A stretch of 64,000 nucleotides of DNA from a virus (lineage: Duplodnaviria; Heunggongvirae; Uroviricota; Caudoviricetes), in IMG/VR virus record IMGVR_UViG_3300031994_000001, positions 349,022-413,021 of that record. The stretch is one strand, 5' to 3'. Position 1 is the first letter of the stretch, and each line of letters opens with the position of its first letter. Position numbers and translations under genes: made by a program. This document shows, in pieces, positions 1 to 64,000 of this stretch. The notes under the pieces are model-generated. The model had not been told where the DNA came from. It worked only from the letters and a program-made list of their open reading frames with translations, and made no database searches.

Positions 1-810
1 ATTCAACGAAAATGCGTACCTTATGTTCAAAGCAGAGTCAACAGACCAAGCCGATTCAATTTTCCTTATTTCTTTGCCTTTGTAATACACGGTCATAACA
101 GCACCCTTGTTGCGAATGCTATTCCGCATAGTTTCCTCCATCTCCTTGTTTTCACGGGCAACACGCTCTTTCTCGTCACGCTCAACTTTCTTCGCATAAA
201 CGTCTTTTACAATGGCTGCGAGTTCGTCATTCTTTTCGGCATACAATCTGTCAAACCCCCAAGACTTAACATAGTCATTCATAATGGAAACAACTTTGTC
301 CGAACTCTTGGTATCACTATGCGATTTGAAATTGTTGTCGGCAAGATAATAGTGGTTGAACTCGCCGTCAATCTTCGTAGCCTTTCCATTTGCGACAGCA
401 TACATAACAAGAACGCTGTATTTCGGGTCGGTGACTGTGTTAGTGTCGGGATTCTTCCTCAATTCATTACCGCCTTTTTTCTCATCGCACATAGGATAGA
501 ACACGAAACTGTGCTTGTCGTCAAGAGAAAACACGAATTTGTCGCCTTTCTCGGTTTCGACAAACTCCGTCTTTATGCCGTAGAAGTCAAGCATATCGAA
601 CATTTTGCCGTAAGCCTTTTCATATTCCCAAGAAAAATAAAAATAAGAGTTGCCGCTTTTCGTGTTTTCTGCGATAATATCCTTGTACCCCGTAATCTTG
701 TCGGCACAATATCCAAAGAATTTTTCCAACGAATACCAACGGAAAGTGTGCAGTTTGCAGTACACATTCTCATTCAACAACTCGTCAGAATTAAGTACAT
801 ATTTTTTCAT
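1..810 (-). CDS. Hypothetical protein, runs off the window start; possible head-packaged protein
   Basis: Hand translation: ATG at 810 gives MKKYVLNSDELLNENVY..., open to position 1 (absent from the ORF track because it has no stop). The N-terminus resembles a capsid-targeting leader ending in LNE. Confidence 0.8.
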   Translation of the reverse strand, partial: MKKYVLNSDELLNENVYCKLHTFRWYSLEKFFGYCADKITGYKDIIAENTKSGNSYFYFSWEYEKAYGKMFDMLDFYGIKTEFVETEKGDKFVFSLDDKHSFVFYPMCDEKKGGNELRKNPDTNTVTDPKYSVLVMYAVANGKATKIDGEFNHYYLADNNFKSHSDTKSSDKVVSIMNDYVKSWGFDRLYAEKNDELAAIVKDVYAKKVERDEKERVARENKEMEETMRNSIRNKGAVMTVYYKGKEIRKIESAWSVDSALNIRYAFSLN

Positions 811-814
811 ACTG

Positions 815-1771
815 TTATCTGTCTTTGTTCTGCTGCGGTTCGTTATAGCCCGCCGTCTTTATCGTATAATCCAAGTCTTTGCCTCTGTTGGATTCCATAT
901 ATGTCTTCGGGAACTCCCGCTCGGTTATCACATTTTTGTCAACCTCGCCGCCCTTTATTCTATCAGCGAGTTCGGGTATGTCACGCTCGTCATAATGGTC
1001 GTCTCCAAGGTGGAATTTGGTGATAAGACCGCCTGGATATACACCAACATTACCGTATTCATCTGAACGGAACATCATAACAGAGCCGTCCTTACCATTA
1101 ATCATATCGTTTATCTCGTCAAGCAGTATGCCGTTCTCGAACACGGGATAGAAACTCTTTACCTCTATGCTGAACGACACCTTGTACTCCTTCTGTTGGT
1201 CAATGCCGAACTCAATGGGTCTGTCCTGCGAATAGTCATTCGGCAAAGTGTACGCCGACTGAACCTGCATCATACCCAAGTCAACGAAAAACGTGTTCAC
1301 AGCATAGAGTTTGCTCAATATGCTTTCTGTCACTTTCAGCATTTCGATTTGTGACGAACATACCATATTGCAGGTGAACGACATATTGATTGGCAGGAAG
1401 CAGCACCTCATATAGAAAGTCTTGAGAATGCCGTCAACCTCGTGTACGAATTTAGCCTGCGTGAACTTGTTGACTTGGCTTCCCGAATCAATGGCTACGT
1501 TTTCAAGGTTGATTACACCCCTCGGAACTTTCTCGTAGTCACCAATAGCCTTGCCGTTGTTTATGGCATCATATTGGAACTCGTCTTTCAAGAAACGCTC
1601 GCCACCAGTGACGGAAAAGAAAAACGGGATGTCAATCTTTTCCATAACCTCGTTTGTCGGGTGCTGATAGACATATATCCTTTTGTTGAGTTCAGCCAAC
1701 AAAGCGACAATAATGTAGCGTATCACACTATTGTCGTAATTCATTGTCTGATTGTAAACATTCATTGCCAT
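815..1771 (-). CDS. Tail terminator / sheath stabilizer, T4 gp15-like
   Basis: N-terminal YDNSVIRYIIVALLAELN...KIDIPFFFS..GERFL pattern parallels the gp15 family; late-gene context. Confidence 0.6.
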   Translation of the reverse strand: MAMNVYNQTMNYDNSVIRYIIVALLAELNKRIYVYQHPTNEVMEKIDIPFFFSVTGGERFLKDEFQYDAINNGKAIGDYEKVPRGVINLENVAIDSGSQVNKFTQAKFVHEVDGILKTFYMRCCFLPINMSFTCNMVCSSQIEMLKVTESILSKLYAVNTFFVDLGMMQVQSAYTLPNDYSQDRPIEFGIDQQKEYKVSFSIEVKSFYPVFENGILLDEINDMINGKDGSVMMFRSDEYGNVGVYPGGLITKFHLGDDHYDERDIPELADRIKGGEVDKNVITEREFPKTYMESNRGKDLDYTIKTAGYNEPQQNKDR

Positions 1772-1780
1772 ATTTGCGAA

Positions 1781-2329
1781 TTACATATTGTTTTTGTGTT
1801 GAACATCGGCTAAATAGTCATTGAGAAGTTTCAAATGCTCTTCCTCGTCAGCCAAGATATGAACAGCCATATCGTATGTCGTTGTGTCTTTGCCGCGTGT
1901 GAAGTCAAGGAGTTGCTGATACCCGTTGATAGCGCATTTCTCGTGTGCGATGTTCATCACAACGAGGGAAAGCGTGTCGTATGGCTTCGCGGGAATCGCA
2001 TAGTCACACTCGCTCAATTCCGTAAGATTGCGGATGTCTTTCAGTTTCTCAACATCGCCGCCGAGTTCGGATATGCGGTTCAATATCTTCGCCGCGTGGT
2101 CGTTGAGTTCATCATCAGCCATTTCAGCGAATGTCTTTTCAATGTTCGGTCTCTCATTGCCTACAAGGAACGGGGCTATGATATTGTAGTGATACCATTG
2201 CAGCACTTCCTCCGCATAGCGTTTTTCGAGCATAGAGATGAGAACAGCCGTGTCTATTCTGTCCCCAACGGCTTCGTTCACTTTATTCTTGAAATAGTCT
2301 TTGCTTGTGTATTGACTCAAATTTTTCAT
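1781..2329 (-). CDS. Dps-like (DpsL) / bacterioferritin-family di-iron protein
   Basis: Ferritin four-helix motifs EEVLQWYHY, DELNDHA, EKCAINGY, ILADEEEH; two Cys (SECDY, EKCA) as in the DpsL thioferritin motif. Confidence 0.85.
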   Translation of the reverse strand: MKNLSQYTSKDYFKNKVNEAVGDRIDTAVLISMLEKRYAEEVLQWYHYNIIAPFLVGNERPNIEKTFAEMADDELNDHAAKILNRISELGGDVEKLKDIRNLTELSECDYAIPAKPYDTLSLVVMNIAHEKCAINGYQQLLDFTRGKDTTTYDMAVHILADEEEHLKLLNDYLADVQHKNNM

Positions 2330-2372
2330 ATTTTATTGTGTTTTTTATTATATTATATCTGAACACGCAATT

Positions 2373-2380
2373 TATTTTTG
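2373..2380 (+). promoter_or_regulatory. Bacteroidetes-type -7 promoter element (TAnnTTTG)
   Basis: TATTTTTG followed by CAGCGTAATC, same context as 43249-43266; upstream of the ATG at 2408. Confidence 0.6.
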
Positions 2381-2394
2381 CAGCGTAATCAATA

Positions 2395-2402
2395 TATTTA
2401 TA
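2395..2402 (-). promoter_or_regulatory. T4-type late promoter TATAAATA
   Basis: Exact TATAAATA on the minus strand upstream of the DpsL-gp15 operon. Confidence 0.7.
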
Positions 2403-2407
2403 CAAAT

Positions 2408-2824
2408 ATGGAAAGACTATACACATTACCCGAAGATTCAAACCGTCTGATAGCGGGCGGGTTGTCACCCGAAACGTCTGACGGATGGGTGAATGAACGG
2501 AACGATTTTGAATCTCGCAAAAGCCAAACATCCATTGCGAGAAGTTGGAGCGTTGCCAAACTGCTTGACCTTATGCCGCCGTTTATCAGAGTAGGAAAAG
2601 ACGACTACGGGTTCACCCATTGGAAGTGCGCCGTGAACACAGAGGACGGGTTGGAAATCCAAGAAGGCATATCGTACCACAGCGAAACCGCCGAACTGCG
2701 TGGCGACTTCGTTGGGTTCTCAACAACAACTGAAAAATGCACATTCCTCGAATGCTGCGTCAAGATGATGTGTTGGATTAACAGCCAACACAAAATCAGA
2801 ATCGAAGCGGCGTTGAACATATAG
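2408..2824 (+). CDS. Hypothetical protein
   Basis: ORF with AT-rich leader; ATG at 2408 preferred over TTG at 2378; followed by a terminator. Confidence 0.75.
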   Translation: MERLYTLPEDSNRLIAGGLSPETSDGWVNERNDFESRKSQTSIARSWSVAKLLDLMPPFIRVGKDDYGFTHWKCAVNTEDGLEIQEGISYHSETAELRGDFVGFSTTTEKCTFLECCVKMMCWINSQHKIRIEAALNI

Positions 2825-2850
2825 ACTCTCTTGACTGCCGCCCCGAAGAC

Positions 2851-2885
2851 AAGAAAGCCCTGCCGATTGGCAGGGTTTTCTTTTT
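2851..2885. terminator. Bidirectional intrinsic terminator
   Basis: AAGAAAGCCCTGCC-GATT-GGCAGGGTTTTCTT hairpin between convergent genes. Confidence 0.85.
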
Positions 2886-2905
2886 AGTTCACAGCGAGAT
2901 TACTG

Positions 2906-3313
2906 CTAAATCGCTTCGGCACGTTTCTTCTCTATGATAGCCATAAGTTCCTCTTTTGTGCTGAAATATTCATCTTCATAGTGGAACTCAATCGGGTTGT
3001 AGTCCATTTCGATTCTTTCGGACTCTTCCTCGGTTATGTCACCGTTATCAACAAGGCTTTTGATGTAAGTGTCGAAAATAGACCAATAGTATTGACGCGC
3101 TATTTTCCTCATATCGTCAATTCCGATTTCGCTCATTGCGAATTTAAGGTCATCCTCGCCATAGTCCAAGTCTGGGCAAAGTTTATCGAATTTGTCCAAC
3201 TCACCCATTCCCGTACACAATTGGAAGAATTCAATGTATGAATCATCCCCGAATCCTTCATTGATTCTACGGGTAGGCTGTGCCATTTCGTCAACTCTTT
3301 TAATATGTGTCAT
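2906..3313 (-). CDS. Hypothetical acidic protein with capsid-targeting-like leader
   Basis: MTHIKRVDEM...RRINE N-terminus; CATAAATA late-promoter variant at 3335-3342. Confidence 0.75.
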   Translation of the reverse strand: MTHIKRVDEMAQPTRRINEGFGDDSYIEFFQLCTGMGELDKFDKLCPDLDYGEDDLKFAMSEIGIDDMRKIARQYYWSIFDTYIKSLVDNGDITEEESERIEMDYNPIEFHYEDEYFSTKEELMAIIEKKRAEAI

Positions 3314-3342
3314 AATTCAATTATATGTTCTAAATATTTATG

Positions 3343-5748
3343 CTAACTGTAAAACGGGCTTTCCTTGCCTTGGTTTTTCTTGCACTCCTCGTCAAGTTCG
3401 ATATAGCACTTCGACAATTGGTCGAAATTCGGGTCAACACACCATTTCAATCTCTTCTCAAATTTCTTCATAATGTTGTAGTTGTAAATAACAAGCATCA
3501 ACTTGGTTTTTATAGGGATGAGTTTTGAAAGAGGTTTTGCGTTAAACTCGCCGTCCGTCAAGAAAAGCCAAACGGAAAATCTGTCCGTCTGAACATTCTT
3601 CAGTATGTAGTCAACACAGTCGGTAACACGTGTACCGCCGCCTGCCTCATTGTTTTCAACCATATCCAATACTTTTGAAATGGCTGCGCCTCTGTCCTTT
3701 TTGACATCCTCAACTTTCAAATAAACAGCGGCATTGGTATCAATGGTGGTTGCAAACGGTATAAGGGTTATGCCCGAATATTCGAGTTTGTCGCAGCAAC
3801 TGACAATGGTGTCGGCAAAAAGTTCAACGGTGTCTCGGTTGACGGAAGTTGATGTGTCAACAAACACATTGATATTCTGCGGTGCTGCGTCATTCTTCGG
3901 GTGATACGGCTGCATAATCTCGTGAGCAAGCGTTCTTTTGTTACCCCAACGAATCTTGTTTCTGTCGGCAATCTTGTGCTTTCTGTTGGCGAACATTGTG
4001 TTGGCTTCAAGGAATTTCTGTATGATTTCCTGCCACAAGTCATTGATGGTCGCCTCGCTCATCTTGATTTTGGTGAACAGTTTGCCGAGTTCGCTTTTCG
4101 GTTTATTGCGGACAATATCGTCACGGAGTTTCTTGATTGAATCCTCGTCCATAATAGGTCTGCCGCCCAACTCGCCCATCAAGTCTTTAACGTCTTCATC
4201 ACTGAATCCGCTTCGTCTCAATGATTCGCCAAGCCTTGCATTGACATCGGACTGCTTTATCATTTCACCGACAACCTTTTGCTGTGTCGGCTCTTGACTA
4301 TGATGTATTCTTGCGGTACTTTCATTCGGATTGTTCTTTCTGTTACGGTTTCTGATTTTCCGCATATCGCCGTTTGAATAACCGTTTGGTTTCCTATGCT
4401 CACCGCGTTCACCGCCTTCACCATTGCCAGGCTCACGGTCGGAATCGTCATTTGACTCATCGCCGTTTTCACCGCTTTGCTGTTCACTTTGCTCGCCCGA
4501 CTGCTGACTGCCTTGCTGATTGTTCTGACCACTTTGACTTTTCTGACCACTATTACCTGCTTCAGAAGCATCGTCAGCAAAGTCAACTGCCTTGTCTGCG
4601 GAATCCTGCGCCTTCTCATCTTCACCCTGCGCTTTCTTCGCATTGTCTTTTGCACCTTGGGTGTCACCTTTGTCGGCAGCGTCCTTTGCGGCATCAGCAG
4701 CGTCCTGCGCTTCATTGGCAGCGTCTTGTGCGTCATTGGCAGCGTCTTGCGCTTTATCAGCCGCTTTCTGTGCCTTGTCAGCCTTGGACTTCGCATTTTT
4801 ATATTCCTGCGAATCCTCACCGAATTTGCGTTTAACCTTTTCAGCGTTTTCATTCGCTTGGTCTGCTATGTCCTGCGCATCATTGGCTGCTTCCTGCGCA
4901 TCGTTTGCAGCGTCTTGCGCTCTGTCGGCAGCGTCCTGCGCTTCCTTCGCAGCCTCGTCAGCGTTCATATTGGAGACATCTTTCTTCTGATTGCCGCCGT
5001 TACCGCCTTCTCCGCCGTTGCTTTCTTTTGCTTCGTCAGCAGCATCTTTTGCGAACCAAGAGTTCATTTTGGAATCAGCCTCGGCGTTCTTTGCGTCATC
5101 AGCGTTTTCCTTTGCACTCTGCGCCGCACTCTGTGCGCCTTTGGTATCGCCGTTCTTTGCAGCCTCGCTTGCCTTTTTAGCATCGTCACGAGCCTTGTCA
5201 GCGGAATCCTGCGCTTGGTCTGCCGCGTCTTGAGCGTCATTTGCCGCTTCCTGCGCTTCGTCAGCAAGACTTTTTGCATTCTTGTATTCCTGCGAATCCT
5301 CGCCGAACTGTGACTTCGCGGATTCAGCCTCGTTCTTTGCTGAATCGGCAGCGTTCTGTGCGCCGATAGCGGACTTACGTGCATTGTCGGCTGACTTCTG
5401 TGCCTTGTCTGCCGACTGTTGTGCGCTTTCGGAAGCCTCCTGCGCGTTCATATCGGAAATATCCTTTTTACTACTACTCGGACTACCTTGGTCTTGTTGT
5501 TGGTTGTCACTTTTCTCGTCAGAAGGTAGCAGGCTGTCATCACCATCAGACGAATCACCGCCCCCATTATTCTTTTGCGGAACAATGGCTCTTTCCTTGT
5601 ACGTTTCGGGTTTCTTTTCCTTTGGCTGCTCACCACCCCCCATTGGAGGGGGTGTACCGCCTTTCAGTTCCCCGATACTGTCGGAAATGCCTTGCACCAA
5701 ACCATCTTCATATTTTTTGTATTCAGCGGATTCGTTTATGTATTCCAT
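3343..5748 (-). CDS. vWA-domain protein with long Ala/Asp/Gln-rich coiled-coil linker
   Basis: C-terminal MIDAS motif FVDTSTS, GGGT, FLTDGEF; central low-complexity AQDAANDAQ repeats. Confidence 0.85.
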   Translation of the reverse strand: MEYINESAEYKKYEDGLVQGISDSIGELKGGTPPPMGGGEQPKEKKPETYKERAIVPQKNNGGGDSSDGDDSLLPSDEKSDNQQQDQGSPSSSKKDISDMNAQEASESAQQSADKAQKSADNARKSAIGAQNAADSAKNEAESAKSQFGEDSQEYKNAKSLADEAQEAANDAQDAADQAQDSADKARDDAKKASEAAKNGDTKGAQSAAQSAKENADDAKNAEADSKMNSWFAKDAADEAKESNGGEGGNGGNQKKDVSNMNADEAAKEAQDAADRAQDAANDAQEAANDAQDIADQANENAEKVKRKFGEDSQEYKNAKSKADKAQKAADKAQDAANDAQDAANEAQDAADAAKDAADKGDTQGAKDNAKKAQGEDEKAQDSADKAVDFADDASEAGNSGQKSQSGQNNQQGSQQSGEQSEQQSGENGDESNDDSDREPGNGEGGERGEHRKPNGYSNGDMRKIRNRNRKNNPNESTARIHHSQEPTQQKVVGEMIKQSDVNARLGESLRRSGFSDEDVKDLMGELGGRPIMDEDSIKKLRDDIVRNKPKSELGKLFTKIKMSEATINDLWQEIIQKFLEANTMFANRKHKIADRNKIRWGNKRTLAHEIMQPYHPKNDAAPQNINVFVDTSTSVNRDTVELFADTIVSCCDKLEYSGITLIPFATTIDTNAAVYLKVEDVKKDRGAAISKVLDMVENNEAGGGTRVTDCVDYILKNVQTDRFSVWLFLTDGEFNAKPLSKLIPIKTKLMLVIYNYNIMKKFEKRLKWCVDPNFDQLSKCYIELDEECKKNQGKESPFYS
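4560..5470 (-). repeat. Intragenic duplicated heptad-repeat block
   Basis: Two blocks, each starting KKD(I/V)S(D/N)MNA and containing FGEDSQEYKNAKS plus AQDAA(N/D) heptads; boundaries approximate. Confidence 0.8.
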
Positions 5749-5770
5749 ATTGATTTCTTTGATTGTTTTT

Positions 5771-5836
5771 AATTACGTTGCAAAAATACAATTTTTTTAT
5801 ACACGCCGCACTTTTTTATCAAAAAAGTTATCAACA
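5771..5836 (-). promoter_or_regulatory. Host-sigma (early) promoter with upstream TGTTGATAAC box
   Basis: TATTTTTG at 5781-5788 and TGTTGATAAC at 5827-5836; near-identical to 43201-43266. Confidence 0.75.
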
Positions 5837-5855
5837 GCAAACCAATGATTGTTCA

Positions 5856-6731
5856 TTAAGCACCAAAGCGGTTTTTAAGTTCATCGGCAACTTTCTTAAT
5901 GTCACCATTGTATTTTTTCATAAGCGTTTCGATTTCCTCCATTGTCTTTGTAGCATTACGCTTGTTGGACTTGTAAAGTTTTCTGATAAGTTCGCGTCCG
6001 TCACGATGTCCGTCCTTCCATTCAACTGAAGTCGGAATTTTGTCGTTCTTTTCCTTCTGCTTATCACCCTGCTGTTGCTGCTGTTGTCGCTGCTGTTTCT
6101 TTGCCTGCTTCGCGGCATACTGCTGTTTCTTTCGGTCAATGTAGAACTTATAATGCCGCATAATGGTCTCCATAGGAATACCTATGAATTTTTCTTCATA
6201 CCAACAGTCAAGATTAGGCCAGAAATCGGGCGGACAGAGATTGTCACTGACCATCATACCGTTAATCTCCAAGTCACCTGCAATGTTCAAATCACCCCAA
6301 GTGGCAGGCGGAGTGTTCACTTCGTTGTATGCGTGCATTCTCGCTATGTGGGCGAGCATAGAGTGCATAGCCTCGTGATACAGACATCTGAACACGTTGA
6401 TTGCGCTCATTTTAAGTCCATCGTACAAAAAGCCGACATTTATCATATAAATCATTCGACTGTCAACACACATAGTGGGAGTGACATAATCGTCAAGAAG
6501 ATAGATTATGGTAGCACCGCGAATGTATTTGTATTCGTATGGATGTGTATTCTTAAAGTATGCCAACGCCGTATTAACAAGGTCAACAAAACTGCTGCCT
6601 TCAACATAAGTGCCGTCATCCATTTGGATTCTTCCAAGCGCAATAAGTTGTTCGGCATTACCGCCCTCTATATTGTTGTAACTTTCGAGGATTATCGAAT
6701 ACTTCGATGAATCATATACATAGTTTTTCAT
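5856..6731 (-). CDS. Zincin metallopeptidase (DUF2201 N-terminal-like, MoxR/vWA-associated)
   Basis: TPTMCVD, LYHEAMH, NIAGDLEIN motifs; ATG at 6731 (MKNYVYD) preferred over TTG at 6749. Confidence 0.8.
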   Translation of the reverse strand: MKNYVYDSSKYSIILESYNNIEGGNAEQLIALGRIQMDDGTYVEGSSFVDLVNTALAYFKNTHPYEYKYIRGATIIYLLDDYVTPTMCVDSRMIYMINVGFLYDGLKMSAINVFRCLYHEAMHSMLAHIARMHAYNEVNTPPATWGDLNIAGDLEINGMMVSDNLCPPDFWPNLDCWYEEKFIGIPMETIMRHYKFYIDRKKQQYAAKQAKKQQRQQQQQQGDKQKEKNDKIPTSVEWKDGHRDGRELIRKLYKSNKRNATKTMEEIETLMKKYNGDIKKVADELKNRFGA

Positions 6732-6747
6732 TTCGGGAAAATATTTC

Positions 6748-6774
6748 AAAACTCCCGACCGAAAGTCGGGAGTT
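6748..6774 (-). terminator. Hairpin / terminator after the MoxR gene
   Basis: AACTCCCGAC-TTTCG-GTCGGGAGTT stem followed by a short T run on the minus strand. Confidence 0.6.
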
Positions 6775-6785
6775 CGTTAAACATA

Positions 6786-9638
6786 TTAAATCATTGAGTT
6801 TGGAATGGATTTGTAGATTCCCTCCATATCAATCTCTGGGTGGTTCTTTTGAAAGTTCTTCCAAATTTCAAGATACTTCTTACTGTTCGGGTCGTCCTCT
6901 TTGTAGTTGATACCCGTGAGGTCACAATATTTGTAAACCCTTGCGATGAAATCACTTGTTGTGTTTCCGCCTTTCTTGTCGAAATTGATTTCCAAGAATC
7001 TGACAAGTTTCTCCAATTCTTCGGCAGGAATTGGTTTCTTGACACTATATCTCTTCATAATGTCGCGTTTCAAGTGGTTGGTCATAACGGAAGATTTCAT
7101 TTTGTCGTCAACTTTCATAGTCGGGTCAGCCATAATGTCCTCGTATGTGTACTTGAACGAACCGCCGCTGAAGTTATCCATATAATCCTCAACATATTCC
7201 TCTGCCGTCTTGTCGGGGAGGAACTTCTTTACGATACGCAGAAATTCCTTTTCACCAAGTTCGGTATAGGACTTGAATCCACGAAGCCTGCAAACGCGGT
7301 TAAGTTCCTCAATACAGAACGACCAAGAACGCGGGCTGATTTGTCTTGTCTTGTTTTGTGTGGTTGATTCAGTAGGGTCAATATTGTGCCATCTTGAATT
7401 TTTATTATCAGCACCTCTTGCTTGGATATGTTCGATTGTGAAGTCGTCAAATCCGCCTTTTTCTTTCGCCCATTTAGCCCATTCGTTAAAATCTGGAACG
7501 AAATTTACTGAAACGAAACGCTGTTTCAAAGCATCGCTCAACAACTGCCAATTCTGATTCACTTGAATATCGTCAGTAGGTCTGTTTGAACAAGCCATAC
7601 AATACCACTTGCTACCAAGTCTGTAACCCGAAGTGGTTTTGCGGTTCATCATAATCTGCGCGATACCGAACAATGTATCGGGGTCTGCACGCAGGAACTC
7701 GTCAAACATCAAAATACCGCCGCCACCGTGAAACTCGCTGTCCATTTCGATTCCGTCTTTGTCATAAACGACATCAACAGCACCGTTTGCTGTGGCATTA
7801 CGAGCCTTGTCAATTTCACGGTCGCCAGTTGGTTGCCACATAGGAAGCCAACTCTTCGGAGCGTCAGTCGCGTGCGCCGAAATGTATTTTTCAAAATCAG
7901 CGTTAGTCATATTACGACCTTTCACCATTTCCTTTATGACGGGGTTGTTTTTCACGTTTTCGATGTCGGCATCCGTTATTTTGACTGGCATAGGCATAAA
8001 CAAGTCGCCCGCTTGGAGTGTTGAACAGTCAATTACTATGATTGACATCATATCCTTGCTCGTTCCGCCGCTTTCCGCTATGCGTTTGTTTGCCGCTTCA
8101 ATCAAAGTGGTTGGAATTGTTGTCTTACCGATACCTGGCGCACCCCACACCAACATAGGCTTACCCGATGGACGACCATCCATAATGATTTCGTTGATGT
8201 TGTCGTTCAAGTCAGCCTCCAACTCACTTGTGGAAACATCAACAGCGTCAATGTTCATATAGGTTTGATTGCCCTCCTTGTCGAAACTCCTCAAACCGAC
8301 ACGGCGTTCATTCACTTCTTTAAGGGATTCGCTGACACCCGCAGCCTTGGAAACATAGTCCAAGAATTTGAGATAATTGTCGTATTCCCTACTTCCCTTT
8401 TCGATTTTTTCGTAATAACCGCTCTTTTCGGGATAGTTGACTGGCTTGCCGATTTCGGCATACACACCCTTAATGTTGTTTTTGTGGATGAATTCAACAA
8501 TGTTCTGCGGCAAGTTAGCACCGAACATATCAAATGTCTTGCCGACAACGAATGTGAATCCGTCTTTGAGTTTTATACCAACGCTCTTGAAAGCCTCTTT
8601 GATTTTGCCAAACGCTTTCTTGGCGAAGTCACCTATAACACCCTCGTTCACCCCGTAGTTTTCCTTGATAAACTCGGCTGTGTCCATAATGTATCTTTTG
8701 CTTTCGTCAGTATCCATAATTCCCTTATTTTTGTATGATTTCAAATTTTTCACTTTGCGTTTAACGTCCTCGGCGTTTCCGACCATCGCACTCATTTGCT
8801 TTCTTGAAATTTCGGCATCGTCAACACTCATCTGACCGATAACGGGCATATAACCGAGCATCGGGTTGATTGAAGCACCCCAACCGTCAATCACATCCTG
8901 CTTGTCAAAATCAGAACCGATAAACATATTCTTGATATTCTCCGCGCTTGCAAGTTCCCAACCACGGATTGAATCGTTGTTGAAAGTTGATTTGTAGAAC
9001 ATTCCCTCGAAACTTGTTGCGTTCGACACATCCCAACCGCTCAAATCAACATTCGGCAAATCCTTGAATGCGAACACAGCGCAGAAATTCTTAACGTCTT
9101 TCACATTGAAAATAGAGTAGGGGAGTTCGACATCCTGCGTTGTCATACCCTCCAAGTCACCTTTAAGCAACATATCGTAAACAAGGTCGGAAGCGTAGTT
9201 AATGTCACGCTTGTCGCCTTGGATATACGCATTGTCGCCACGGTTTCTCATTGCAATCTCCCAATGTGAAAGCCAATCAGCCTGCTCGTCAGAAAGGGTT
9301 TTACCCGCAGCCGCGTTCTCGGCACGGTTCTTCCGTCTCTCATATTCGTCCATAGACTTAACGCCGTCCATATCATCGGGAATGCTGTCCTCAAGTGAAT
9401 CGCCGCCCACAACGGTGTCTTTCACGTCATCGAAGAAACCCTCGTTGACCACCATTTTCGTATTCCTGCTTGCAAGCAGTTCGTTCACAGATTCGGAAAT
9501 CTGCTGTGCGTTTTCAGCAAAGAACTGTTCGTAAAGTTTACGCTTTTCGGAAATAGGCAGGCTCTTGTCAACCTTGTTCCAAAAGTTTTCCCTCGCGTAC
9601 TTTGAAACAATACCTATATTATAATCAAATGCGTTCAT
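6786..9638 (-). CDS. MoxR-like AAA+ ATPase with N-terminal DUF285/BspA-like repeats
   Basis: Walker A WGAPGIGKT, Walker B ILMFDEF, sensor ACSNR, ALKQRF, SPRSW; N-terminal LSGWDVSNATSFEGMF repeat. Confidence 0.85.
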   Translation of the reverse strand: MNAFDYNIGIVSKYARENFWNKVDKSLPISEKRKLYEQFFAENAQQISESVNELLASRNTKMVVNEGFFDDVKDTVVGGDSLEDSIPDDMDGVKSMDEYERRKNRAENAAAGKTLSDEQADWLSHWEIAMRNRGDNAYIQGDKRDINYASDLVYDMLLKGDLEGMTTQDVELPYSIFNVKDVKNFCAVFAFKDLPNVDLSGWDVSNATSFEGMFYKSTFNNDSIRGWELASAENIKNMFIGSDFDKQDVIDGWGASINPMLGYMPVIGQMSVDDAEISRKQMSAMVGNAEDVKRKVKNLKSYKNKGIMDTDESKRYIMDTAEFIKENYGVNEGVIGDFAKKAFGKIKEAFKSVGIKLKDGFTFVVGKTFDMFGANLPQNIVEFIHKNNIKGVYAEIGKPVNYPEKSGYYEKIEKGSREYDNYLKFLDYVSKAAGVSESLKEVNERRVGLRSFDKEGNQTYMNIDAVDVSTSELEADLNDNINEIIMDGRPSGKPMLVWGAPGIGKTTIPTTLIEAANKRIAESGGTSKDMMSIIVIDCSTLQAGDLFMPMPVKITDADIENVKNNPVIKEMVKGRNMTNADFEKYISAHATDAPKSWLPMWQPTGDREIDKARNATANGAVDVVYDKDGIEMDSEFHGGGGILMFDEFLRADPDTLFGIAQIMMNRKTTSGYRLGSKWYCMACSNRPTDDIQVNQNWQLLSDALKQRFVSVNFVPDFNEWAKWAKEKGGFDDFTIEHIQARGADNKNSRWHNIDPTESTTQNKTRQISPRSWSFCIEELNRVCRLRGFKSYTELGEKEFLRIVKKFLPDKTAEEYVEDYMDNFSGGSFKYTYEDIMADPTMKVDDKMKSSVMTNHLKRDIMKRYSVKKPIPAEELEKLVRFLEINFDKKGGNTTSDFIARVYKYCDLTGINYKEDDPNSKKYLEIWKNFQKNHPEIDMEGIYKSIPNSMI

Positions 9639-9659
9639 ATATTTTGCTTATGTTTTTTC

Positions 9660-11660
9660 TTATTCTTCGGGTATATTGATTTGTGAAATCAAGTCGTCTC
9701 TCCAATCAAGACCGTTCAAGAAACTCTCTTTCAGAGAACCGTTCACGAAAGCACGCCAAGTCAGATACTGACCGCGACCATTTGCAAACTCTTCTTCAAC
9801 AGCCTCAATAACCTCATCAACGTGTTCGGGTGGAACAGCCCAACTGTTGTCATTGTTAGCCTTGACCTCATTCAGTTTAGCCTTGACCTTTGTCCAAATC
9901 ACAAGAACGGGAGGTGCGATTCTGTAAAACTTGCATCTTCCTCTGATTGCGCCCCAACTGTCACCCAACTGACTTGAAAGTTTCTTTTCGGAAAGGTTGG
10001 TGATAATAATGAACCTACTCATAATGCTCATTTCATCGGGAATCATACGCTCAACGGTCTTGACTTTATCTTCCTCATCGTCAGATACAGTAGCACCTTT
10101 CTTGCCCTTGCTTACCTTTTTCAGCATTTCTTGTGACGGACATTCCTTCAGATACCTTTTCTTGTAGTTCACAATGCCGCCTTCCTTGCAACTTTCCATA
10201 CTGTAAAAGTTACCTCTGATGACATCGCCCATATCCGAAACGGTAGGACACTTCACTATCGGGAAGTCGCCTTTCGGTTCGAGAGCCTTTTTCCAAAATC
10301 CGATTTGGAAATCGCTGTCAAACAACTTCGGGGTGTCGTCAAACACAAGCACCTTGCCGTTGTTGTTGTATATGAAGTTGTAAAGTTCCTTTGCGTTACA
10401 AGTCGTGTTGTCACGCTCGGCATAGTCCTTACCCTTCACGAGTTTCATTTCTTTCTTGATTTCATTCCAAGTCTCTGACTTACCGATACCGCCGACACCC
10501 GAAATAAAAATGGCGGGCGCACCCGTGTCAAGGGTTTCAAGTTTTTTAACCCTTGTTCTCTTACAGAACTCAACAAGGAACTGTGTTCTCACTTTCAAAT
10601 CGTCCATCTGCTTGAAATACAAGTCAACAAGTCTCTTGAACTCGCTGAAATTGTTTCCGTACATAAGATTCACGAGGCTTATGTCAATGCCACGGTACTC
10701 CGTACCGTATTCACTTGTCACACCGCTTTCAACACTGACAGTCTCGTTTGTGAGAACATTGGCGTTGATGCCGAAAATAGGCATTGTGCATATTGCATAG
10801 ACAACAGCACAATATGTATCGGGGTTGCTGCTTCTTTTGATGGGAACGCCGCAGGAAAGAATCTCACGGTATTTTCTTCCGTCAGCGTCTCCAACGCAAA
10901 GTGATTCGGCAACGTCAAGCGGTCTGAAGTCAATGGTCTTGAAATATTCAGCCAACTTACCAATACCTTCGAGTGTGATTTTGTCACCGAGGTCGCCAGG
11001 TCTTGAAAACTTCCTGCCGCTTCCAAGTTCGCCGTTAAGCCAATCTATGATTTTCAAAGTTTTTGGATTCTTCGCGGTGTTATTCCAAACTTTCAAAATA
11101 TCGTCTCTGCTAAAAGCAGCCTCGTTAATCATAGGTTCGGAATACTCAACATCCATACCCTCGTACAAGCCGTTCTTGTAACCTTCGGGATGGTTGATGA
11201 TGTCGAACAAAAGGTCAAGCATACGAACCAATCCCATATTGGTAGCCTTGACTGTGTAATTGGCGTTTTGTGAATCCTGCTTCAAATCATAGTTGGTGTA
11301 ATAACGAAGCACGGCAATGTTTTCGTTTCCAACGGGCGTAACTGTGACAGCCTTTCCGTCACCGTGTCCGCTCATAATAAGAACTGTTGACACGCCGTCA
11401 ATGAGTTTGAAGAAAGTGTTGTAATACGCTTTCCAACCGCAATTCTTGTTCAAAAGGCTTATAACAAGTTCAGCCATCTTCTTCATTTTCGGATTGTCCG
11501 AAACAACAAGATTCGGATTGGCTGCAATCGGATTTGCATTGAGTTCGTCAGCAATCTTAACGGTGTCTATTTCAGAACCGTTTGCCTCAAGAATCAGATT
11601 CTCGCTCTCAACAACAGCGTGTTTGCCTAAACGGTTTATTGATTCAGATAATTTTTTCAT
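9660..11660 (-). CDS. AAA-family P-loop ATPase
   Basis: ISGVGGIGKS, VLVFDD, IIITN, AIRGR; ATG at 11660 (MKKLSES); TATAAATA at 11685-11692. Confidence 0.75.
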   Translation of the reverse strand: MKKLSESINRLGKHAVVESENLILEANGSEIDTVKIADELNANPIAANPNLVVSDNPKMKKMAELVISLLNKNCGWKAYYNTFFKLIDGVSTVLIMSGHGDGKAVTVTPVGNENIAVLRYYTNYDLKQDSQNANYTVKATNMGLVRMLDLLFDIINHPEGYKNGLYEGMDVEYSEPMINEAAFSRDDILKVWNNTAKNPKTLKIIDWLNGELGSGRKFSRPGDLGDKITLEGIGKLAEYFKTIDFRPLDVAESLCVGDADGRKYREILSCGVPIKRSSNPDTYCAVVYAICTMPIFGINANVLTNETVSVESGVTSEYGTEYRGIDISLVNLMYGNNFSEFKRLVDLYFKQMDDLKVRTQFLVEFCKRTRVKKLETLDTGAPAIFISGVGGIGKSETWNEIKKEMKLVKGKDYAERDNTTCNAKELYNFIYNNNGKVLVFDDTPKLFDSDFQIGFWKKALEPKGDFPIVKCPTVSDMGDVIRGNFYSMESCKEGGIVNYKKRYLKECPSQEMLKKVSKGKKGATVSDDEEDKVKTVERMIPDEMSIMSRFIIITNLSEKKLSSQLGDSWGAIRGRCKFYRIAPPVLVIWTKVKAKLNEVKANNDNSWAVPPEHVDEVIEAVEEEFANGRGQYLTWRAFVNGSLKESFLNGLDWRDDLISQINIPEE

Positions 11661-11684
11661 ATTATATTGTATTTTCAGCAAATA

Positions 11685-11692
11685 TATTTATA
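11685..11692 (-). promoter_or_regulatory. Late promoter TATAAATA
   Basis: Exact match about 25 nt upstream of the AAA gene. Confidence 0.65.
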
Positions 11693-12467
11693 TAGCGGTA
11701 TGCTTTGTCCTTCGTGTGAAATCCATAATATCAACAGTCATAATCGGATTATCATCATAACTGTTCGAAATTATGCCCCAAGCACCCTTTTTATTGTTCC
11801 AACGAAGTCTTGCATAATAAATCTCCCTTCCGTGCAAATCCTCTGTCGGATATGTGAAATGACCGTCAGAACTTATTTTGGTGACATTCGCATATTTTTT
11901 ATATTTGTCTGGAACATAGTCCTCCCTCACATAAATCCCAAGAACGCTCTCCTGCTCATATTTTTTCACACGTTTGGCAAGGTCTTCATATTCATATATG
12001 GTTGTTTTTAGCGTCTTGTTTGCATAAGTAAACCCGTTGTTAAATATATTGGTGATGATTGGCATAAGACAGCAAAAGCCGTCCATCGGTTTGACACCTA
12101 TGACATAGCCGTTCAGTTCAAGAATACGCATAGCGTCATTCTGCTCGTCCCAAGTGATTGGAAGTTTCCAAACCTCGTTCTCAATGTCATTGTCGTAATC
12201 TATATAAAGTCCGCCGACAGACGACTTGAACACACTGACACCGCCGTCTGAATTTGAGCGGTCAAACTTGTTTTCGTCCCAATACCACATAATAGACGAT
12301 ACAAGGGCTGACGCGATAGCCTTCAGTTTCTCGGCTCTGCTTTTCGGCATTTCGGGAAACCCTTTCAAATCCGCCTCGGTTATTTTCAGATTTGACAACG
12401 CCGCACCCTCGCTTGCAAGCCTCGCCTTTGTAACGGGTGATATTTTCAGTTTACTTACGCTTTCCAT
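11688..12467 (-). CDS. Hypothetical protein with KLxIxPVxKxRL N-terminal motif
   Basis: MESVSKLKISPVTKARL matches the motif of the 30.7-33.8 kb cluster. Confidence 0.75.
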   Translation of the reverse strand: MESVSKLKISPVTKARLASEGAALSNLKITEADLKGFPEMPKSRAEKLKAIASALVSSIMWYWDENKFDRSNSDGGVSVFKSSVGGLYIDYDNDIENEVWKLPITWDEQNDAMRILELNGYVIGVKPMDGFCCLMPIITNIFNNGFTYANKTLKTTIYEYEDLAKRVKKYEQESVLGIYVREDYVPDKYKKYANVTKISSDGHFTYPTEDLHGREIYYARLRWNNKKGAWGIISNSYDDNPIMTVDIMDFTRRTKHTAI

Positions 12468-13015
12468 ACTGCCAACTTTATTTCAACCTCCTGCGCACGG
12501 AATGTGCAGTTAAAGGTTTTCATATCAATCATATTGCTCGAATAGTTGAAGTCAAGACCGTCAATGCTTGTAAACAGCACGTTCTTGAACTCTATCGTAA
12601 ACACCTCATAGCCGCTGCCGTCAAATATCCTAATGAAAGGAACTCCGTTTATGAATTTGTCCTCCGCCGAAGAATAATAGTAGTTGAACAAATCGCACAT
12701 AAGGAAATAATTTATATATCCGTCATATAACTGCTGTGTCACCGTAAACTCCTTTGACACGAGTTTTTCGGGTGACATAGCGGAACGGTATATCCTCGAA
12801 TACGGGGTTTTTCTGTCGTATTGCTCAACGACATCGAATTGGATATTCTGCATATTGAATCCCTGCACGCCGTAGTTCACATAGTCAATGCAACGGTCGA
12901 ACATCGTGCCTGGGATTCTTTGCAGATAAGGCATATACTTGTCGTTTATCTCATCGGGAACGAGTGTCTTTGAAAAAAAGAACTCGAACATATTGTTTCT
13001 TGCAGGTTGTAGCAT
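12455..13015 (-). CDS. Tail tube terminator / tail completion protein, T4 gp3/gp19-fold-like
   Basis: C-terminal FKNVLFTSIDGLDFNYSS...KTFNCTF pattern; TATAAATA at 13033-13040. Confidence 0.55.
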   Translation of the reverse strand: MLQPARNNMFEFFFSKTLVPDEINDKYMPYLQRIPGTMFDRCIDYVNYGVQGFNMQNIQFDVVEQYDRKTPYSRIYRSAMSPEKLVSKEFTVTQQLYDGYINYFLMCDLFNYYYSSAEDKFINGVPFIRIFDGSGYEVFTIEFKNVLFTSIDGLDFNYSSNMIDMKTFNCTFRAQEVEIKLAVWKA

Positions 13016-13032
13016 ATAAAAACAGTTTTCAA

Positions 13033-13040
13033 TATTTATA
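13033..13040 (-). promoter_or_regulatory. Late promoter TATAAATA
   Basis: Exact match 18 nt upstream of the ATG at 13015. Confidence 0.7.
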
Positions 13041-13060
13041 AATCCGCCGACTATAAACAG

Positions 13061-13093
13061 AAAAAACGCCTCCGAATAATCAGAGGCGTTTTC
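13061..13093 (-). terminator. Intrinsic terminator
   Basis: AAAACGCCTC...GAGGCGTTTT stem with flanking T tracts. Confidence 0.8.
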
Positions 13094-13120
13094 TAATTTA
13101 GAATGGAAAGTATTTGAAAG

Positions 13121-13303
13121 TTACAGATTTTCTTTATTTTCTTGCGGTTCTCCGCCTTTTTCTTCCTTCTCGTTGAAATAGTTTGGCAACAACACACGGA
13201 TTGCTGCATAAATCAACGCGGAATCTTTGATTGTGTACGCACCTGCCTTCTGCCCAAATTCAGCAGCCTGCACAAGTACATTGATTGCTTCTTTTTCGTT
13301 CAT
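13121..13303 (-). CDS. Small hypothetical protein
   Basis: 60-aa ORF directly downstream of Hsp20, before the terminator. Confidence 0.7.
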   Translation of the reverse strand: MNEKEAINVLVQAAEFGQKAGAYTIKDSALIYAAIRVLLPNYFNEKEEKGGEPQENKENL

Positions 13304-13313
13304 ATCTTATGTA

Positions 13314-13751
13314 TTATTGAATTGTTATCGCTTTTTTTGAATCTTTTTTAGCACGTTTCGGCATATAGATTGTCATAACGCCGTTGCGCAGTTGAGCCTT
13401 GATTTCAGAATCGTCAATGTCGTAGCCAAACGGGATTTTAATGTCCTCGTCAGACTTCATATTTACGAATGTGCGCTTGATGTCAGTCTTGGCAAAGATT
13501 CGGACATAATTCACGCCGTTCTTTTCGGTCGATATCTCCATACCGAGACAATCCTTTTCAATTTCGGGCATAAGGATTTGGACAACCCTCATATCGTCCG
13601 ATTCGGTCATCTTGACGCTCATATTGTCGTAACAGCAGGAACACCCGCATTCGTTTTTTGAAGAGAACATTTTTGTAAACGCATCGTTCAGTTCTTCAAA
13701 GTTTGTGCCGAAGTTGGCAAACAGTTCTTCTAAATTTTTAATACCGCTCAT
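13314..13751 (-). CDS. Small heat shock protein (Hsp20 / alpha-crystallin)
   Basis: MPEIEK...IDDSEIKAQLRNGVMTIYMPK and C-terminal I-T-I motif. Confidence 0.85.
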   Translation of the reverse strand: MSGIKNLEELFANFGTNFEELNDAFTKMFSSKNECGCSCCYDNMSVKMTESDDMRVVQILMPEIEKDCLGMEISTEKNGVNYVRIFAKTDIKRTFVNMKSDEDIKIPFGYDIDDSEIKAQLRNGVMTIYMPKRAKKDSKKAITIQ

Positions 13752-13871
13752 AGTCTTGTGTTTAATAGTATATAATAAATTTTTGGATTTTTTGTTTGTG
13801 TTGGAATTTTTTTTTTTTCAACGGGGAACTGCCAGCAATTTATGTGCCAAAGCACAAAAACTGACATTTTG

Positions 13872-15221
13872 TCAGTTCTTCATAATGCTCTTACGCAAAG
13901 TTTTCAAGTCGTCCATATACATATCTTTCGGCACACGTTTGTTCATATCCGAAAGTTCAGCCTTTTTTAACTTGCATTCTTCAAGCAGTTCGGCATACCT
14001 CTCCTTTGTAAGAGAGTATATCGGCATATTGATTAGGTAGTCGTATGAATTGGAAACCTTATCGAACTTGTTTGCTTCAAGCCAAGCGCACACATCCTTT
14101 TTCGGAACGTTGTTGACTTTGAGTTTCTTGTCTATGATTGACTTGACGAAACGAGCCTTGTTGGTAAGAATCATAAGTTCCTTTTCGAGTTTGGCAACAA
14201 GGTATGCCTTGCGCTTCGCATACCAAGTAAGTCGGTAATCACAGAAATAAGGAACAATGTCCTCCGCCTTGCTGAATTGTCTCAACTTGCCGTTCTCGTC
14301 AATCGTAACGATATTCTCCGTGTCGGAAGTGTTGACACACAACACCTTTTCGAGTTTGCCGCTGTCAATGAGTTCCTTCAGCCCTGCACGTGTGAATTTG
14401 AGAACATAGTCAACCACAGACGAACTGTTGTTGTCATAGTCAACAATCACTTTTTTGTCAACAAGACTGTCAAGGTATTCCTCGTATTTCTCAAATGTGA
14501 TTTGCGGCGGCAGGTCTTTCACTCTGACCGTGGTCGTGTTCACAACTGTATAGACACCCGATATGTTCCACTTGTTAGGGTTGTCCTTATCCCTCGTGAA
14601 TGTACCGCCGAACTCCGACAGCCAAGGTTTCAACTCCTTCTGCTTCTTTCCGTTGAGGTGCGCTATGCAAGCGTCAACAACATCAAGGGGGTTTCGGTTG
14701 AAAATGTTGGTCGAATACCCGACAGCGATTCCTGGGCTTCCATTCAACAGCAGTGTCGGAACTATCGGCAGAAAGAAATTTGGTTCTATCTCATAGCCTT
14801 CCTCAATCTTGTTTTCAAGCAACTCGAAATCCTTATAGAGCATTCGGAAGTTCTTTGACAACTTCGTGCTTATGTAACGCGGCGCACCCGCAGACGGAAC
14901 ACGCAGACTTCCATACTGACCCGAACCTTCGAGCAGCGGCAGGCTGTTCTTGAATGTCTGACCCATATACGTTATGGCATCGCACATACTCTTGTCACCG
15001 TGCGCATACAACGCCATAGAGGAAACCTGCCCGCTCAACTGAAAGACCTTCATAGGCTTTTCGCTGCCGCTTTTCCAAATCTTGTTGGCGACATACACGA
15101 TTTTCCTCTGAACGGGTTTGAACCCATCTATACAACTCGGAATCGCTCTGTCCTCAACAACGGACTTTGCGAACAGAAGTTGGTCAACGTCAAGAAAATT
15201 GTCTATTGTACGAAATCTCAT
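13872..15221 (-). CDS. DNA topoisomerase II medium subunit (T4 gp52 / GyrA-like)
   Basis: RAIPSCIDGFKPVQRK, YAHGD, GAPRY (catalytic Tyr), LLNGSPGIAVGYST. Confidence 0.95.
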   Translation of the reverse strand: MRFRTIDNFLDVDQLLFAKSVVEDRAIPSCIDGFKPVQRKIVYVANKIWKSGSEKPMKVFQLSGQVSSMALYAHGDKSMCDAITYMGQTFKNSLPLLEGSGQYGSLRVPSAGAPRYISTKLSKNFRMLYKDFELLENKIEEGYEIEPNFFLPIVPTLLLNGSPGIAVGYSTNIFNRNPLDVVDACIAHLNGKKQKELKPWLSEFGGTFTRDKDNPNKWNISGVYTVVNTTTVRVKDLPPQITFEKYEEYLDSLVDKKVIVDYDNNSSSVVDYVLKFTRAGLKELIDSGKLEKVLCVNTSDTENIVTIDENGKLRQFSKAEDIVPYFCDYRLTWYAKRKAYLVAKLEKELMILTNKARFVKSIIDKKLKVNNVPKKDVCAWLEANKFDKVSNSYDYLINMPIYSLTKERYAELLEECKLKKAELSDMNKRVPKDMYMDDLKTLRKSIMKN

Positions 15222-15223
15222 TA

Positions 15224-15727
15224 TTACATTGAAAGTTTTTTAGAGAAGATGAAGTCTCGGATTTCCATAATCTCGGCGTATTCATTAACTGAAAAGCCTT
15301 CATATATGGTATTAAGAAAATCCGTAAATGTCATAAACGACTGCATATCTTCATACTTCGGATATGTTTTGGTGTCGAATATATAGTCATTAGCCAAAAA
15401 GCAAATGGCTGTGCGCATACCGTACAAGTCGGGTTCGTAAAAACCGCAATGCGGTATGCTGTGCGAGGTTAGGAATCTGTCAACCTCATCCAAGTCGGCT
15501 GATGTTCCAGCGTCAAGAACAATCATAGTCTTATGGCGGTTAGCCCACTCGTGATAGATTCTCCTTGTTTTCTCGTCAGCGAGAATCGGGTCTTTAATCA
15601 TTTCAGAAAAATCAACAACCGCGTGAAGCGACTGTATGCCTTTCTGCATAGGGTTCAGTTGGCGAAGCACCATAGAGTACATCCTTACCTCTTGACCCTT
15701 GTATTCTTTCTTTTCTTCTTCAGACAT
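15224..15727 (-). CDS. Peptidyl-tRNA hydrolase type 2 (PTH2)-like protein
   Basis: MYSMVLRQL...KGIQSLHA, KTMIVL, FYEPDL...TAI pattern of PTH2-fold proteins. Confidence 0.6.
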   Translation of the reverse strand: MSEEEKKEYKGQEVRMYSMVLRQLNPMQKGIQSLHAVVDFSEMIKDPILADEKTRRIYHEWANRHKTMIVLDAGTSADLDEVDRFLTSHSIPHCGFYEPDLYGMRTAICFLANDYIFDTKTYPKYEDMQSFMTFTDFLNTIYEGFSVNEYAEIMEIRDFIFSKKLSM

Positions 15728-15798
15728 TCTGTTAGGGTTTTTGATGAAATCTATAAAATCTTTTATACAGTCAATCTATTCGGCAAACGCAGGTCTGC

Positions 15799-16347
15799 TC
15801 ATTTCAGATTCTCCTTGTATGAGTTGCGGAACACCGTGTCAAACACACCGCCATAGTAACCGCTTTCCTCCATTATATCCAACGCCTCATCGAAAGTCCA
15901 TTCGCCTACTTTGAAATATTCTTCATTGGTAGTATCAAAAAGGAACTCACGAGTAACGTCAAAATAATAGTCACCTACCTTATTGAATGCGTGTTCTATC
16001 GGTATAACGCTGTAACACATATAACCTTCGACATATTCAACATCAACGCTCCCGACATTCTCGCCAAGGAAAGTGACATTATCCATATTGTTCAGAATCT
16101 GCGCAGCGTGAAGTGCGTTGGCATAGCATTTCTTTCTCTTGAATTTACCTATCGCTTTAAGACGCTCCACGGTCTGCGGGTCGAACAAATCCCTTACGGA
16201 ACTGATTTCGACCCGTTTCAAGCATTCGAGTTTATGGTTAAAGTAATCACGCTGATAGCCAGATGAAAGTTTGGCGAACTGCTTTAACATATTGACGACC
16301 GAATAGTCTTCGTTTTCCGTGATAAACTCAATATACTTTTTGACCAT
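15799..16347 (-). CDS. Putative papain/transglutaminase-fold protein with capsid-targeting leader
   Basis: MVKKYIEFITE leader; CYANA...EHAFN...YFDVT gives a possible Cys-His-Asp triad; TATAAATA at 16366-16373. Confidence 0.5.
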   Translation of the reverse strand: MVKKYIEFITENEDYSVVNMLKQFAKLSSGYQRDYFNHKLECLKRVEISSVRDLFDPQTVERLKAIGKFKRKKCYANALHAAQILNNMDNVTFLGENVGSVDVEYVEGYMCYSVIPIEHAFNKVGDYYFDVTREFLFDTTNEEYFKVGEWTFDEALDIMEESGYYGGVFDTVFRNSYKENLK

Positions 16348-16368
16348 AGAACATTTTTGTTGACTTAT

Positions 16369-17949
16369 TTATACCTGCTTCGAAGCATCGGTAAACAAGT
16401 CAAACTTTATAGTTGGATAAGATTCGTAGTCGGTGATTCTGATGTCATTCGGTTCGAGTTTGGCAAGTCTGTCATATCCGCCGATTGGTTCGGGCAAACC
16501 CAACGCCTCGGTGACTGTGATATGAGCCGCATCGAACAGATATGGGTTTCTGTCAAGCATACGCTTCACGCCCTCAATGTGGCTTGTGTAGATATGCGCG
16601 TTGCCGAGTGAACCCGCGAGCATCTTCGGAAGCATATTGACGGTCTTGGCAATGATAGTCAGCATAATCGCGTAACTCAAAATGTTGAACGGAACACCCA
16701 ACGCCATATCGCAGGAACGCTGAATCCAACGCATACTCAAATAGTATTTCGGAACATCGTGTTCGTCAAACACGTCAACGATTGACCTGCCGCCAATTTC
16801 ACCTCCGACATTCTTGTTGAAATAGTCAATTCTGTCGTTAATCGGAATAGGCTCTGTGTAGAACTCCATAGCGTAATGGCAGGGCGGCAACGCCATTTCG
16901 GGAATGCGTTTCGGATTCCACGCGGTGACAATAAGCCGTCTGTTGAACGGGTCGGTTTTCAGTTTGTTGACAACCTCTTTGAGTTGGTCTATGCCGCTGT
17001 GGTCGAAGTCAGTCCATTGCGAACCGTAGATTGGACCGACATCCCCGAAGGTGTATGCGCCATCTTCCCAATTCATAGAACCACCTACGTCAACATATTT
17101 CATAAATCCATCGAATCCGAGCGGTTCTGTCACGCCGTGCTTTTCGGCAAGTTTCAGATAATGGGCGTATGCGTCCTTATCCCAAATGTGGACATTTCTG
17201 TCGTTGAGGTAATTGATGTTCTTGCAGCCTTGGAAGAACCAAAGCAATTCAACAATGACGGCTTTCATAGCCATTTTCTTCGTTGTCAGAACGGGCAAGC
17301 CCTTGCGCAAGTCGAAATGCAGATGCGCGTCAAACAGACTTCTCGCCGTGCCGACCCTTGTCGGGGTGTCAACACCATTTTCAATAATATCGCGGAGCAA
17401 GTCCAAATACTGAACGTCACAATGTGACTCGTGGCGTTTGCGAAACACGTTATAGAACGAGCAGCCGTCTCCGTTACCTGCCCATCTCACCACATATCTC
17501 GCCGTGCGGAGTTTGTCGAACATAGGGAAGTATGTATCCAACCTCTTTTCCTCGCAATCCTTTATGATTGAAAGATAGATTGTGTCAGCCATATCCCTTT
17601 CCATAAGGTATTCAAAAACCTTTGCACCGCCGATATAGAAGATTTCGTCTTTGTAACCCGCTGATTCGGCAGCGGCTTCCGCTTCATCAATATTGGTGGC
17701 AATGGTCGGAATGACACCATTCTCGGACAATCCCTGCGGCTTGTAGTTTCTGTCGCTTGTGAGAATGATATTCAGTCTGTTTTTTAGCGGATGACCTATT
17801 GATTCATAGGTCTTTCTACCCATAACAACGGCTTGTCCTTTCGTAAGGCTAACAAACCGCTGCATATCGTCTTTGTTTTTCCACGGGAGTCTGCCGTCAA
17901 CTCCGATGCCACCGTCTTCTGTGGTGGCGACAACAATGTTTCTAATCAT
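16369..17949 (-). CDS. thyA: Bifunctional dihydrofolate reductase-thymidylate synthase
   Basis: DHFR: GGIGVDGRLPW, VVMGRKTYESI, YIGGA. TS: ALPPCH, QRSCDMALGVPFN, GNAHIY. Single ORF. Confidence 0.95.
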   Translation of the reverse strand: MIRNIVVATTEDGGIGVDGRLPWKNKDDMQRFVSLTKGQAVVMGRKTYESIGHPLKNRLNIILTSDRNYKPQGLSENGVIPTIATNIDEAEAAAESAGYKDEIFYIGGAKVFEYLMERDMADTIYLSIIKDCEEKRLDTYFPMFDKLRTARYVVRWAGNGDGCSFYNVFRKRHESHCDVQYLDLLRDIIENGVDTPTRVGTARSLFDAHLHFDLRKGLPVLTTKKMAMKAVIVELLWFFQGCKNINYLNDRNVHIWDKDAYAHYLKLAEKHGVTEPLGFDGFMKYVDVGGSMNWEDGAYTFGDVGPIYGSQWTDFDHSGIDQLKEVVNKLKTDPFNRRLIVTAWNPKRIPEMALPPCHYAMEFYTEPIPINDRIDYFNKNVGGEIGGRSIVDVFDEHDVPKYYLSMRWIQRSCDMALGVPFNILSYAIMLTIIAKTVNMLPKMLAGSLGNAHIYTSHIEGVKRMLDRNPYLFDAAHITVTEALGLPEPIGGYDRLAKLEPNDIRITDYESYPTIKFDLFTDASKQV

Positions 17950-17950
17950 A

Positions 17951-18523
17951 TCATTTAAGGTTTTTCTGTAAATAGTCCTGCGCTTTCTTGAACAGTTCGC
18001 GTGTCTTTGATAGGGATATTCCCATAGTCTCGGATATGCTGATAAAATCGGTCTTGCCGTTGTGCGTCTGCTTGAATCCGAACTTCATATCCACGATGTC
18101 CCTGCTCTTACTGTCAAGTTCGCCGACAAGACGCTTGTAGTCCATAAGCAGTTCCTCGTAAACTCTGTCACTGTACTGTCCAAAATCAATGTCATCGCCG
18201 TTCTCATACGATATGCCCGTATAGGAATGGACGATATTCTCATAGTCTTTGAATCCAGAATTTAATCTGTTGTAGGGGATTTTCACAATGTTCCGTTGCA
18301 GGTTGATTTCGTTCTTCGCATACTCCGTCATAAGCGGCTTACAGTAAACCCAAAAATTAGGGTTCTTTGACGAATCATAACGCTCTATGCTCTTTGCAAC
18401 GGCAATGCAACAAACCTGCCGCACGTCATTCTGCGTGTCGGCGTTGAAGCAATTGAACTTACAAAATATGTAATTCAGTATTCTGCTGAAATCTTTTGAG
18501 TTGATAAGTTCCTCGAATTTCAT
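17951..18523 (-). CDS. Phage sigma-70-like transcription factor
   Basis: Region 2-like DVRQ..CIAVAKSIERYD..K..NFWVY; region 4 HTH-like ISETMGISLSKTRELFKKA. Confidence 0.75.
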   Translation of the reverse strand: MKFEELINSKDFSRILNYIFCKFNCFNADTQNDVRQVCCIAVAKSIERYDSSKNPNFWVYCKPLMTEYAKNEINLQRNIVKIPYNRLNSGFKDYENIVHSYTGISYENGDDIDFGQYSDRVYEELLMDYKRLVGELDSKSRDIVDMKFGFKQTHNGKTDFISISETMGISLSKTRELFKKAQDYLQKNLK

Positions 18524-18798
18524 AATGTGTCAACTTTTTTGTACATAGCATTAGTGACAGTTTCGACAACGATTTTGTCGTCAGTGTTCGCGGTTCGCGA
18601 ACAGACTTCAAATACGCCCTTTCGCTTGTTATAAAAGGCGAAAGCGTATTGCTTTAATTTCGTCACCGCACTCAAAATCGGGTCGTCATCCGACTTCGAG
18701 TCGCTAAACAAATCAAGTTGAACATTTCGTTTGATGGCGTACAAAACGCCATAGCCGCCTTCAAGCGGCTTTTCCTTTCTCGAATCTTTCCATTCCAT
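18520..18798 (-). CDS. Hypothetical protein
   Basis: Overlaps the sigma start (ATGA coupling). Confidence 0.7.
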   Translation of the reverse strand: MEWKDSRKEKPLEGGYGVLYAIKRNVQLDLFSDSKSDDDPILSAVTKLKQYAFAFYNKRKGVFEVCSRTANTDDKIVVETVTNAMYKKVDTL

Positions 18799-18816
18799 AA
18801 TACATTATCTTTAAGG

Positions 18817-19617
18817 TTAATCTTTAACTATTTCAACATTATTGTAATCTATTGGTGTGTAAAACTTTCTGTTCCTTATCAAATTATCAGCCTCTCTGTA
18901 ATATGATTCAAATTCATCCTTTGCGATAGGCTCTATCTCGTCTTTCGGCGGGATATTCTTGACATTCGGCACAATCTCGGTACACGAATAGTCGAATCGG
19001 TTTATCTTCACAAGAATCCTGCCGCCGTCTTTCATAAGACCGTAACAGTCCGTGTAGAGATAATCTTTTGTCTTTTTCATAAAGTAGTCGGGGTATCCGT
19101 CCGTTGCGTGGACAGACGAATCCTGCGGAGTGATTGACGGCATAGCGGCAGAATGCCTTGTCTGCACGGGTGCTTCTGTAACTTGGGGTTGCACCTCGGC
19201 GGGTTCTTGACGTTTCTGCGCTGCGGGTTTCTTGACCTCGTTCTTCGGATAAAGTGTATCCTTGAAATTAGGATTCACACTTTTCCACACAAACTCGCCG
19301 TCAACCTTGGTGATGAAGTTATTACGCTTCTGACAGATGGATTCCAACGATTCCTCACCAAATCCAATGTCATTGGCACAGTTGGTCTCTATTCTCTCAA
19401 TGAGTTTAAACAGTTCCTCCGCAATACGCTTCGGACTGTAAAAATCGCAGTATTGCATATACAACGCCTCGCAGCATTCCTGCAAATTCTCGCTTACAAC
19501 AAATGTTTGAAAAACACCGTCATTGTAGGTGGCACGCCAACCACCCTTGTCGAACTGAATGTTTACATTCTTGCCGTCATCTCCGAAAAGACCTATGATT
19601 TTTGTTGTTATGTCCAT
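18817..19617 (-). CDS. Hypothetical protein
   Basis: 266-aa ORF in a tight operon. Confidence 0.75.
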   Translation of the reverse strand: MDITTKIIGLFGDDGKNVNIQFDKGGWRATYNDGVFQTFVVSENLQECCEALYMQYCDFYSPKRIAEELFKLIERIETNCANDIGFGEESLESICQKRNNFITKVDGEFVWKSVNPNFKDTLYPKNEVKKPAAQKRQEPAEVQPQVTEAPVQTRHSAAMPSITPQDSSVHATDGYPDYFMKKTKDYLYTDCYGLMKDGGRILVKINRFDYSCTEIVPNVKNIPPKDEIEPIAKDEFESYYREADNLIRNRKFYTPIDYNNVEIVKD

Positions 19618-19619
19618 AA

Positions 19620-20174
19620 TTAAAGATTGAATACTTTGATTACATCGGTCAGATAGTCGCAGCGCACAATCTGCTCGCAGCCGCCAAGCGTGCGGACATC
19701 AATGCCTCTGTTGTACGGTGCTGAAATCAGAATACCGAACTTTGCGTCAACCCCTTGGAATTTCTTGGGATTGTCGTCAATGAAAAATTCAAGCCTGCCG
19801 AATCTGTTTTTGTCGTGCAGGAAACACAAATCGTCAAACTTGAACCCGTTTTTGGTGAGCCATTCAATAGTGTGTACCTTCTGCGCAACATTGGGCTGCG
19901 TGGTAAGCACAACGACATCGTGCCTTGACACGAGTTCGTTGAACGCCTCTCTCGCCCCCTTGATTACGGGCGCGTCAAAAAACAGTTCCTTGACGTGCTT
20001 TCTGAAAAAGAAGTCGTCAGCATCGTCAACCAACGGGAAAGACTTTTTCAAATCATAGTGAACGACATCATCCATAGTTTTGTTGTCGTTGTATTCCCTA
20101 TTGTAAACTTCGACAGCGGCGAGGGTGAAATCCCTCAACACACCGTCAACATCTATGCCAATTCTCTGTCTCAT
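19620..20174 (-). CDS. 5'(3')-deoxyribonucleotidase (HAD family, NT5C-like)
   Basis: IGIDVDGVLRD, VVLTT, FIDDNP HAD motifs. Confidence 0.85.
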   Translation of the reverse strand: MRQRIGIDVDGVLRDFTLAAVEVYNREYNDNKTMDDVVHYDLKKSFPLVDDADDFFFRKHVKELFFDAPVIKGAREAFNELVSRHDVVVLTTQPNVAQKVHTIEWLTKNGFKFDDLCFLHDKNRFGRLEFFIDDNPKKFQGVDAKFGILISAPYNRGIDVRTLGGCEQIVRCDYLTDVIKVFNL

Positions 20175-20366
20175 AATTTTTTATTTGAAAAAAGCACACA
20201 AGAACCAAAATCAATTACCTTATCACAATGCAATTCGTCAAGTTTGCTGAAAGGTTCTTTATCGTGCAACGAGGAACTGTGTTGTCTCTGCATTTTAGAT
20301 ACAATGGAATCGCTGCGTGTTCCTCTGTAAAGTTAATATAATAAAAATAACGGAAAAATGATTGTC

Positions 20367-21521
20367 TTATCTGCAATAAATTTTACGTTCAAGCAGTTCA
20401 CCAAACTCCGTGTCGTAAACCACATAGTATTGGCAAGGCTCTTCGTATGAGAAACCGTTTGACATAGCAAACGTGTTGTAACCTATGATACTGCCGTTCA
20501 CCGCCGCATTCGGAATTGATGTGTATGAATGGAAGTGACCGAGGAAGATTCTGTCTTGGTCGAATGTGTTGTTCCATTTAAGGCTCAATCTGTTTAAAGC
20601 GGGGTAGATTCCGCACACCGTTCCCGTTCCGCTGCCGCGTATCTGATAGCCGTGGCAGAAAATGAAGCGTCTGTTGTCATCCGTGTCAACAATTGCAAGT
20701 TCACTATCGGGTATGTTGAACTCAATGGGGAGTTTAGCACCGCTGCAATATTTCTCAATGTTCTTATACATCAGCCACTCATAACTCATCTTTACGGCGT
20801 TTGCGTGCTGAATCTTCTTTGTCGTGCGGGAGTGGTTGCCAACAATGCCGATAAACTGAATCTGCTTCAGTTTGGTGTTATTGCAGAGGAAGTCCAAACC
20901 GCTGATGATGAGGTTCTGCGCAACCCAAGTCGCTTCAAGCGGGGAAAGCCCGTTTGTCTGCGCGAGTTCATCGTGGATGTATCCGCTGATGGTGTCGCCC
21001 AAACTTGCGAAGATAAGACGCTCAACCCCGTCCGTGTTCAAACAAGCGGCAAGGTTGTCAAAGTAACGCTCAATCCTCTGCTTTGCGACTTCAATGTTGT
21101 ACTCATTCTTTCCGAGAACGGAATCCGCCGTAACGGTTTCCTCAATATGCACATCGGAAAAAAGGGCGATTGCATACCGTCTTCCCGCAACACGGTTTTT
21201 TGCCTTGAACTCGAATTTCTCGAAAGGCAATGATTCAACATCCTTGAATTTTTTGAAGTTCTGAAATTCGGGGTCGTTGATTAACGCCTCCATTTCAGCG
21301 TTTTTATCGTTTTCTTCAGCAGATATTTGCTTCGGAATAGGATTCTTGAATGTGTATGTCACGCCATTGTACTTGTAAAACCCGTTCAGTTTCAATGTGT
21401 CTGCAATACCATCACGGTTCTTGTGAATGTGCTTGGAAAGTTTCCGTATGCTCGGATATTCGCTTCCGTCACTTCCGACAATGACCGAACACACGTTCCG
21501 TTTGATTTCAAAATTATTCAT
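20367..21521 (-). CDS. Calcineurin-like metallophosphoesterase with N-terminal DNA-binding-like segment
   Basis: FSDVH, LGD, GNHSR, CHG, GHFH motifs. Confidence 0.8.
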   Translation of the reverse strand: MNNFEIKRNVCSVIVGSDGSEYPSIRKLSKHIHKNRDGIADTLKLNGFYKYNGVTYTFKNPIPKQISAEENDKNAEMEALINDPEFQNFKKFKDVESLPFEKFEFKAKNRVAGRRYAIALFSDVHIEETVTADSVLGKNEYNIEVAKQRIERYFDNLAACLNTDGVERLIFASLGDTISGYIHDELAQTNGLSPLEATWVAQNLIISGLDFLCNNTKLKQIQFIGIVGNHSRTTKKIQHANAVKMSYEWLMYKNIEKYCSGAKLPIEFNIPDSELAIVDTDDNRRFIFCHGYQIRGSGTGTVCGIYPALNRLSLKWNNTFDQDRIFLGHFHSYTSIPNAAVNGSIIGYNTFAMSNGFSYEEPCQYYVVYDTEFGELLERKIYCR

Positions 21522-21570
21522 ATCTATGTTTTGTTTATTAGTATTCGTATATATAACTTATGTATATGAG

Positions 21571-22290
21571 TTAAAACAGTTTCCGTTCCGAACTGTGCAG
21601 TTCAATTCCAGCACGCTCGTTTGATATGCGGCAGTATTCGGCATCCAACTCGAACCCTATGAACCTGCGCTTGCAACTTGCCGCCGCGACAGCCGTAGTG
21701 CCACTGCCCATAAACGGGTCAAGCACAATCTCATCTTCAATCGAACTGCACTTGATAAGCGTCTGCATAAGACCAACGGGCTTTTGCGAATTGTGCAGGT
21801 TAGTCCCGTCAGCGTTCTTTTCCTTTATGTTCGGGAACGACAAAAGGTCGGAAACCCCGCAATCGTTTATCGGTTTTCCCGCACCTTTCCTCAAAAAGAA
21901 AATATGTTCAACCTGCCCCATATAGTATGTGCCGCATATCTTCGTCTCCTTATCCCACACAAGCAGTTTGACAAAATGAAAACCGCTCTGCGAAATAACG
22001 TCAAAGAAATGCGGCAAATTGATATTATTGCACATAATGTAGCAATGCGAGTTCGGTTTGAGTATGCGGTAAAATTCGGGCAGGTATTCCTCTATGTCAA
22101 TGGCATCGTGTTCAAACACCTTGCCCCTGCGCTTCATATCGCTCGCCCAATTACCGCTCATAGTACCCATACTTCCCTTCTGCGTCAACTTGTACGGAGG
22201 GTCTGTGACTATGAGGTCTATGCTGCCATCGGGTATGAACTGCATACCCTTGAGACAATCCATATTATATGTCTTATTCAGTTCAAGCAT
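21571..22290 (-). CDS. DNA N6-adenine/N4-cytosine methyltransferase (beta class)
   Basis: TDPPY...HNSQKP...LDPFMGSGTT. Confidence 0.9.
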   Translation of the reverse strand: MLELNKTYNMDCLKGMQFIPDGSIDLIVTDPPYKLTQKGSMGTMSGNWASDMKRRGKVFEHDAIDIEEYLPEFYRILKPNSHCYIMCNNINLPHFFDVISQSGFHFVKLLVWDKETKICGTYYMGQVEHIFFLRKGAGKPINDCGVSDLLSFPNIKEKNADGTNLHNSQKPVGLMQTLIKCSSIEDEIVLDPFMGSGTTAVAAASCKRRFIGFELDAEYCRISNERAGIELHSSERKLF

Positions 22291-22352
22291 CAACTATATA
22301 TAATAAAATTTCAATATTTTAGAATAAAGTCTTGCATTTTTCTTTCAAACCG

Positions 22353-22466
22353 TCAATAAATGTCAACGAATCGGTTGACATTTTTAGAAAACAGAGGCAC
22401 TATCTGTCCGAGCAACTTGTACTTGTTGCCCGTGTAGTTTATGGGGCTTTTGATATAATCGCTCAT
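22353..22466 (-). pseudogene. Truncated 37-codon paralog of the adjacent Dam-like methyltransferase
   Basis: Translates MSDYIKSPINYTGNKYKLLGQIVPLFSKNVNRFVDIY*, versus MGGYIKSPINYTGNKYKLLGQIVPLLPKRIGSFVDVF. Confidence 0.8.
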
Positions 22467-22469
22467 ATT

Positions 22470-23339
22470 CTAAAACAGTGACTTTTTGTTGTTCGCAGGC
22501 AACTCGAAATTTGTAACAAACACCTCGTCATCTTCAGAATCCTTATCAGTCTTGTGATATGACGAATTGTTGTACTTGCTTCCGAGATGGTATGTCTTAT
22601 ATTTTTCACACAGTTTTTCAAGTATCGGATTACCGTATTTGAGATTGTTCGACACACCGAACCAAACTCCACGGGAATCAAGTTTGTCTATGACATCCGC
22701 AAGCGTCTTTTCCTGCTCCTCCGTCCACCCGTTTTTCTCATTATAAACCGCAACGCTTCCAAGATACGGCGGGTCGAAATAAACGAAATCGCCATCGCCG
22801 AACATTGAATAGTCAAATCGGTCAAAAGACAGATTGAAGCAGGAGACCTCCTTGTCGGAAATCCTCATTTTCATATTCAATATGTTATCCCTCTGCACAT
22901 CACTGAAGCAGGAACGGTTCTTTCCGAAAGGCATATTGAATTTGCCGTTGTTTCCGAAACGACCCTGCGAATTGAATGCGTAGCAGCAGAGAACATACAG
23001 AGTGACCCAATCCTTGCGACCGCTATTGTAATCGTCCCTTAACTTGGCATAGCCTTCCTCGTTTGTTTTCGTGAGTCCGTACTCTTCAATAACACCATCA
23101 ACACGAAGTATGATTTCCTCATAACACGTTTCAACAAACCCGCGAAACATATCATACACATACTTTGCATACTCGTTGTAAACCAATCGGCGTGCGGGCG
23201 CGTTCAAAACAACAGTACCGCTGCCGCCGAACACATCGACAAACGAACCTATGCGTTTCGGCAGTAGCGGTACTATCTGACCCAAGAGTTTGTATTTGTT
23301 GCCCGTATAGTTTATGGGGCTTTTGATATAACCGCCCAT
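22470..23339 (-). CDS. Dam-family (D12 class) DNA adenine methyltransferase
   Basis: SPINYTGNK, DVFGGSG, GKFNMPFG, YFDPPY; ATG at 23339. Confidence 0.9.
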   Translation of the reverse strand: MGGYIKSPINYTGNKYKLLGQIVPLLPKRIGSFVDVFGGSGTVVLNAPARRLVYNEYAKYVYDMFRGFVETCYEEIILRVDGVIEEYGLTKTNEEGYAKLRDDYNSGRKDWVTLYVLCCYAFNSQGRFGNNGKFNMPFGKNRSCFSDVQRDNILNMKMRISDKEVSCFNLSFDRFDYSMFGDGDFVYFDPPYLGSVAVYNEKNGWTEEQEKTLADVIDKLDSRGVWFGVSNNLKYGNPILEKLCEKYKTYHLGSKYNNSSYHKTDKDSEDDEVFVTNFELPANNKKSLF

Positions 23340-23343
23340 TTGA

Positions 23344-24036
23344 TTACAGTTTAACGGCAAGATGGGTGTTTCGGTCAATCCACTTCTCCAATATGGTATA
23401 TCCCAATGATTCAAGGAAACCGAATGTATTGTCGTGTCTTTCCTGCGACATACCGAACACGCCGACATCAAAACACTCGAACACTATCGGCGGGAATTCG
23501 TTTCTCTTTATGGTTTTCTTCGCACCGCACAAAACCTCGTATTCGTGATTTTCGACATCAATCTTTATCATACCGATATTTTTCAAGCGAAAACTGTCAA
23601 GCGTGCGGGTTTTCACAACACAAGAATCGTCACCGTCTTTTATGGCAAACCCGTCAAACTTGACCTTTTTCCTCGAATCAGACAAAACCTCTTGGAAGAT
23701 GTCAATGTCATACACCCGTTCCCACAGCAAAGCATTGGCGCAAAGAGCAAACGCGCTTTCCTTGTTAGGCTCGAATGCGTATGCGTGTGAAAACTGGGTC
23801 AACCAACAATACTCACCAAGGTCTGCCCCGATGTCAATTATGCTTTTCGAGAAATCGAAATATCCGTCCTCATTGCGGTTTATCTTGTTAATGCCGTCAA
23901 CTTCAAGACAAAGCGGAGTTGGGTATGCGGCAGGGTAGTTGCTCTCCAACTGCTCAACATCCCAATCCCGTAAAATGATTGACTTTTTCGGTATGTTTAC
24001 GGGATACTCGTTGTACTTTTTATAATATAATTCCAT
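23344..24036 (-). CDS. FkbM-family SAM-dependent methyltransferase
   Basis: IDIGADLG, AFEPN, TLDSF, IKIDVENHE. Confidence 0.85.
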   Translation of the reverse strand: MELYYKKYNEYPVNIPKKSIILRDWDVEQLESNYPAAYPTPLCLEVDGINKINRNEDGYFDFSKSIIDIGADLGEYCWLTQFSHAYAFEPNKESAFALCANALLWERVYDIDIFQEVLSDSRKKVKFDGFAIKDGDDSCVVKTRTLDSFRLKNIGMIKIDVENHEYEVLCGAKKTIKRNEFPPIVFECFDVGVFGMSQERHDNTFGFLESLGYTILEKWIDRNTHLAVKL

Positions 24037-24048
24037 AGATGTTAATGT

Positions 24049-24447
24049 TTACAATTCAAAATAAGAGCGCACCGTGTCGTGTATCGCCGCAAGGCAGGCG
24101 TTAAGTTTGTCAATGTAAACGAACCTGCTGTCAATGTCGAACTTCGCGTCCTTCCAAGCGATTCGGTAAGTGACAGATGTCTCGATGTGCGTCCCCTCGG
24201 ACTTGAAGTCCGTTGTCGGCTTGTTCATAACCTCATATTCATTGGTTATGATTCCAGTGATTTTTCCTTTCGACACGGTGACTACATCGTTCACGTCATC
24301 GTAACACTTGAAATAAACGGTGTCTCCGATTGACAGTTCGTGCCAACCGAACTTGTTGTTCGTCTGCGTGTCTTTGATTGCATTGTCGCCCGCCTCCAAA
24401 ATGGCGCGGAGCGCGTTTTCGGTTTTCTCGAATTTCTTATTGTCCAT
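24049..24447 (-). CDS. Hypothetical protein
   Basis: ORF in operon. Confidence 0.7.
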   Translation of the reverse strand: MDNKKFEKTENALRAILEAGDNAIKDTQTNNKFGWHELSIGDTVYFKCYDDVNDVVTVSKGKITGIITNEYEVMNKPTTDFKSEGTHIETSVTYRIAWKDAKFDIDSRFVYIDKLNACLAAIHDTVRSYFEL

Positions 24448-25489
24448 TTATAAGTTTTTTTGCTATTTTCTTGATGTTAGCCTTCACTTTGTCATCGTAT
24501 TCAAGAACATTGTCAACATATTTGTCAAGCATATCCTCAATGCTGACACACTCACTCATACTGACTTTCGGCATATCAATGGTCGCCGTGCCTTTCTTCG
24601 GCAGAAAGTTTATGTTGTAAATGTCTGAATTGTTGTTTATGTATGCGTAGATTTTGTGGAAACTCAATTTGGACAGCAAGTCGGAGTCAACCATAATCTC
24701 AATGTACTTCCGCTTGCAGAAATCCTTGAACTCACCCATAGGGAGTTCCTTGACTTCATCGTAATCAACCCGCATAAACTGCGGGGATATTTTGTTTTCA
24801 TAAAACACCTCGTCACCACTGTCAGTAAGACACATAACGCCACGTGTGTTGTCACGGTCGTTCTGCGACATCTGATAGGGTGAACCCACATACACCACAT
24901 TCTTGTATTTCTGTCTGTGGTGAATGTGACCCGAATAGATACGACAACTGACATCAGTGTTCTCCAACTTGATTTTGGATTCGGACTTGGTTCCAGAGGC
25001 GTTCATTGTGACACCGAAGAAATCGGCGTGGCAAACAAGGAAGTCGGAATCCGACATATCCTCCAAAATCTCGGTGAACTCATCTGTTCCGTTCACCCAC
25101 GGAATCATACCGACATTCTTCGTGCCGAGCAGAAAATTCTGCGGCTCTTTCACAACCTCAACATTCGGAACGTATTTCAAACAGTCAATTGAAGTGATGT
25201 CGTTGCTGTCGTTCTCATAGGCATCGTGGTTGCCGCAAAGAACATAGACCTTGGAAAAAATCCTGCCAAGACGCTCAAACACGCCCATAGCGAGGTTCAT
25301 TGTGGAAAGCCCGACAGTCTGTCTGTTGTCGAAAACATCCCCGCAATGTATGAGTATGTCACCGCGTTTCACCTTGCTCTCAAAGAGAGGAAACACGAAT
25401 TTGTCGAAGCACTCTCTGAAATGCCCCTCCCAAACCTTTGAATTGTTTTTAAGACCGAAGTGGGTGTCTGAAATGAGCCAAATGTTCAT
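24437..25489 (-). CDS. Recombination endonuclease subunit, T4 gp47 / SbcD / Mre11-like
   Basis: SDTHFG, GDVFDNR, GNHD, CHADF, SGHIH, YVGSPYQ. Confidence 0.9.
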   Translation of the reverse strand: MNIWLISDTHFGLKNNSKVWEGHFRECFDKFVFPLFESKVKRGDILIHCGDVFDNRQTVGLSTMNLAMGVFERLGRIFSKVYVLCGNHDAYENDSNDITSIDCLKYVPNVEVVKEPQNFLLGTKNVGMIPWVNGTDEFTEILEDMSDSDFLVCHADFFGVTMNASGTKSESKIKLENTDVSCRIYSGHIHHRQKYKNVVYVGSPYQMSQNDRDNTRGVMCLTDSGDEVFYENKISPQFMRVDYDEVKELPMGEFKDFCKRKYIEIMVDSDLLSKLSFHKIYAYINNNSDIYNINFLPKKGTATIDMPKVSMSECVSIEDMLDKYVDNVLEYDDKVKANIKKIAKKLINGQ

Positions 25490-25975
25490 TTAGAAAAGTT
25501 TTGTCCACCCGTCATCGCAGACGAGCAGGTTGTTCAACAATGATTTGTTTGTCGTATATCTTGAAAGTTCCTCATAGAGTTTCACCTTCGCGCCGTTTGG
25601 CAGGTCTTTGATGACTACTTCATATTTCAGATTGAAGTAATCACAATAGATAAGCAAGATATTGCTCAATGAGGTGACATTCTTGAACACACCGTAGATT
25701 TTCAAGAGGTTCATCGGTATGTCCGCTATGCCGAGTTTGCGTGAATCCACGTTGAAAATATCGTTACAGTCGCGTATATCCATAGTTTTGATATACTTGA
25801 CAACGCTATCCTCAATCTCGTCAACAACACCGCCATAGTCATTCACGGCGAACACATCCATATCCTCCGCCATAACGCGCTTCATTGAGGATATGCTGTC
25901 CGCTTCTGCATAGGAATCCTTGTCGTTGTTGTAATAGATTCCGCGAAGTTTGTTTACGTCAATTCGTTTTCCCAT
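25490..25975 (-). CDS. Hypothetical protein
   Basis: 161-aa ORF; no intein-C or helicase motifs seen. Confidence 0.7.
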   Translation of the reverse strand: MGKRIDVNKLRGIYYNNDKDSYAEADSISSMKRVMAEDMDVFAVNDYGGVVDEIEDSVVKYIKTMDIRDCNDIFNVDSRKLGIADIPMNLLKIYGVFKNVTSLSNILLIYCDYFNLKYEVVIKDLPNGAKVKLYEELSRYTTNKSLLNNLLVCDDGWTKLF

Positions 25976-26069
25976 TTTCTATCATTTTGAAAAAGTCACC
26001 GATGGGTATCTTCATAGTCTGACCCGTCTTTTTGTTACGCACGCAAATTTCCGATTCGGCGCAGACGCA
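25959..26069 (-). mobile_element. Atypically short split intein N-fragment (36 aa)
   Basis: CVCAESEICVRNKKTGQTMKIPIGDFFKMIENGKTN: Cys1 plus block-A pattern at the classic P-loop GK|S insertion site. Confidence 0.8.
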
Positions 26070-26657
26070 TTTTCCTATGTTAGACTGACCCACGTAACAC
26101 ACAAGCGTTTTCTCGTCATAGCCGCCCGTAAGCGTATCCATATATTTATAGCCGCTGCGGATTTTCTTGCTCGTGTCTTGGTAGTGGGAATCGGGGTTGA
26201 AAAAGTCCAAGCCCTCATCAAAGTTGAAGTTGACCCCGCTCGAAGTGCCGACAGTATCAACAATACGCTGGACAACGGTGTCAACATTGTCTATGGTGAC
26301 ATTCGTCATCTTGGCGAACTCAATACTGTCAACAAGGTTCTTTTGGAGATACTTCCACTTAATCCAAGCCTCGGCAGTCTTTTTCAGCCACTCGCTATCG
26401 TAGTTGTCGGTGTCAATGCCATAGACGGTTGAGATAAGGTCGTCCTCAATCTCAATCTTGTCGCTGTCGTGAACCAACGCCTTCATCTGATTCTCCGTAG
26501 GCACTTCCTTGTATTTGTCATAGAAACGCTTTGCAATCAGAATGAGGGCGGAGAGCGTCTTGTTTGAAAAGAAACTCTTGTCAACGTGCTTGTAATATGT
26601 AGGGTTGTCCAAGATATACTTGAACACCACGCTTTCATTAGTCGTTACTTTCTCCAT
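25959..26657 (-). CDS. N-terminal half of T4 gp41/DnaB-like replicative helicase, fused to a split N-intein
   Basis: gp41-like N-domain, SGYKYMDTLTGG, Walker A GQSNIGK, immediately followed by CVCAESEICVR... and a stop 36 aa later. Confidence 0.85.
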   Translation of the reverse strand: MEKVTTNESVVFKYILDNPTYYKHVDKSFFSNKTLSALILIAKRFYDKYKEVPTENQMKALVHDSDKIEIEDDLISTVYGIDTDNYDSEWLKKTAEAWIKWKYLQKNLVDSIEFAKMTNVTIDNVDTVVQRIVDTVGTSSGVNFNFDEGLDFFNPDSHYQDTSKKIRSGYKYMDTLTGGYDEKTLVCYVGQSNIGKCVCAESEICVRNKKTGQTMKIPIGDFFKMIENGKTN

Positions 26658-26910
26658 CCCAAGGTGTATGCAATATGGTTATGTTATCGTCTTTCTTTTT
26701 CACAAACCCCCCGTCAGTGAGAACAAGGAGCAGTTCGTCCAATTTGTCGTAATCCAACTTCACGATGTCCGCCAACTTGTCGTATTTGAATTTCTGACCG
26801 CAAAGGGAAACCATATCGTACAACAAGTCGCACGCGGTCGGGTAGGTTTCCTCATATTGATAAGTTCCCGTTATGTACTTAACGGGAACTTTATTGTAGT
26901 CTATATTCAT
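26638..26910 (-). CDS. Hypothetical protein (possible winged helix)
   Basis: Short ORF coupled between uvsX and the helicase. Confidence 0.65.
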   Translation of the reverse strand: MNIDYNKVPVKYITGTYQYEETYPTACDLLYDMVSLCGQKFKYDKLADIVKLDYDKLDELLLVLTDGGFVKKKDDNITILHTPWDGESND

Positions 26911-28148
26911 TAGTCGGAAAGTTGGTCTTTGATAAGGTCGTCAATATCGGGCTTCATATCGCCCTCGTCTTCCAAAATCGTTTCGATTTCGTCATTGGTG
27001 TTGCTGTCGCTGTAAGCGAATATGCCGTGGATTACATTGTCGTCAAGTCGTTTAAGCGCATTCTCATTCCACACTTTCGCGGAGCAGACTTCAGCCCACT
27101 TGAACGGCTCTAACTGATAGTCGGTGCAAATATTCCTGCCGCTGTCTGACGGTTGGAAGTATGTGTTTTTGTCAAGCGGGTGTTGGCGGCATTTCTCCTT
27201 TTCGGCTTCACCGAGTTTTTCATACTCTTTCGCCGTGATGAACTTGCCCCTGCCGATACCGCAGGCATCCCAACTCATATATTCCTGCAAACCGACAAAC
27301 TTGTTCATACCCTTTTGGAACGAGATATGGAACTTCACGACTGTCGGAACGCAGAAACGGTTTTTCTGCGGCTTCGCCGTAACAATGATACCCGTTTGGT
27401 CTGTACCCTCTTTCAGTTTAGCCTTCGACATATTGAGGATGATTGACGCACCGTACACAAGACCCGTGCCGCCGCTCTGAACATCTTGCGAATACAAGTC
27501 AAGCGTCTTGTAAATGTGGTTGGTGAAAACAAAAGTGCCGCCAATGATACCGAGTTTTGACATCATAATTCTGAACACGGATTTCATCATTTTGGCACGG
27601 CTCATATCAGCCTTGTCTGTGTATGCTTTCGCATCGTCAATTTCTTTCTGCGAGGCAAGGTTGCCCGCACTGTCAAGAGCGATAAACACCTTGGGGATTT
27701 CAAGACCCGCTTCCTTTTTCTCAATGAGACCGTCAAGGAATTTCGTGACGTGGCTTCTGAATCCCTGCACGGTCTGCACGGGTTCATACCACATAGTTTC
27801 GAGGTCAATGCCGAACTTCAAGGCGAGGTCTTCGTCAACGGCGTTCTCGCTGTCGTAGAACAAAACGAAATAACCTTTCTTCTGCGCTTCACGGCACATA
27901 TTGAGCAGCAGGTAGGTCTTGCCGCAACCGCTCTCGCCGCTCAAACAAATACTTCTGTTGTTCGGTATGCCTTTGAGCAGGCTTCCGCTCATACAAGCGT
28001 TGAGCAGGTAGTTGCCCGTTGAAATGTATTCCGTGATTTTCGACACGCCGCCGCCGTCTGACAACAGCGCACCGAACTTGGTGTTCTTACTCATTTCTTT
28101 CGTAAGGTCGGCGATTGAAAACACGCCGCTTTTTGTTTGTTTTGCCAT
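26910..28148 (-). CDS. uvsX: UvsX/RecA-like recombinase
   Basis: ISTGNYLLN, GESGCGKT, YDSENA, LDSAGNL, DMSRAK, TNHIY, SGG. Confidence 0.92.
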   Translation of the reverse strand: MAKQTKSGVFSIADLTKEMSKNTKFGALLSDGGGVSKITEYISTGNYLLNACMSGSLLKGIPNNRSICLSGESGCGKTYLLLNMCREAQKKGYFVLFYDSENAVDEDLALKFGIDLETMWYEPVQTVQGFRSHVTKFLDGLIEKKEAGLEIPKVFIALDSAGNLASQKEIDDAKAYTDKADMSRAKMMKSVFRIMMSKLGIIGGTFVFTNHIYKTLDLYSQDVQSGGTGLVYGASIILNMSKAKLKEGTDQTGIIVTAKPQKNRFCVPTVVKFHISFQKGMNKFVGLQEYMSWDACGIGRGKFITAKEYEKLGEAEKEKCRQHPLDKNTYFQPSDSGRNICTDYQLEPFKWAEVCSAKVWNENALKRLDDNVIHGIFAYSDSNTNDEIETILEDEGDMKPDIDDLIKDQLSD

Positions 28149-28174
28149 AGTGATAAAGTATTTTGGTTTATATT

Positions 28175-28489
28175 TTACAATAACTCATATTCTTCCATAT
28201 CGTCATCGTCATACTGTTCCTCAAACACGTGGTCTTGCTCCAACTCAACGAATTGGTCTTCGTATTCGTCCGTGATATAATCGTAAATCCGTCCGAAAAA
28301 CTCCATAACCGCATCCTTATCGCCGATAATGTTCAGCGGGCGGCGCGAGCGGCATTCGATACGAAGCGCATACTTGCTGCCTTCAATACCGCCGTCATTT
28401 TCGGTAACACTCACTCTCTGAATGTCGTTGTCTTCAATCTGAAGCATAACACCGTTTGGTGATTCTTTTGTTTTGTAACTTATCCACAT
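28175..28489 (-). CDS. Hypothetical protein with acidic tail
   Basis: First gene after the TTTTATTATATT motif. Confidence 0.7.
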   Translation of the reverse strand: MWISYKTKESPNGVMLQIEDNDIQRVSVTENDGGIEGSKYALRIECRSRRPLNIIGDKDAVMEFFGRIYDYITDEYEDQFVELEQDHVFEEQYDDDDMEEYELL

Positions 28490-28535
28490 AACTATCCTTT
28501 TTTTAAGTAATATAATAAAAAACTAATTTTTTCAT

Positions 28536-29384
28536 TCAAAACAAGCATCGTTTGCCGCAGCCCTTCAGATAAACGCTCTCGTGAACCACCAAATCCTTTC
28601 CGCCTGCCAAAATTCTGCTCAAAGAACTTTTGCCGCTTTGCAAATACTCGTGTCGGTCATACAGATAACGGGGAACTTCATACGTGATATTGTCACCGCC
28701 CCTAACACCGTCAAACGAAAGCGCATATCCACATTTCAACCCGTGCATCCACTCCCACAGCAAGTCATAGTCAATCGCCCCGTAATACATACCCCTTGTA
28801 CTTGCATATGGCGGGTCAAGATAAACAAAGTCGCCAACAGAAGGCTTTATCTCTTCATAAGAACAATGTCTGAACTCAACGTCATTCTCATTCAGCACAG
28901 AACTCCATTCCATAAGAACAGTCTCGAAATTCTGCGGTGTTATTCCGTCACGGGTAAGATGAAACGCCGCATTGAACTCACCGTTCAGATTATACCTCGG
29001 CAAGCCGTTTGTCACAGTCCGCATAATGAACATAAAGTCAAGCGGGTCTTTAGTCTCGTTATAACGAGAGCGAACCTTGTAAAAATAATTCTTCTTACCC
29101 TCAATGTCTTTTATAGCATATAATTCGTTCCAAAGTTTATCGTAGTGGGTGGCTACATCGTATGGTCTGTCCTTTATGGCGTTCCACAATGCAATCAGAC
29201 TTCCGTTCAAATCGCTGCACACATAACGACCGACCTTGTTACCGCTCGAAATAAGCCTGCGCATCACGGACGCTCCGCCACAGAACGGCTCATAGTAGGT
29301 CTCTATTTTCTTCGGAAAGAAGCCCACTATAATTTCCGCTTGGCTTCGCTTGCTTCCGCTCCACTTGATTATAGGCTCGAACAT
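28536..29384 (-). CDS. Dam-family DNA adenine methyltransferase
   Basis: IKWSGSK, YEPFCGGAS, RYNLNGEFN, YLDPPY. Confidence 0.9.
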   Translation of the reverse strand: MFEPIIKWSGSKRSQAEIIVGFFPKKIETYYEPFCGGASVMRRLISSGNKVGRYVCSDLNGSLIALWNAIKDRPYDVATHYDKLWNELYAIKDIEGKKNYFYKVRSRYNETKDPLDFMFIMRTVTNGLPRYNLNGEFNAAFHLTRDGITPQNFETVLMEWSSVLNENDVEFRHCSYEEIKPSVGDFVYLDPPYASTRGMYYGAIDYDLLWEWMHGLKCGYALSFDGVRGGDNITYEVPRYLYDRHEYLQSGKSSLSRILAGGKDLVVHESVYLKGCGKRCLF

Positions 29385-29941
29385 CAGTTTTGCTCCTTTT
29401 CTTCTGATTCTTTCTCAAACTCACAAATCAACCCGTACACCTTCAGACCGAGGAAATCCTCCTCTTTCTTCAAGACAGTCTTGCAATCCTCATATACCTT
29501 GGTGACTTCTTGGTACTTGCGTGTTTTCATTTTGGATTCAATATCCTCAATGGCACGGTTGCACTTGGTTATGCAATAGTCAAGTTCCTTGATAATGCCG
29601 CCGTGCATAATGTACGGGCTGAACTCGTCTTTGCCAAAATAATCATCGGCAGCTGTACCATATTTGAGTCCGAATCCGCCGTTGTCGTCAAACACGGACA
29701 CGCAAGAAAACTCAAAGCAATTTGAAATGTCGCCGAGCATAGTCTTAAAAGAACCCGACTTGATGAGGTTAAGCATTTTGTAGAACCCCCAATTGAAATC
29801 GTCAAGACTTTTGTAAATCTTGTTCAGATGGTCGCGACAGTTCTTGACAATGCTCAAACGCCGAGCGGCTTCAATTCTGTCGTGGTTGATTGATTTCCAA
29901 CTTTCCTTGAGAACGTGGATGATGAATTTGATTTTTTCCAT
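29384..29941 (-). CDS. Hypothetical protein
   Basis: Translationally coupled ORF. Confidence 0.7.
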   Translation of the reverse strand: MEKIKFIIHVLKESWKSINHDRIEAARRLSIVKNCRDHLNKIYKSLDDFNWGFYKMLNLIKSGSFKTMLGDISNCFEFSCVSVFDDNGGFGLKYGTAADDYFGKDEFSPYIMHGGIIKELDYCITKCNRAIEDIESKMKTRKYQEVTKVYEDCKTVLKKEEDFLGLKVYGLICEFEKESEEKEQN

Positions 29942-30564
29942 TATTTCGGGTTTTTGTAAAGTTTCAGAAATTCGTCAACGCTGATTACGTGGAGAATGTT
30001 GTCTCTGTCAGCAAGCATCTCATTATAAGTGAGTTTTGATTTGTTCGGAAACACCAAATTCTGCGGATTATCGTGATATTCAATGATGCAGCAGCCGCAG
30101 TCAGTATCAACCGTCTTGAACTCAATACCCTGCTCGTGGAGCATAGTGATAGCCTTCCACACATCGCCGTTCCAACCGCCGACAACCCTCGGCACAAGTT
30201 GAGCCTCATAGTTGAGCGGTATGCAGTCGTGTACGACAATGCGACCGCCCTTGTTCAAATGCTTCAGTCCGTTGATAATGTCCCTGCCCGCAAATTCCTC
30301 GGTGTGCATACCGTCAACGAAAATGATGTCGAACTTTTGCTCGGTCTGCGCGAACAGTTCGTCAGAGGTCATACGCCAAGTCAAGCAGGGCGGAATCATA
30401 TCCTCATTCTTAATCAAATCACCGAACTCCGTGAACGGGTCAACGCAAAATTTGTTTTCGCATTCAACAAAAACAAAGCAGCGACCGTCATCCAAGCCTA
30501 TTTCAAGGTAACTCTTGTAGCCGTTCTGCTTAATCAAATAGTTAATTATGTCTGTATGTTTCAT
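29941..30564 (-). CDS. Class I SAM methyltransferase (Methyltransf_24-like)
   Basis: YLEIG, FDIIFVDGMH, GGRIVVHDC, WNGDVWK. Confidence 0.85.
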   Translation of the reverse strand: MKHTDIINYLIKQNGYKSYLEIGLDDGRCFVFVECENKFCVDPFTEFGDLIKNEDMIPPCLTWRMTSDELFAQTEQKFDIIFVDGMHTEEFAGRDIINGLKHLNKGGRIVVHDCIPLNYEAQLVPRVVGGWNGDVWKAITMLHEQGIEFKTVDTDCGCCIIEYHDNPQNLVFPNKSKLTYNEMLADRDNILHVISVDEFLKLYKNPK

Positions 30565-30643
30565 ATTTGATTTATTTTTTCATACTACAATATAATAAAA
30601 AAATCTGAAATCGTGCAGGCGAAGTTTATATAGCAAGCCAAGT

Positions 30644-30651
30644 TATAAATA
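30644..30651 (+). promoter_or_regulatory. Late promoter TATAAATA
   Basis: Exact match 20 nt upstream of the plus-strand cluster. Confidence 0.7.
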
Positions 30652-30670
30652 AAGCATATATAAGAAAAAA

Positions 30671-31078
30671 ATGGAAATACTGAAAGCAAAAGAATACATC
30701 AGAGAAAAATTGACAATACAACCCGTGTCAAAAGACAGACTCGCCCACTTGAAAGACAAGGGGTTTTTCATATACCAAGACAGATGGGGACAGGCGTTCA
30801 TAAGCCCCGAAGCACTCAAATCAAACAAATTTGAATTTGTCAAAAGGACATATTCAATAAGTGACGCTATGGACTACATAGACAACGAACTCGAACCTAC
30901 ATCGGTTCTGTATTCCGCAAAAATGGTTCAGCAACTTGTTGAATTTTATGGATTCGACAGTATGGACGAACTCATTAAAGCAGCCATAACACTATTCGAC
31001 CCAGACACAATAAACAATACGGAAACGAAACTAATAGACAATACGTTTGATTTGACAAAATGGTTATTAGAACATTAA
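30671..31078 (+). CDS. Putative internal head protein (paralog 1)
   Basis: MEILKAKEYIRE-KLTIQPVSKDRL; paralog of the next gene. Confidence 0.75.
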   Translation: MEILKAKEYIREKLTIQPVSKDRLAHLKDKGFFIYQDRWGQAFISPEALKSNKFEFVKRTYSISDAMDYIDNELEPTSVLYSAKMVQQLVEFYGFDSMDELIKAAITLFDPDTINNTETKLIDNTFDLTKWLLEH

Positions 31079-31530
31079 ACAAACAATGAAAATACTGAAA
31101 TCAAACGATTACATCAGTGAAAAACTTGGCATAGAACCTATCACAAAAGATAGACTTACCAATTGGAAAAACGGCGCATTTTTCATATATCAAGATAAAT
31201 CAAGAACTACACTCGTAAGCGCAGAAGCACTAAAGTCAAACAAATTCGATTTTGTCAAAATGTTCCATTCGATAAGTGACGCTATGGATTTCGTTTCATT
31301 CGACATCAAACCAAGACCAACCGCCATTTATTATTCAGCCAAAATGACAGAACAACTGATAGAATTTCAAAAACAAATCAACGTTGACATCAAAAACACG
31401 GAAGAACTTATTAACGGAGGTATTGTACTGTTCGACCCAGACACGGTAAACGATGCGGAAATAAAACTGATAGACAATACGCTTGATTTTAACAGATGGC
31501 TATTAAAACATTAAACAAACAATGAAAATA
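31071..31530 (+). repeat. 24-bp direct repeat at gene junctions
   Basis: AACATTAAACAAACAATGAAAATA at 31071-31094 and 31507-31530. Confidence 0.85.
31086..31514 (+). CDS. Putative internal head protein (paralog 2)
   Basis: MKILKSNDYISE-KLGIEPITKDRL; shares EALKSNKF, SISDAMD, YSAKM, LFDPDT, KLIDNT with paralog 1. Confidence 0.75.
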   Translation: MKILKSNDYISEKLGIEPITKDRLTNWKNGAFFIYQDKSRTTLVSAEALKSNKFDFVKMFHSISDAMDFVSFDIKPRPTAIYYSAKMTEQLIEFQKQINVDIKNTEELINGGIVLFDPDTVNDAEIKLIDNTLDFNRWLLKH

Positions 31531-32445
31531 TATAAAGCAGAACAACTCATTCGGATTCTCGAAGGCAAAGAGGGCATTTGCAACGGGATGACCATTGACG
31601 AGATTTCAGACAAATACGAAAACTTCAAGGGCAGCGACAAATCACTGCTCCGCTCAATAGTGAAACTGTTTTCCGATATGGAATACACGGAAGACTATCT
31701 CGCCGTTCTGAACGAACTGCTCAACGACAAGCGCGTGCGCAACATTATGAGAAAGGGATTCGGTGGAAATTGGGGAGACACCACAATCAAGGTGTCAACG
31801 GACACAACCGTCAGAACCGATGCCGTGCAACCGACACAGAACGAGATTGATATGACGAAGAGTCTGAAGTGGGGTCTTATGAACTTCAAGGGTACTATTG
31901 ACAAACAGATACACGCCGAGCCGCCTATGCTGAAAGGCGTGCCTATTGTCACATTCAACAGAAAGTACATCATTGACGGACACCACCGTTGGTCGCAGAT
32001 ATACTGCTTCAACAAAATCCGCAACGGCGAACCTACAAAGTTCGCGGCAATCAACCTCGTGAACACAGACCTCGAACCAATTGACATTCTGAAGATAACG
32101 CAGACCACAATTGGCTTGGACTTGCACCCCGAAGAAATCGAACCGCACGTCACAACGGAAAATCCGAAAAACAACCTGCTCAACAAGCAATGTGACGAAA
32201 AGACATTGAGGGAGTTCATAGATAAAAACGCAACTGACGACACAGTTGAACTTATGACGAAATTCCACAAGGAAGACGGCGTTAAAGACAGAAACTCATT
32301 TATTGACTTTGTTTTGCAAAACTGTCTTGAAATGAAAGACAAAAACAACTGCATAGAGGACGCTCCCAACCGTGGTGCAATGCCGCAGACCGATGTTGAC
32401 AACAAACTTCTCAAAAACATCAAACGCACTTCTGACGTTTCATAA
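31522..32445 (+). CDS. ParB/sulfiredoxin-like domain protein
   Basis: QPTQNEI...PIV...YIIDGHHRW. Confidence 0.7.
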   Translation: MKIYKAEQLIRILEGKEGICNGMTIDEISDKYENFKGSDKSLLRSIVKLFSDMEYTEDYLAVLNELLNDKRVRNIMRKGFGGNWGDTTIKVSTDTTVRTDAVQPTQNEIDMTKSLKWGLMNFKGTIDKQIHAEPPMLKGVPIVTFNRKYIIDGHHRWSQIYCFNKIRNGEPTKFAAINLVNTDLEPIDILKITQTTIGLDLHPEEIEPHVTTENPKNNLLNKQCDEKTLREFIDKNATDDTVELMTKFHKEDGVKDRNSFIDFVLQNCLEMKDKNNCIEDAPNRGAMPQTDVDNKLLKNIKRTSDVS

Positions 32446-32462
32446 TTAAACACAAGCGGAAT

Positions 32463-32915
32463 ATGGGCAGAAACAATGTTCTTGACTACAACGGCTTTGT
32501 AAACGAGAAATTGAAGATACAGCCGATTTCAAAGGAAAGCCTCGAAAATATATCGAATGGCATAGCAAAGGCAAAGTCGTCAGAGATAAAGAAGTTTTGG
32601 ATATACGCAGGTCAAAACGGAATGTACTATGTGAGCGACATCGAACTTGACGGCGTTGGCGGCATTGTATTGAAACTGAAAACCGACAGTTTCAACACAG
32701 TTGAGGAATACATAAATGATTTTGAAGATGAATCGTTTGCATTTTCAATAAATCTATTGTCGCTTGTGAAGAATATGTACGGTTACTTGAACGAAGAGGA
32801 AACATTCGACAATCAAATATTCTTCAACACCTCAACTTTGGAATTTGTCGAAAATATTGACGACTATTACGAAATAAGAAAGGCGAAGCAAAAGGCAAGC
32901 AAACCGCACAGATAA
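32463..32915 (+). CDS. Putative internal head protein
   Basis: NVLDYNGFVNE-KLKIQPISKESL. Confidence 0.7.
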   Translation: MGRNNVLDYNGFVNEKLKIQPISKESLENISNGIAKAKSSEIKKFWIYAGQNGMYYVSDIELDGVGGIVLKLKTDSFNTVEEYINDFEDESFAFSINLLSLVKNMYGYLNEEETFDNQIFFNTSTLEFVENIDDYYEIRKAKQKASKPHR

Positions 32916-32957
32916 GAATCATACAGCAAAAACGAAACCTGCGAAGATAAGACAATT

Positions 32958-33797
32958 ATGAAATATATAAAAAATTTCACCGAATACACCAACGAAAAAC
33001 TTGACATAAAGCCCGTGTCAAAGGAAAGGCTGTCGGACACCATTGCACAGTTGAACAACGGATACGCACAACTGTTCGACAAATGGAAAACTATGGATTT
33101 GAGAGAAACGATTGATATAGAACGCAAACTGTTAGCCTATGATATAAATGACACAAAGGGCAGGTATGTCGAAACATTCTCCTATGCAAAATTTAAAGTT
33201 GAGGATAAATTCAAAAATTATTCATACTACAAAAAAGACTACGCTAAATTCTACGAAAAACACAAAAAAACAGCAAACAGCAGGGCGACAAAACCACAAA
33301 CCATAATCATATCCCTATATGTTATACTGAAACAATACCTGCAAGATAGGTCATATTATCCAATAATCGAACTCTACCTAAAACGGTTCGAGGAAACATA
33401 CGGCGTTGACAACGAAGCAGTCGCCGACATTTTCTTCAAAGAACACGTGAACGAGAAACTTGGCATACAGCCCGTCACAAAAGACAGATTGCAGTCAGCA
33501 GCCGACAATATTCCGAAACAAAATGACGATGAGGATACAACAAAAATTATGTTCAGACGCGAACATTACGGAGAGATTGTCGCTATAATTGATATATGGT
33601 GGAATGAGGCAAACGGTGAGATGACTTGTTACAGCCATATAGCACAGCATTGCGGATGTACGCGGGATTGGGTTGAAAATGAAACATCACAAGCCTATCC
33701 GAAAGAATACGGAAACCTGCTTGATGAATTAAAGGGTCAAGGATATTACAACTTGGAAATTGTTGACAGTCTTGACGATTTCACAGTATGCAAATAA
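32958..33797 (+). CDS. Putative internal head polyprotein (two motif-led modules)
   Basis: MKYIKNFTEYTNE-KLDIKPVSKERL and internal HVNE-KLGIQPVTKDRL. Confidence 0.7.
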   Translation: MKYIKNFTEYTNEKLDIKPVSKERLSDTIAQLNNGYAQLFDKWKTMDLRETIDIERKLLAYDINDTKGRYVETFSYAKFKVEDKFKNYSYYKKDYAKFYEKHKKTANSRATKPQTIIISLYVILKQYLQDRSYYPIIELYLKRFEETYGVDNEAVADIFFKEHVNEKLGIQPVTKDRLQSAADNIPKQNDDEDTTKIMFRREHYGEIVAIIDIWWNEANGEMTCYSHIAQHCGCTRDWVENETSQAYPKEYGNLLDELKGQGYYNLEIVDSLDDFTVCK

Positions 33798-33835
33798 CCG
33801 ACTTGGCAAGAACGCTGACGGAAAACCGTCAAACG

Positions 33836-33869
33836 GAAACGCCTGCATAACTTGCAGGAGTTTTCTTTA
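33836..33869. terminator. Terminator between convergent transcription units
   Basis: GAAAC-GCCTGCA...TGCAGG-AGTTTTC hairpin; second hairpin TGACGG-AAAA-CCGTCA at 33816-33831. Confidence 0.65.
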
Positions 33870-33925
33870 TTGTTCAGAAAAGTCTTGAATGCAATCTCCA
33901 CAAATGGTCTTGTTCACATCCATAC

Positions 33926-34633
33926 TCATTCGGTTATGATAAGTCTGACAAACAAATCGCCGCGCACTCCTTTGTCATAATAGCCAAATTCGGGGACACG
34001 GAGGAACATACCGTTGCGCAGGTGGTGCGGGGTCTTTATGTACCTGCCGACATTGTTCACCTGCACATACATAATATCATTGATTTCGGACTTCTTAATC
34101 CGCATATCATACACAAGCACATACTTGCCCAAATATTTCTTGAACGAGAAATTCTCGCGAAGGGCGAACTTTACCGACAGAAACAGATTGACCCTCGAAC
34201 CGCCGACTTTCTTTCCCATATTCTCATAGCAGATAACATCATCAACACCTATCTTCGGCGGAATTGTGACGGTAACACCGTCACCGTTGTCATATGGAAT
34301 GGTACGGGTGCAGCCGTTGAAACCTTCTTCAAGCGTAATGACAACCTCAACACGGGTGTCACGCTCCGTCATTTTCGGCTTGTATCCTATTGTTTCCTCG
34401 TGCTTTTTCTTCGCCTCGCGTTTCTTGACGCGGTATCCGTTTGTTATCTCCTTGTATGCGTTGAGTATTTCCTTGAACTTTTCCTCATCGCCGCCCTTGT
34501 CGGGGTGCATACGCAAAGACAGCCGTCTGAACTGACGCTTGACGGCTGATATGTCCGCATTGTCGGGAAGTCCGAGTATTTTGTACGGATTAAAGAGAGT
34601 GCCGAATATGCTGTAAGGGTCGCTGCAAGTCAT
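33926..34633 (-). CDS. dnaJ: DnaJ/CbpA-like J-domain co-chaperone
   Basis: PYKILG, HPD motif (MHPDKGG), ITLEEGFNG, GDLFV. Confidence 0.9.
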   Translation of the reverse strand: MTCSDPYSIFGTLFNPYKILGLPDNADISAVKRQFRRLSLRMHPDKGGDEEKFKEILNAYKEITNGYRVKKREAKKKHEETIGYKPKMTERDTRVEVVITLEEGFNGCTRTIPYDNGDGVTVTIPPKIGVDDVICYENMGKKVGGSRVNLFLSVKFALRENFSFKKYLGKYVLVYDMRIKKSEINDIMYVQVNNVGRYIKTPHHLRNGMFLRVPEFGYYDKGVRGDLFVRLIITE

Positions 34634-36573
34634 CAGAACAGTTCTTTGGGGCGTTTCTTAACCTTTTCACTATACAAACGCTTTTCGTTGCCACCTTCAA
34701 GCAACGCCTGCTTGCGCAAAGCGGAATCACCGCCGAACCACACGTTAAGTTTTTCATCGCTCTTGTCGGTTATGTCGTAGTAGTATAGACGCGGGTTCTT
34801 TATGATTTCCTCATATTCGGTGTCGGTGAGGGCTGCAAGACCTTTCTTGTAAGACACATCCCACTTGGTGACATCGTTCTTTTTAGTCCATTCCTCCCAC
34901 TCGTCATCATAGTAGAAATCAAGACGCTTGCCCGTTTTCTTGTTTTTCGCTATGATAACGGGGGTTTCGCAGCGGGCTATTCTGTGTTCCCTAAACAGTT
35001 CTGGCCACCATTTCTCAAACAGATTCACCAACAGACTTGCGCAACTTATGCCGTCAACATCGGCATCGCTGTAAATATGTATCTCGCCGTAGCGCAAATT
35101 GTCCTCAACAAGATTGCCTTTCTTATCGTACACAAACGGGCTTTTGCCGAATTGCAAACCGAGTGCGCCGAGTATGCTCTTTATCTCTTGGTTTTCGATA
35201 GCCTTCTTTTCCGTAACTTCACGGACATTGAGAGACTTGCCCCTCAACGGGAACGCACCCTGCGTTTCGGGATTTCTGTACTTGCGGAATCCCGCCATAG
35301 GAGAATCGCCCTCGCAAAGCATAAGGGTGCATTTCCTACGGTTCTTACCCTTTGCCTCAACGAGTTTGTTTATCTTCAGACGGGCAAGTTCCTTGTTGGC
35401 GTTGCGGACAGCCGCTCTGTCGTCAGCCTCCGCTTTCCGTGAAACCCAATCCATAATGGACTGCGTTATCTCCGAACCGAATATAGCCTTCAATGTCTTT
35501 TCACTTACCGTGTGGCTCGTGCCGAAGTTCCTCGCATCGGTTATCAGTTTTTCCTTTGTCTGCGAACTGTATGCGGGATTCTCAATGGAGCAGGATACGA
35601 ACACCCAAAGTTTGTTCCGTATGTCGGCGGGTTTCAAGTCAACCTTGTATTTCTTGTTGATTCGCTCGCGCAGATAGTTCACAACTTGGTCGGTTATGTA
35701 GTTGACGTGCGTGCCGCCGTCCTTTGTCTCCGCAGAGTTCACAATGGAAATCTGCGTGAACGAATCGGCAGGCGCGAAACCGACCTCCCAACCCTTGCCT
35801 TTCTCGAACACAACATCATCACAGTACATACCGCAGTATGCCTCGAATGACTTGAACGAGAACAGTTTTCCGTTGAACTTTATTTTCAGATTCGGGTTTG
35901 TCGCGGCAGCGTCAATAACACGCTTCTGCATCATAAGCAGGTGGTCTTCGTCAATCGAATTTATGCCGAACCTGCTCAAATCGGGTTCAAATGTTATCTC
36001 GGTGAATTTCTTGCTGCCCGCCTTTATCTTCGGGGTGGACTGCTTCGACATATTCTTCTCGAAAACCTGCACGAACTCCTTTTTGCCGTCAGCGGTTTTC
36101 ACCGTGAACTTGGTTGAGAATATGTTGGTGAGTGTCGCTCCGAGACCGTTAGTGCCGACCCAATCGCGTTTCTCCGTGTCATCGAAGTTAGAACCTGCCC
36201 GCAGTTTGGAGAATATGAGTGTCGGAACATACATTTTTTCTGTCTTGTGCATTTCAACGGGAATGCCGCCGTTGTCGTAAACACTTATTACATTCTTCTT
36301 GGTGTCAACCGTAATGTTTATGGTGTTGAGTTTAGGGTTGCGCTTCGATTCGTCAACCGAGTTGCTGAATATCTCGTCAAACAACTTCAGCAGGGCGGGT
36401 ACATAACGCACAGTCCGTTCCTCGAACTTGCCTTTACCGTCATACACCCATTCGACAACGGGTTCTGTGAGAACGGTAGAACCGACATAGGTTCCAGGTC
36501 TCAAGAGGACGTGTTCGGTCTCGGTCAGACTCTTGTATTTTTCCTCAATGCTTTTCTGTTTTGCCTTTGCCAT
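34633..36573 (-). CDS. DNA topoisomerase II large subunit (T4 gp39+gp60 / GyrB-like)
   Basis: EHVLLRPGTYVGS, FDEIFSNSVD, GTNGLGA, EGDS, PLRGK, DADVDG, YKKGLA. Confidence 0.95.
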   Translation of the reverse strand: MAKAKQKSIEEKYKSLTETEHVLLRPGTYVGSTVLTEPVVEWVYDGKGKFEERTVRYVPALLKLFDEIFSNSVDESKRNPKLNTINITVDTKKNVISVYDNGGIPVEMHKTEKMYVPTLIFSKLRAGSNFDDTEKRDWVGTNGLGATLTNIFSTKFTVKTADGKKEFVQVFEKNMSKQSTPKIKAGSKKFTEITFEPDLSRFGINSIDEDHLLMMQKRVIDAAATNPNLKIKFNGKLFSFKSFEAYCGMYCDDVVFEKGKGWEVGFAPADSFTQISIVNSAETKDGGTHVNYITDQVVNYLRERINKKYKVDLKPADIRNKLWVFVSCSIENPAYSSQTKEKLITDARNFGTSHTVSEKTLKAIFGSEITQSIMDWVSRKAEADDRAAVRNANKELARLKINKLVEAKGKNRRKCTLMLCEGDSPMAGFRKYRNPETQGAFPLRGKSLNVREVTEKKAIENQEIKSILGALGLQFGKSPFVYDKKGNLVEDNLRYGEIHIYSDADVDGISCASLLVNLFEKWWPELFREHRIARCETPVIIAKNKKTGKRLDFYYDDEWEEWTKKNDVTKWDVSYKKGLAALTDTEYEEIIKNPRLYYYDITDKSDEKLNVWFGGDSALRKQALLEGGNEKRLYSEKVKKRPKELF

Positions 36574-37075
36574 TTTGTAATTCAGTAGCCTTTTTCAATA
36601 GTTGCAATACTTCGCTTACCTTTAATCCCGCAGGCACGGCGATACCGTCACAGCGTCTTCCAGAGCCTATGAAATAAAGCCAAGCGGCTCTGCCCGAATT
36701 TATCTCGGCAGCACTCAAACTGTTGTTCGCGTACTCGCAGGGAAGTTTCAGTCTATCCCTATTTATAGGCAGTTCAAGGGAAAGCGTGTATATGTTATAG
36801 CAGTTGCGTGTTCCGTTCTCGTCAACATAGGAATCGTATGGCTCGCCCGCCCCTTCATCGTATGGAGCGTCATCCCAATCGTCACCCCATTGGTTGTGCA
36901 TTTCGGCGACCGTAAACCAAAGTTTGAGTACAATGCTATTGTTTTCCTCGCTGTAATACGGACAGTCGGCGAAACACAGTTTCGTGTTATGGTCTGTGTC
37001 GTATGCCTCCGTGTCGGTCATAAACCAATTACGGAAATCGGCATCGTTGAATTTGTCTGTCAAGTCAACTAACAT
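36545..37075 (-). CDS. Hypothetical protein
   Basis: Contains QWGDDWDDAPY; in operon. Confidence 0.7.
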   Translation of the reverse strand: MLVDLTDKFNDADFRNWFMTDTEAYDTDHNTKLCFADCPYYSEENNSIVLKLWFTVAEMHNQWGDDWDDAPYDEGAGEPYDSYVDENGTRNCYNIYTLSLELPINRDRLKLPCEYANNSLSAAEINSGRAAWLYFIGSGRRCDGIAVPAGLKVSEVLQLLKKATELQNGKGKTEKH

Positions 37076-37503
37076 ACGTCATTCGGTGTTTCTGTGTACC
37101 TTGAAGTATAGGTTATTTTATATGTCACATCGGCTTCGCTTTCGTTCAGCGTGTCAAGAATGGTGATTGCGGGGTTTTCAAAAACACGGACTTTCGTGAC
37201 AGTTCCGTCCCTTGCCAACTCAACAATCTTAAACGGCTTCTTGTATTGCCCGCACACTTTCGTTGTATCATACTGCCGTTCCTCCGTTTTGACGAAAATT
37301 CCGTTTTTCTTGGTGAACACGTTGCACGGGTTCGAGCAGCGCATAATGATAGACCAAGGATGAAGGTCAAGCGACATAACGGATTCAGTCACCAACCTGC
37401 GGTCTATCTCCGTCAAGTCTTCGGGCATCCTCGCCTCAAAAAGACTTTTCTTGCTCCCATCGGCATAGTCGTAAGTGTGTTCGATTTTCATTATGTATCG
37501 CAT
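37069..37503 (-). CDS. Hypothetical protein
   Basis: ORF in operon. Confidence 0.65.
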   Translation of the reverse strand: MRYIMKIEHTYDYADGSKKSLFEARMPEDLTEIDRRLVTESVMSLDLHPWSIIMRCSNPCNVFTKKNGIFVKTEERQYDTTKVCGQYKKPFKIVELARDGTVTKVRVFENPAITILDTLNESEADVTYKITYTSRYTETPNDVC

Positions 37504-37529
37504 TTTGTTATTTATGTTTTATATATAAG

Positions 37530-37832
37530 TCACTCAACCTTTTTGACCTTGTTGTCACGGTTTTTTCCAATGTGGTAGCCGTCACAGAACAAGCATTTGT
37601 AAGTGCTGAAATGCGTGCCGTGTTTTTTCGACATCGCTTCCGCACTTTTCAACGCGGTCTTTAAGGTGTTATACATCACCTTCGGTTGACCCGTGTGTTG
37701 GTTGATGTGGGAATTGATTGAAAACGCTCCCCAAGCGTTTCTTGAAATGAAGAAATTGTAGAAAAATCTCTTCCTTTTGAATTGGTCTTTAAACCATATC
37801 TTGAAATTCTTGAACTTTATTTTATTTTTCAT
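37530..37832 (-). CDS. Small basic protein with possible Zn-binding motif
   Basis: YKCLFCDGYHIG. Confidence 0.65.
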   Translation of the reverse strand: MKNKIKFKNFKIWFKDQFKRKRFFYNFFISRNAWGAFSINSHINQHTGQPKVMYNTLKTALKSAEAMSKKHGTHFSTYKCLFCDGYHIGKNRDNKVKKVE

Positions 37833-37889
37833 AACGATTCTTTATTTATGCTTGCGTTTGAGCAAATTCCAAAGTTTAGGCATACCAAA

Positions 37890-38501
37890 CTATCCTTTCG
37901 ATATAATGTCCATAAGTCTATTCTTGTGCGCCTCGGTCTGCGGAGTGCCAGAGAAATTGTAATAGTTGAAAATGAGAACCTTAACCTTGTCGGGCATCGG
38001 GTCTTGGAAGTCGGAGTAGTAAACCCTGCTGACAAACGAATTGACCCTGCTTCTGAAAAAGATTTTAAGGTCTTCTGAAAAATCACGGTAAAACACGGGA
38101 TGTCCGTCAACCGTGATTGGAAACTCATTGCGCAAGAACTTGTGTATCGTCATAAGACGCTGCTTGCCGTCTATGACTTCCTTTACACTTATACCGTCCT
38201 CCTGCTCGTGTTCAACAATAACAACCTCGTCAATGGGTTTTTCCAAAATTATATTCTTAATCAACTCAACCTTTTGGTAATCCTCCCAAACATAGGGTCT
38301 CTGCAAGTTTATGCCGTATGTCGGCAGATATACGTCAAAATCATAACGCTTGTTTCTGAAAGTGAAATCGTCAGATTCAAGCGCGTTTGCGAGTTTGAAG
38401 TCAAGAACGACACCCGCGTTCATATCCATTCTTGACGGAAGCCCGCCAAGACCGCAGAAATTTCTGATGTCGTCAACCGTTACATTTTTTCCGTTTTTCA
38501 T
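37890..38501 (-). CDS. DUF262 (GmrS/ParB-like) domain protein
   Basis: LQRPYVW...VIDGKQRLMT...NFSGTP. Confidence 0.8.
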   Translation of the reverse strand: MKNGKNVTVDDIRNFCGLGGLPSRMDMNAGVVLDFKLANALESDDFTFRNKRYDFDVYLPTYGINLQRPYVWEDYQKVELIKNIILEKPIDEVVIVEHEQEDGISVKEVIDGKQRLMTIHKFLRNEFPITVDGHPVFYRDFSEDLKIFFRSRVNSFVSRVYYSDFQDPMPDKVKVLIFNYYNFSGTPQTEAHKNRLMDIISKG

Positions 38502-38512
38502 ATATTAAAGAT

Positions 38513-38575
38513 TTACGGTGCAAACATACGATTTTTTCAAACGCACAAAGATTTTTTTATGTAAAGTTATCAACA
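38513..38575 (-). promoter_or_regulatory. Host-sigma (early) promoter with TGTTGATAAC box
   Basis: TATGTTTG at 38521-38528, TGTTGATAAC at 38566-38575. Confidence 0.7.
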
Positions 38576-38587
38576 GAGTTGTAAACA

Positions 38588-45954: not shown

Positions 45955-48900
45955 ATGCCTAAACCCGCAACAATTTCCGATTTGTTCACGCCGATGCAGT
46001 CCATACAGACTTGTATGGAAAACAACACCAATGCCATAAAGAGCGGTGTTGAAACGCTGAACGAGTCTGTTCTCGGTTGCTCCGCTTCTATGAGTACCGT
46101 GTCAAGGGTGTTCAAGAAAACGGTGGAGACATCGAAGTCTGCGGTTGTAGCGTCAATCAACGACTTGAAAAAGACAACTGAAAAGTCTATAAAGAACGCC
46201 GCCACCGAAATCGCAAAGTCGATGTCTGCCGCTATGAGCGGTGTAGCCGCTGCAAGTGCAGCCGCAGCATCCGCTTCCGCCGCGCCTATGTCTATGATAG
46301 GCGAGAGTATGCAGCAGAACGCTATGGCAATGGCTAACACGTACAACGAATTGGTGTCAATAGGAAAGGACATCAAGCAGTTGAAGAAAGACTTGAAGAA
46401 AAGCGGCAAGGAAAAAAAGGATGTAACCGAAAAACTCAAAGAGGGCGCAGCACCGAAGAAAGAGGAAAGCGCACCCGCGAAGAAAGGCAAGTTCCAAGGT
46501 CTGAAGGACTTGGGTGAAGCCGCTTCGACATTCAGCGAGATTTCTATGAAGGATGCAATCCTAATGAAGTCAAAGGTGCAGAAAGTCCTTGAAGCGGCAA
46601 AGGAAATGGAGGATTTCGGAAAGGATTTTGATGCCGAAAATGCAGAAGGTCTTGCAAAAACCCTTGCAACGCTCGGCAAATCTGCTATGGAGTTCACGGC
46701 ATCGCTTGGCAGCGTTGCAATACTTGCTCCGTTTGCTGCATTGACTGCTAAACTGCTTGTGCCTACAATCAGTTCGGTTGCCGAGGCGGTAGAACCTATT
46801 GCCGATGCTAATGAAGATGAATATAAAGGAATAAGCGAATCACTCGAAGCACTCGCGCAGGGAACGGGCAAATTTATGGCATATCTTGCGCTCGGTTCTG
46901 TTCTCGCCCCGTTTGCTATGGTTACTGCTTTGCTTATGAAACCGACAGTAGGTTTGATGGTCAAGGCACTTGAACCTATTTCGGGCAACGAAGCGGACAA
47001 ATACAACGGTGCTTCCGAGACGCTTGAAGCGATGGCTACGGGTTCGTTGAAGTTCCTCGCTTCTATGGCGTTGAGCGTTGTACTCGCTCCCGTTGCTATG
47101 GTCGGGGCTGGATTGTTTGCATTGCTTTTGCTTGAAACACGAGCCGTGTTCGGTATAATGGCTAAAAAGGAGACCACGCTGGATATGCGCAGGGCTTCAA
47201 ACAACCTCGAAAAGATGGGCGGTGCTGCTCTGATGTTCGAGGCTACTATGGCGTTGAGTACGATATTAGCCCCCGTTGCTATGGTCGGCGTTGCGTTAAG
47301 CACGCTCGTCATAGGCGGCAGTGCGACATTGTTCAACGCGATAGGCAACAGACGTACAAGCCGTGACATAAGGCAGGGTGTCCTTACTCTCGAACTTATG
47401 AGCATAGGCATACTCGGTTACACGCTGTCATTGCTCGCAACCACTATGATACTCCGCTACCTTATAACGGGCGGCGGTGAGAAAGTGGATTGGATGAACA
47501 TTGTGGCGGTTGCATCGGCACTGCCTATGTTCGGCGTTATGATAGGCTCTGCATTCTTGTTTAGGGAGATAGGTAATTCGTCAGTAAGGATAGCGGAAGG
47601 CAGTCTTGCCGTTATGATTATGGGTGCTGCCACCGTTATGTTCACATTGAGCCTGCTTGCCACCTATATGATAACAAAGAGTATGGTTGGTGATGTGTTC
47701 AAAGACGGCAAGTTCGATATGAAGAATGTGGCGGCACTTGCTTGCATACTGCCCGTGTTCGGTCTTATGCTCGGTGCAAACGCCGTGTTCAAGAGAATCG
47801 GAAATGAGAAATCGGTAAAGGACACCCTTATGGGCGGTCTTTCAATTATAGTGATGAGTGTAAGCCTTATCACCTTTGCGGGTGCAATGTGGGTGACTCA
47901 TCAAATGACAAAGAGCATAATCGGCAAAGCCGACAAGAACGACATATTCGCTGTTATCGCTGATGTCGCCGTTCTTGCCCTTATGCTTGGTGCTAATTAC
48001 ATATACCGCAGGCTCGGCAAGGAGAAATCCGTTCAAGAGACGCTTGCTGGCGGATTGTCCGTTGTCGCTATGAGTGTCGGTCTCGTCACCTTTGCAGGTG
48101 CAATGTGGGTCACTCATCAAATGGCAAAGAGCATTATAAAGAACGGAAGCGGTGCTGACATTGGTGCTTTGATAGCCGATGTAGCAATATTCGCCCTTAT
48201 GCTTGGCGGCAATTACTTATTCCGCAGACTTGGTAGTGAAAAGACTGTCAAGGAATCTATGCAGGGGTTGGTTAGCATTGCCGCTATGAGCGCAGGTATC
48301 ATAGCGTTCAGCGGCGCAATGTGGGTGTCACACAAGATAGCGAAACAGATAATCGGTGAAGCCGATACAGCAAGCATACTCACAACGCTCGGCATATTCG
48401 CTCTGATGGTTGGCTCTGTTTATCTGTTCAAGTTTGCGGGAAGTAACTTCAAAGACATTGCGAAAGGCGCGGGAAGTATGCTTCTTATGGCTGTCGGTAT
48501 AGGCGCATTCGGATATGGATTGAGTTTCTTCACCGATGCGGTCAAAGACGCTAAATGGTGGCAGTTGCTTGCAATGCCCGCACTCGTTCTATCATTCGGT
48601 GTTGAGTTTGCCGCACTCGGCTACCTTGTTGAGTTTGTCGCCTTGGGTGCTGCTTCTGTTGCGCTTATGGGTGCTTCACTCGTTCCGTTTGGTTGGGGTG
48701 TCGGTCAGTATGCGAAGTATCTGCAAGAGGCTAACCTTGATTGGAAAACTGTCGGTCAGATGGCGGGATTGATAATGCTGTTCGGTGTTGAGATGTCACT
48801 GTTGGGACCCCTCTCCCCGCTTATCGTTATGTCTGACGTTGCTATGGGTGTTATGGGATTGTCTCTGATAGGATTCGGAAAGGGTGTCAGCAGTTACGCA

Positions 48901-51507
48901 AACGATGTCCGTGAGAGCAAGATAGATTGGAAAACGCTCGGAAAGATGGCGGGTCTTATCGCCGTGTTCGGTGCTGAATTTGCACTCGTTGCCCCGCTTT
49001 CCCCGCTTATCCTTATGGCTGACGCTGCAATAGGTGTTATGGGTGCTTCATTGTATTCAATCGGTGTCGGTGTCGGTGAATACGCCACGGCAGTCAACAA
49101 GTCGAAAGTCAATGTCAAGACAATCTTGAATATGGCAGGCATAATCGGAACATTCGCAACCGAGTTTTCCGCTATCGCTTTGGTGTCACCGTTTATCATT
49201 GCGGGTTCTGCCGCTGCTGCCGCTATGGGTGGCGCGTTGTTGAGTTTGGGCAAGGGATTGCAGGAGTTCGCCGCAGCGAAACTGCAACCGAAGAGTATTG
49301 ACACATTCTCGAAGATGATGATTACGCTCCGTGACACATTCGCTGTTATGGCAGGCAGCGGTGAGGCAGGCGGCAAGGGAGGCATACTCGGCACGCTGTT
49401 CCGTGGTGTTGTTTCGGCAATCAGTCCGAGCAGTGTTGAGAAAGGCGTTGAAGTTTCCCGCAAGATGGGCAACGCTCTTTATGATATTTCAAAAGGCTTG
49501 CTCAAATTCCAAGAGGGAATTGGCGACAAGATAATTGACAAACAGTTTATGCAGGATTTCGCGGATTCTGTTTCAACAACCGTTTCGTCAATATCAAGCG
49601 CGTTCAGAACTGTCGGCGAGTCTTGGGTCAGCATAAAGTCACCCGAACCGAGAACCGTGTTCGGAAAATTGTTCCGCAAACTTACGGCAGGTGTTTTCGA
49701 TGAGAAAACCCGTAACTCTGTTGAGGAAGGTATCAAAGCGACAAAGGGAATGGGAAGCAGCCTTGCCGAACTCGCCAAAGGATTGAAAGAATACAAAGAC
49801 CTCGTTCCGAATGAAAAGGACGCGGGTTGGGTCGGCGCGGTGGCAACGAACATTGCGTTGATGTTGGACGCTTTGGTCGGCCCGCTCACCAAGTTCGGCA
49901 CAGTTGAGGAATCCGTTTCCTTGGTTCAGTCGCAGTCGTCAGACATAGCGCGGGGATTCGCCTCAATTCAAAGCAGCATTGACAATACCGTAAACTACAA
50001 CAGCAAGAAAGTTGACATAGCACGCGCTATGGAGAATGTCGGTCAAATCGGAACGCTTATTTCGGGTCTTGCACAAGGTGTCAAGACATTTGCCGAAATC
50101 AACCCGAAGAAAGACATAGGAAGCGCGTTTGAGATAAATGACGATTGGACATTGAGCGGAAACGGCGGCGGTATGATTGGTAACATACAGCAGATGCTCT
50201 GCGGTTTCTTCCCCGCTTTCATACAACTCGGTAAGAAGTTGGAGGAAACGGGTACGTTTGAGGAAGTCGTTGAGGCTGCTAAATACGAATCCCATTGGTA
50301 CGGCAACCAAAAGACGCAGGATGCACGGACTGAAAAGAAGTCCTATGTCGGTATGGCTATCGCCGCTGCGCAGGGAATCGGAAGAATAATATCCGATTTG
50401 GCGGAGGGTATGAAATCGTTTAACGAGGCATATCCAGACCCGTCAAAACTCGCAACGGGTGTCGGTAATGTGATAAAGGCTATATCAAGTATGTTCACGG
50501 GATTCGGCACTATCGGCTATGCCATTGTGAACGGCGGCGGCTTGCAACCCGTTTTGCCTTCGGGTGCTGAAAACGGATTCGACTTCGGTTACATTCACGG
50601 TAACGTCAGAATGCTTCGCTACGCCCCCGATGGAAGCGATATGACGGAGGTGTTCAGTTCAATCAGCAGTTCAATGAACAATCTGATTACGGGCATAGGC
50701 GAGTCTGTGAACAAAATGAAAGGTCAGATGCCTGCCGTGAACGAGGTCAACAAGAGTATGGAGGCATACATTCTCACTCTGTTGAATCTGTCAACCGCCG
50801 CTCATATTATGGGCGACCATACCGCTGAAGAAAGCGCATTCTTCTACACCTCGAAAGGCATAACCACTTATCAAATGCAGAATATGGACAACGCTCTCGT
50901 TAAGGGCGCGTACAGCAATGCGAGCGAGATGAAGAATGTTGTTGAAAAGGTGGTTACTATGGGTAAGTCAATACAGACGATACCCGACAGCGCGGGCAAG
51001 AAATTCACCGTGTTCACAACAGACTTGGTTAGGGGTATGAACCAACTTGCGGCAACGCACAACAATGTAACGGCAGCAACCAAGTTCATAGACAGTTTGA
51101 CAAAGGCTAAAAACGAGCAGGTGTTCGAGAACATCGCGTCCAACACGGAGAGAATCGCGCAAGCGTTGAACTCAATAAACAACAATAATTTGCAGCCATA
51201 CGCAGAGATGATTGCAGGTATGGGTAAATTGTCCGAAAGCACTTCAAATGCGAAGAAAATTATGGACGAGATACGCGACCTTATCGAAGATATGGTTGAC
51301 AAAATCGGTGAACTCCGTAACGGTGGAGGCGGCGGAAGCGACACCAACGGCGGCGGCAGCAAACCTACTCCTACGAATGCTCCTCAACAGAGACCGCAAC
51401 AACCTCAACCCGTTCCGCAGCAAAGGGTTAAGGCTGATGTCTCATTCGACCAAAGCACATTGAACGCTTTGAGCAAACTGACACAAGCGATAAATGAAAA
51501 ATTCTAA
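45955..51507 (+). CDS. Probable tail tape measure protein
   Basis: 1850 aa, Ala/Gly/Met-rich helical protein with a long run of hydrophobic repeats; late promoter. Confidence 0.75.
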   Translation: MPKPATISDLFTPMQSIQTCMENNTNAIKSGVETLNESVLGCSASMSTVSRVFKKTVETSKSAVVASINDLKKTTEKSIKNAATEIAKSMSAAMSGVAAASAAAASASAAPMSMIGESMQQNAMAMANTYNELVSIGKDIKQLKKDLKKSGKEKKDVTEKLKEGAAPKKEESAPAKKGKFQGLKDLGEAASTFSEISMKDAILMKSKVQKVLEAAKEMEDFGKDFDAENAEGLAKTLATLGKSAMEFTASLGSVAILAPFAALTAKLLVPTISSVAEAVEPIADANEDEYKGISESLEALAQGTGKFMAYLALGSVLAPFAMVTALLMKPTVGLMVKALEPISGNEADKYNGASETLEAMATGSLKFLASMALSVVLAPVAMVGAGLFALLLLETRAVFGIMAKKETTLDMRRASNNLEKMGGAALMFEATMALSTILAPVAMVGVALSTLVIGGSATLFNAIGNRRTSRDIRQGVLTLELMSIGILGYTLSLLATTMILRYLITGGGEKVDWMNIVAVASALPMFGVMIGSAFLFREIGNSSVRIAEGSLAVMIMGAATVMFTLSLLATYMITKSMVGDVFKDGKFDMKNVAALACILPVFGLMLGANAVFKRIGNEKSVKDTLMGGLSIIVMSVSLITFAGAMWVTHQMTKSIIGKADKNDIFAVIADVAVLALMLGANYIYRRLGKEKSVQETLAGGLSVVAMSVGLVTFAGAMWVTHQMAKSIIKNGSGADIGALIADVAIFALMLGGNYLFRRLGSEKTVKESMQGLVSIAAMSAGIIAFSGAMWVSHKIAKQIIGEADTASILTTLGIFALMVGSVYLFKFAGSNFKDIAKGAGSMLLMAVGIGAFGYGLSFFTDAVKDAKWWQLLAMPALVLSFGVEFAALGYLVEFVALGAASVALMGASLVPFGWGVGQYAKYLQEANLDWKTVGQMAGLIMLFGVEMSLLGPLSPLIVMSDVAMGVMGLSLIGFGKGVSSYANDVRESKIDWKTLGKMAGLIAVFGAEFALVAPLSPLILMADAAIGVMGASLYSIGVGVGEYATAVNKSKVNVKTILNMAGIIGTFATEFSAIALVSPFIIAGSAAAAAMGGALLSLGKGLQEFAAAKLQPKSIDTFSKMMITLRDTFAVMAGSGEAGGKGGILGTLFRGVVSAISPSSVEKGVEVSRKMGNALYDISKGLLKFQEGIGDKIIDKQFMQDFADSVSTTVSSISSAFRTVGESWVSIKSPEPRTVFGKLFRKLTAGVFDEKTRNSVEEGIKATKGMGSSLAELAKGLKEYKDLVPNEKDAGWVGAVATNIALMLDALVGPLTKFGTVEESVSLVQSQSSDIARGFASIQSSIDNTVNYNSKKVDIARAMENVGQIGTLISGLAQGVKTFAEINPKKDIGSAFEINDDWTLSGNGGGMIGNIQQMLCGFFPAFIQLGKKLEETGTFEEVVEAAKYESHWYGNQKTQDARTEKKSYVGMAIAAAQGIGRIISDLAEGMKSFNEAYPDPSKLATGVGNVIKAISSMFTGFGTIGYAIVNGGGLQPVLPSGAENGFDFGYIHGNVRMLRYAPDGSDMTEVFSSISSSMNNLITGIGESVNKMKGQMPAVNEVNKSMEAYILTLLNLSTAAHIMGDHTAEESAFFYTSKGITTYQMQNMDNALVKGAYSNASEMKNVVEKVVTMGKSIQTIPDSAGKKFTVFTTDLVRGMNQLAATHNNVTAATKFIDSLTKAKNEQVFENIASNTERIAQALNSINNNNLQPYAEMIAGMGKLSESTSNAKKIMDEIRDLIEDMVDKIGELRNGGGGGSDTNGGGSKPTPTNAPQQRPQQPQPVPQQRVKADVSFDQSTLNALSKLTQAINEKF

Positions 51508-51509
51508 CA

Positions 51510-53414
51510 ATGGTAAACGGCAACAAGACAACTGAAAACAATGACCAACTCCTTATAAGCGTCAATACACCCTACACGGGCGTGTCGAAAGTCAATTCGT
51601 ACACGGCTGTCATAAAGGGGGAGACGGAATCGTTGTATTACAGAAAGGAGTTCAGATGGTCTTATGACGGCATACTTTACAACGATTGGCGCGAACTGAC
51701 AAACGACAATCTGCGTGTGCTGCTGCCCGACCCGAACAAACCGTTCTATCCGCAGTACAAGTTCACGCAGATAGGTGACGGCGAACTTGAGTTTGAGAGT
51801 ATAGCCCTTGAAGTCGTTTCAAACAACGGTATAATCAATGATATACCGATGTGCGGCATAAGCGATAACGAGAGTTGCTGCGGTCAGCAGAACCTTGTGT
51901 TTGAATGTTGCGGCGGCGGATTCAACCCGTATGCGATAGGCAACTCCGCATTCATTTATTCACAACTCTCGCAGGTTGTCAGCAATATGTTCGGATTCTG
52001 TGTCCAATACTTTAAGACAAGTGCCGACCAACGCTCAAAGGATGTCGTGCTGCACGAGTATTCGTTGCTCAATGTCATAGCGGAGGGCAACGTGAAAATA
52101 CTTGTACCCGACAACCAACTGCCGAGCAGGGAGATAAATTTCAATCCTCTGATGATGGACTACCCGACCATATTCGAGGTGCATATCGTCAAAAACGGAT
52201 TCAGACAAGTGTTCGGGCAGGACGCGAAACCCGAAGTCGGAGATTATCTTTATTTTGAGCAGTATATGAACAAAATGTACGAGATAAACGCCGTCTCCGA
52301 GACGGACGATTATCTTTACAGCGGTTCGTATTGGCGCGTCAGTCTTGTTCAGTACCAAAAGAAAGCGTCCGTCAAATTTGAGGACAAACAGTTCGAGGAA
52401 GACGTTGACACCCTCATATTCAATATGGATAAGTTCAACATTGAGGTTGAAAACGAGGAAAAGGATACGAGAAAACCCGAACAATACAACACAATCGGTA
52501 CTGACGAAAATGATTATGTCAGAAGAATCCTTGACAAGAAACTTCATATCGGAACGGATGCAATCTACAATAATTGGACTATGATTTCAAAATCCTACTA
52601 CGCATTGAAGTCAATCCCCCGTGGCAAGATGGCGATTCAGTACCGATACAACAAAGGTTGGGAGGATAGTGAGCGTATGTTCACTTTTTGGATAAGACCG
52701 AAATACACGAACACGAAGAATATCAGCAGGCGAATTGAAGCCATTGTTGATGTTGACGGATATATGGGTCTGAAGGTTGACAACACAGCCGTTTTTGTTG
52801 CGGGAACTTATCTCAACCTAACGGGTACTGACTATCCGAAGTTTGTCAAGATAACTGGTATTGTTGATGACGTTCTTGTTACAAACCAAATCTATGTTGA
52901 CGATTGTATGAAAAATGCGGTTGCGACACAGATTTCGAGTAACAATTTCTTGTATTCCGAGGGCGGATTCAATCTCATACAGACACCGAACAGTTTCATT
53001 GTGTCAATCAACGGGGATGAACATATATTCAATTTCGGAAGCGAGTTGGTTATGAACGCTGACGAATGGTATGGCATCGTTCTCGCCGTCAAGCCCGAAG
53101 ACAAGAAACTCGGACTTTGGGTTTATCCTCTTGGCAAGGGCGACAGAAATGTACGCAGTATGGATTCAACGATAGACCTCAAATACTATAAGACAATAGG
53201 ATGCAAGGGCGATATGAGTGTTGATGACGGATATTGGGGATTGCTCGGTTGTGAACTTGACATAACCAACATAAGGATATGGAACGAGATTTGCGAAGAG
53301 AGCCTGCACAACATCATACTGTCGCAGTATGTCGTAAAGGATTCTCACCTTTGCGAACTTGTTGACAACGCGCAGCCCGAACTTCTGATTGACCGTGTTA
53401 CCAATCCGAGGTAA
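51510..53414 (+). CDS. Neck / head-closure protein (gp14-like core) with extra N- and C-terminal beta domains
   Basis: NMFGFCVQYF...DVVLHEY...PEVGDYLYF..NKMYEI pattern; C-terminal FTFWIRP...EWYGIVL...ITNIRIWN is LamG-like. Confidence 0.55.
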   Translation: MVNGNKTTENNDQLLISVNTPYTGVSKVNSYTAVIKGETESLYYRKEFRWSYDGILYNDWRELTNDNLRVLLPDPNKPFYPQYKFTQIGDGELEFESIALEVVSNNGIINDIPMCGISDNESCCGQQNLVFECCGGGFNPYAIGNSAFIYSQLSQVVSNMFGFCVQYFKTSADQRSKDVVLHEYSLLNVIAEGNVKILVPDNQLPSREINFNPLMMDYPTIFEVHIVKNGFRQVFGQDAKPEVGDYLYFEQYMNKMYEINAVSETDDYLYSGSYWRVSLVQYQKKASVKFEDKQFEEDVDTLIFNMDKFNIEVENEEKDTRKPEQYNTIGTDENDYVRRILDKKLHIGTDAIYNNWTMISKSYYALKSIPRGKMAIQYRYNKGWEDSERMFTFWIRPKYTNTKNISRRIEAIVDVDGYMGLKVDNTAVFVAGTYLNLTGTDYPKFVKITGIVDDVLVTNQIYVDDCMKNAVATQISSNNFLYSEGGFNLIQTPNSFIVSINGDEHIFNFGSELVMNADEWYGIVLAVKPEDKKLGLWVYPLGKGDRNVRSMDSTIDLKYYKTIGCKGDMSVDDGYWGLLGCELDITNIRIWNEICEESLHNIILSQYVVKDSHLCELVDNAQPELLIDRVTNPR

Positions 53415-53436
53415 TGCTGAAATTTCCTTCAAATAC

Positions 53437-53466
53437 CGCCCGCCTAAAACGGGCGTTTTTTATTTT
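53437..53466 (+). terminator. Intrinsic terminator
   Basis: CGCCCG-CCTAAAA-CGGGCG followed by a T tract. Confidence 0.75.
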
Positions 53467-53532
53467 TGTTCATTTTTTGTGCGTATTTGCGAATTTTTTA
53501 TTATATTAGTTTGTAACCAAAAATTTAGAATT

Positions 53533-54246
53533 ATGGATTTGAAAGGACTAATGGCGGTTCAAGTGCCGCAAAAAACAAGAACTTACGCTCCGATTTCCTA
53601 CGAGGAAATTCACTATTCCATTATGGAAAACATTGAGCGTAACAACTTTGTACTCAACGGGACATCTGTCCGTACACGCAACGGCGCGGATGCTGTCGTT
53701 ATGTACGACCTCGGCGACAAACTCGCCACGGAGGACAACAAGGAACTCGGAATCCGTGTCGGATTCAAGAACTCGTACAACCGAAGGGTCAGTTTCGGTT
53801 TCGCTATCGGCAGTGTTGTGTTCATCTGCACAAACGGTATGGTTAGCGGCGAGTATATGATTAAAAAGCAGCATCGTATGAACGATTTGAACGTCTATGT
53901 TACCGACCTCATCGGTCAGTATTTCTCCCAAGTCCGTTACGAGCATAATCGGAACATTATGTTTATGAAAGACTTGAAGCAGCAGAGGGTTGACCGTGCG
54001 GTCGCCTCCCGCGTAATCGGTGACTTGTTCACGAACAACAGAATCATCAACCAAGGTCAGTTGCGTAAAATGGCTGACGAAATCTACCACTCAACGAACT
54101 TCGGCAATCTGACCGACAACGAAACAATCAGCGGGTGGGATTTGTACAACCACGGAACTGAAGCATTGAAATCATCGGCAAATGTCAACTACTTTGCAAA
54201 GCATACAACATACAACGACTATTTCAGAGGATTCTTTGGAATCTGA
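53533..54246 (+). CDS. DUF932/DUF945-like protein
   Basis: GFKNSYN...VFICTNGMV...WDLYNHGTE; ATG at 53533. Confidence 0.65.
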   Translation: MDLKGLMAVQVPQKTRTYAPISYEEIHYSIMENIERNNFVLNGTSVRTRNGADAVVMYDLGDKLATEDNKELGIRVGFKNSYNRRVSFGFAIGSVVFICTNGMVSGEYMIKKQHRMNDLNVYVTDLIGQYFSQVRYEHNRNIMFMKDLKQQRVDRAVASRVIGDLFTNNRIINQGQLRKMADEIYHSTNFGNLTDNETISGWDLYNHGTEALKSSANVNYFAKHTTYNDYFRGFFGI

Positions 54247-54247
54247 A

Positions 54248-54406
54248 ATGAATGAGGTCATAGACAAGTTGCAGAAACAGAAGGGGTCGCTCAAACTTAT
54301 GAATGACGGTCTCTTCGGTTGCGACTTGGAAAATGTTGACTTTGACGGTTGCGACATTGAGGTTGAGCCGAAAGAAAAAGAAGTACCAACAATAACTTAT
54401 ATATGA
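54248..54406 (+). CDS. Small hypothetical protein
   Basis: 52-aa ORF (MNEVIDK...) coupled between flanking genes. Confidence 0.55.
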   Translation: MNEVIDKLQKQKGSLKLMNDGLFGCDLENVDFDGCDIEVEPKEKEVPTITYI

Positions 54407-55542
54407 TGTACACACTATTGATAGACGGACATAACTTTATGTTTAGGACAATGTATGTTTTTCCGTCAAAGAAGAATGAAAAAATGCTGTCAACGGAGGA
54501 ATCGCAGAAACTGTTTGTGTCAAAACTTGAACAGAATCTGAACGCTGTGCTGCGTGACTTGGAGAATATCGTTGACAGATGCGTGTTCATTATGGATTCC
54601 GCCTCTTGGCGCAAGACCATTGAATCCGATGTTGACTATAAAGGCACTCGCCATCAAGACGAGACCATAGACTTCAACGGGTTTGACAAATGCACGGCGG
54701 AATTTATGGAGATTGCAAAGAAATACAATGTCACCGTTTCCAAGACAAAGCGTGCGGAGGCTGACGACTTGATTTTCTATTGGTCTAACGTGTTGACCTC
54801 GAAAGGAATCCCCGTCATTATGTACACAAGCGATAAGGATATGCTCCAACTCGTGCGCAGCGTGAATGGTGTTCCCGCCATTCTCTATTCCGATGTCACG
54901 AAAAAGATATACACGCCGAGCGATTTTATGAAAGGCAAGGATGTGTCCGAATCAATCTACGAGGCTTTCACGAACAAGCACAAGATTGACGTGTTTGACG
55001 AAAAGACGCAGTTCGAGTATCTGTCGAAAAAGCGCAGCCTTGATATGATTGAGGTTGACGCTGACGAATGCTTGTTCACAAAAGTAATCGTTGGCGACAA
55101 ATCGGACAATATTTCGTCAATCTATTCCTACGAGAAAAACGGCAGGACATTCAACGTGACCGAAAAGAAAGCGGAGAAAATCATTGAAAACTTTAAGGGT
55201 AAGGTCGAATCGCTCAATGCGGAGTATCTTTTCCTTGACGATACAATCAAGGCACTTGCGCAATCCTGCTGCGAGGTTGTCGGCGTTGACTGCGTAGATA
55301 AGATTGAGGCTAACATAAGACGGAACACACAGTATATTGTGTTAAACACGAATGTCATACCGTCCGATGTCGTCAGCGCAATGCACGAAGACGTTAAGTC
55401 TCTCGCAAAGGAAATGCGCAGGGTCAAGTTCAACGCTCTGAAGCCGCAGGAATCTGTCGTGAAGAAAACTGAAAAGATTTTCAAAGGTGTCAAGGATGAC
55501 GGGGATTTGTCGTTCATAAAAGGCAACAAGGCTCTGTTTTAA
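54403..55542 (+). CDS. 5'-3' exonuclease / T4 RNase H-like (FEN/PIN fold)
   Basis: LIDGHN, SWRK...YKGTR, EADDLI, SDKDMLQL, GDKSDNI. Confidence 0.9.
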   Translation: MMYTLLIDGHNFMFRTMYVFPSKKNEKMLSTEESQKLFVSKLEQNLNAVLRDLENIVDRCVFIMDSASWRKTIESDVDYKGTRHQDETIDFNGFDKCTAEFMEIAKKYNVTVSKTKRAEADDLIFYWSNVLTSKGIPVIMYTSDKDMLQLVRSVNGVPAILYSDVTKKIYTPSDFMKGKDVSESIYEAFTNKHKIDVFDEKTQFEYLSKKRSLDMIEVDADECLFTKVIVGDKSDNISSIYSYEKNGRTFNVTEKKAEKIIENFKGKVESLNAEYLFLDDTIKALAQSCCEVVGVDCVDKIEANIRRNTQYIVLNTNVIPSDVVSAMHEDVKSLAKEMRRVKFNALKPQESVVKKTEKIFKGVKDDGDLSFIKGNKALF

Positions 55543-55577
55543 TTTGCATAAAAATTTGTATAACAAAAGCATATATT

Positions 55578-56126
55578 ATGAAAAAGTTTTTTATTACAGC
55601 ATTTTTGGTAACGGCATTTGTTATGATGTTCCTATCCGTTTTAGCCATTTTCAAAAACAGATTGGAGTATGCAACGATTTTTACAGCCGCGTCTATGATT
55701 GCGATTATCATTTCAAATGTAATATCCTATGTTGATATGTTGGATATGGAATCCGAAATGAAGAAAATGGTGTCGGAAATGAACAACTTTAAGGGTTACT
55801 TTTTCCCGCAGGAAAACCAATCCGACTATATCAAGAAAGTATTGGATAGGATTCCCTATGCCGCCCGTGCGGACATTCAGAAGCAGAGCCGTGAGAACGA
55901 GGCTGCTCTTGAAAAGGATTTGCTTATGCCGAAGTTGAGCGGATATACGGATGACGAAATCCTCGAACTCAACAAGTGCAACGCGCTCCCGTCCACAATA
56001 ACGAAAGAAGACATTAACAGACTTCGCAAGATAAATGCGTCAAGGGGTGTCAAGTTCTCGCAATTCGACTTGGGTACTGCCGACACCGATTCAGAGCCGC
56101 AGGCTGTTCAAGAACAAACTGAATAG
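55578..56126 (+). CDS. Hypothetical membrane protein
   Basis: Two N-terminal hydrophobic helices. Confidence 0.7.
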   Translation: MKKFFITAFLVTAFVMMFLSVLAIFKNRLEYATIFTAASMIAIIISNVISYVDMLDMESEMKKMVSEMNNFKGYFFPQENQSDYIKKVLDRIPYAARADIQKQSRENEAALEKDLLMPKLSGYTDDEILELNKCNALPSTITKEDINRLRKINASRGVKFSQFDLGTADTDSEPQAVQEQTE

Positions 56127-56135
56127 GGAGGTTAT

Positions 56136-56585
56136 ATGGAACTGTTTGAATACATAGAACTTTTGTTTGACCGCTCGAAACAGAAAGAGTGGAACAACCT
56201 CGTTACGAGTGAAAAAGTCAAGAACCAATTTATGCTCAACCGATTTATGGCGATACGTTATCCCACCTATGCGCAGCAACTGAATGTCATTAAGACAGAC
56301 GGTCTCGGTGTTGCGGAGGTTTGGCGTATGGTCGCTTCGAGATTCTACAAAGGTGTTCCGAAGTTCATTTACACCAAGACAGCAAAGGGTGCAAAAAAAG
56401 ACAACCCGCTTGCCAAAATATCGAAGGAGGCAATCAGTTTTTGGTGTGACCGCAACGAGTGCGGACTCCGTGAACTGAACGAGCATTTGGATTTTAACCT
56501 TGAGCGCACGCTTGACGAGTTGAAGTACATAGAAAAGAATTACATAACAAAAGACAAATCAAATAAAGAGAACGACAATGACTGA
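56136..56585 (+). CDS. Possible clamp loader small subunit (gp62-like)
   Basis: LFEYI...FMLNRFMA...PKFIYTK pattern and size. Confidence 0.4.
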   Translation: MELFEYIELLFDRSKQKEWNNLVTSEKVKNQFMLNRFMAIRYPTYAQQLNVIKTDGLGVAEVWRMVASRFYKGVPKFIYTKTAKGAKKDNPLAKISKEAISFWCDRNECGLRELNEHLDFNLERTLDELKYIEKNYITKDKSNKENDND

Positions 56586-56799
56586 TTTATTGAAATTTTT
56601 AGTGGTGTTCGCGCTTGCTTGCGTGATAGTGCCGATTTTCGCCCTGCTTGCAGGCTACATTTTCTATCTTGTTTGGAACAACATCTTGGTTGATATCGTT
56701 TCCGTGTTCAAGGAAATCACCTATTGGAAATCATTTTTCTTGTGCTTGGCGGTAATGTTCCCGTCAACCTTGGCTAAATACAAGACATACGATGAGTAA
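56578..56799 (+). CDS. Small membrane protein
   Basis: Hydrophobic; LVWN...EITYWKSF. Confidence 0.7.
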   Translation: MTDLLKFLVVFALACVIVPIFALLAGYIFYLVWNNILVDIVSVFKEITYWKSFFLCLAVMFPSTLAKYKTYDE

Positions 56800-57490
56800 T
56801 TCGATTACGCCCAATGACGTGGCGAAAATGATGGTGAGCGTTTCGGAGATGGAGTTCAAACTTTATCCGAACACATACGATACGGATGCCCGCATCGCGA
56901 AGATATTGCGTTTGCGCAGTAGCAGGAATATGTACCGTAACGAGATGTTCGCACACATTGACAACTACTACGGCGGTGTGGCGAAATGGTTTGACTTGTT
57001 TAAGAAACGCTTTGGCGATTCCGTTTCGATAGAGGAACACTATGACGAACTCATTAGTAATTTCTCGTCTCCCGAAATCATAGCGTACTACAACATCTAC
57101 CCGAATTTGAGTTACTATTCGTTCAGAGTTATGGACGAAAAGGACGATAGGGATTGCAGGGAAACCAACAAGACTGTTATGTGTCTGCCCGACACTTCGA
57201 TAAAGTCTATGTATATCAACCTCCGTAATCTGTTTCAGCAGGATGTTGTTGACAAAATGAACAAGTATTTCATCGCCAACAATATGCTTGTTGACAATGC
57301 TATGTTCAAAAAGCCTGCCGTTGTTACGGTTGAGGTTGCCGCATTGCTTGACATTTTCGGGGAGTTTGTGGCGCAGTGCAAAGATGAGAAATTCGCGGAT
57401 GTTGTGTATGCGGGTATATCGTTTATTGACATTGACGAACTCGCCCACACGAGGGTTACTCTGCTGACCGATTATCCGAGTTATAAATAG
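56792..57490 (+). CDS. Hypothetical protein
   Basis: 232-aa ORF in operon. Confidence 0.75.
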   Translation: MSNSITPNDVAKMMVSVSEMEFKLYPNTYDTDARIAKILRLRSSRNMYRNEMFAHIDNYYGGVAKWFDLFKKRFGDSVSIEEHYDELISNFSSPEIIAYYNIYPNLSYYSFRVMDEKDDRDCRETNKTVMCLPDTSIKSMYINLRNLFQQDVVDKMNKYFIANNMLVDNAMFKKPAVVTVEVAALLDIFGEFVAQCKDEKFADVVYAGISFIDIDELAHTRVTLLTDYPSYK

Positions 57491-57493
57491 AAT

Positions 57494-57822
57494 CGGAACT
57501 ATCCCTTTTGGTTTTGTAAGAAATCTTGAAAAATATCATATATAAATATATTAAGTGTATGTAGTTATTTGGAGTATTGGTATTGTGGTTTTATACTAAA
57601 TTAAAAAACAAACTGACTTGTATAAGTAAAACCAAGAAAGTCAGATGACATAGGTCAGTAGAATACTTTAAAATCTCGGTGAGGAACACCGAGTACAGTC
57701 GTGGAGTTATGAACAAACCAAGTGGAACACTCAAGTTAACTGATGACTGCTTGGATAACAGTGAAGCGATTATTGAACTTGAAATCTTAATAAATATTAC
57801 AAGATTAAAAGGAATAATTCCG
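57494..57822 (+). mobile_element. 329-bp MITE with IS1595-like TIRs and an 8-bp target duplication
   Basis: Left CGGAACTATCCCTTTT versus right AAAAGGAATAATTCCG (14/16 inverted match); flanks AATAGAAT (57486-57493) and AATAGAGT (57823-57830). Confidence 0.75.
57549..57822 (+). ncRNA. Structured ncRNA copy B (TnpB omegaRNA-like scaffold)
   Basis: TATAAATA at 57541-57548; hairpin CTCGGTG-AGGAA-CACCGAG, then TACAGTCGTGGAG...GTGAAGCGATT; covaries with copy A. Confidence 0.7.
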
Positions 57823-57847
57823 AATAGAGTTTAACATAGCATTGTTT

Positions 57848-58306
57848 ATGAAACTTTTATCCGATTCCATAAGGAACTTGCAGAACAGTCAGCAGCAGAA
57901 GCCCGTCATCAATGATTCACAGACGGAATTGCTGCCCGATATATGTGAATTGCCAAATGGCGAGTACAAGGCTTACTTTTACGCTTGGGTGTTTGAACTT
58001 GCTGACGGCAGGAAATTCAAGACCCATATCGGGGTGAAACACGGAAAGCGTTGTGCAAAGTTGCTCAACTATAAAGTTGAAAACGGCGAGTTTCGGGAGA
58101 TAGAAAAATTCTTCAACGGTTGTGAAAAACACATAACCGAATTGCCTAATGGAACATATAAAGGCAGATGGTTCGCCTATTGCTTCGAATTGGAAAACGG
58201 TGAAAAATACAAGACCGACATAGGATTGCTGCGAAGCAGGGAACTTACGCCTATCGGAACGTACTCTCTTGTTGACGGGGCGTTGACTGAATTGGAAATG
58301 TGCTAA
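57848..58306 (+). CDS. Hypothetical protein with two internal repeats
   Basis: ELPNGEYK...FELADGRKFKTHIG and ELPNGTYK...FELENGEKYKTDIG. Confidence 0.75.
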   Translation: MKLLSDSIRNLQNSQQQKPVINDSQTELLPDICELPNGEYKAYFYAWVFELADGRKFKTHIGVKHGKRCAKLLNYKVENGEFREIEKFFNGCEKHITELPNGTYKGRWFAYCFELENGEKYKTDIGLLRSRELTPIGTYSLVDGALTELEMC

Positions 58307-58308
58307 AA

Positions 58309-58336
58309 GAAAAGGACTGCGGTTGCAGTCCTTTTT
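58309..58336. terminator. Bidirectional terminator
   Basis: AAAAGGACTGC-GGTT-GCAGTCCTTTT. Confidence 0.85.
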
Positions 58337-58337
58337 G

Positions 58338-58730
58338 CTATTGCGCGAGAAGGTCTTTCATTTCCCAATTCGGGAAAGCCTTGTTTATTTTATCTGTTAT
58401 GTCGTCAACTATTTCTTCGGGCTTCATATCGCGCTGCGGGGTGATTTCGTAGATTCCGCAGTTCGCGCAATCCTCGAACCCGTAGTCGGTTATTCTCATC
58501 TTCACAGCGTCTATCGCTTTTGTGATAAATTCATTGTTGTCCGATGTCTTGTTTGGTTGGTCACTGACGATAAGCGTGACGGGAATCGTCATACCGTAAC
58601 TGTTGAACTCGCCCCATTCCGATTTGTCGGGCAGGGCAATGCACCAATATACCTTTTTGCTATCCATTCCGTTGACAACAATGTCTTTGCTTTCGGTGAT
58701 GAAGTTCCCAAAACTTTTCAGATTTTCCAT
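58338..58730 (-). CDS. Putative internal head protein
   Basis: MENLKSFGNFITE leader. Confidence 0.7.
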   Translation of the reverse strand: MENLKSFGNFITESKDIVVNGMDSKKVYWCIALPDKSEWGEFNSYGMTIPVTLIVSDQPNKTSDNNEFITKAIDAVKMRITDYGFEDCANCGIYEITPQRDMKPEEIVDDITDKINKAFPNWEMKDLLAQ

Positions 58731-58731
58731 A

Positions 58732-59145
58732 CTATTCTTGTTCTTTGAGTTTCCAAAACGTGCAGGTCATATCGTATGATGAGAACACATCATCGGTTGT
58801 TCCCGCGCTGTGGCATATCAGTTGACCTTCGACTGTGCCGTATTCTGTTTCGATTGTGAGTTCGTATTTTCTGTAAGCGGGGTGATTGATGTCTGGTGAA
58901 GTTCCCGCGAAGTAGTTGTAGTACACGCCCGCGCTTGAAATGACATCGGTTACACCGCGCACTTTTCGGAGTGCCGCTATGTGGTCGCCAACATTCTGCC
59001 AACCCGTATCGGAGTATTTGTGTTTTGTGAACGGGCTTGAAGCGGTGTAAAGTCTGTTTATGAGCAGGTTCAGTTGGTATGTTTTATCCATTTTGCCCAA
59101 TTCGTTGTTCTCGTTTATTATGTCGCTGTATTTTTTGACTTCCAT
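58732..59145 (-). CDS. Putative internal head protein
   Basis: MEVKKYSDIINE leader (ATG at 59145); TATAAATA at 59161-59168. Confidence 0.7.
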   Translation of the reverse strand: MEVKKYSDIINENNELGKMDKTYQLNLLINRLYTASSPFTKHKYSDTGWQNVGDHIAALRKVRGVTDVISSAGVYYNYFAGTSPDINHPAYRKYELTIETEYGTVEGQLICHSAGTTDDVFSSYDMTCTFWKLKEQE

Positions 59146-59160
59146 ATAGGTGTTTTTCAA

Positions 59161-59184
59161 TATTTATATTGGGTCTTATAAATA
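59161..59184. promoter_or_regulatory. Back-to-back late promoters
   Basis: TATAAATA on minus (59161-59168) and plus (59177-59184). Confidence 0.7.
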
Positions 59185-59201
59185 TTTAAAATTGTGTTTT
59201 A

Positions 59202-60971
59202 ATGGGATTTCTTGATACCTCGAAGGTGAAGGCTATTGATTTGTTGAAGCAGGCGTATCTGTATCTGAACAAGATGTACGGTATGTCCGATTCGGTCTTT
59301 ACTCCGAGTTCACCAACGGGTCAGATACTGTCCGTTGTAGCCAACATTTCGGAGTTGGTTTTCCTTTATCTTGAGCGTGCGGCATCCGAATTGAACATTA
59401 TGCGTGCGCAAACTGTCGAAAGCGTACACGGTCTTTCGAGGCTGACGGGTCACGACCCGTACAGAGGTTCATCGGCATACGGTATGATGAAGATTAAGTT
59501 GAATCCGTCTGCACTGCTTGATTTCAACGGCTCTTATGTGAAAATTCAGAACAACACGGCGTTTGTAATCAAGGAAAACGGCAATCAGTATTTCTTGAAT
59601 ATGGATACCGACTATATAATGCTGCAACAAGATTCCGACCCCGTGAACATAGAGTTCGTGCAGGGTGTCCGTTCTACGCAGACTTTTGTTGCAGATGGAA
59701 CGAAGTTGCAGTCTTACAACGTGAACATAAAAGGGTTGACTGACCACAACAGAATCAGAGTGTTTGTGGACGGTGCGGAATGGAAGAAAGTGGAAAGCCT
59801 TTACGATATGGGTGCTGACGAGGCTTGCTATATGTGCAAGACTTCCGTGAATATGGGTCTTACTGTGTTTTTCGGAAACGGTAATTTCGGAAAGATTCCC
59901 GAAAGCGGAAAGAGCATAGAGGTTGAAACAGTGAACCATCTCGGCGATGCGGGCAACCTCTCTGGCACAGCCCTCAACATAGAGTTCCTTGACGCGGGTT
60001 TCGACAACGATGGCGAGACCATTGACCTCAACAAGTTCCTTTCGGTTATGGTTGAAAAACCGCCTATGATGGGTGCATACGCAGAGCCTTTGGAACTTAC
60101 GAGAATGATTGCCCCTCATCAGAGCAAGAGTTTCGTTCTCGCAAACCCCGACAACTATGTGTCGTATCTTTCAAGGTACAGTCAGTTTAACGTGATTGAC
60201 GCATACAACACAAAGGACGATTCGTATTTGGACGATGACAATGTTATATACTTGCAGATTGTTCCGAACATAAAGGACAAACTTTCCAAGCAGTCCGATT
60301 CGATAGACTATTTCAACCTGCCCGAAAATGAGTTCGTGCTTAACGACTTTGAGAAAGATGCCATAATCCGTGCGCTTGATGACAGCGGCAGGCAACTTGT
60401 TTCTTCGGAGGTTGTCATAAATGATGTGAAAATCAAACGCTACGCTCTTGTGATAGCGGTCAAATATTTCGAGAACAGCGAAAAAATGAAAGTGTGGACG
60501 GCGATACGCTCGAAGTTGAACACATATTTCACCAACATAAACAGAACCGATATGATTCCGAAGTCAGATATCGTTTCTTTGCTTGAAGGCATAGAAGGTA
60601 TTGACAGTGTGAACGCCTATTTCGTTTCGGAGGAAAACGAGGAGGCTATAAGGAACGGTTATTATATTGAAACCTACGATTATATAAACCCCGATACACA
60701 TCTCCACGAGAAAGTGGAAAGACGCATAGACCTCGAACCCGATGAAGACCCGTTGGTCGGTCTTGACAGTTTCGGCGACATTGTTTTGAAAAAAGGCGAA
60801 GTTGCCATAATAAGGGGTGGATGGAAAGACAGAGACAATAACGAGTATAATAGCGAACTTGATATGAACAATCTTTGCGGTCTTACGGTTGTGTTCACAT
60901 CGGCTACGGAGAATACCGTTTTCAATAAAATGCAGCAGGAATCTCTGAACAGACTGCTTAACGGCGGATAG
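59202..60971 (+). CDS. Baseplate wedge subunit, T4 gp6-like
   Basis: SELNIMRAQ..SV..LSRLTGH.P, VFFGNGNFGKIP, APHQSKSFVLANPDNY. Confidence 0.75.
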   Translation: MGFLDTSKVKAIDLLKQAYLYLNKMYGMSDSVFTPSSPTGQILSVVANISELVFLYLERAASELNIMRAQTVESVHGLSRLTGHDPYRGSSAYGMMKIKLNPSALLDFNGSYVKIQNNTAFVIKENGNQYFLNMDTDYIMLQQDSDPVNIEFVQGVRSTQTFVADGTKLQSYNVNIKGLTDHNRIRVFVDGAEWKKVESLYDMGADEACYMCKTSVNMGLTVFFGNGNFGKIPESGKSIEVETVNHLGDAGNLSGTALNIEFLDAGFDNDGETIDLNKFLSVMVEKPPMMGAYAEPLELTRMIAPHQSKSFVLANPDNYVSYLSRYSQFNVIDAYNTKDDSYLDDDNVIYLQIVPNIKDKLSKQSDSIDYFNLPENEFVLNDFEKDAIIRALDDSGRQLVSSEVVINDVKIKRYALVIAVKYFENSEKMKVWTAIRSKLNTYFTNINRTDMIPKSDIVSLLEGIEGIDSVNAYFVSEENEEAIRNGYYIETYDYINPDTHLHEKVERRIDLEPDEDPLVGLDSFGDIVLKKGEVAIIRGGWKDRDNNEYNSELDMNNLCGLTVVFTSATENTVFNKMQQESLNRLLNGG

Positions 60972-61551
60972 TCAGAGACTTTGTGAATCTTTCTTGGGCA
61001 TCGGCTATTGAGCCGTTCTCGAAGTAATCCTCATCGCAATATATCATCTCGTGTATCAGATTGTAGTTCACGCAACGGCAATCTGATATTTTTGTTATGT
61101 CGTACCGCTTTACAGATTCCATTATGTTCACTTTCTTTGAAATCTGCTCTGCGGTGTCCGTTGTGATTTCCTTTATGAAATTCTGTTTGTCCGCGCTGTC
61201 AATGTCGGGGTAGTTGGCGATTTCCTTTTCTATCCTGCGCGAATACAAGTCGTATATGTAGCCGAACACTTGAATCCGTATGTTCAGCGGCAGCACTCGC
61301 ATATCTATTCCGTAAAAGTGTTTCGGGTTCTTTTTTGATTGACCCATAGACATAATGTAGGGGAATGTGTCGTACAAATCATTTCTGTCGGTTGCATATC
61401 GAAAGGCGTATAGTTTCCCAGGCAGAAGCCAAGTCTTGTTTATCGGCATATATTGGATTTTGTCGTAGAACTCCGTTTGGATTCTCTTTTCAGAGCCGTA
61501 ATCCTTCAGCACGTCTCTGACCCTTGATTGGAAATCGTATGTATAATTCAT
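60958..61551 (-). CDS. DNA end protector protein, T4 gp2-like
   Basis: PGKLYAFRY...YDTFPYI...FYGIDMRVLP. Confidence 0.65.
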   Translation of the reverse strand: MNYTYDFQSRVRDVLKDYGSEKRIQTEFYDKIQYMPINKTWLLPGKLYAFRYATDRNDLYDTFPYIMSMGQSKKNPKHFYGIDMRVLPLNIRIQVFGYIYDLYSRRIEKEIANYPDIDSADKQNFIKEITTDTAEQISKKVNIMESVKRYDITKISDCRCVNYNLIHEMIYCDEDYFENGSIADAQERFTKSLTIRR

Positions 61552-61559
61552 ATATATAA

Positions 61560-61943
61560 TTAAAAAGCGTATGAGGTCACAAGATAGTCTTCTATGTATA
61601 TGTCAACCACGCAGCCGAATGAATAATTGTTCGGTCTCTCGAAGAAATTTACCTTGCAGTAGATATTGATGTTCGAGTCGGTTGTTGACTTGACATATTT
61701 TTGGATTTGCAGATTTATTTCGTTCTGTATGTAGTTCGCACTGACATTTGTCTCGAAAATATATTTTTCCAAGTCTATTCCGAAATCGGGCATACACAAA
61801 AGGCTTCCTTTTTCGGTATATAACAGAACTTCCAATTTTTGTATGATATTGATTAGTCTGTCGTGTATTTCCAACGCCTTTTCGGAGTATCTTGGTGACT
61901 CGTCAGATATTGCGAAAATCTCATTTATGTCGTATGTTTCCAT
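61560..61943 (-). CDS. Baseplate wedge protein, gp25/gpW-like
   Basis: LLYTEKGS...PDFGIDLEKYIFE. Confidence 0.8.
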   Translation of the reverse strand: METYDINEIFAISDESPRYSEKALEIHDRLINIIQKLEVLLYTEKGSLLCMPDFGIDLEKYIFETNVSANYIQNEINLQIQKYVKSTTDSNINIYCKVNFFERPNNYSFGCVVDIYIEDYLVTSYAF

Positions 61944-61954
61944 TAGGTGATATG

Positions 61955-61987
61955 TATAAATATAAAGATAAATCTTGATTATTTATA
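61955..61987. promoter_or_regulatory. Opposed late promoters for divergent genes
   Basis: TATAAATA on plus (61955-61962) and minus (61980-61987). Confidence 0.65.
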
Positions 61988-61990
61988 ATT

Positions 61991-64000
61991 ATGACCGATA
62001 AAGAATTACGCGACTTGTACATTTTATACAAAAATAGTGGTGCAACTATCCCTTTTAAAGAATGGATTGAACTCCAAGGCGAATCTGGTGATAATGACAA
62101 CAACAAGCAGGTTGTCATTATCAACGGTGGCGGCGAATGTTGTCCGCCCGCACCTTCCGTAAACGTATGCTGCCCTCCGACAAAGAGAACTGTCGGTAGG
62201 GGTAAACAAGGTATCCAAGGTGTCCAAGGCGTTCAAGGTCTGCAAGGTTTGCAGGGCTTGAAAGGTGAATATGCAGCACAAGGCGTGCAGGGCGTGCAGG
62301 GTTTGCAGGGTCCAGCAGGCGGCGGTGGCGGCGGCGACCAAGGTATCCAAGGTGTCCAAGGTGAGCAGGGTTTGCAAGGCTTGGCAGGTGAACAAGGTTT
62401 GCAAGGCATCCAAGGTATTCAAGGTGCTGAAGGCGAACAAGGTTTGCGCGGTTTCCAAGGTGCAGACGGTACTGACGGAAACCAAGGCGTTCAAGGTATT
62501 CAAGGTGCTGACGGAATCCAAGGTGTTGACGGCAAACAAGGATTCCAAGGTGCTGACGGTAAAGACGGCGAGCAAGGTGTTCAAGGCTTGCAAGGTATAG
62601 GCGGTACTGACGGTGAACAAGGTTTGCAAGGTTTGAAAGGTGAACAAGGTATTCAAGGTCCAGCAGGCGGAGGCGGCGGTGGCGAACAAGGAATACAAGG
62701 TCTCCAAGGTGCGCAAGGTATCCAAGGCAATCAAGGCATTCAAGGTGCAGACGGAATCAAAGGTGCAGACGGAATCCAAGGTGCTGATGGTAAAGACGGC
62801 GAGCAGGGTGTTCAAGGTCTCCAAGGTGCAGACGGAATCCAAGGTGCTGACGGCGAGCAAGGCACACAAGGTTTGCAAGGTGAGCAAGGCTTGCAAGGTT
62901 TTCAAGGAATCCAAGGTATTCAAGGAACTGAAGGCAACCAAGGTACACAAGGTTTGCAAGGTATAGACGGCAAAGACGGTGAGCAAGGCGTTCAAGGTCT
63001 CCAAGGTGCAGACGGAATCCAAGGTGCTGATGGTATTCAAGGTGCTGACGGCAAAGATGGTGAGCAAGGTGTTCAAGGCTTGCAAGGTGCTGACGGTCTC
63101 CAAGGTGCTGACGGTATTCAAGGTGCTGACGGCAAAGACGGCGAGCAAGGTGTTCAAGGATTGCAAGGTGCTGACGGTATTCAAGGTGCAGATGGAATCC
63201 AAGGTGCAGACGGTGAGCAAGGTTTGCAAGGTGCTGACGGTATTCAAGGTGCAGACGGAATACAAGGTGCAGACGGTGAGCAAGGTTTGCAAGGTGCTGA
63301 CGGTAAAGACGGTGAGCAAGGTGTTCAAGGTTTGCAAGGTGCAGATGGAATCCAAGGTGCAGATGGAATCCAAGGTGCAGATGGAATCCAAGGTGCAGAC
63401 GGTATTCAAGGTGCAGATGGAATCCAAGGTGCAGACGGTAAAGATGGTGAGCAAGGTGTTCAAGGCATTCAAGGTGCAGACGGAATACAAGGTGCAGACG
63501 GTGAGCAAGGTTTGCAAGGTGCTGACGGTAAAGACGGCGAGCAAGGTGTTCAAGGCTTGCAAGGTGCTGATGGAATACAAGGTGTTGACGGTGAGCAAGG
63601 TTTGCAAGGTGCTGACGGTATCCAAGGTGCTGATGGCAAAGATGGTGAACAAGGTGTTCAAGGTATAAAGGGTTTAGATGGGGATGACGGTGAGCAGGGT
63701 GTTCAAGGTCTCCAAGGTGTTGGTGGCACACAAGGTGTGCAGGGTGTAGCGGGTGAAGCCGCTTCACAAGGTATTCAAGGTGCAACTGGTGCTGACGGTA
63801 TTCAAGGTGCTGACGGCAAAGATGGTGAGCAAGGTGTTCAAGGCTTGCAAGGTGCTGACGGCAAAGACGGTGAACAAGGTGTTCAAGGTCTCCAAGGTGT
63901 TGACGGTATTCAAGGTGCAGACGGCAAAGACGGAGAGCAAGGTGTTCAAGGTCTTCAAGGTGCTGATGGCATTCAAGGTGCAGACGGCAAAGACGGAGAG
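61991..64000 (+). CDS. Collagen-like fibre protein, partial (runs off the window end)
   Basis: Hand translation MTDKELRDLY...ECCPPAPSVNVCCPP, then G-X-Y triplets (GIQ, GAD, GEQ, GKD); no stop, so absent from the ORF track. Confidence 0.92.
   Translation, partial: MTDKELRDLYILYKNSGATIPFKEWIELQGESGDNDNNKQVVIINGGGECCPPAPSVNVCCPPTKRTVGRGKQGIQGVQGVQGLQGLQGLKGEYAAQGVQGVQGLQGPAGGGGGGDQGIQGVQGEQGLQGLAGEQGLQGIQGIQGAEGEQGLRGFQGADGTDGNQGVQGIQGADGIQGVDGKQGFQGADGKDGEQGVQGLQGIGGTDGEQGLQGLKGEQGIQGPAGGGGGGEQGIQGLQGAQGIQGNQGIQGADGIKGADGIQGADGKDGEQGVQGLQGADGIQGADGEQGTQGLQGEQGLQGFQGIQGIQGTEGNQGTQGLQGIDGKDGEQGVQGLQGADGIQGADGIQGADGKDGEQGVQGLQGADGLQGADGIQGADGKDGEQGVQGLQGADGIQGADGIQGADGEQGLQGADGIQGADGIQGADGEQGLQGADGKDGEQGVQGLQGADGIQGADGIQGADGIQGADGIQGADGIQGADGKDGEQGVQGIQGADGIQGADGEQGLQGADGKDGEQGVQGLQGADGIQGVDGEQGLQGADGIQGADGKDGEQGVQGIKGLDGDDGEQGVQGLQGVGGTQGVQGVAGEAASQGIQGATGADGIQGADGKDGEQGVQGLQGADGKDGEQGVQGLQGVDGIQGADGKDGEQGVQGLQGADGIQGADGKDGE
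62201..64000 (+). repeat. Gly-X-Y coding repeat
   Basis: 9-nt periodic caaggt / gacgg units. Confidence 0.95.

Follow-up and report, generated by a model that had tools for sequence, protein, structure and literature searches.

A gene-less IS1595-type transposon with a putative TnpB omegaRNA scaffold in a large gut phage

TnpB has been described in TIR-bounded DDE elements, in branches DDE-1 to DDE-6 and with solo copies included (Altae-Tran et al. 2023, PMC10691335; reviewed in PMC13565253). Solo tnpB elements have the same ends as elements with a transposase gene, and their movement in trans has been proposed (PMC10691335), and the DDE partners named for TnpB are ISL2, IS630 and IS1031 (PMC13565253). 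IS1595 as a TnpB partner is absent from the main texts of PMC10691335 and PMC13565253, and our literature search found no paper on an IS1595-TnpB pairing. Gene-less IS200/IS605 elements encoding omegaRNAs, the PATEs, are also known (Meers et al., 10.1101/2023.03.14.532601). In Fanzors, the TSD is part of the TAM and scaffold, and Fanzor1 is without a pseudoknot (PMC13565253). Why TnpB is rare in cut-and-paste elements is a question raised in the same 2026 review, with inflexible target recognition as the suggested cause (PMC13565253). Novelty of a TIR-borne TnpB and of a gene-less guide, as implied in the preliminary description of the locus investigated here, is thus overrated, both having been published (PMC10691335; Meers 2023).

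The locus, termed copy A, lies in a 64-kb window, the whole stretch of DNA analysed. This window closes a virus record of 413 kb in which 36 tRNA genes and T4-like genes are found. DNA near-identical to that of the phage is present in sheep and bovine gut runs. Comparison with related elements showed that copy A, itself without a gene, derives from tnpB-only transposons of IS1595 type found in large gut phages; it has lost tnpB and carries a separate 5' leader.

Copy A and its relatives within the genome

Copy A is a 329-bp element (57494-57822, 69% AT) whose TIRs match at 14/16 positions, or 21/26 when extended, the family TIR being 26 bp long. The flanking 8-mers (57486-57493 and 57823-57830) match at 7/8, the mismatch falling at position 7, within the seed. 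No ORF of at least 60 aa is present, a 51-codon frame (57679-57834) being what is left of a TnpB C-terminal tail, and paired segments occur at 57697-57701/57767-57771 and 57706-57759. The locus had been described from its letters as an AT-rich element of this length with imperfect TIRs and a 7/8 duplication, lacking an ORF of 60 aa or more and containing a promoter-like motif, a hairpin and paired segments; all of these are present, the last three at 57541-57548, 57675-57693 and 57697-57771, respectively. The ends were likened in the preliminary description to those of ISNha5/ISNwi1, a tentative subgroup assignment; our search found no reference set or paper giving such end patterns. Copy A is confirmed as a non-autonomous IS1595-type transposon, the right part of which corresponds to a TnpB omegaRNA scaffold. 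The features are collected in Table 1.

Table 1. Features of copy A and of two related elements (window coordinates)
Feature	Position	Strand	Remark
TA directly outside left TSD	57484..57485	+	candidate TAM of the family's TnpB; putative function
Left 8-bp TSD copy	57486..57493	+	7/8 versus right copy
Left 26-bp TIR, IS1595 type	57494..57519	+	23/26 to family consensus
T4-type late-promoter motif TATAAATA	57541..57548	+	putative promoter activity
boxA-like antitermination box	57563..57574	+	degenerate in copy A; putative function
5' RNA module, two stems and possible pseudoknot	57586..57645	+	not recognisably tnpB-derived
TnpB omegaRNA scaffold	57675..57822	+	aligns with 3' ends of TIR-tnpB elements
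Scaffold, nexus hairpin	57675..57693
Scaffold, stems	57697..57771
Scaffold, pseudoknot partner	57818..57821
Scaffold, 3' hairpin			partly made of right TIR
Open frame of TnpB C-terminal tail, overlapping scaffold	57673..57834	+	translation matches tail of parents' TnpB
Right 26-bp TIR, also scaffold 3' end	57797..57822	+	24/26 to consensus; conservation ends at last base
Right TSD copy and flank	57823..57838	+	predicted 16-nt guide, by analogy with ISDra2 (PMC10097598)
Copy B	45592..45870	-	diverged; left TIR lost; promoter motif, boxA-like box and scaffold kept
Sister element, similar TIRs, no scaffold	44072..44381	+	80-aa ORF at 44122-44364

Four scaffold copies (A-D) and one stub (E) are present in the genome. 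The four score between E 1e-30 and 1e-35 with a model built partly from copies A and B, and BLAST detects copies C and D at E 1e-133 and 1e-59, respectively. Copy C is ~91% identical to copy A over nearly the entire length and has both TIRs, copy B has compensatory pairs of its own, and copy D lies, co-oriented, within the tRNA cluster. Copies B, D and E are truncated, E being the remnant of a full element still present at the same site in a related phage (L143), and in copies A, B and E the element ends 0-25 nt upstream of a start codon.

The genome contains neither an IS1595 transposase, as expected for a non-autonomous copy such as copy A, nor a cognate TnpB, the sole TnpB being 42% identical to those of the family. 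The label orphan given to the element in the preliminary description therefore holds for the genome of copy A but not for the family, whose parents carry tnpB. The resident TnpB (G000 142.5-143.9 kb, L001) is intact, 425 aa long and of another type; its element is bounded by inverted repeats that are short and subterminal, has a 5' region that looks structured, and appears to interrupt a phage gene.

The same TIRs also surround ordinary phage genes, both in the sister element at 44072-44381 and in L004, L005, L008, L010, L022 and L126, indicating that the TIR family also moves phage genes. Several of the enclosed genes begin with similar N-terminal motifs, and L022 combines a 166-aa gene with part of a scaffold. 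The sister element has no TSD match (3/8) and its 80-aa ORF falls into no Pfam or PHROG family. Elsewhere in the window, the gene downstream of copy A (57848-58306) consists of two similar halves and matches no Pfam, NCBIfam or PHROG family, a collagen-like gene of 9-nt repeats (62100-64000) runs off the window end, and both ends of the virus record sit in similar repeats.

Parental elements, scaffold and leader

A search with the TIRs identified related phage contigs in which the 26-bp TIRs enclose a TnpB of 401-415 aa, the 3' end of the gene overlapping the scaffold; both TIRs, tnpB and scaffold are found in L005, L006, L016, L018, L023, L024, L127, L129, L136, L137, L140, L143 and L147, metagenome and protein look-ups having extended the set. 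In every parent, the scaffold overlaps both tnpB, at its 3' end, and the right end of the element, and all four TnpBs that were aligned have an intact RuvC D/E/D triad. Perfect 8-bp TSDs border 7/18 scaffold elements with both ends, six of these seven carrying tnpB and the duplications of several others being imperfect; the 8/8 duplications are those of L005, L016, L022, L024, L127, L129 and L140, together with the transposase element L126. L126 and the tnpB element L005 belong to one genome; L126 contains a zinc-ribbon DDE transposase of IS1595 type (PF12760, PF12762, NF033547) and cargo between family TIRs that match the consensus at 25/26 at both ends. No element with both transposase and tnpB was found among the related elements, other TIR pairs enclosing phage genes only. 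Thus full-length elements with the same TIRs do exist, tnpB elements as well as one IS1595 transposase element, and the outcome named in advance as damaging, that homologs would never be linked to tnpB, did not occur, intact tnpB lying between the same TIRs.

In a quick tree, the family TnpBs group into a single clade (92 sequences, SH-aLRT 99), and close relatives outside the clade have IS605-type hairpin ends. The clade TnpB scores nearest to IS200/IS605 TnpB in NCBIfam, below the cut-off. Two peptide patterns found no relatives of the clade in bacterial and archaeal genomes. A first long search pattern matched no viral contig, a match inside a gene in L003 was due to chance, and GenBank phages gave only short, weak matches. 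Related IS1595 elements with variant TIRs and 64-66% transposase identity occur in L122-L125, a 747-aa passenger gene being carried in L122-L124. In L023 (3821-3996, minus strand), the 3' part of the scaffold and the right TIR are tandemly duplicated behind the tnpB element. Two clade TnpBs (P0049 in L128, P0063 in L130) are found without TIRs, which we tentatively read as loss, and may have been immobilised or domesticated; in both, the loop still seems able to pair with the 3' end.

The fold of copy A alone is modest (z -2.4). Across 25 scaffold homologs, 94% of cells are paired and double changes occur in 17/33 pairs, slid controls giving at most six, and RNAalifold recovers the same main helices; shuffle counts are not probabilities here, as the homologs are related. 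Covariation in a larger alignment, named at the outset as a check, is thus strong and, combined with the E-values of the scaffold copies, indicates that the feature in copy A did not arise by chance. A model built from this family alone matches the omegaRNAs of IS605-type relatives at E ~1e-6; Rfam yields nothing at the gathering threshold and, by E-value, only chance snoRNA matches. Parents, transposase element L126 and covariation together support the reading of the element as a TIR-bounded, DDE-type transposon with a putative guide-RNA scaffold.

The loop of the first (nexus) hairpin can pair with TIR positions -5 to -2, in the register of the ISDra2 pseudoknot. This pairing is found in 96% of cells and is conserved, but without a double change within the family; it competes with a small TIR hairpin, and a loop change in L012 weakens it. 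Outside relatives display a matching shift in the pairing of loop and 3' end, as read by eye. Conservation across TIR-tnpB elements stops exactly at the last TIR base, which suggests that TSD and flank would form the guide, as had been predicted for the flank beyond the TIR. For the five guides, no TA-flanked second target was found in the genome or the fetched loci. At the scaffold 3' end, the right TIR has taken over from the hairpin of IS605 ends, suggesting capture of an IS605-type tnpB, together with its omegaRNA, by the 26-bp TIRs of IS1595.

In gene-less copies, the leader between left TIR and scaffold comprises TATAAATA, a boxA-like box and the paired module. Genome-wide, 61/111 copies of TATAAATA are no more than 90 nt away from a gene start, as against 2/18 to 22/67 for most control 8-mers and 27/47 for an overlapping 8-mer, and the motif or a close variant also stands in front of tnpB in the parents. 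The boxA-like box (consensus from PMC13753749) is cleaner in copies B and C, L012 and L181 than in copy A and is absent before tnpB in 6/6 parents. The pattern occurs three times genome-wide, within the 0-5 of the shuffles, so that its position alone counts as evidence. At G000 11380-11680, upstream of the 36-tRNA cluster, four tandem promoter-like motifs are each followed by a boxA-like box, a candidate case of phage use of host Nus antitermination.

The 5' module has no match to tnpB loci and belongs to no Rfam family. Double changes occur in 6/17 of its pairs in an alignment of just five sequences, four of them in one six-pair stem. A gene-less IS605-type element with hairpin ends and a different omegaRNA (L181, ~60-440, minus strand; the same element in L038) has promoter motif, boxA-like box and 5' module in common with copy A. 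A relaxed module pattern retrieved L012 only, and four genome matches to the module pattern look like chance. The 5' leader is thus common to gene-less copies of the copy A family and to this unrelated IS605-type element. The further proposal of purpose-built, protein-free guide cassettes, in which a portable non-coding leader has been joined to omegaRNA scaffolds of two unrelated transposon families and the IS1595-borne version borrows a TnpB with an unusually short TAM, TA, from co-infecting jumbo phages for homing into rival genomes, is speculative and, in our estimate, rather unlikely.

Mobility, candidate TAM and possible function

Empty orthologs were found for sites A and B only, both in one diverged phage. 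In L020, the two flanking genes are 18 bp apart, without the element and with a single target copy, and L178 is empty at site B; TA precedes the target in both. The empty site with a single 8-mer that the preliminary description named was therefore recovered for site A, in diverged form, since L020 and L178 are only ~70% relatives and the junctions are not base-exact. The mini-element is located at other flanks in copy C, in L012 and in two further runs, indicating that it moved as a unit after tnpB loss. Two runs with the mini-element also hold contigs with cognate TnpB tails. Contigs from RNA runs cover parts of the scaffold and flanking genes, one of them crossing the TIR into the next gene; such contigs reveal neither a discrete RNA nor RNA ends, strand or level, and the parts they leave uncovered prove nothing.

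In 18/20 scaffold elements, the left TSD is immediately preceded by TA, versus 6/31 at the mirror position (p 6e-7) and 9/24 at cargo/transposase ends (p 5e-4), p-values that are optimistic because the sites are related via phage ancestry. The one-sidedness extends to the clean-TSD subset (8/8 vs 3/8, p 0.03) and, with sites overlapping the late promoter omitted, to 13/14. Two insertions in read sets, possibly one site, have TA outside the left end, and gene-less insertions with a readable left end stand behind TA in 5/5 cases. Among scaffold-free elements, 5/7 have TA on at least one side, and a pyrimidine-A step at either flank seems to be preferred by the transposase. We propose TA as a candidate 2-nt TAM of the family's TnpB.

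Our preferred explanation, which we consider probable though far from secure, is that copy A is a trans-moved, late-transcribed mini-element homing between phages by means of a co-infecting relative's TnpB. An IS1595 transposase acting in trans would have moved copy A, giving the 8-bp TSD. Late transcription would run through the right TIR, TSD and flank becoming the guide, and cognate TnpB from the co-infecting relative would load the mini-element RNA and cut element-free alleles, in which TA is followed by the 8-bp target and then the flank. Repair from the filled genome would copy the element, amounting to RNA-guided homing between phages. The filled site would be spared, as TA on the left precedes only eight matching bases and the full match on the right is preceded by CG; ISDra2 requires ~12 matched bases (PMC10097598). 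Against this explanation stand the missing transposase and cognate TnpB in the genome of copy A, a resident TnpB that is 42% identical and whose RNA is unmatched by the family model, the RNA-run contig reading through the TIR, the seed mismatch between the two TSD copies, the pseudoknot lacking a double change in the family and having a competing TIR hairpin, and the occurrence of TA bias at cargo/transposase ends, where a one-sided transposase bias is conceivable.

The main rival accepts the same origin with the RNA now a passenger, either a neutral relic or a late-promoter donor for the downstream gene. It is possible but less likely, being consistent with a genome devoid of cognate TnpB and transposase, the truncation of copies B, D and E, the position of the ends in A, B and E 0-25 nt ahead of start codons, an RNA contig continuing into the downstream gene and the L012 loop change. 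However, gene-less copies contain pair types unseen in the sampled parents (A-U at columns 15/27 and 46/94, U-A at columns 57/91), they have a boxA-like leader, typical of non-coding transcription and missing from the parents, and TA stands in front of each of the five gene-less insertions whose left end can be read, observations that speak against a mere passenger.

With a comparable, fairly low probability, the one-sided TA could reflect site choice by the IS1595 transposase, or integration into late promoters, which are AT-rich, instead of a TAM. Cargo/transposase ends have A at -1 in 19/24 cases, with TA in the 9/24 mentioned above, and several sites straddle TATAAATA. Conversely, TA remains at 13/14 once promoter-overlapping sites are dropped and is found at the left end of only 2/5 transposase elements, and the near-identical TIRs would leave the enzyme little by which to tell the ends apart.

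Domestication of the RNA by the phage, as a decoy binding the TnpB of competitors or as a late RNA in which the 5' module has a separate function, is improbable: four scaffold copies without a nuclease, co-orientation of copy D within the tRNA cluster and the 5' module in an unrelated element would fit, but copies at differing sites across phages, absent from orthologous sites, behave as mobile DNA. Use of the scaffold by the resident TnpB (genome 142.5-143.8 kb), the only TnpB in the genome, whose catalytic motifs are intact and whose scaffold has a comparable outline, is very improbable given 42% identity, a distant branch, different ends and an RNA that the family model does not match.

With the gene-less copies it can be asked whether phages use one another's guides in trans. 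For the question raised in the 2026 review, the family is a direct test case, combining a free 8-bp TSD, a TIR as scaffold 3' end and a 2-nt TAM candidate. The common 5' module represents an undescribed RNA structure. If the TAM holds, ~90 nucleases that are compact (400 aa) and broad in their targeting would be candidates for genome editing.

Comparison with known systems

The family resembles the DDE-associated TnpBs in having TnpB and omegaRNA between TIRs and in its solo tnpB elements, and differs in the 8-bp TSD of free sequence, the jumbo phage host and the gene-less element. With the IS1595 family (PMC8101967) it has in common the TIRs, the 8-bp TSD and, in sister element L126, the zinc-ribbon DDE transposase; in contrast, the cargo is a guide-RNA scaffold and transposase is lacking from copy A and its genome. 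As in ISDra2 (PMC10097598) and IS605/IS607 omegaRNAs (10.1101/2023.11.20.567912), the scaffold overlaps both tnpB, at its 3' end, and the right end, with stem-loops, a putative pseudoknot from loop to 3' end near -5 to -3 and a predicted flank-derived guide. Unlike in ISDra2, the 3' end of copy A is an IS1595 TIR, the candidate TAM is TA rather than TTGAT and the guide would begin with the TSD. Fanzor1 is similar as an RNA-guided nuclease system between the TIRs of eukaryotic DDE transposons (PMC13565253), whereas in the present family the candidate TAM is located beyond the TSD, the pseudoknot seems to have been retained and the parents encode a typical TnpB of prokaryotes instead of a Fanzor.

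The PATEs are likewise protein-free mini-elements with an omegaRNA, needing TnpB and transposase in trans. They have subterminal hairpin ends, no TIR or TSD and scarless, target-restoring excision, whereas copy A has TIRs and an 8-bp TSD, so that its excision would not restore the target, and a naive allele in some other genome would be the likelier one to be cut. In its presumed mode of action copy A thus resembles a PATE, while its ends place it in IS1595 and its scaffold is a true omegaRNA homolog.
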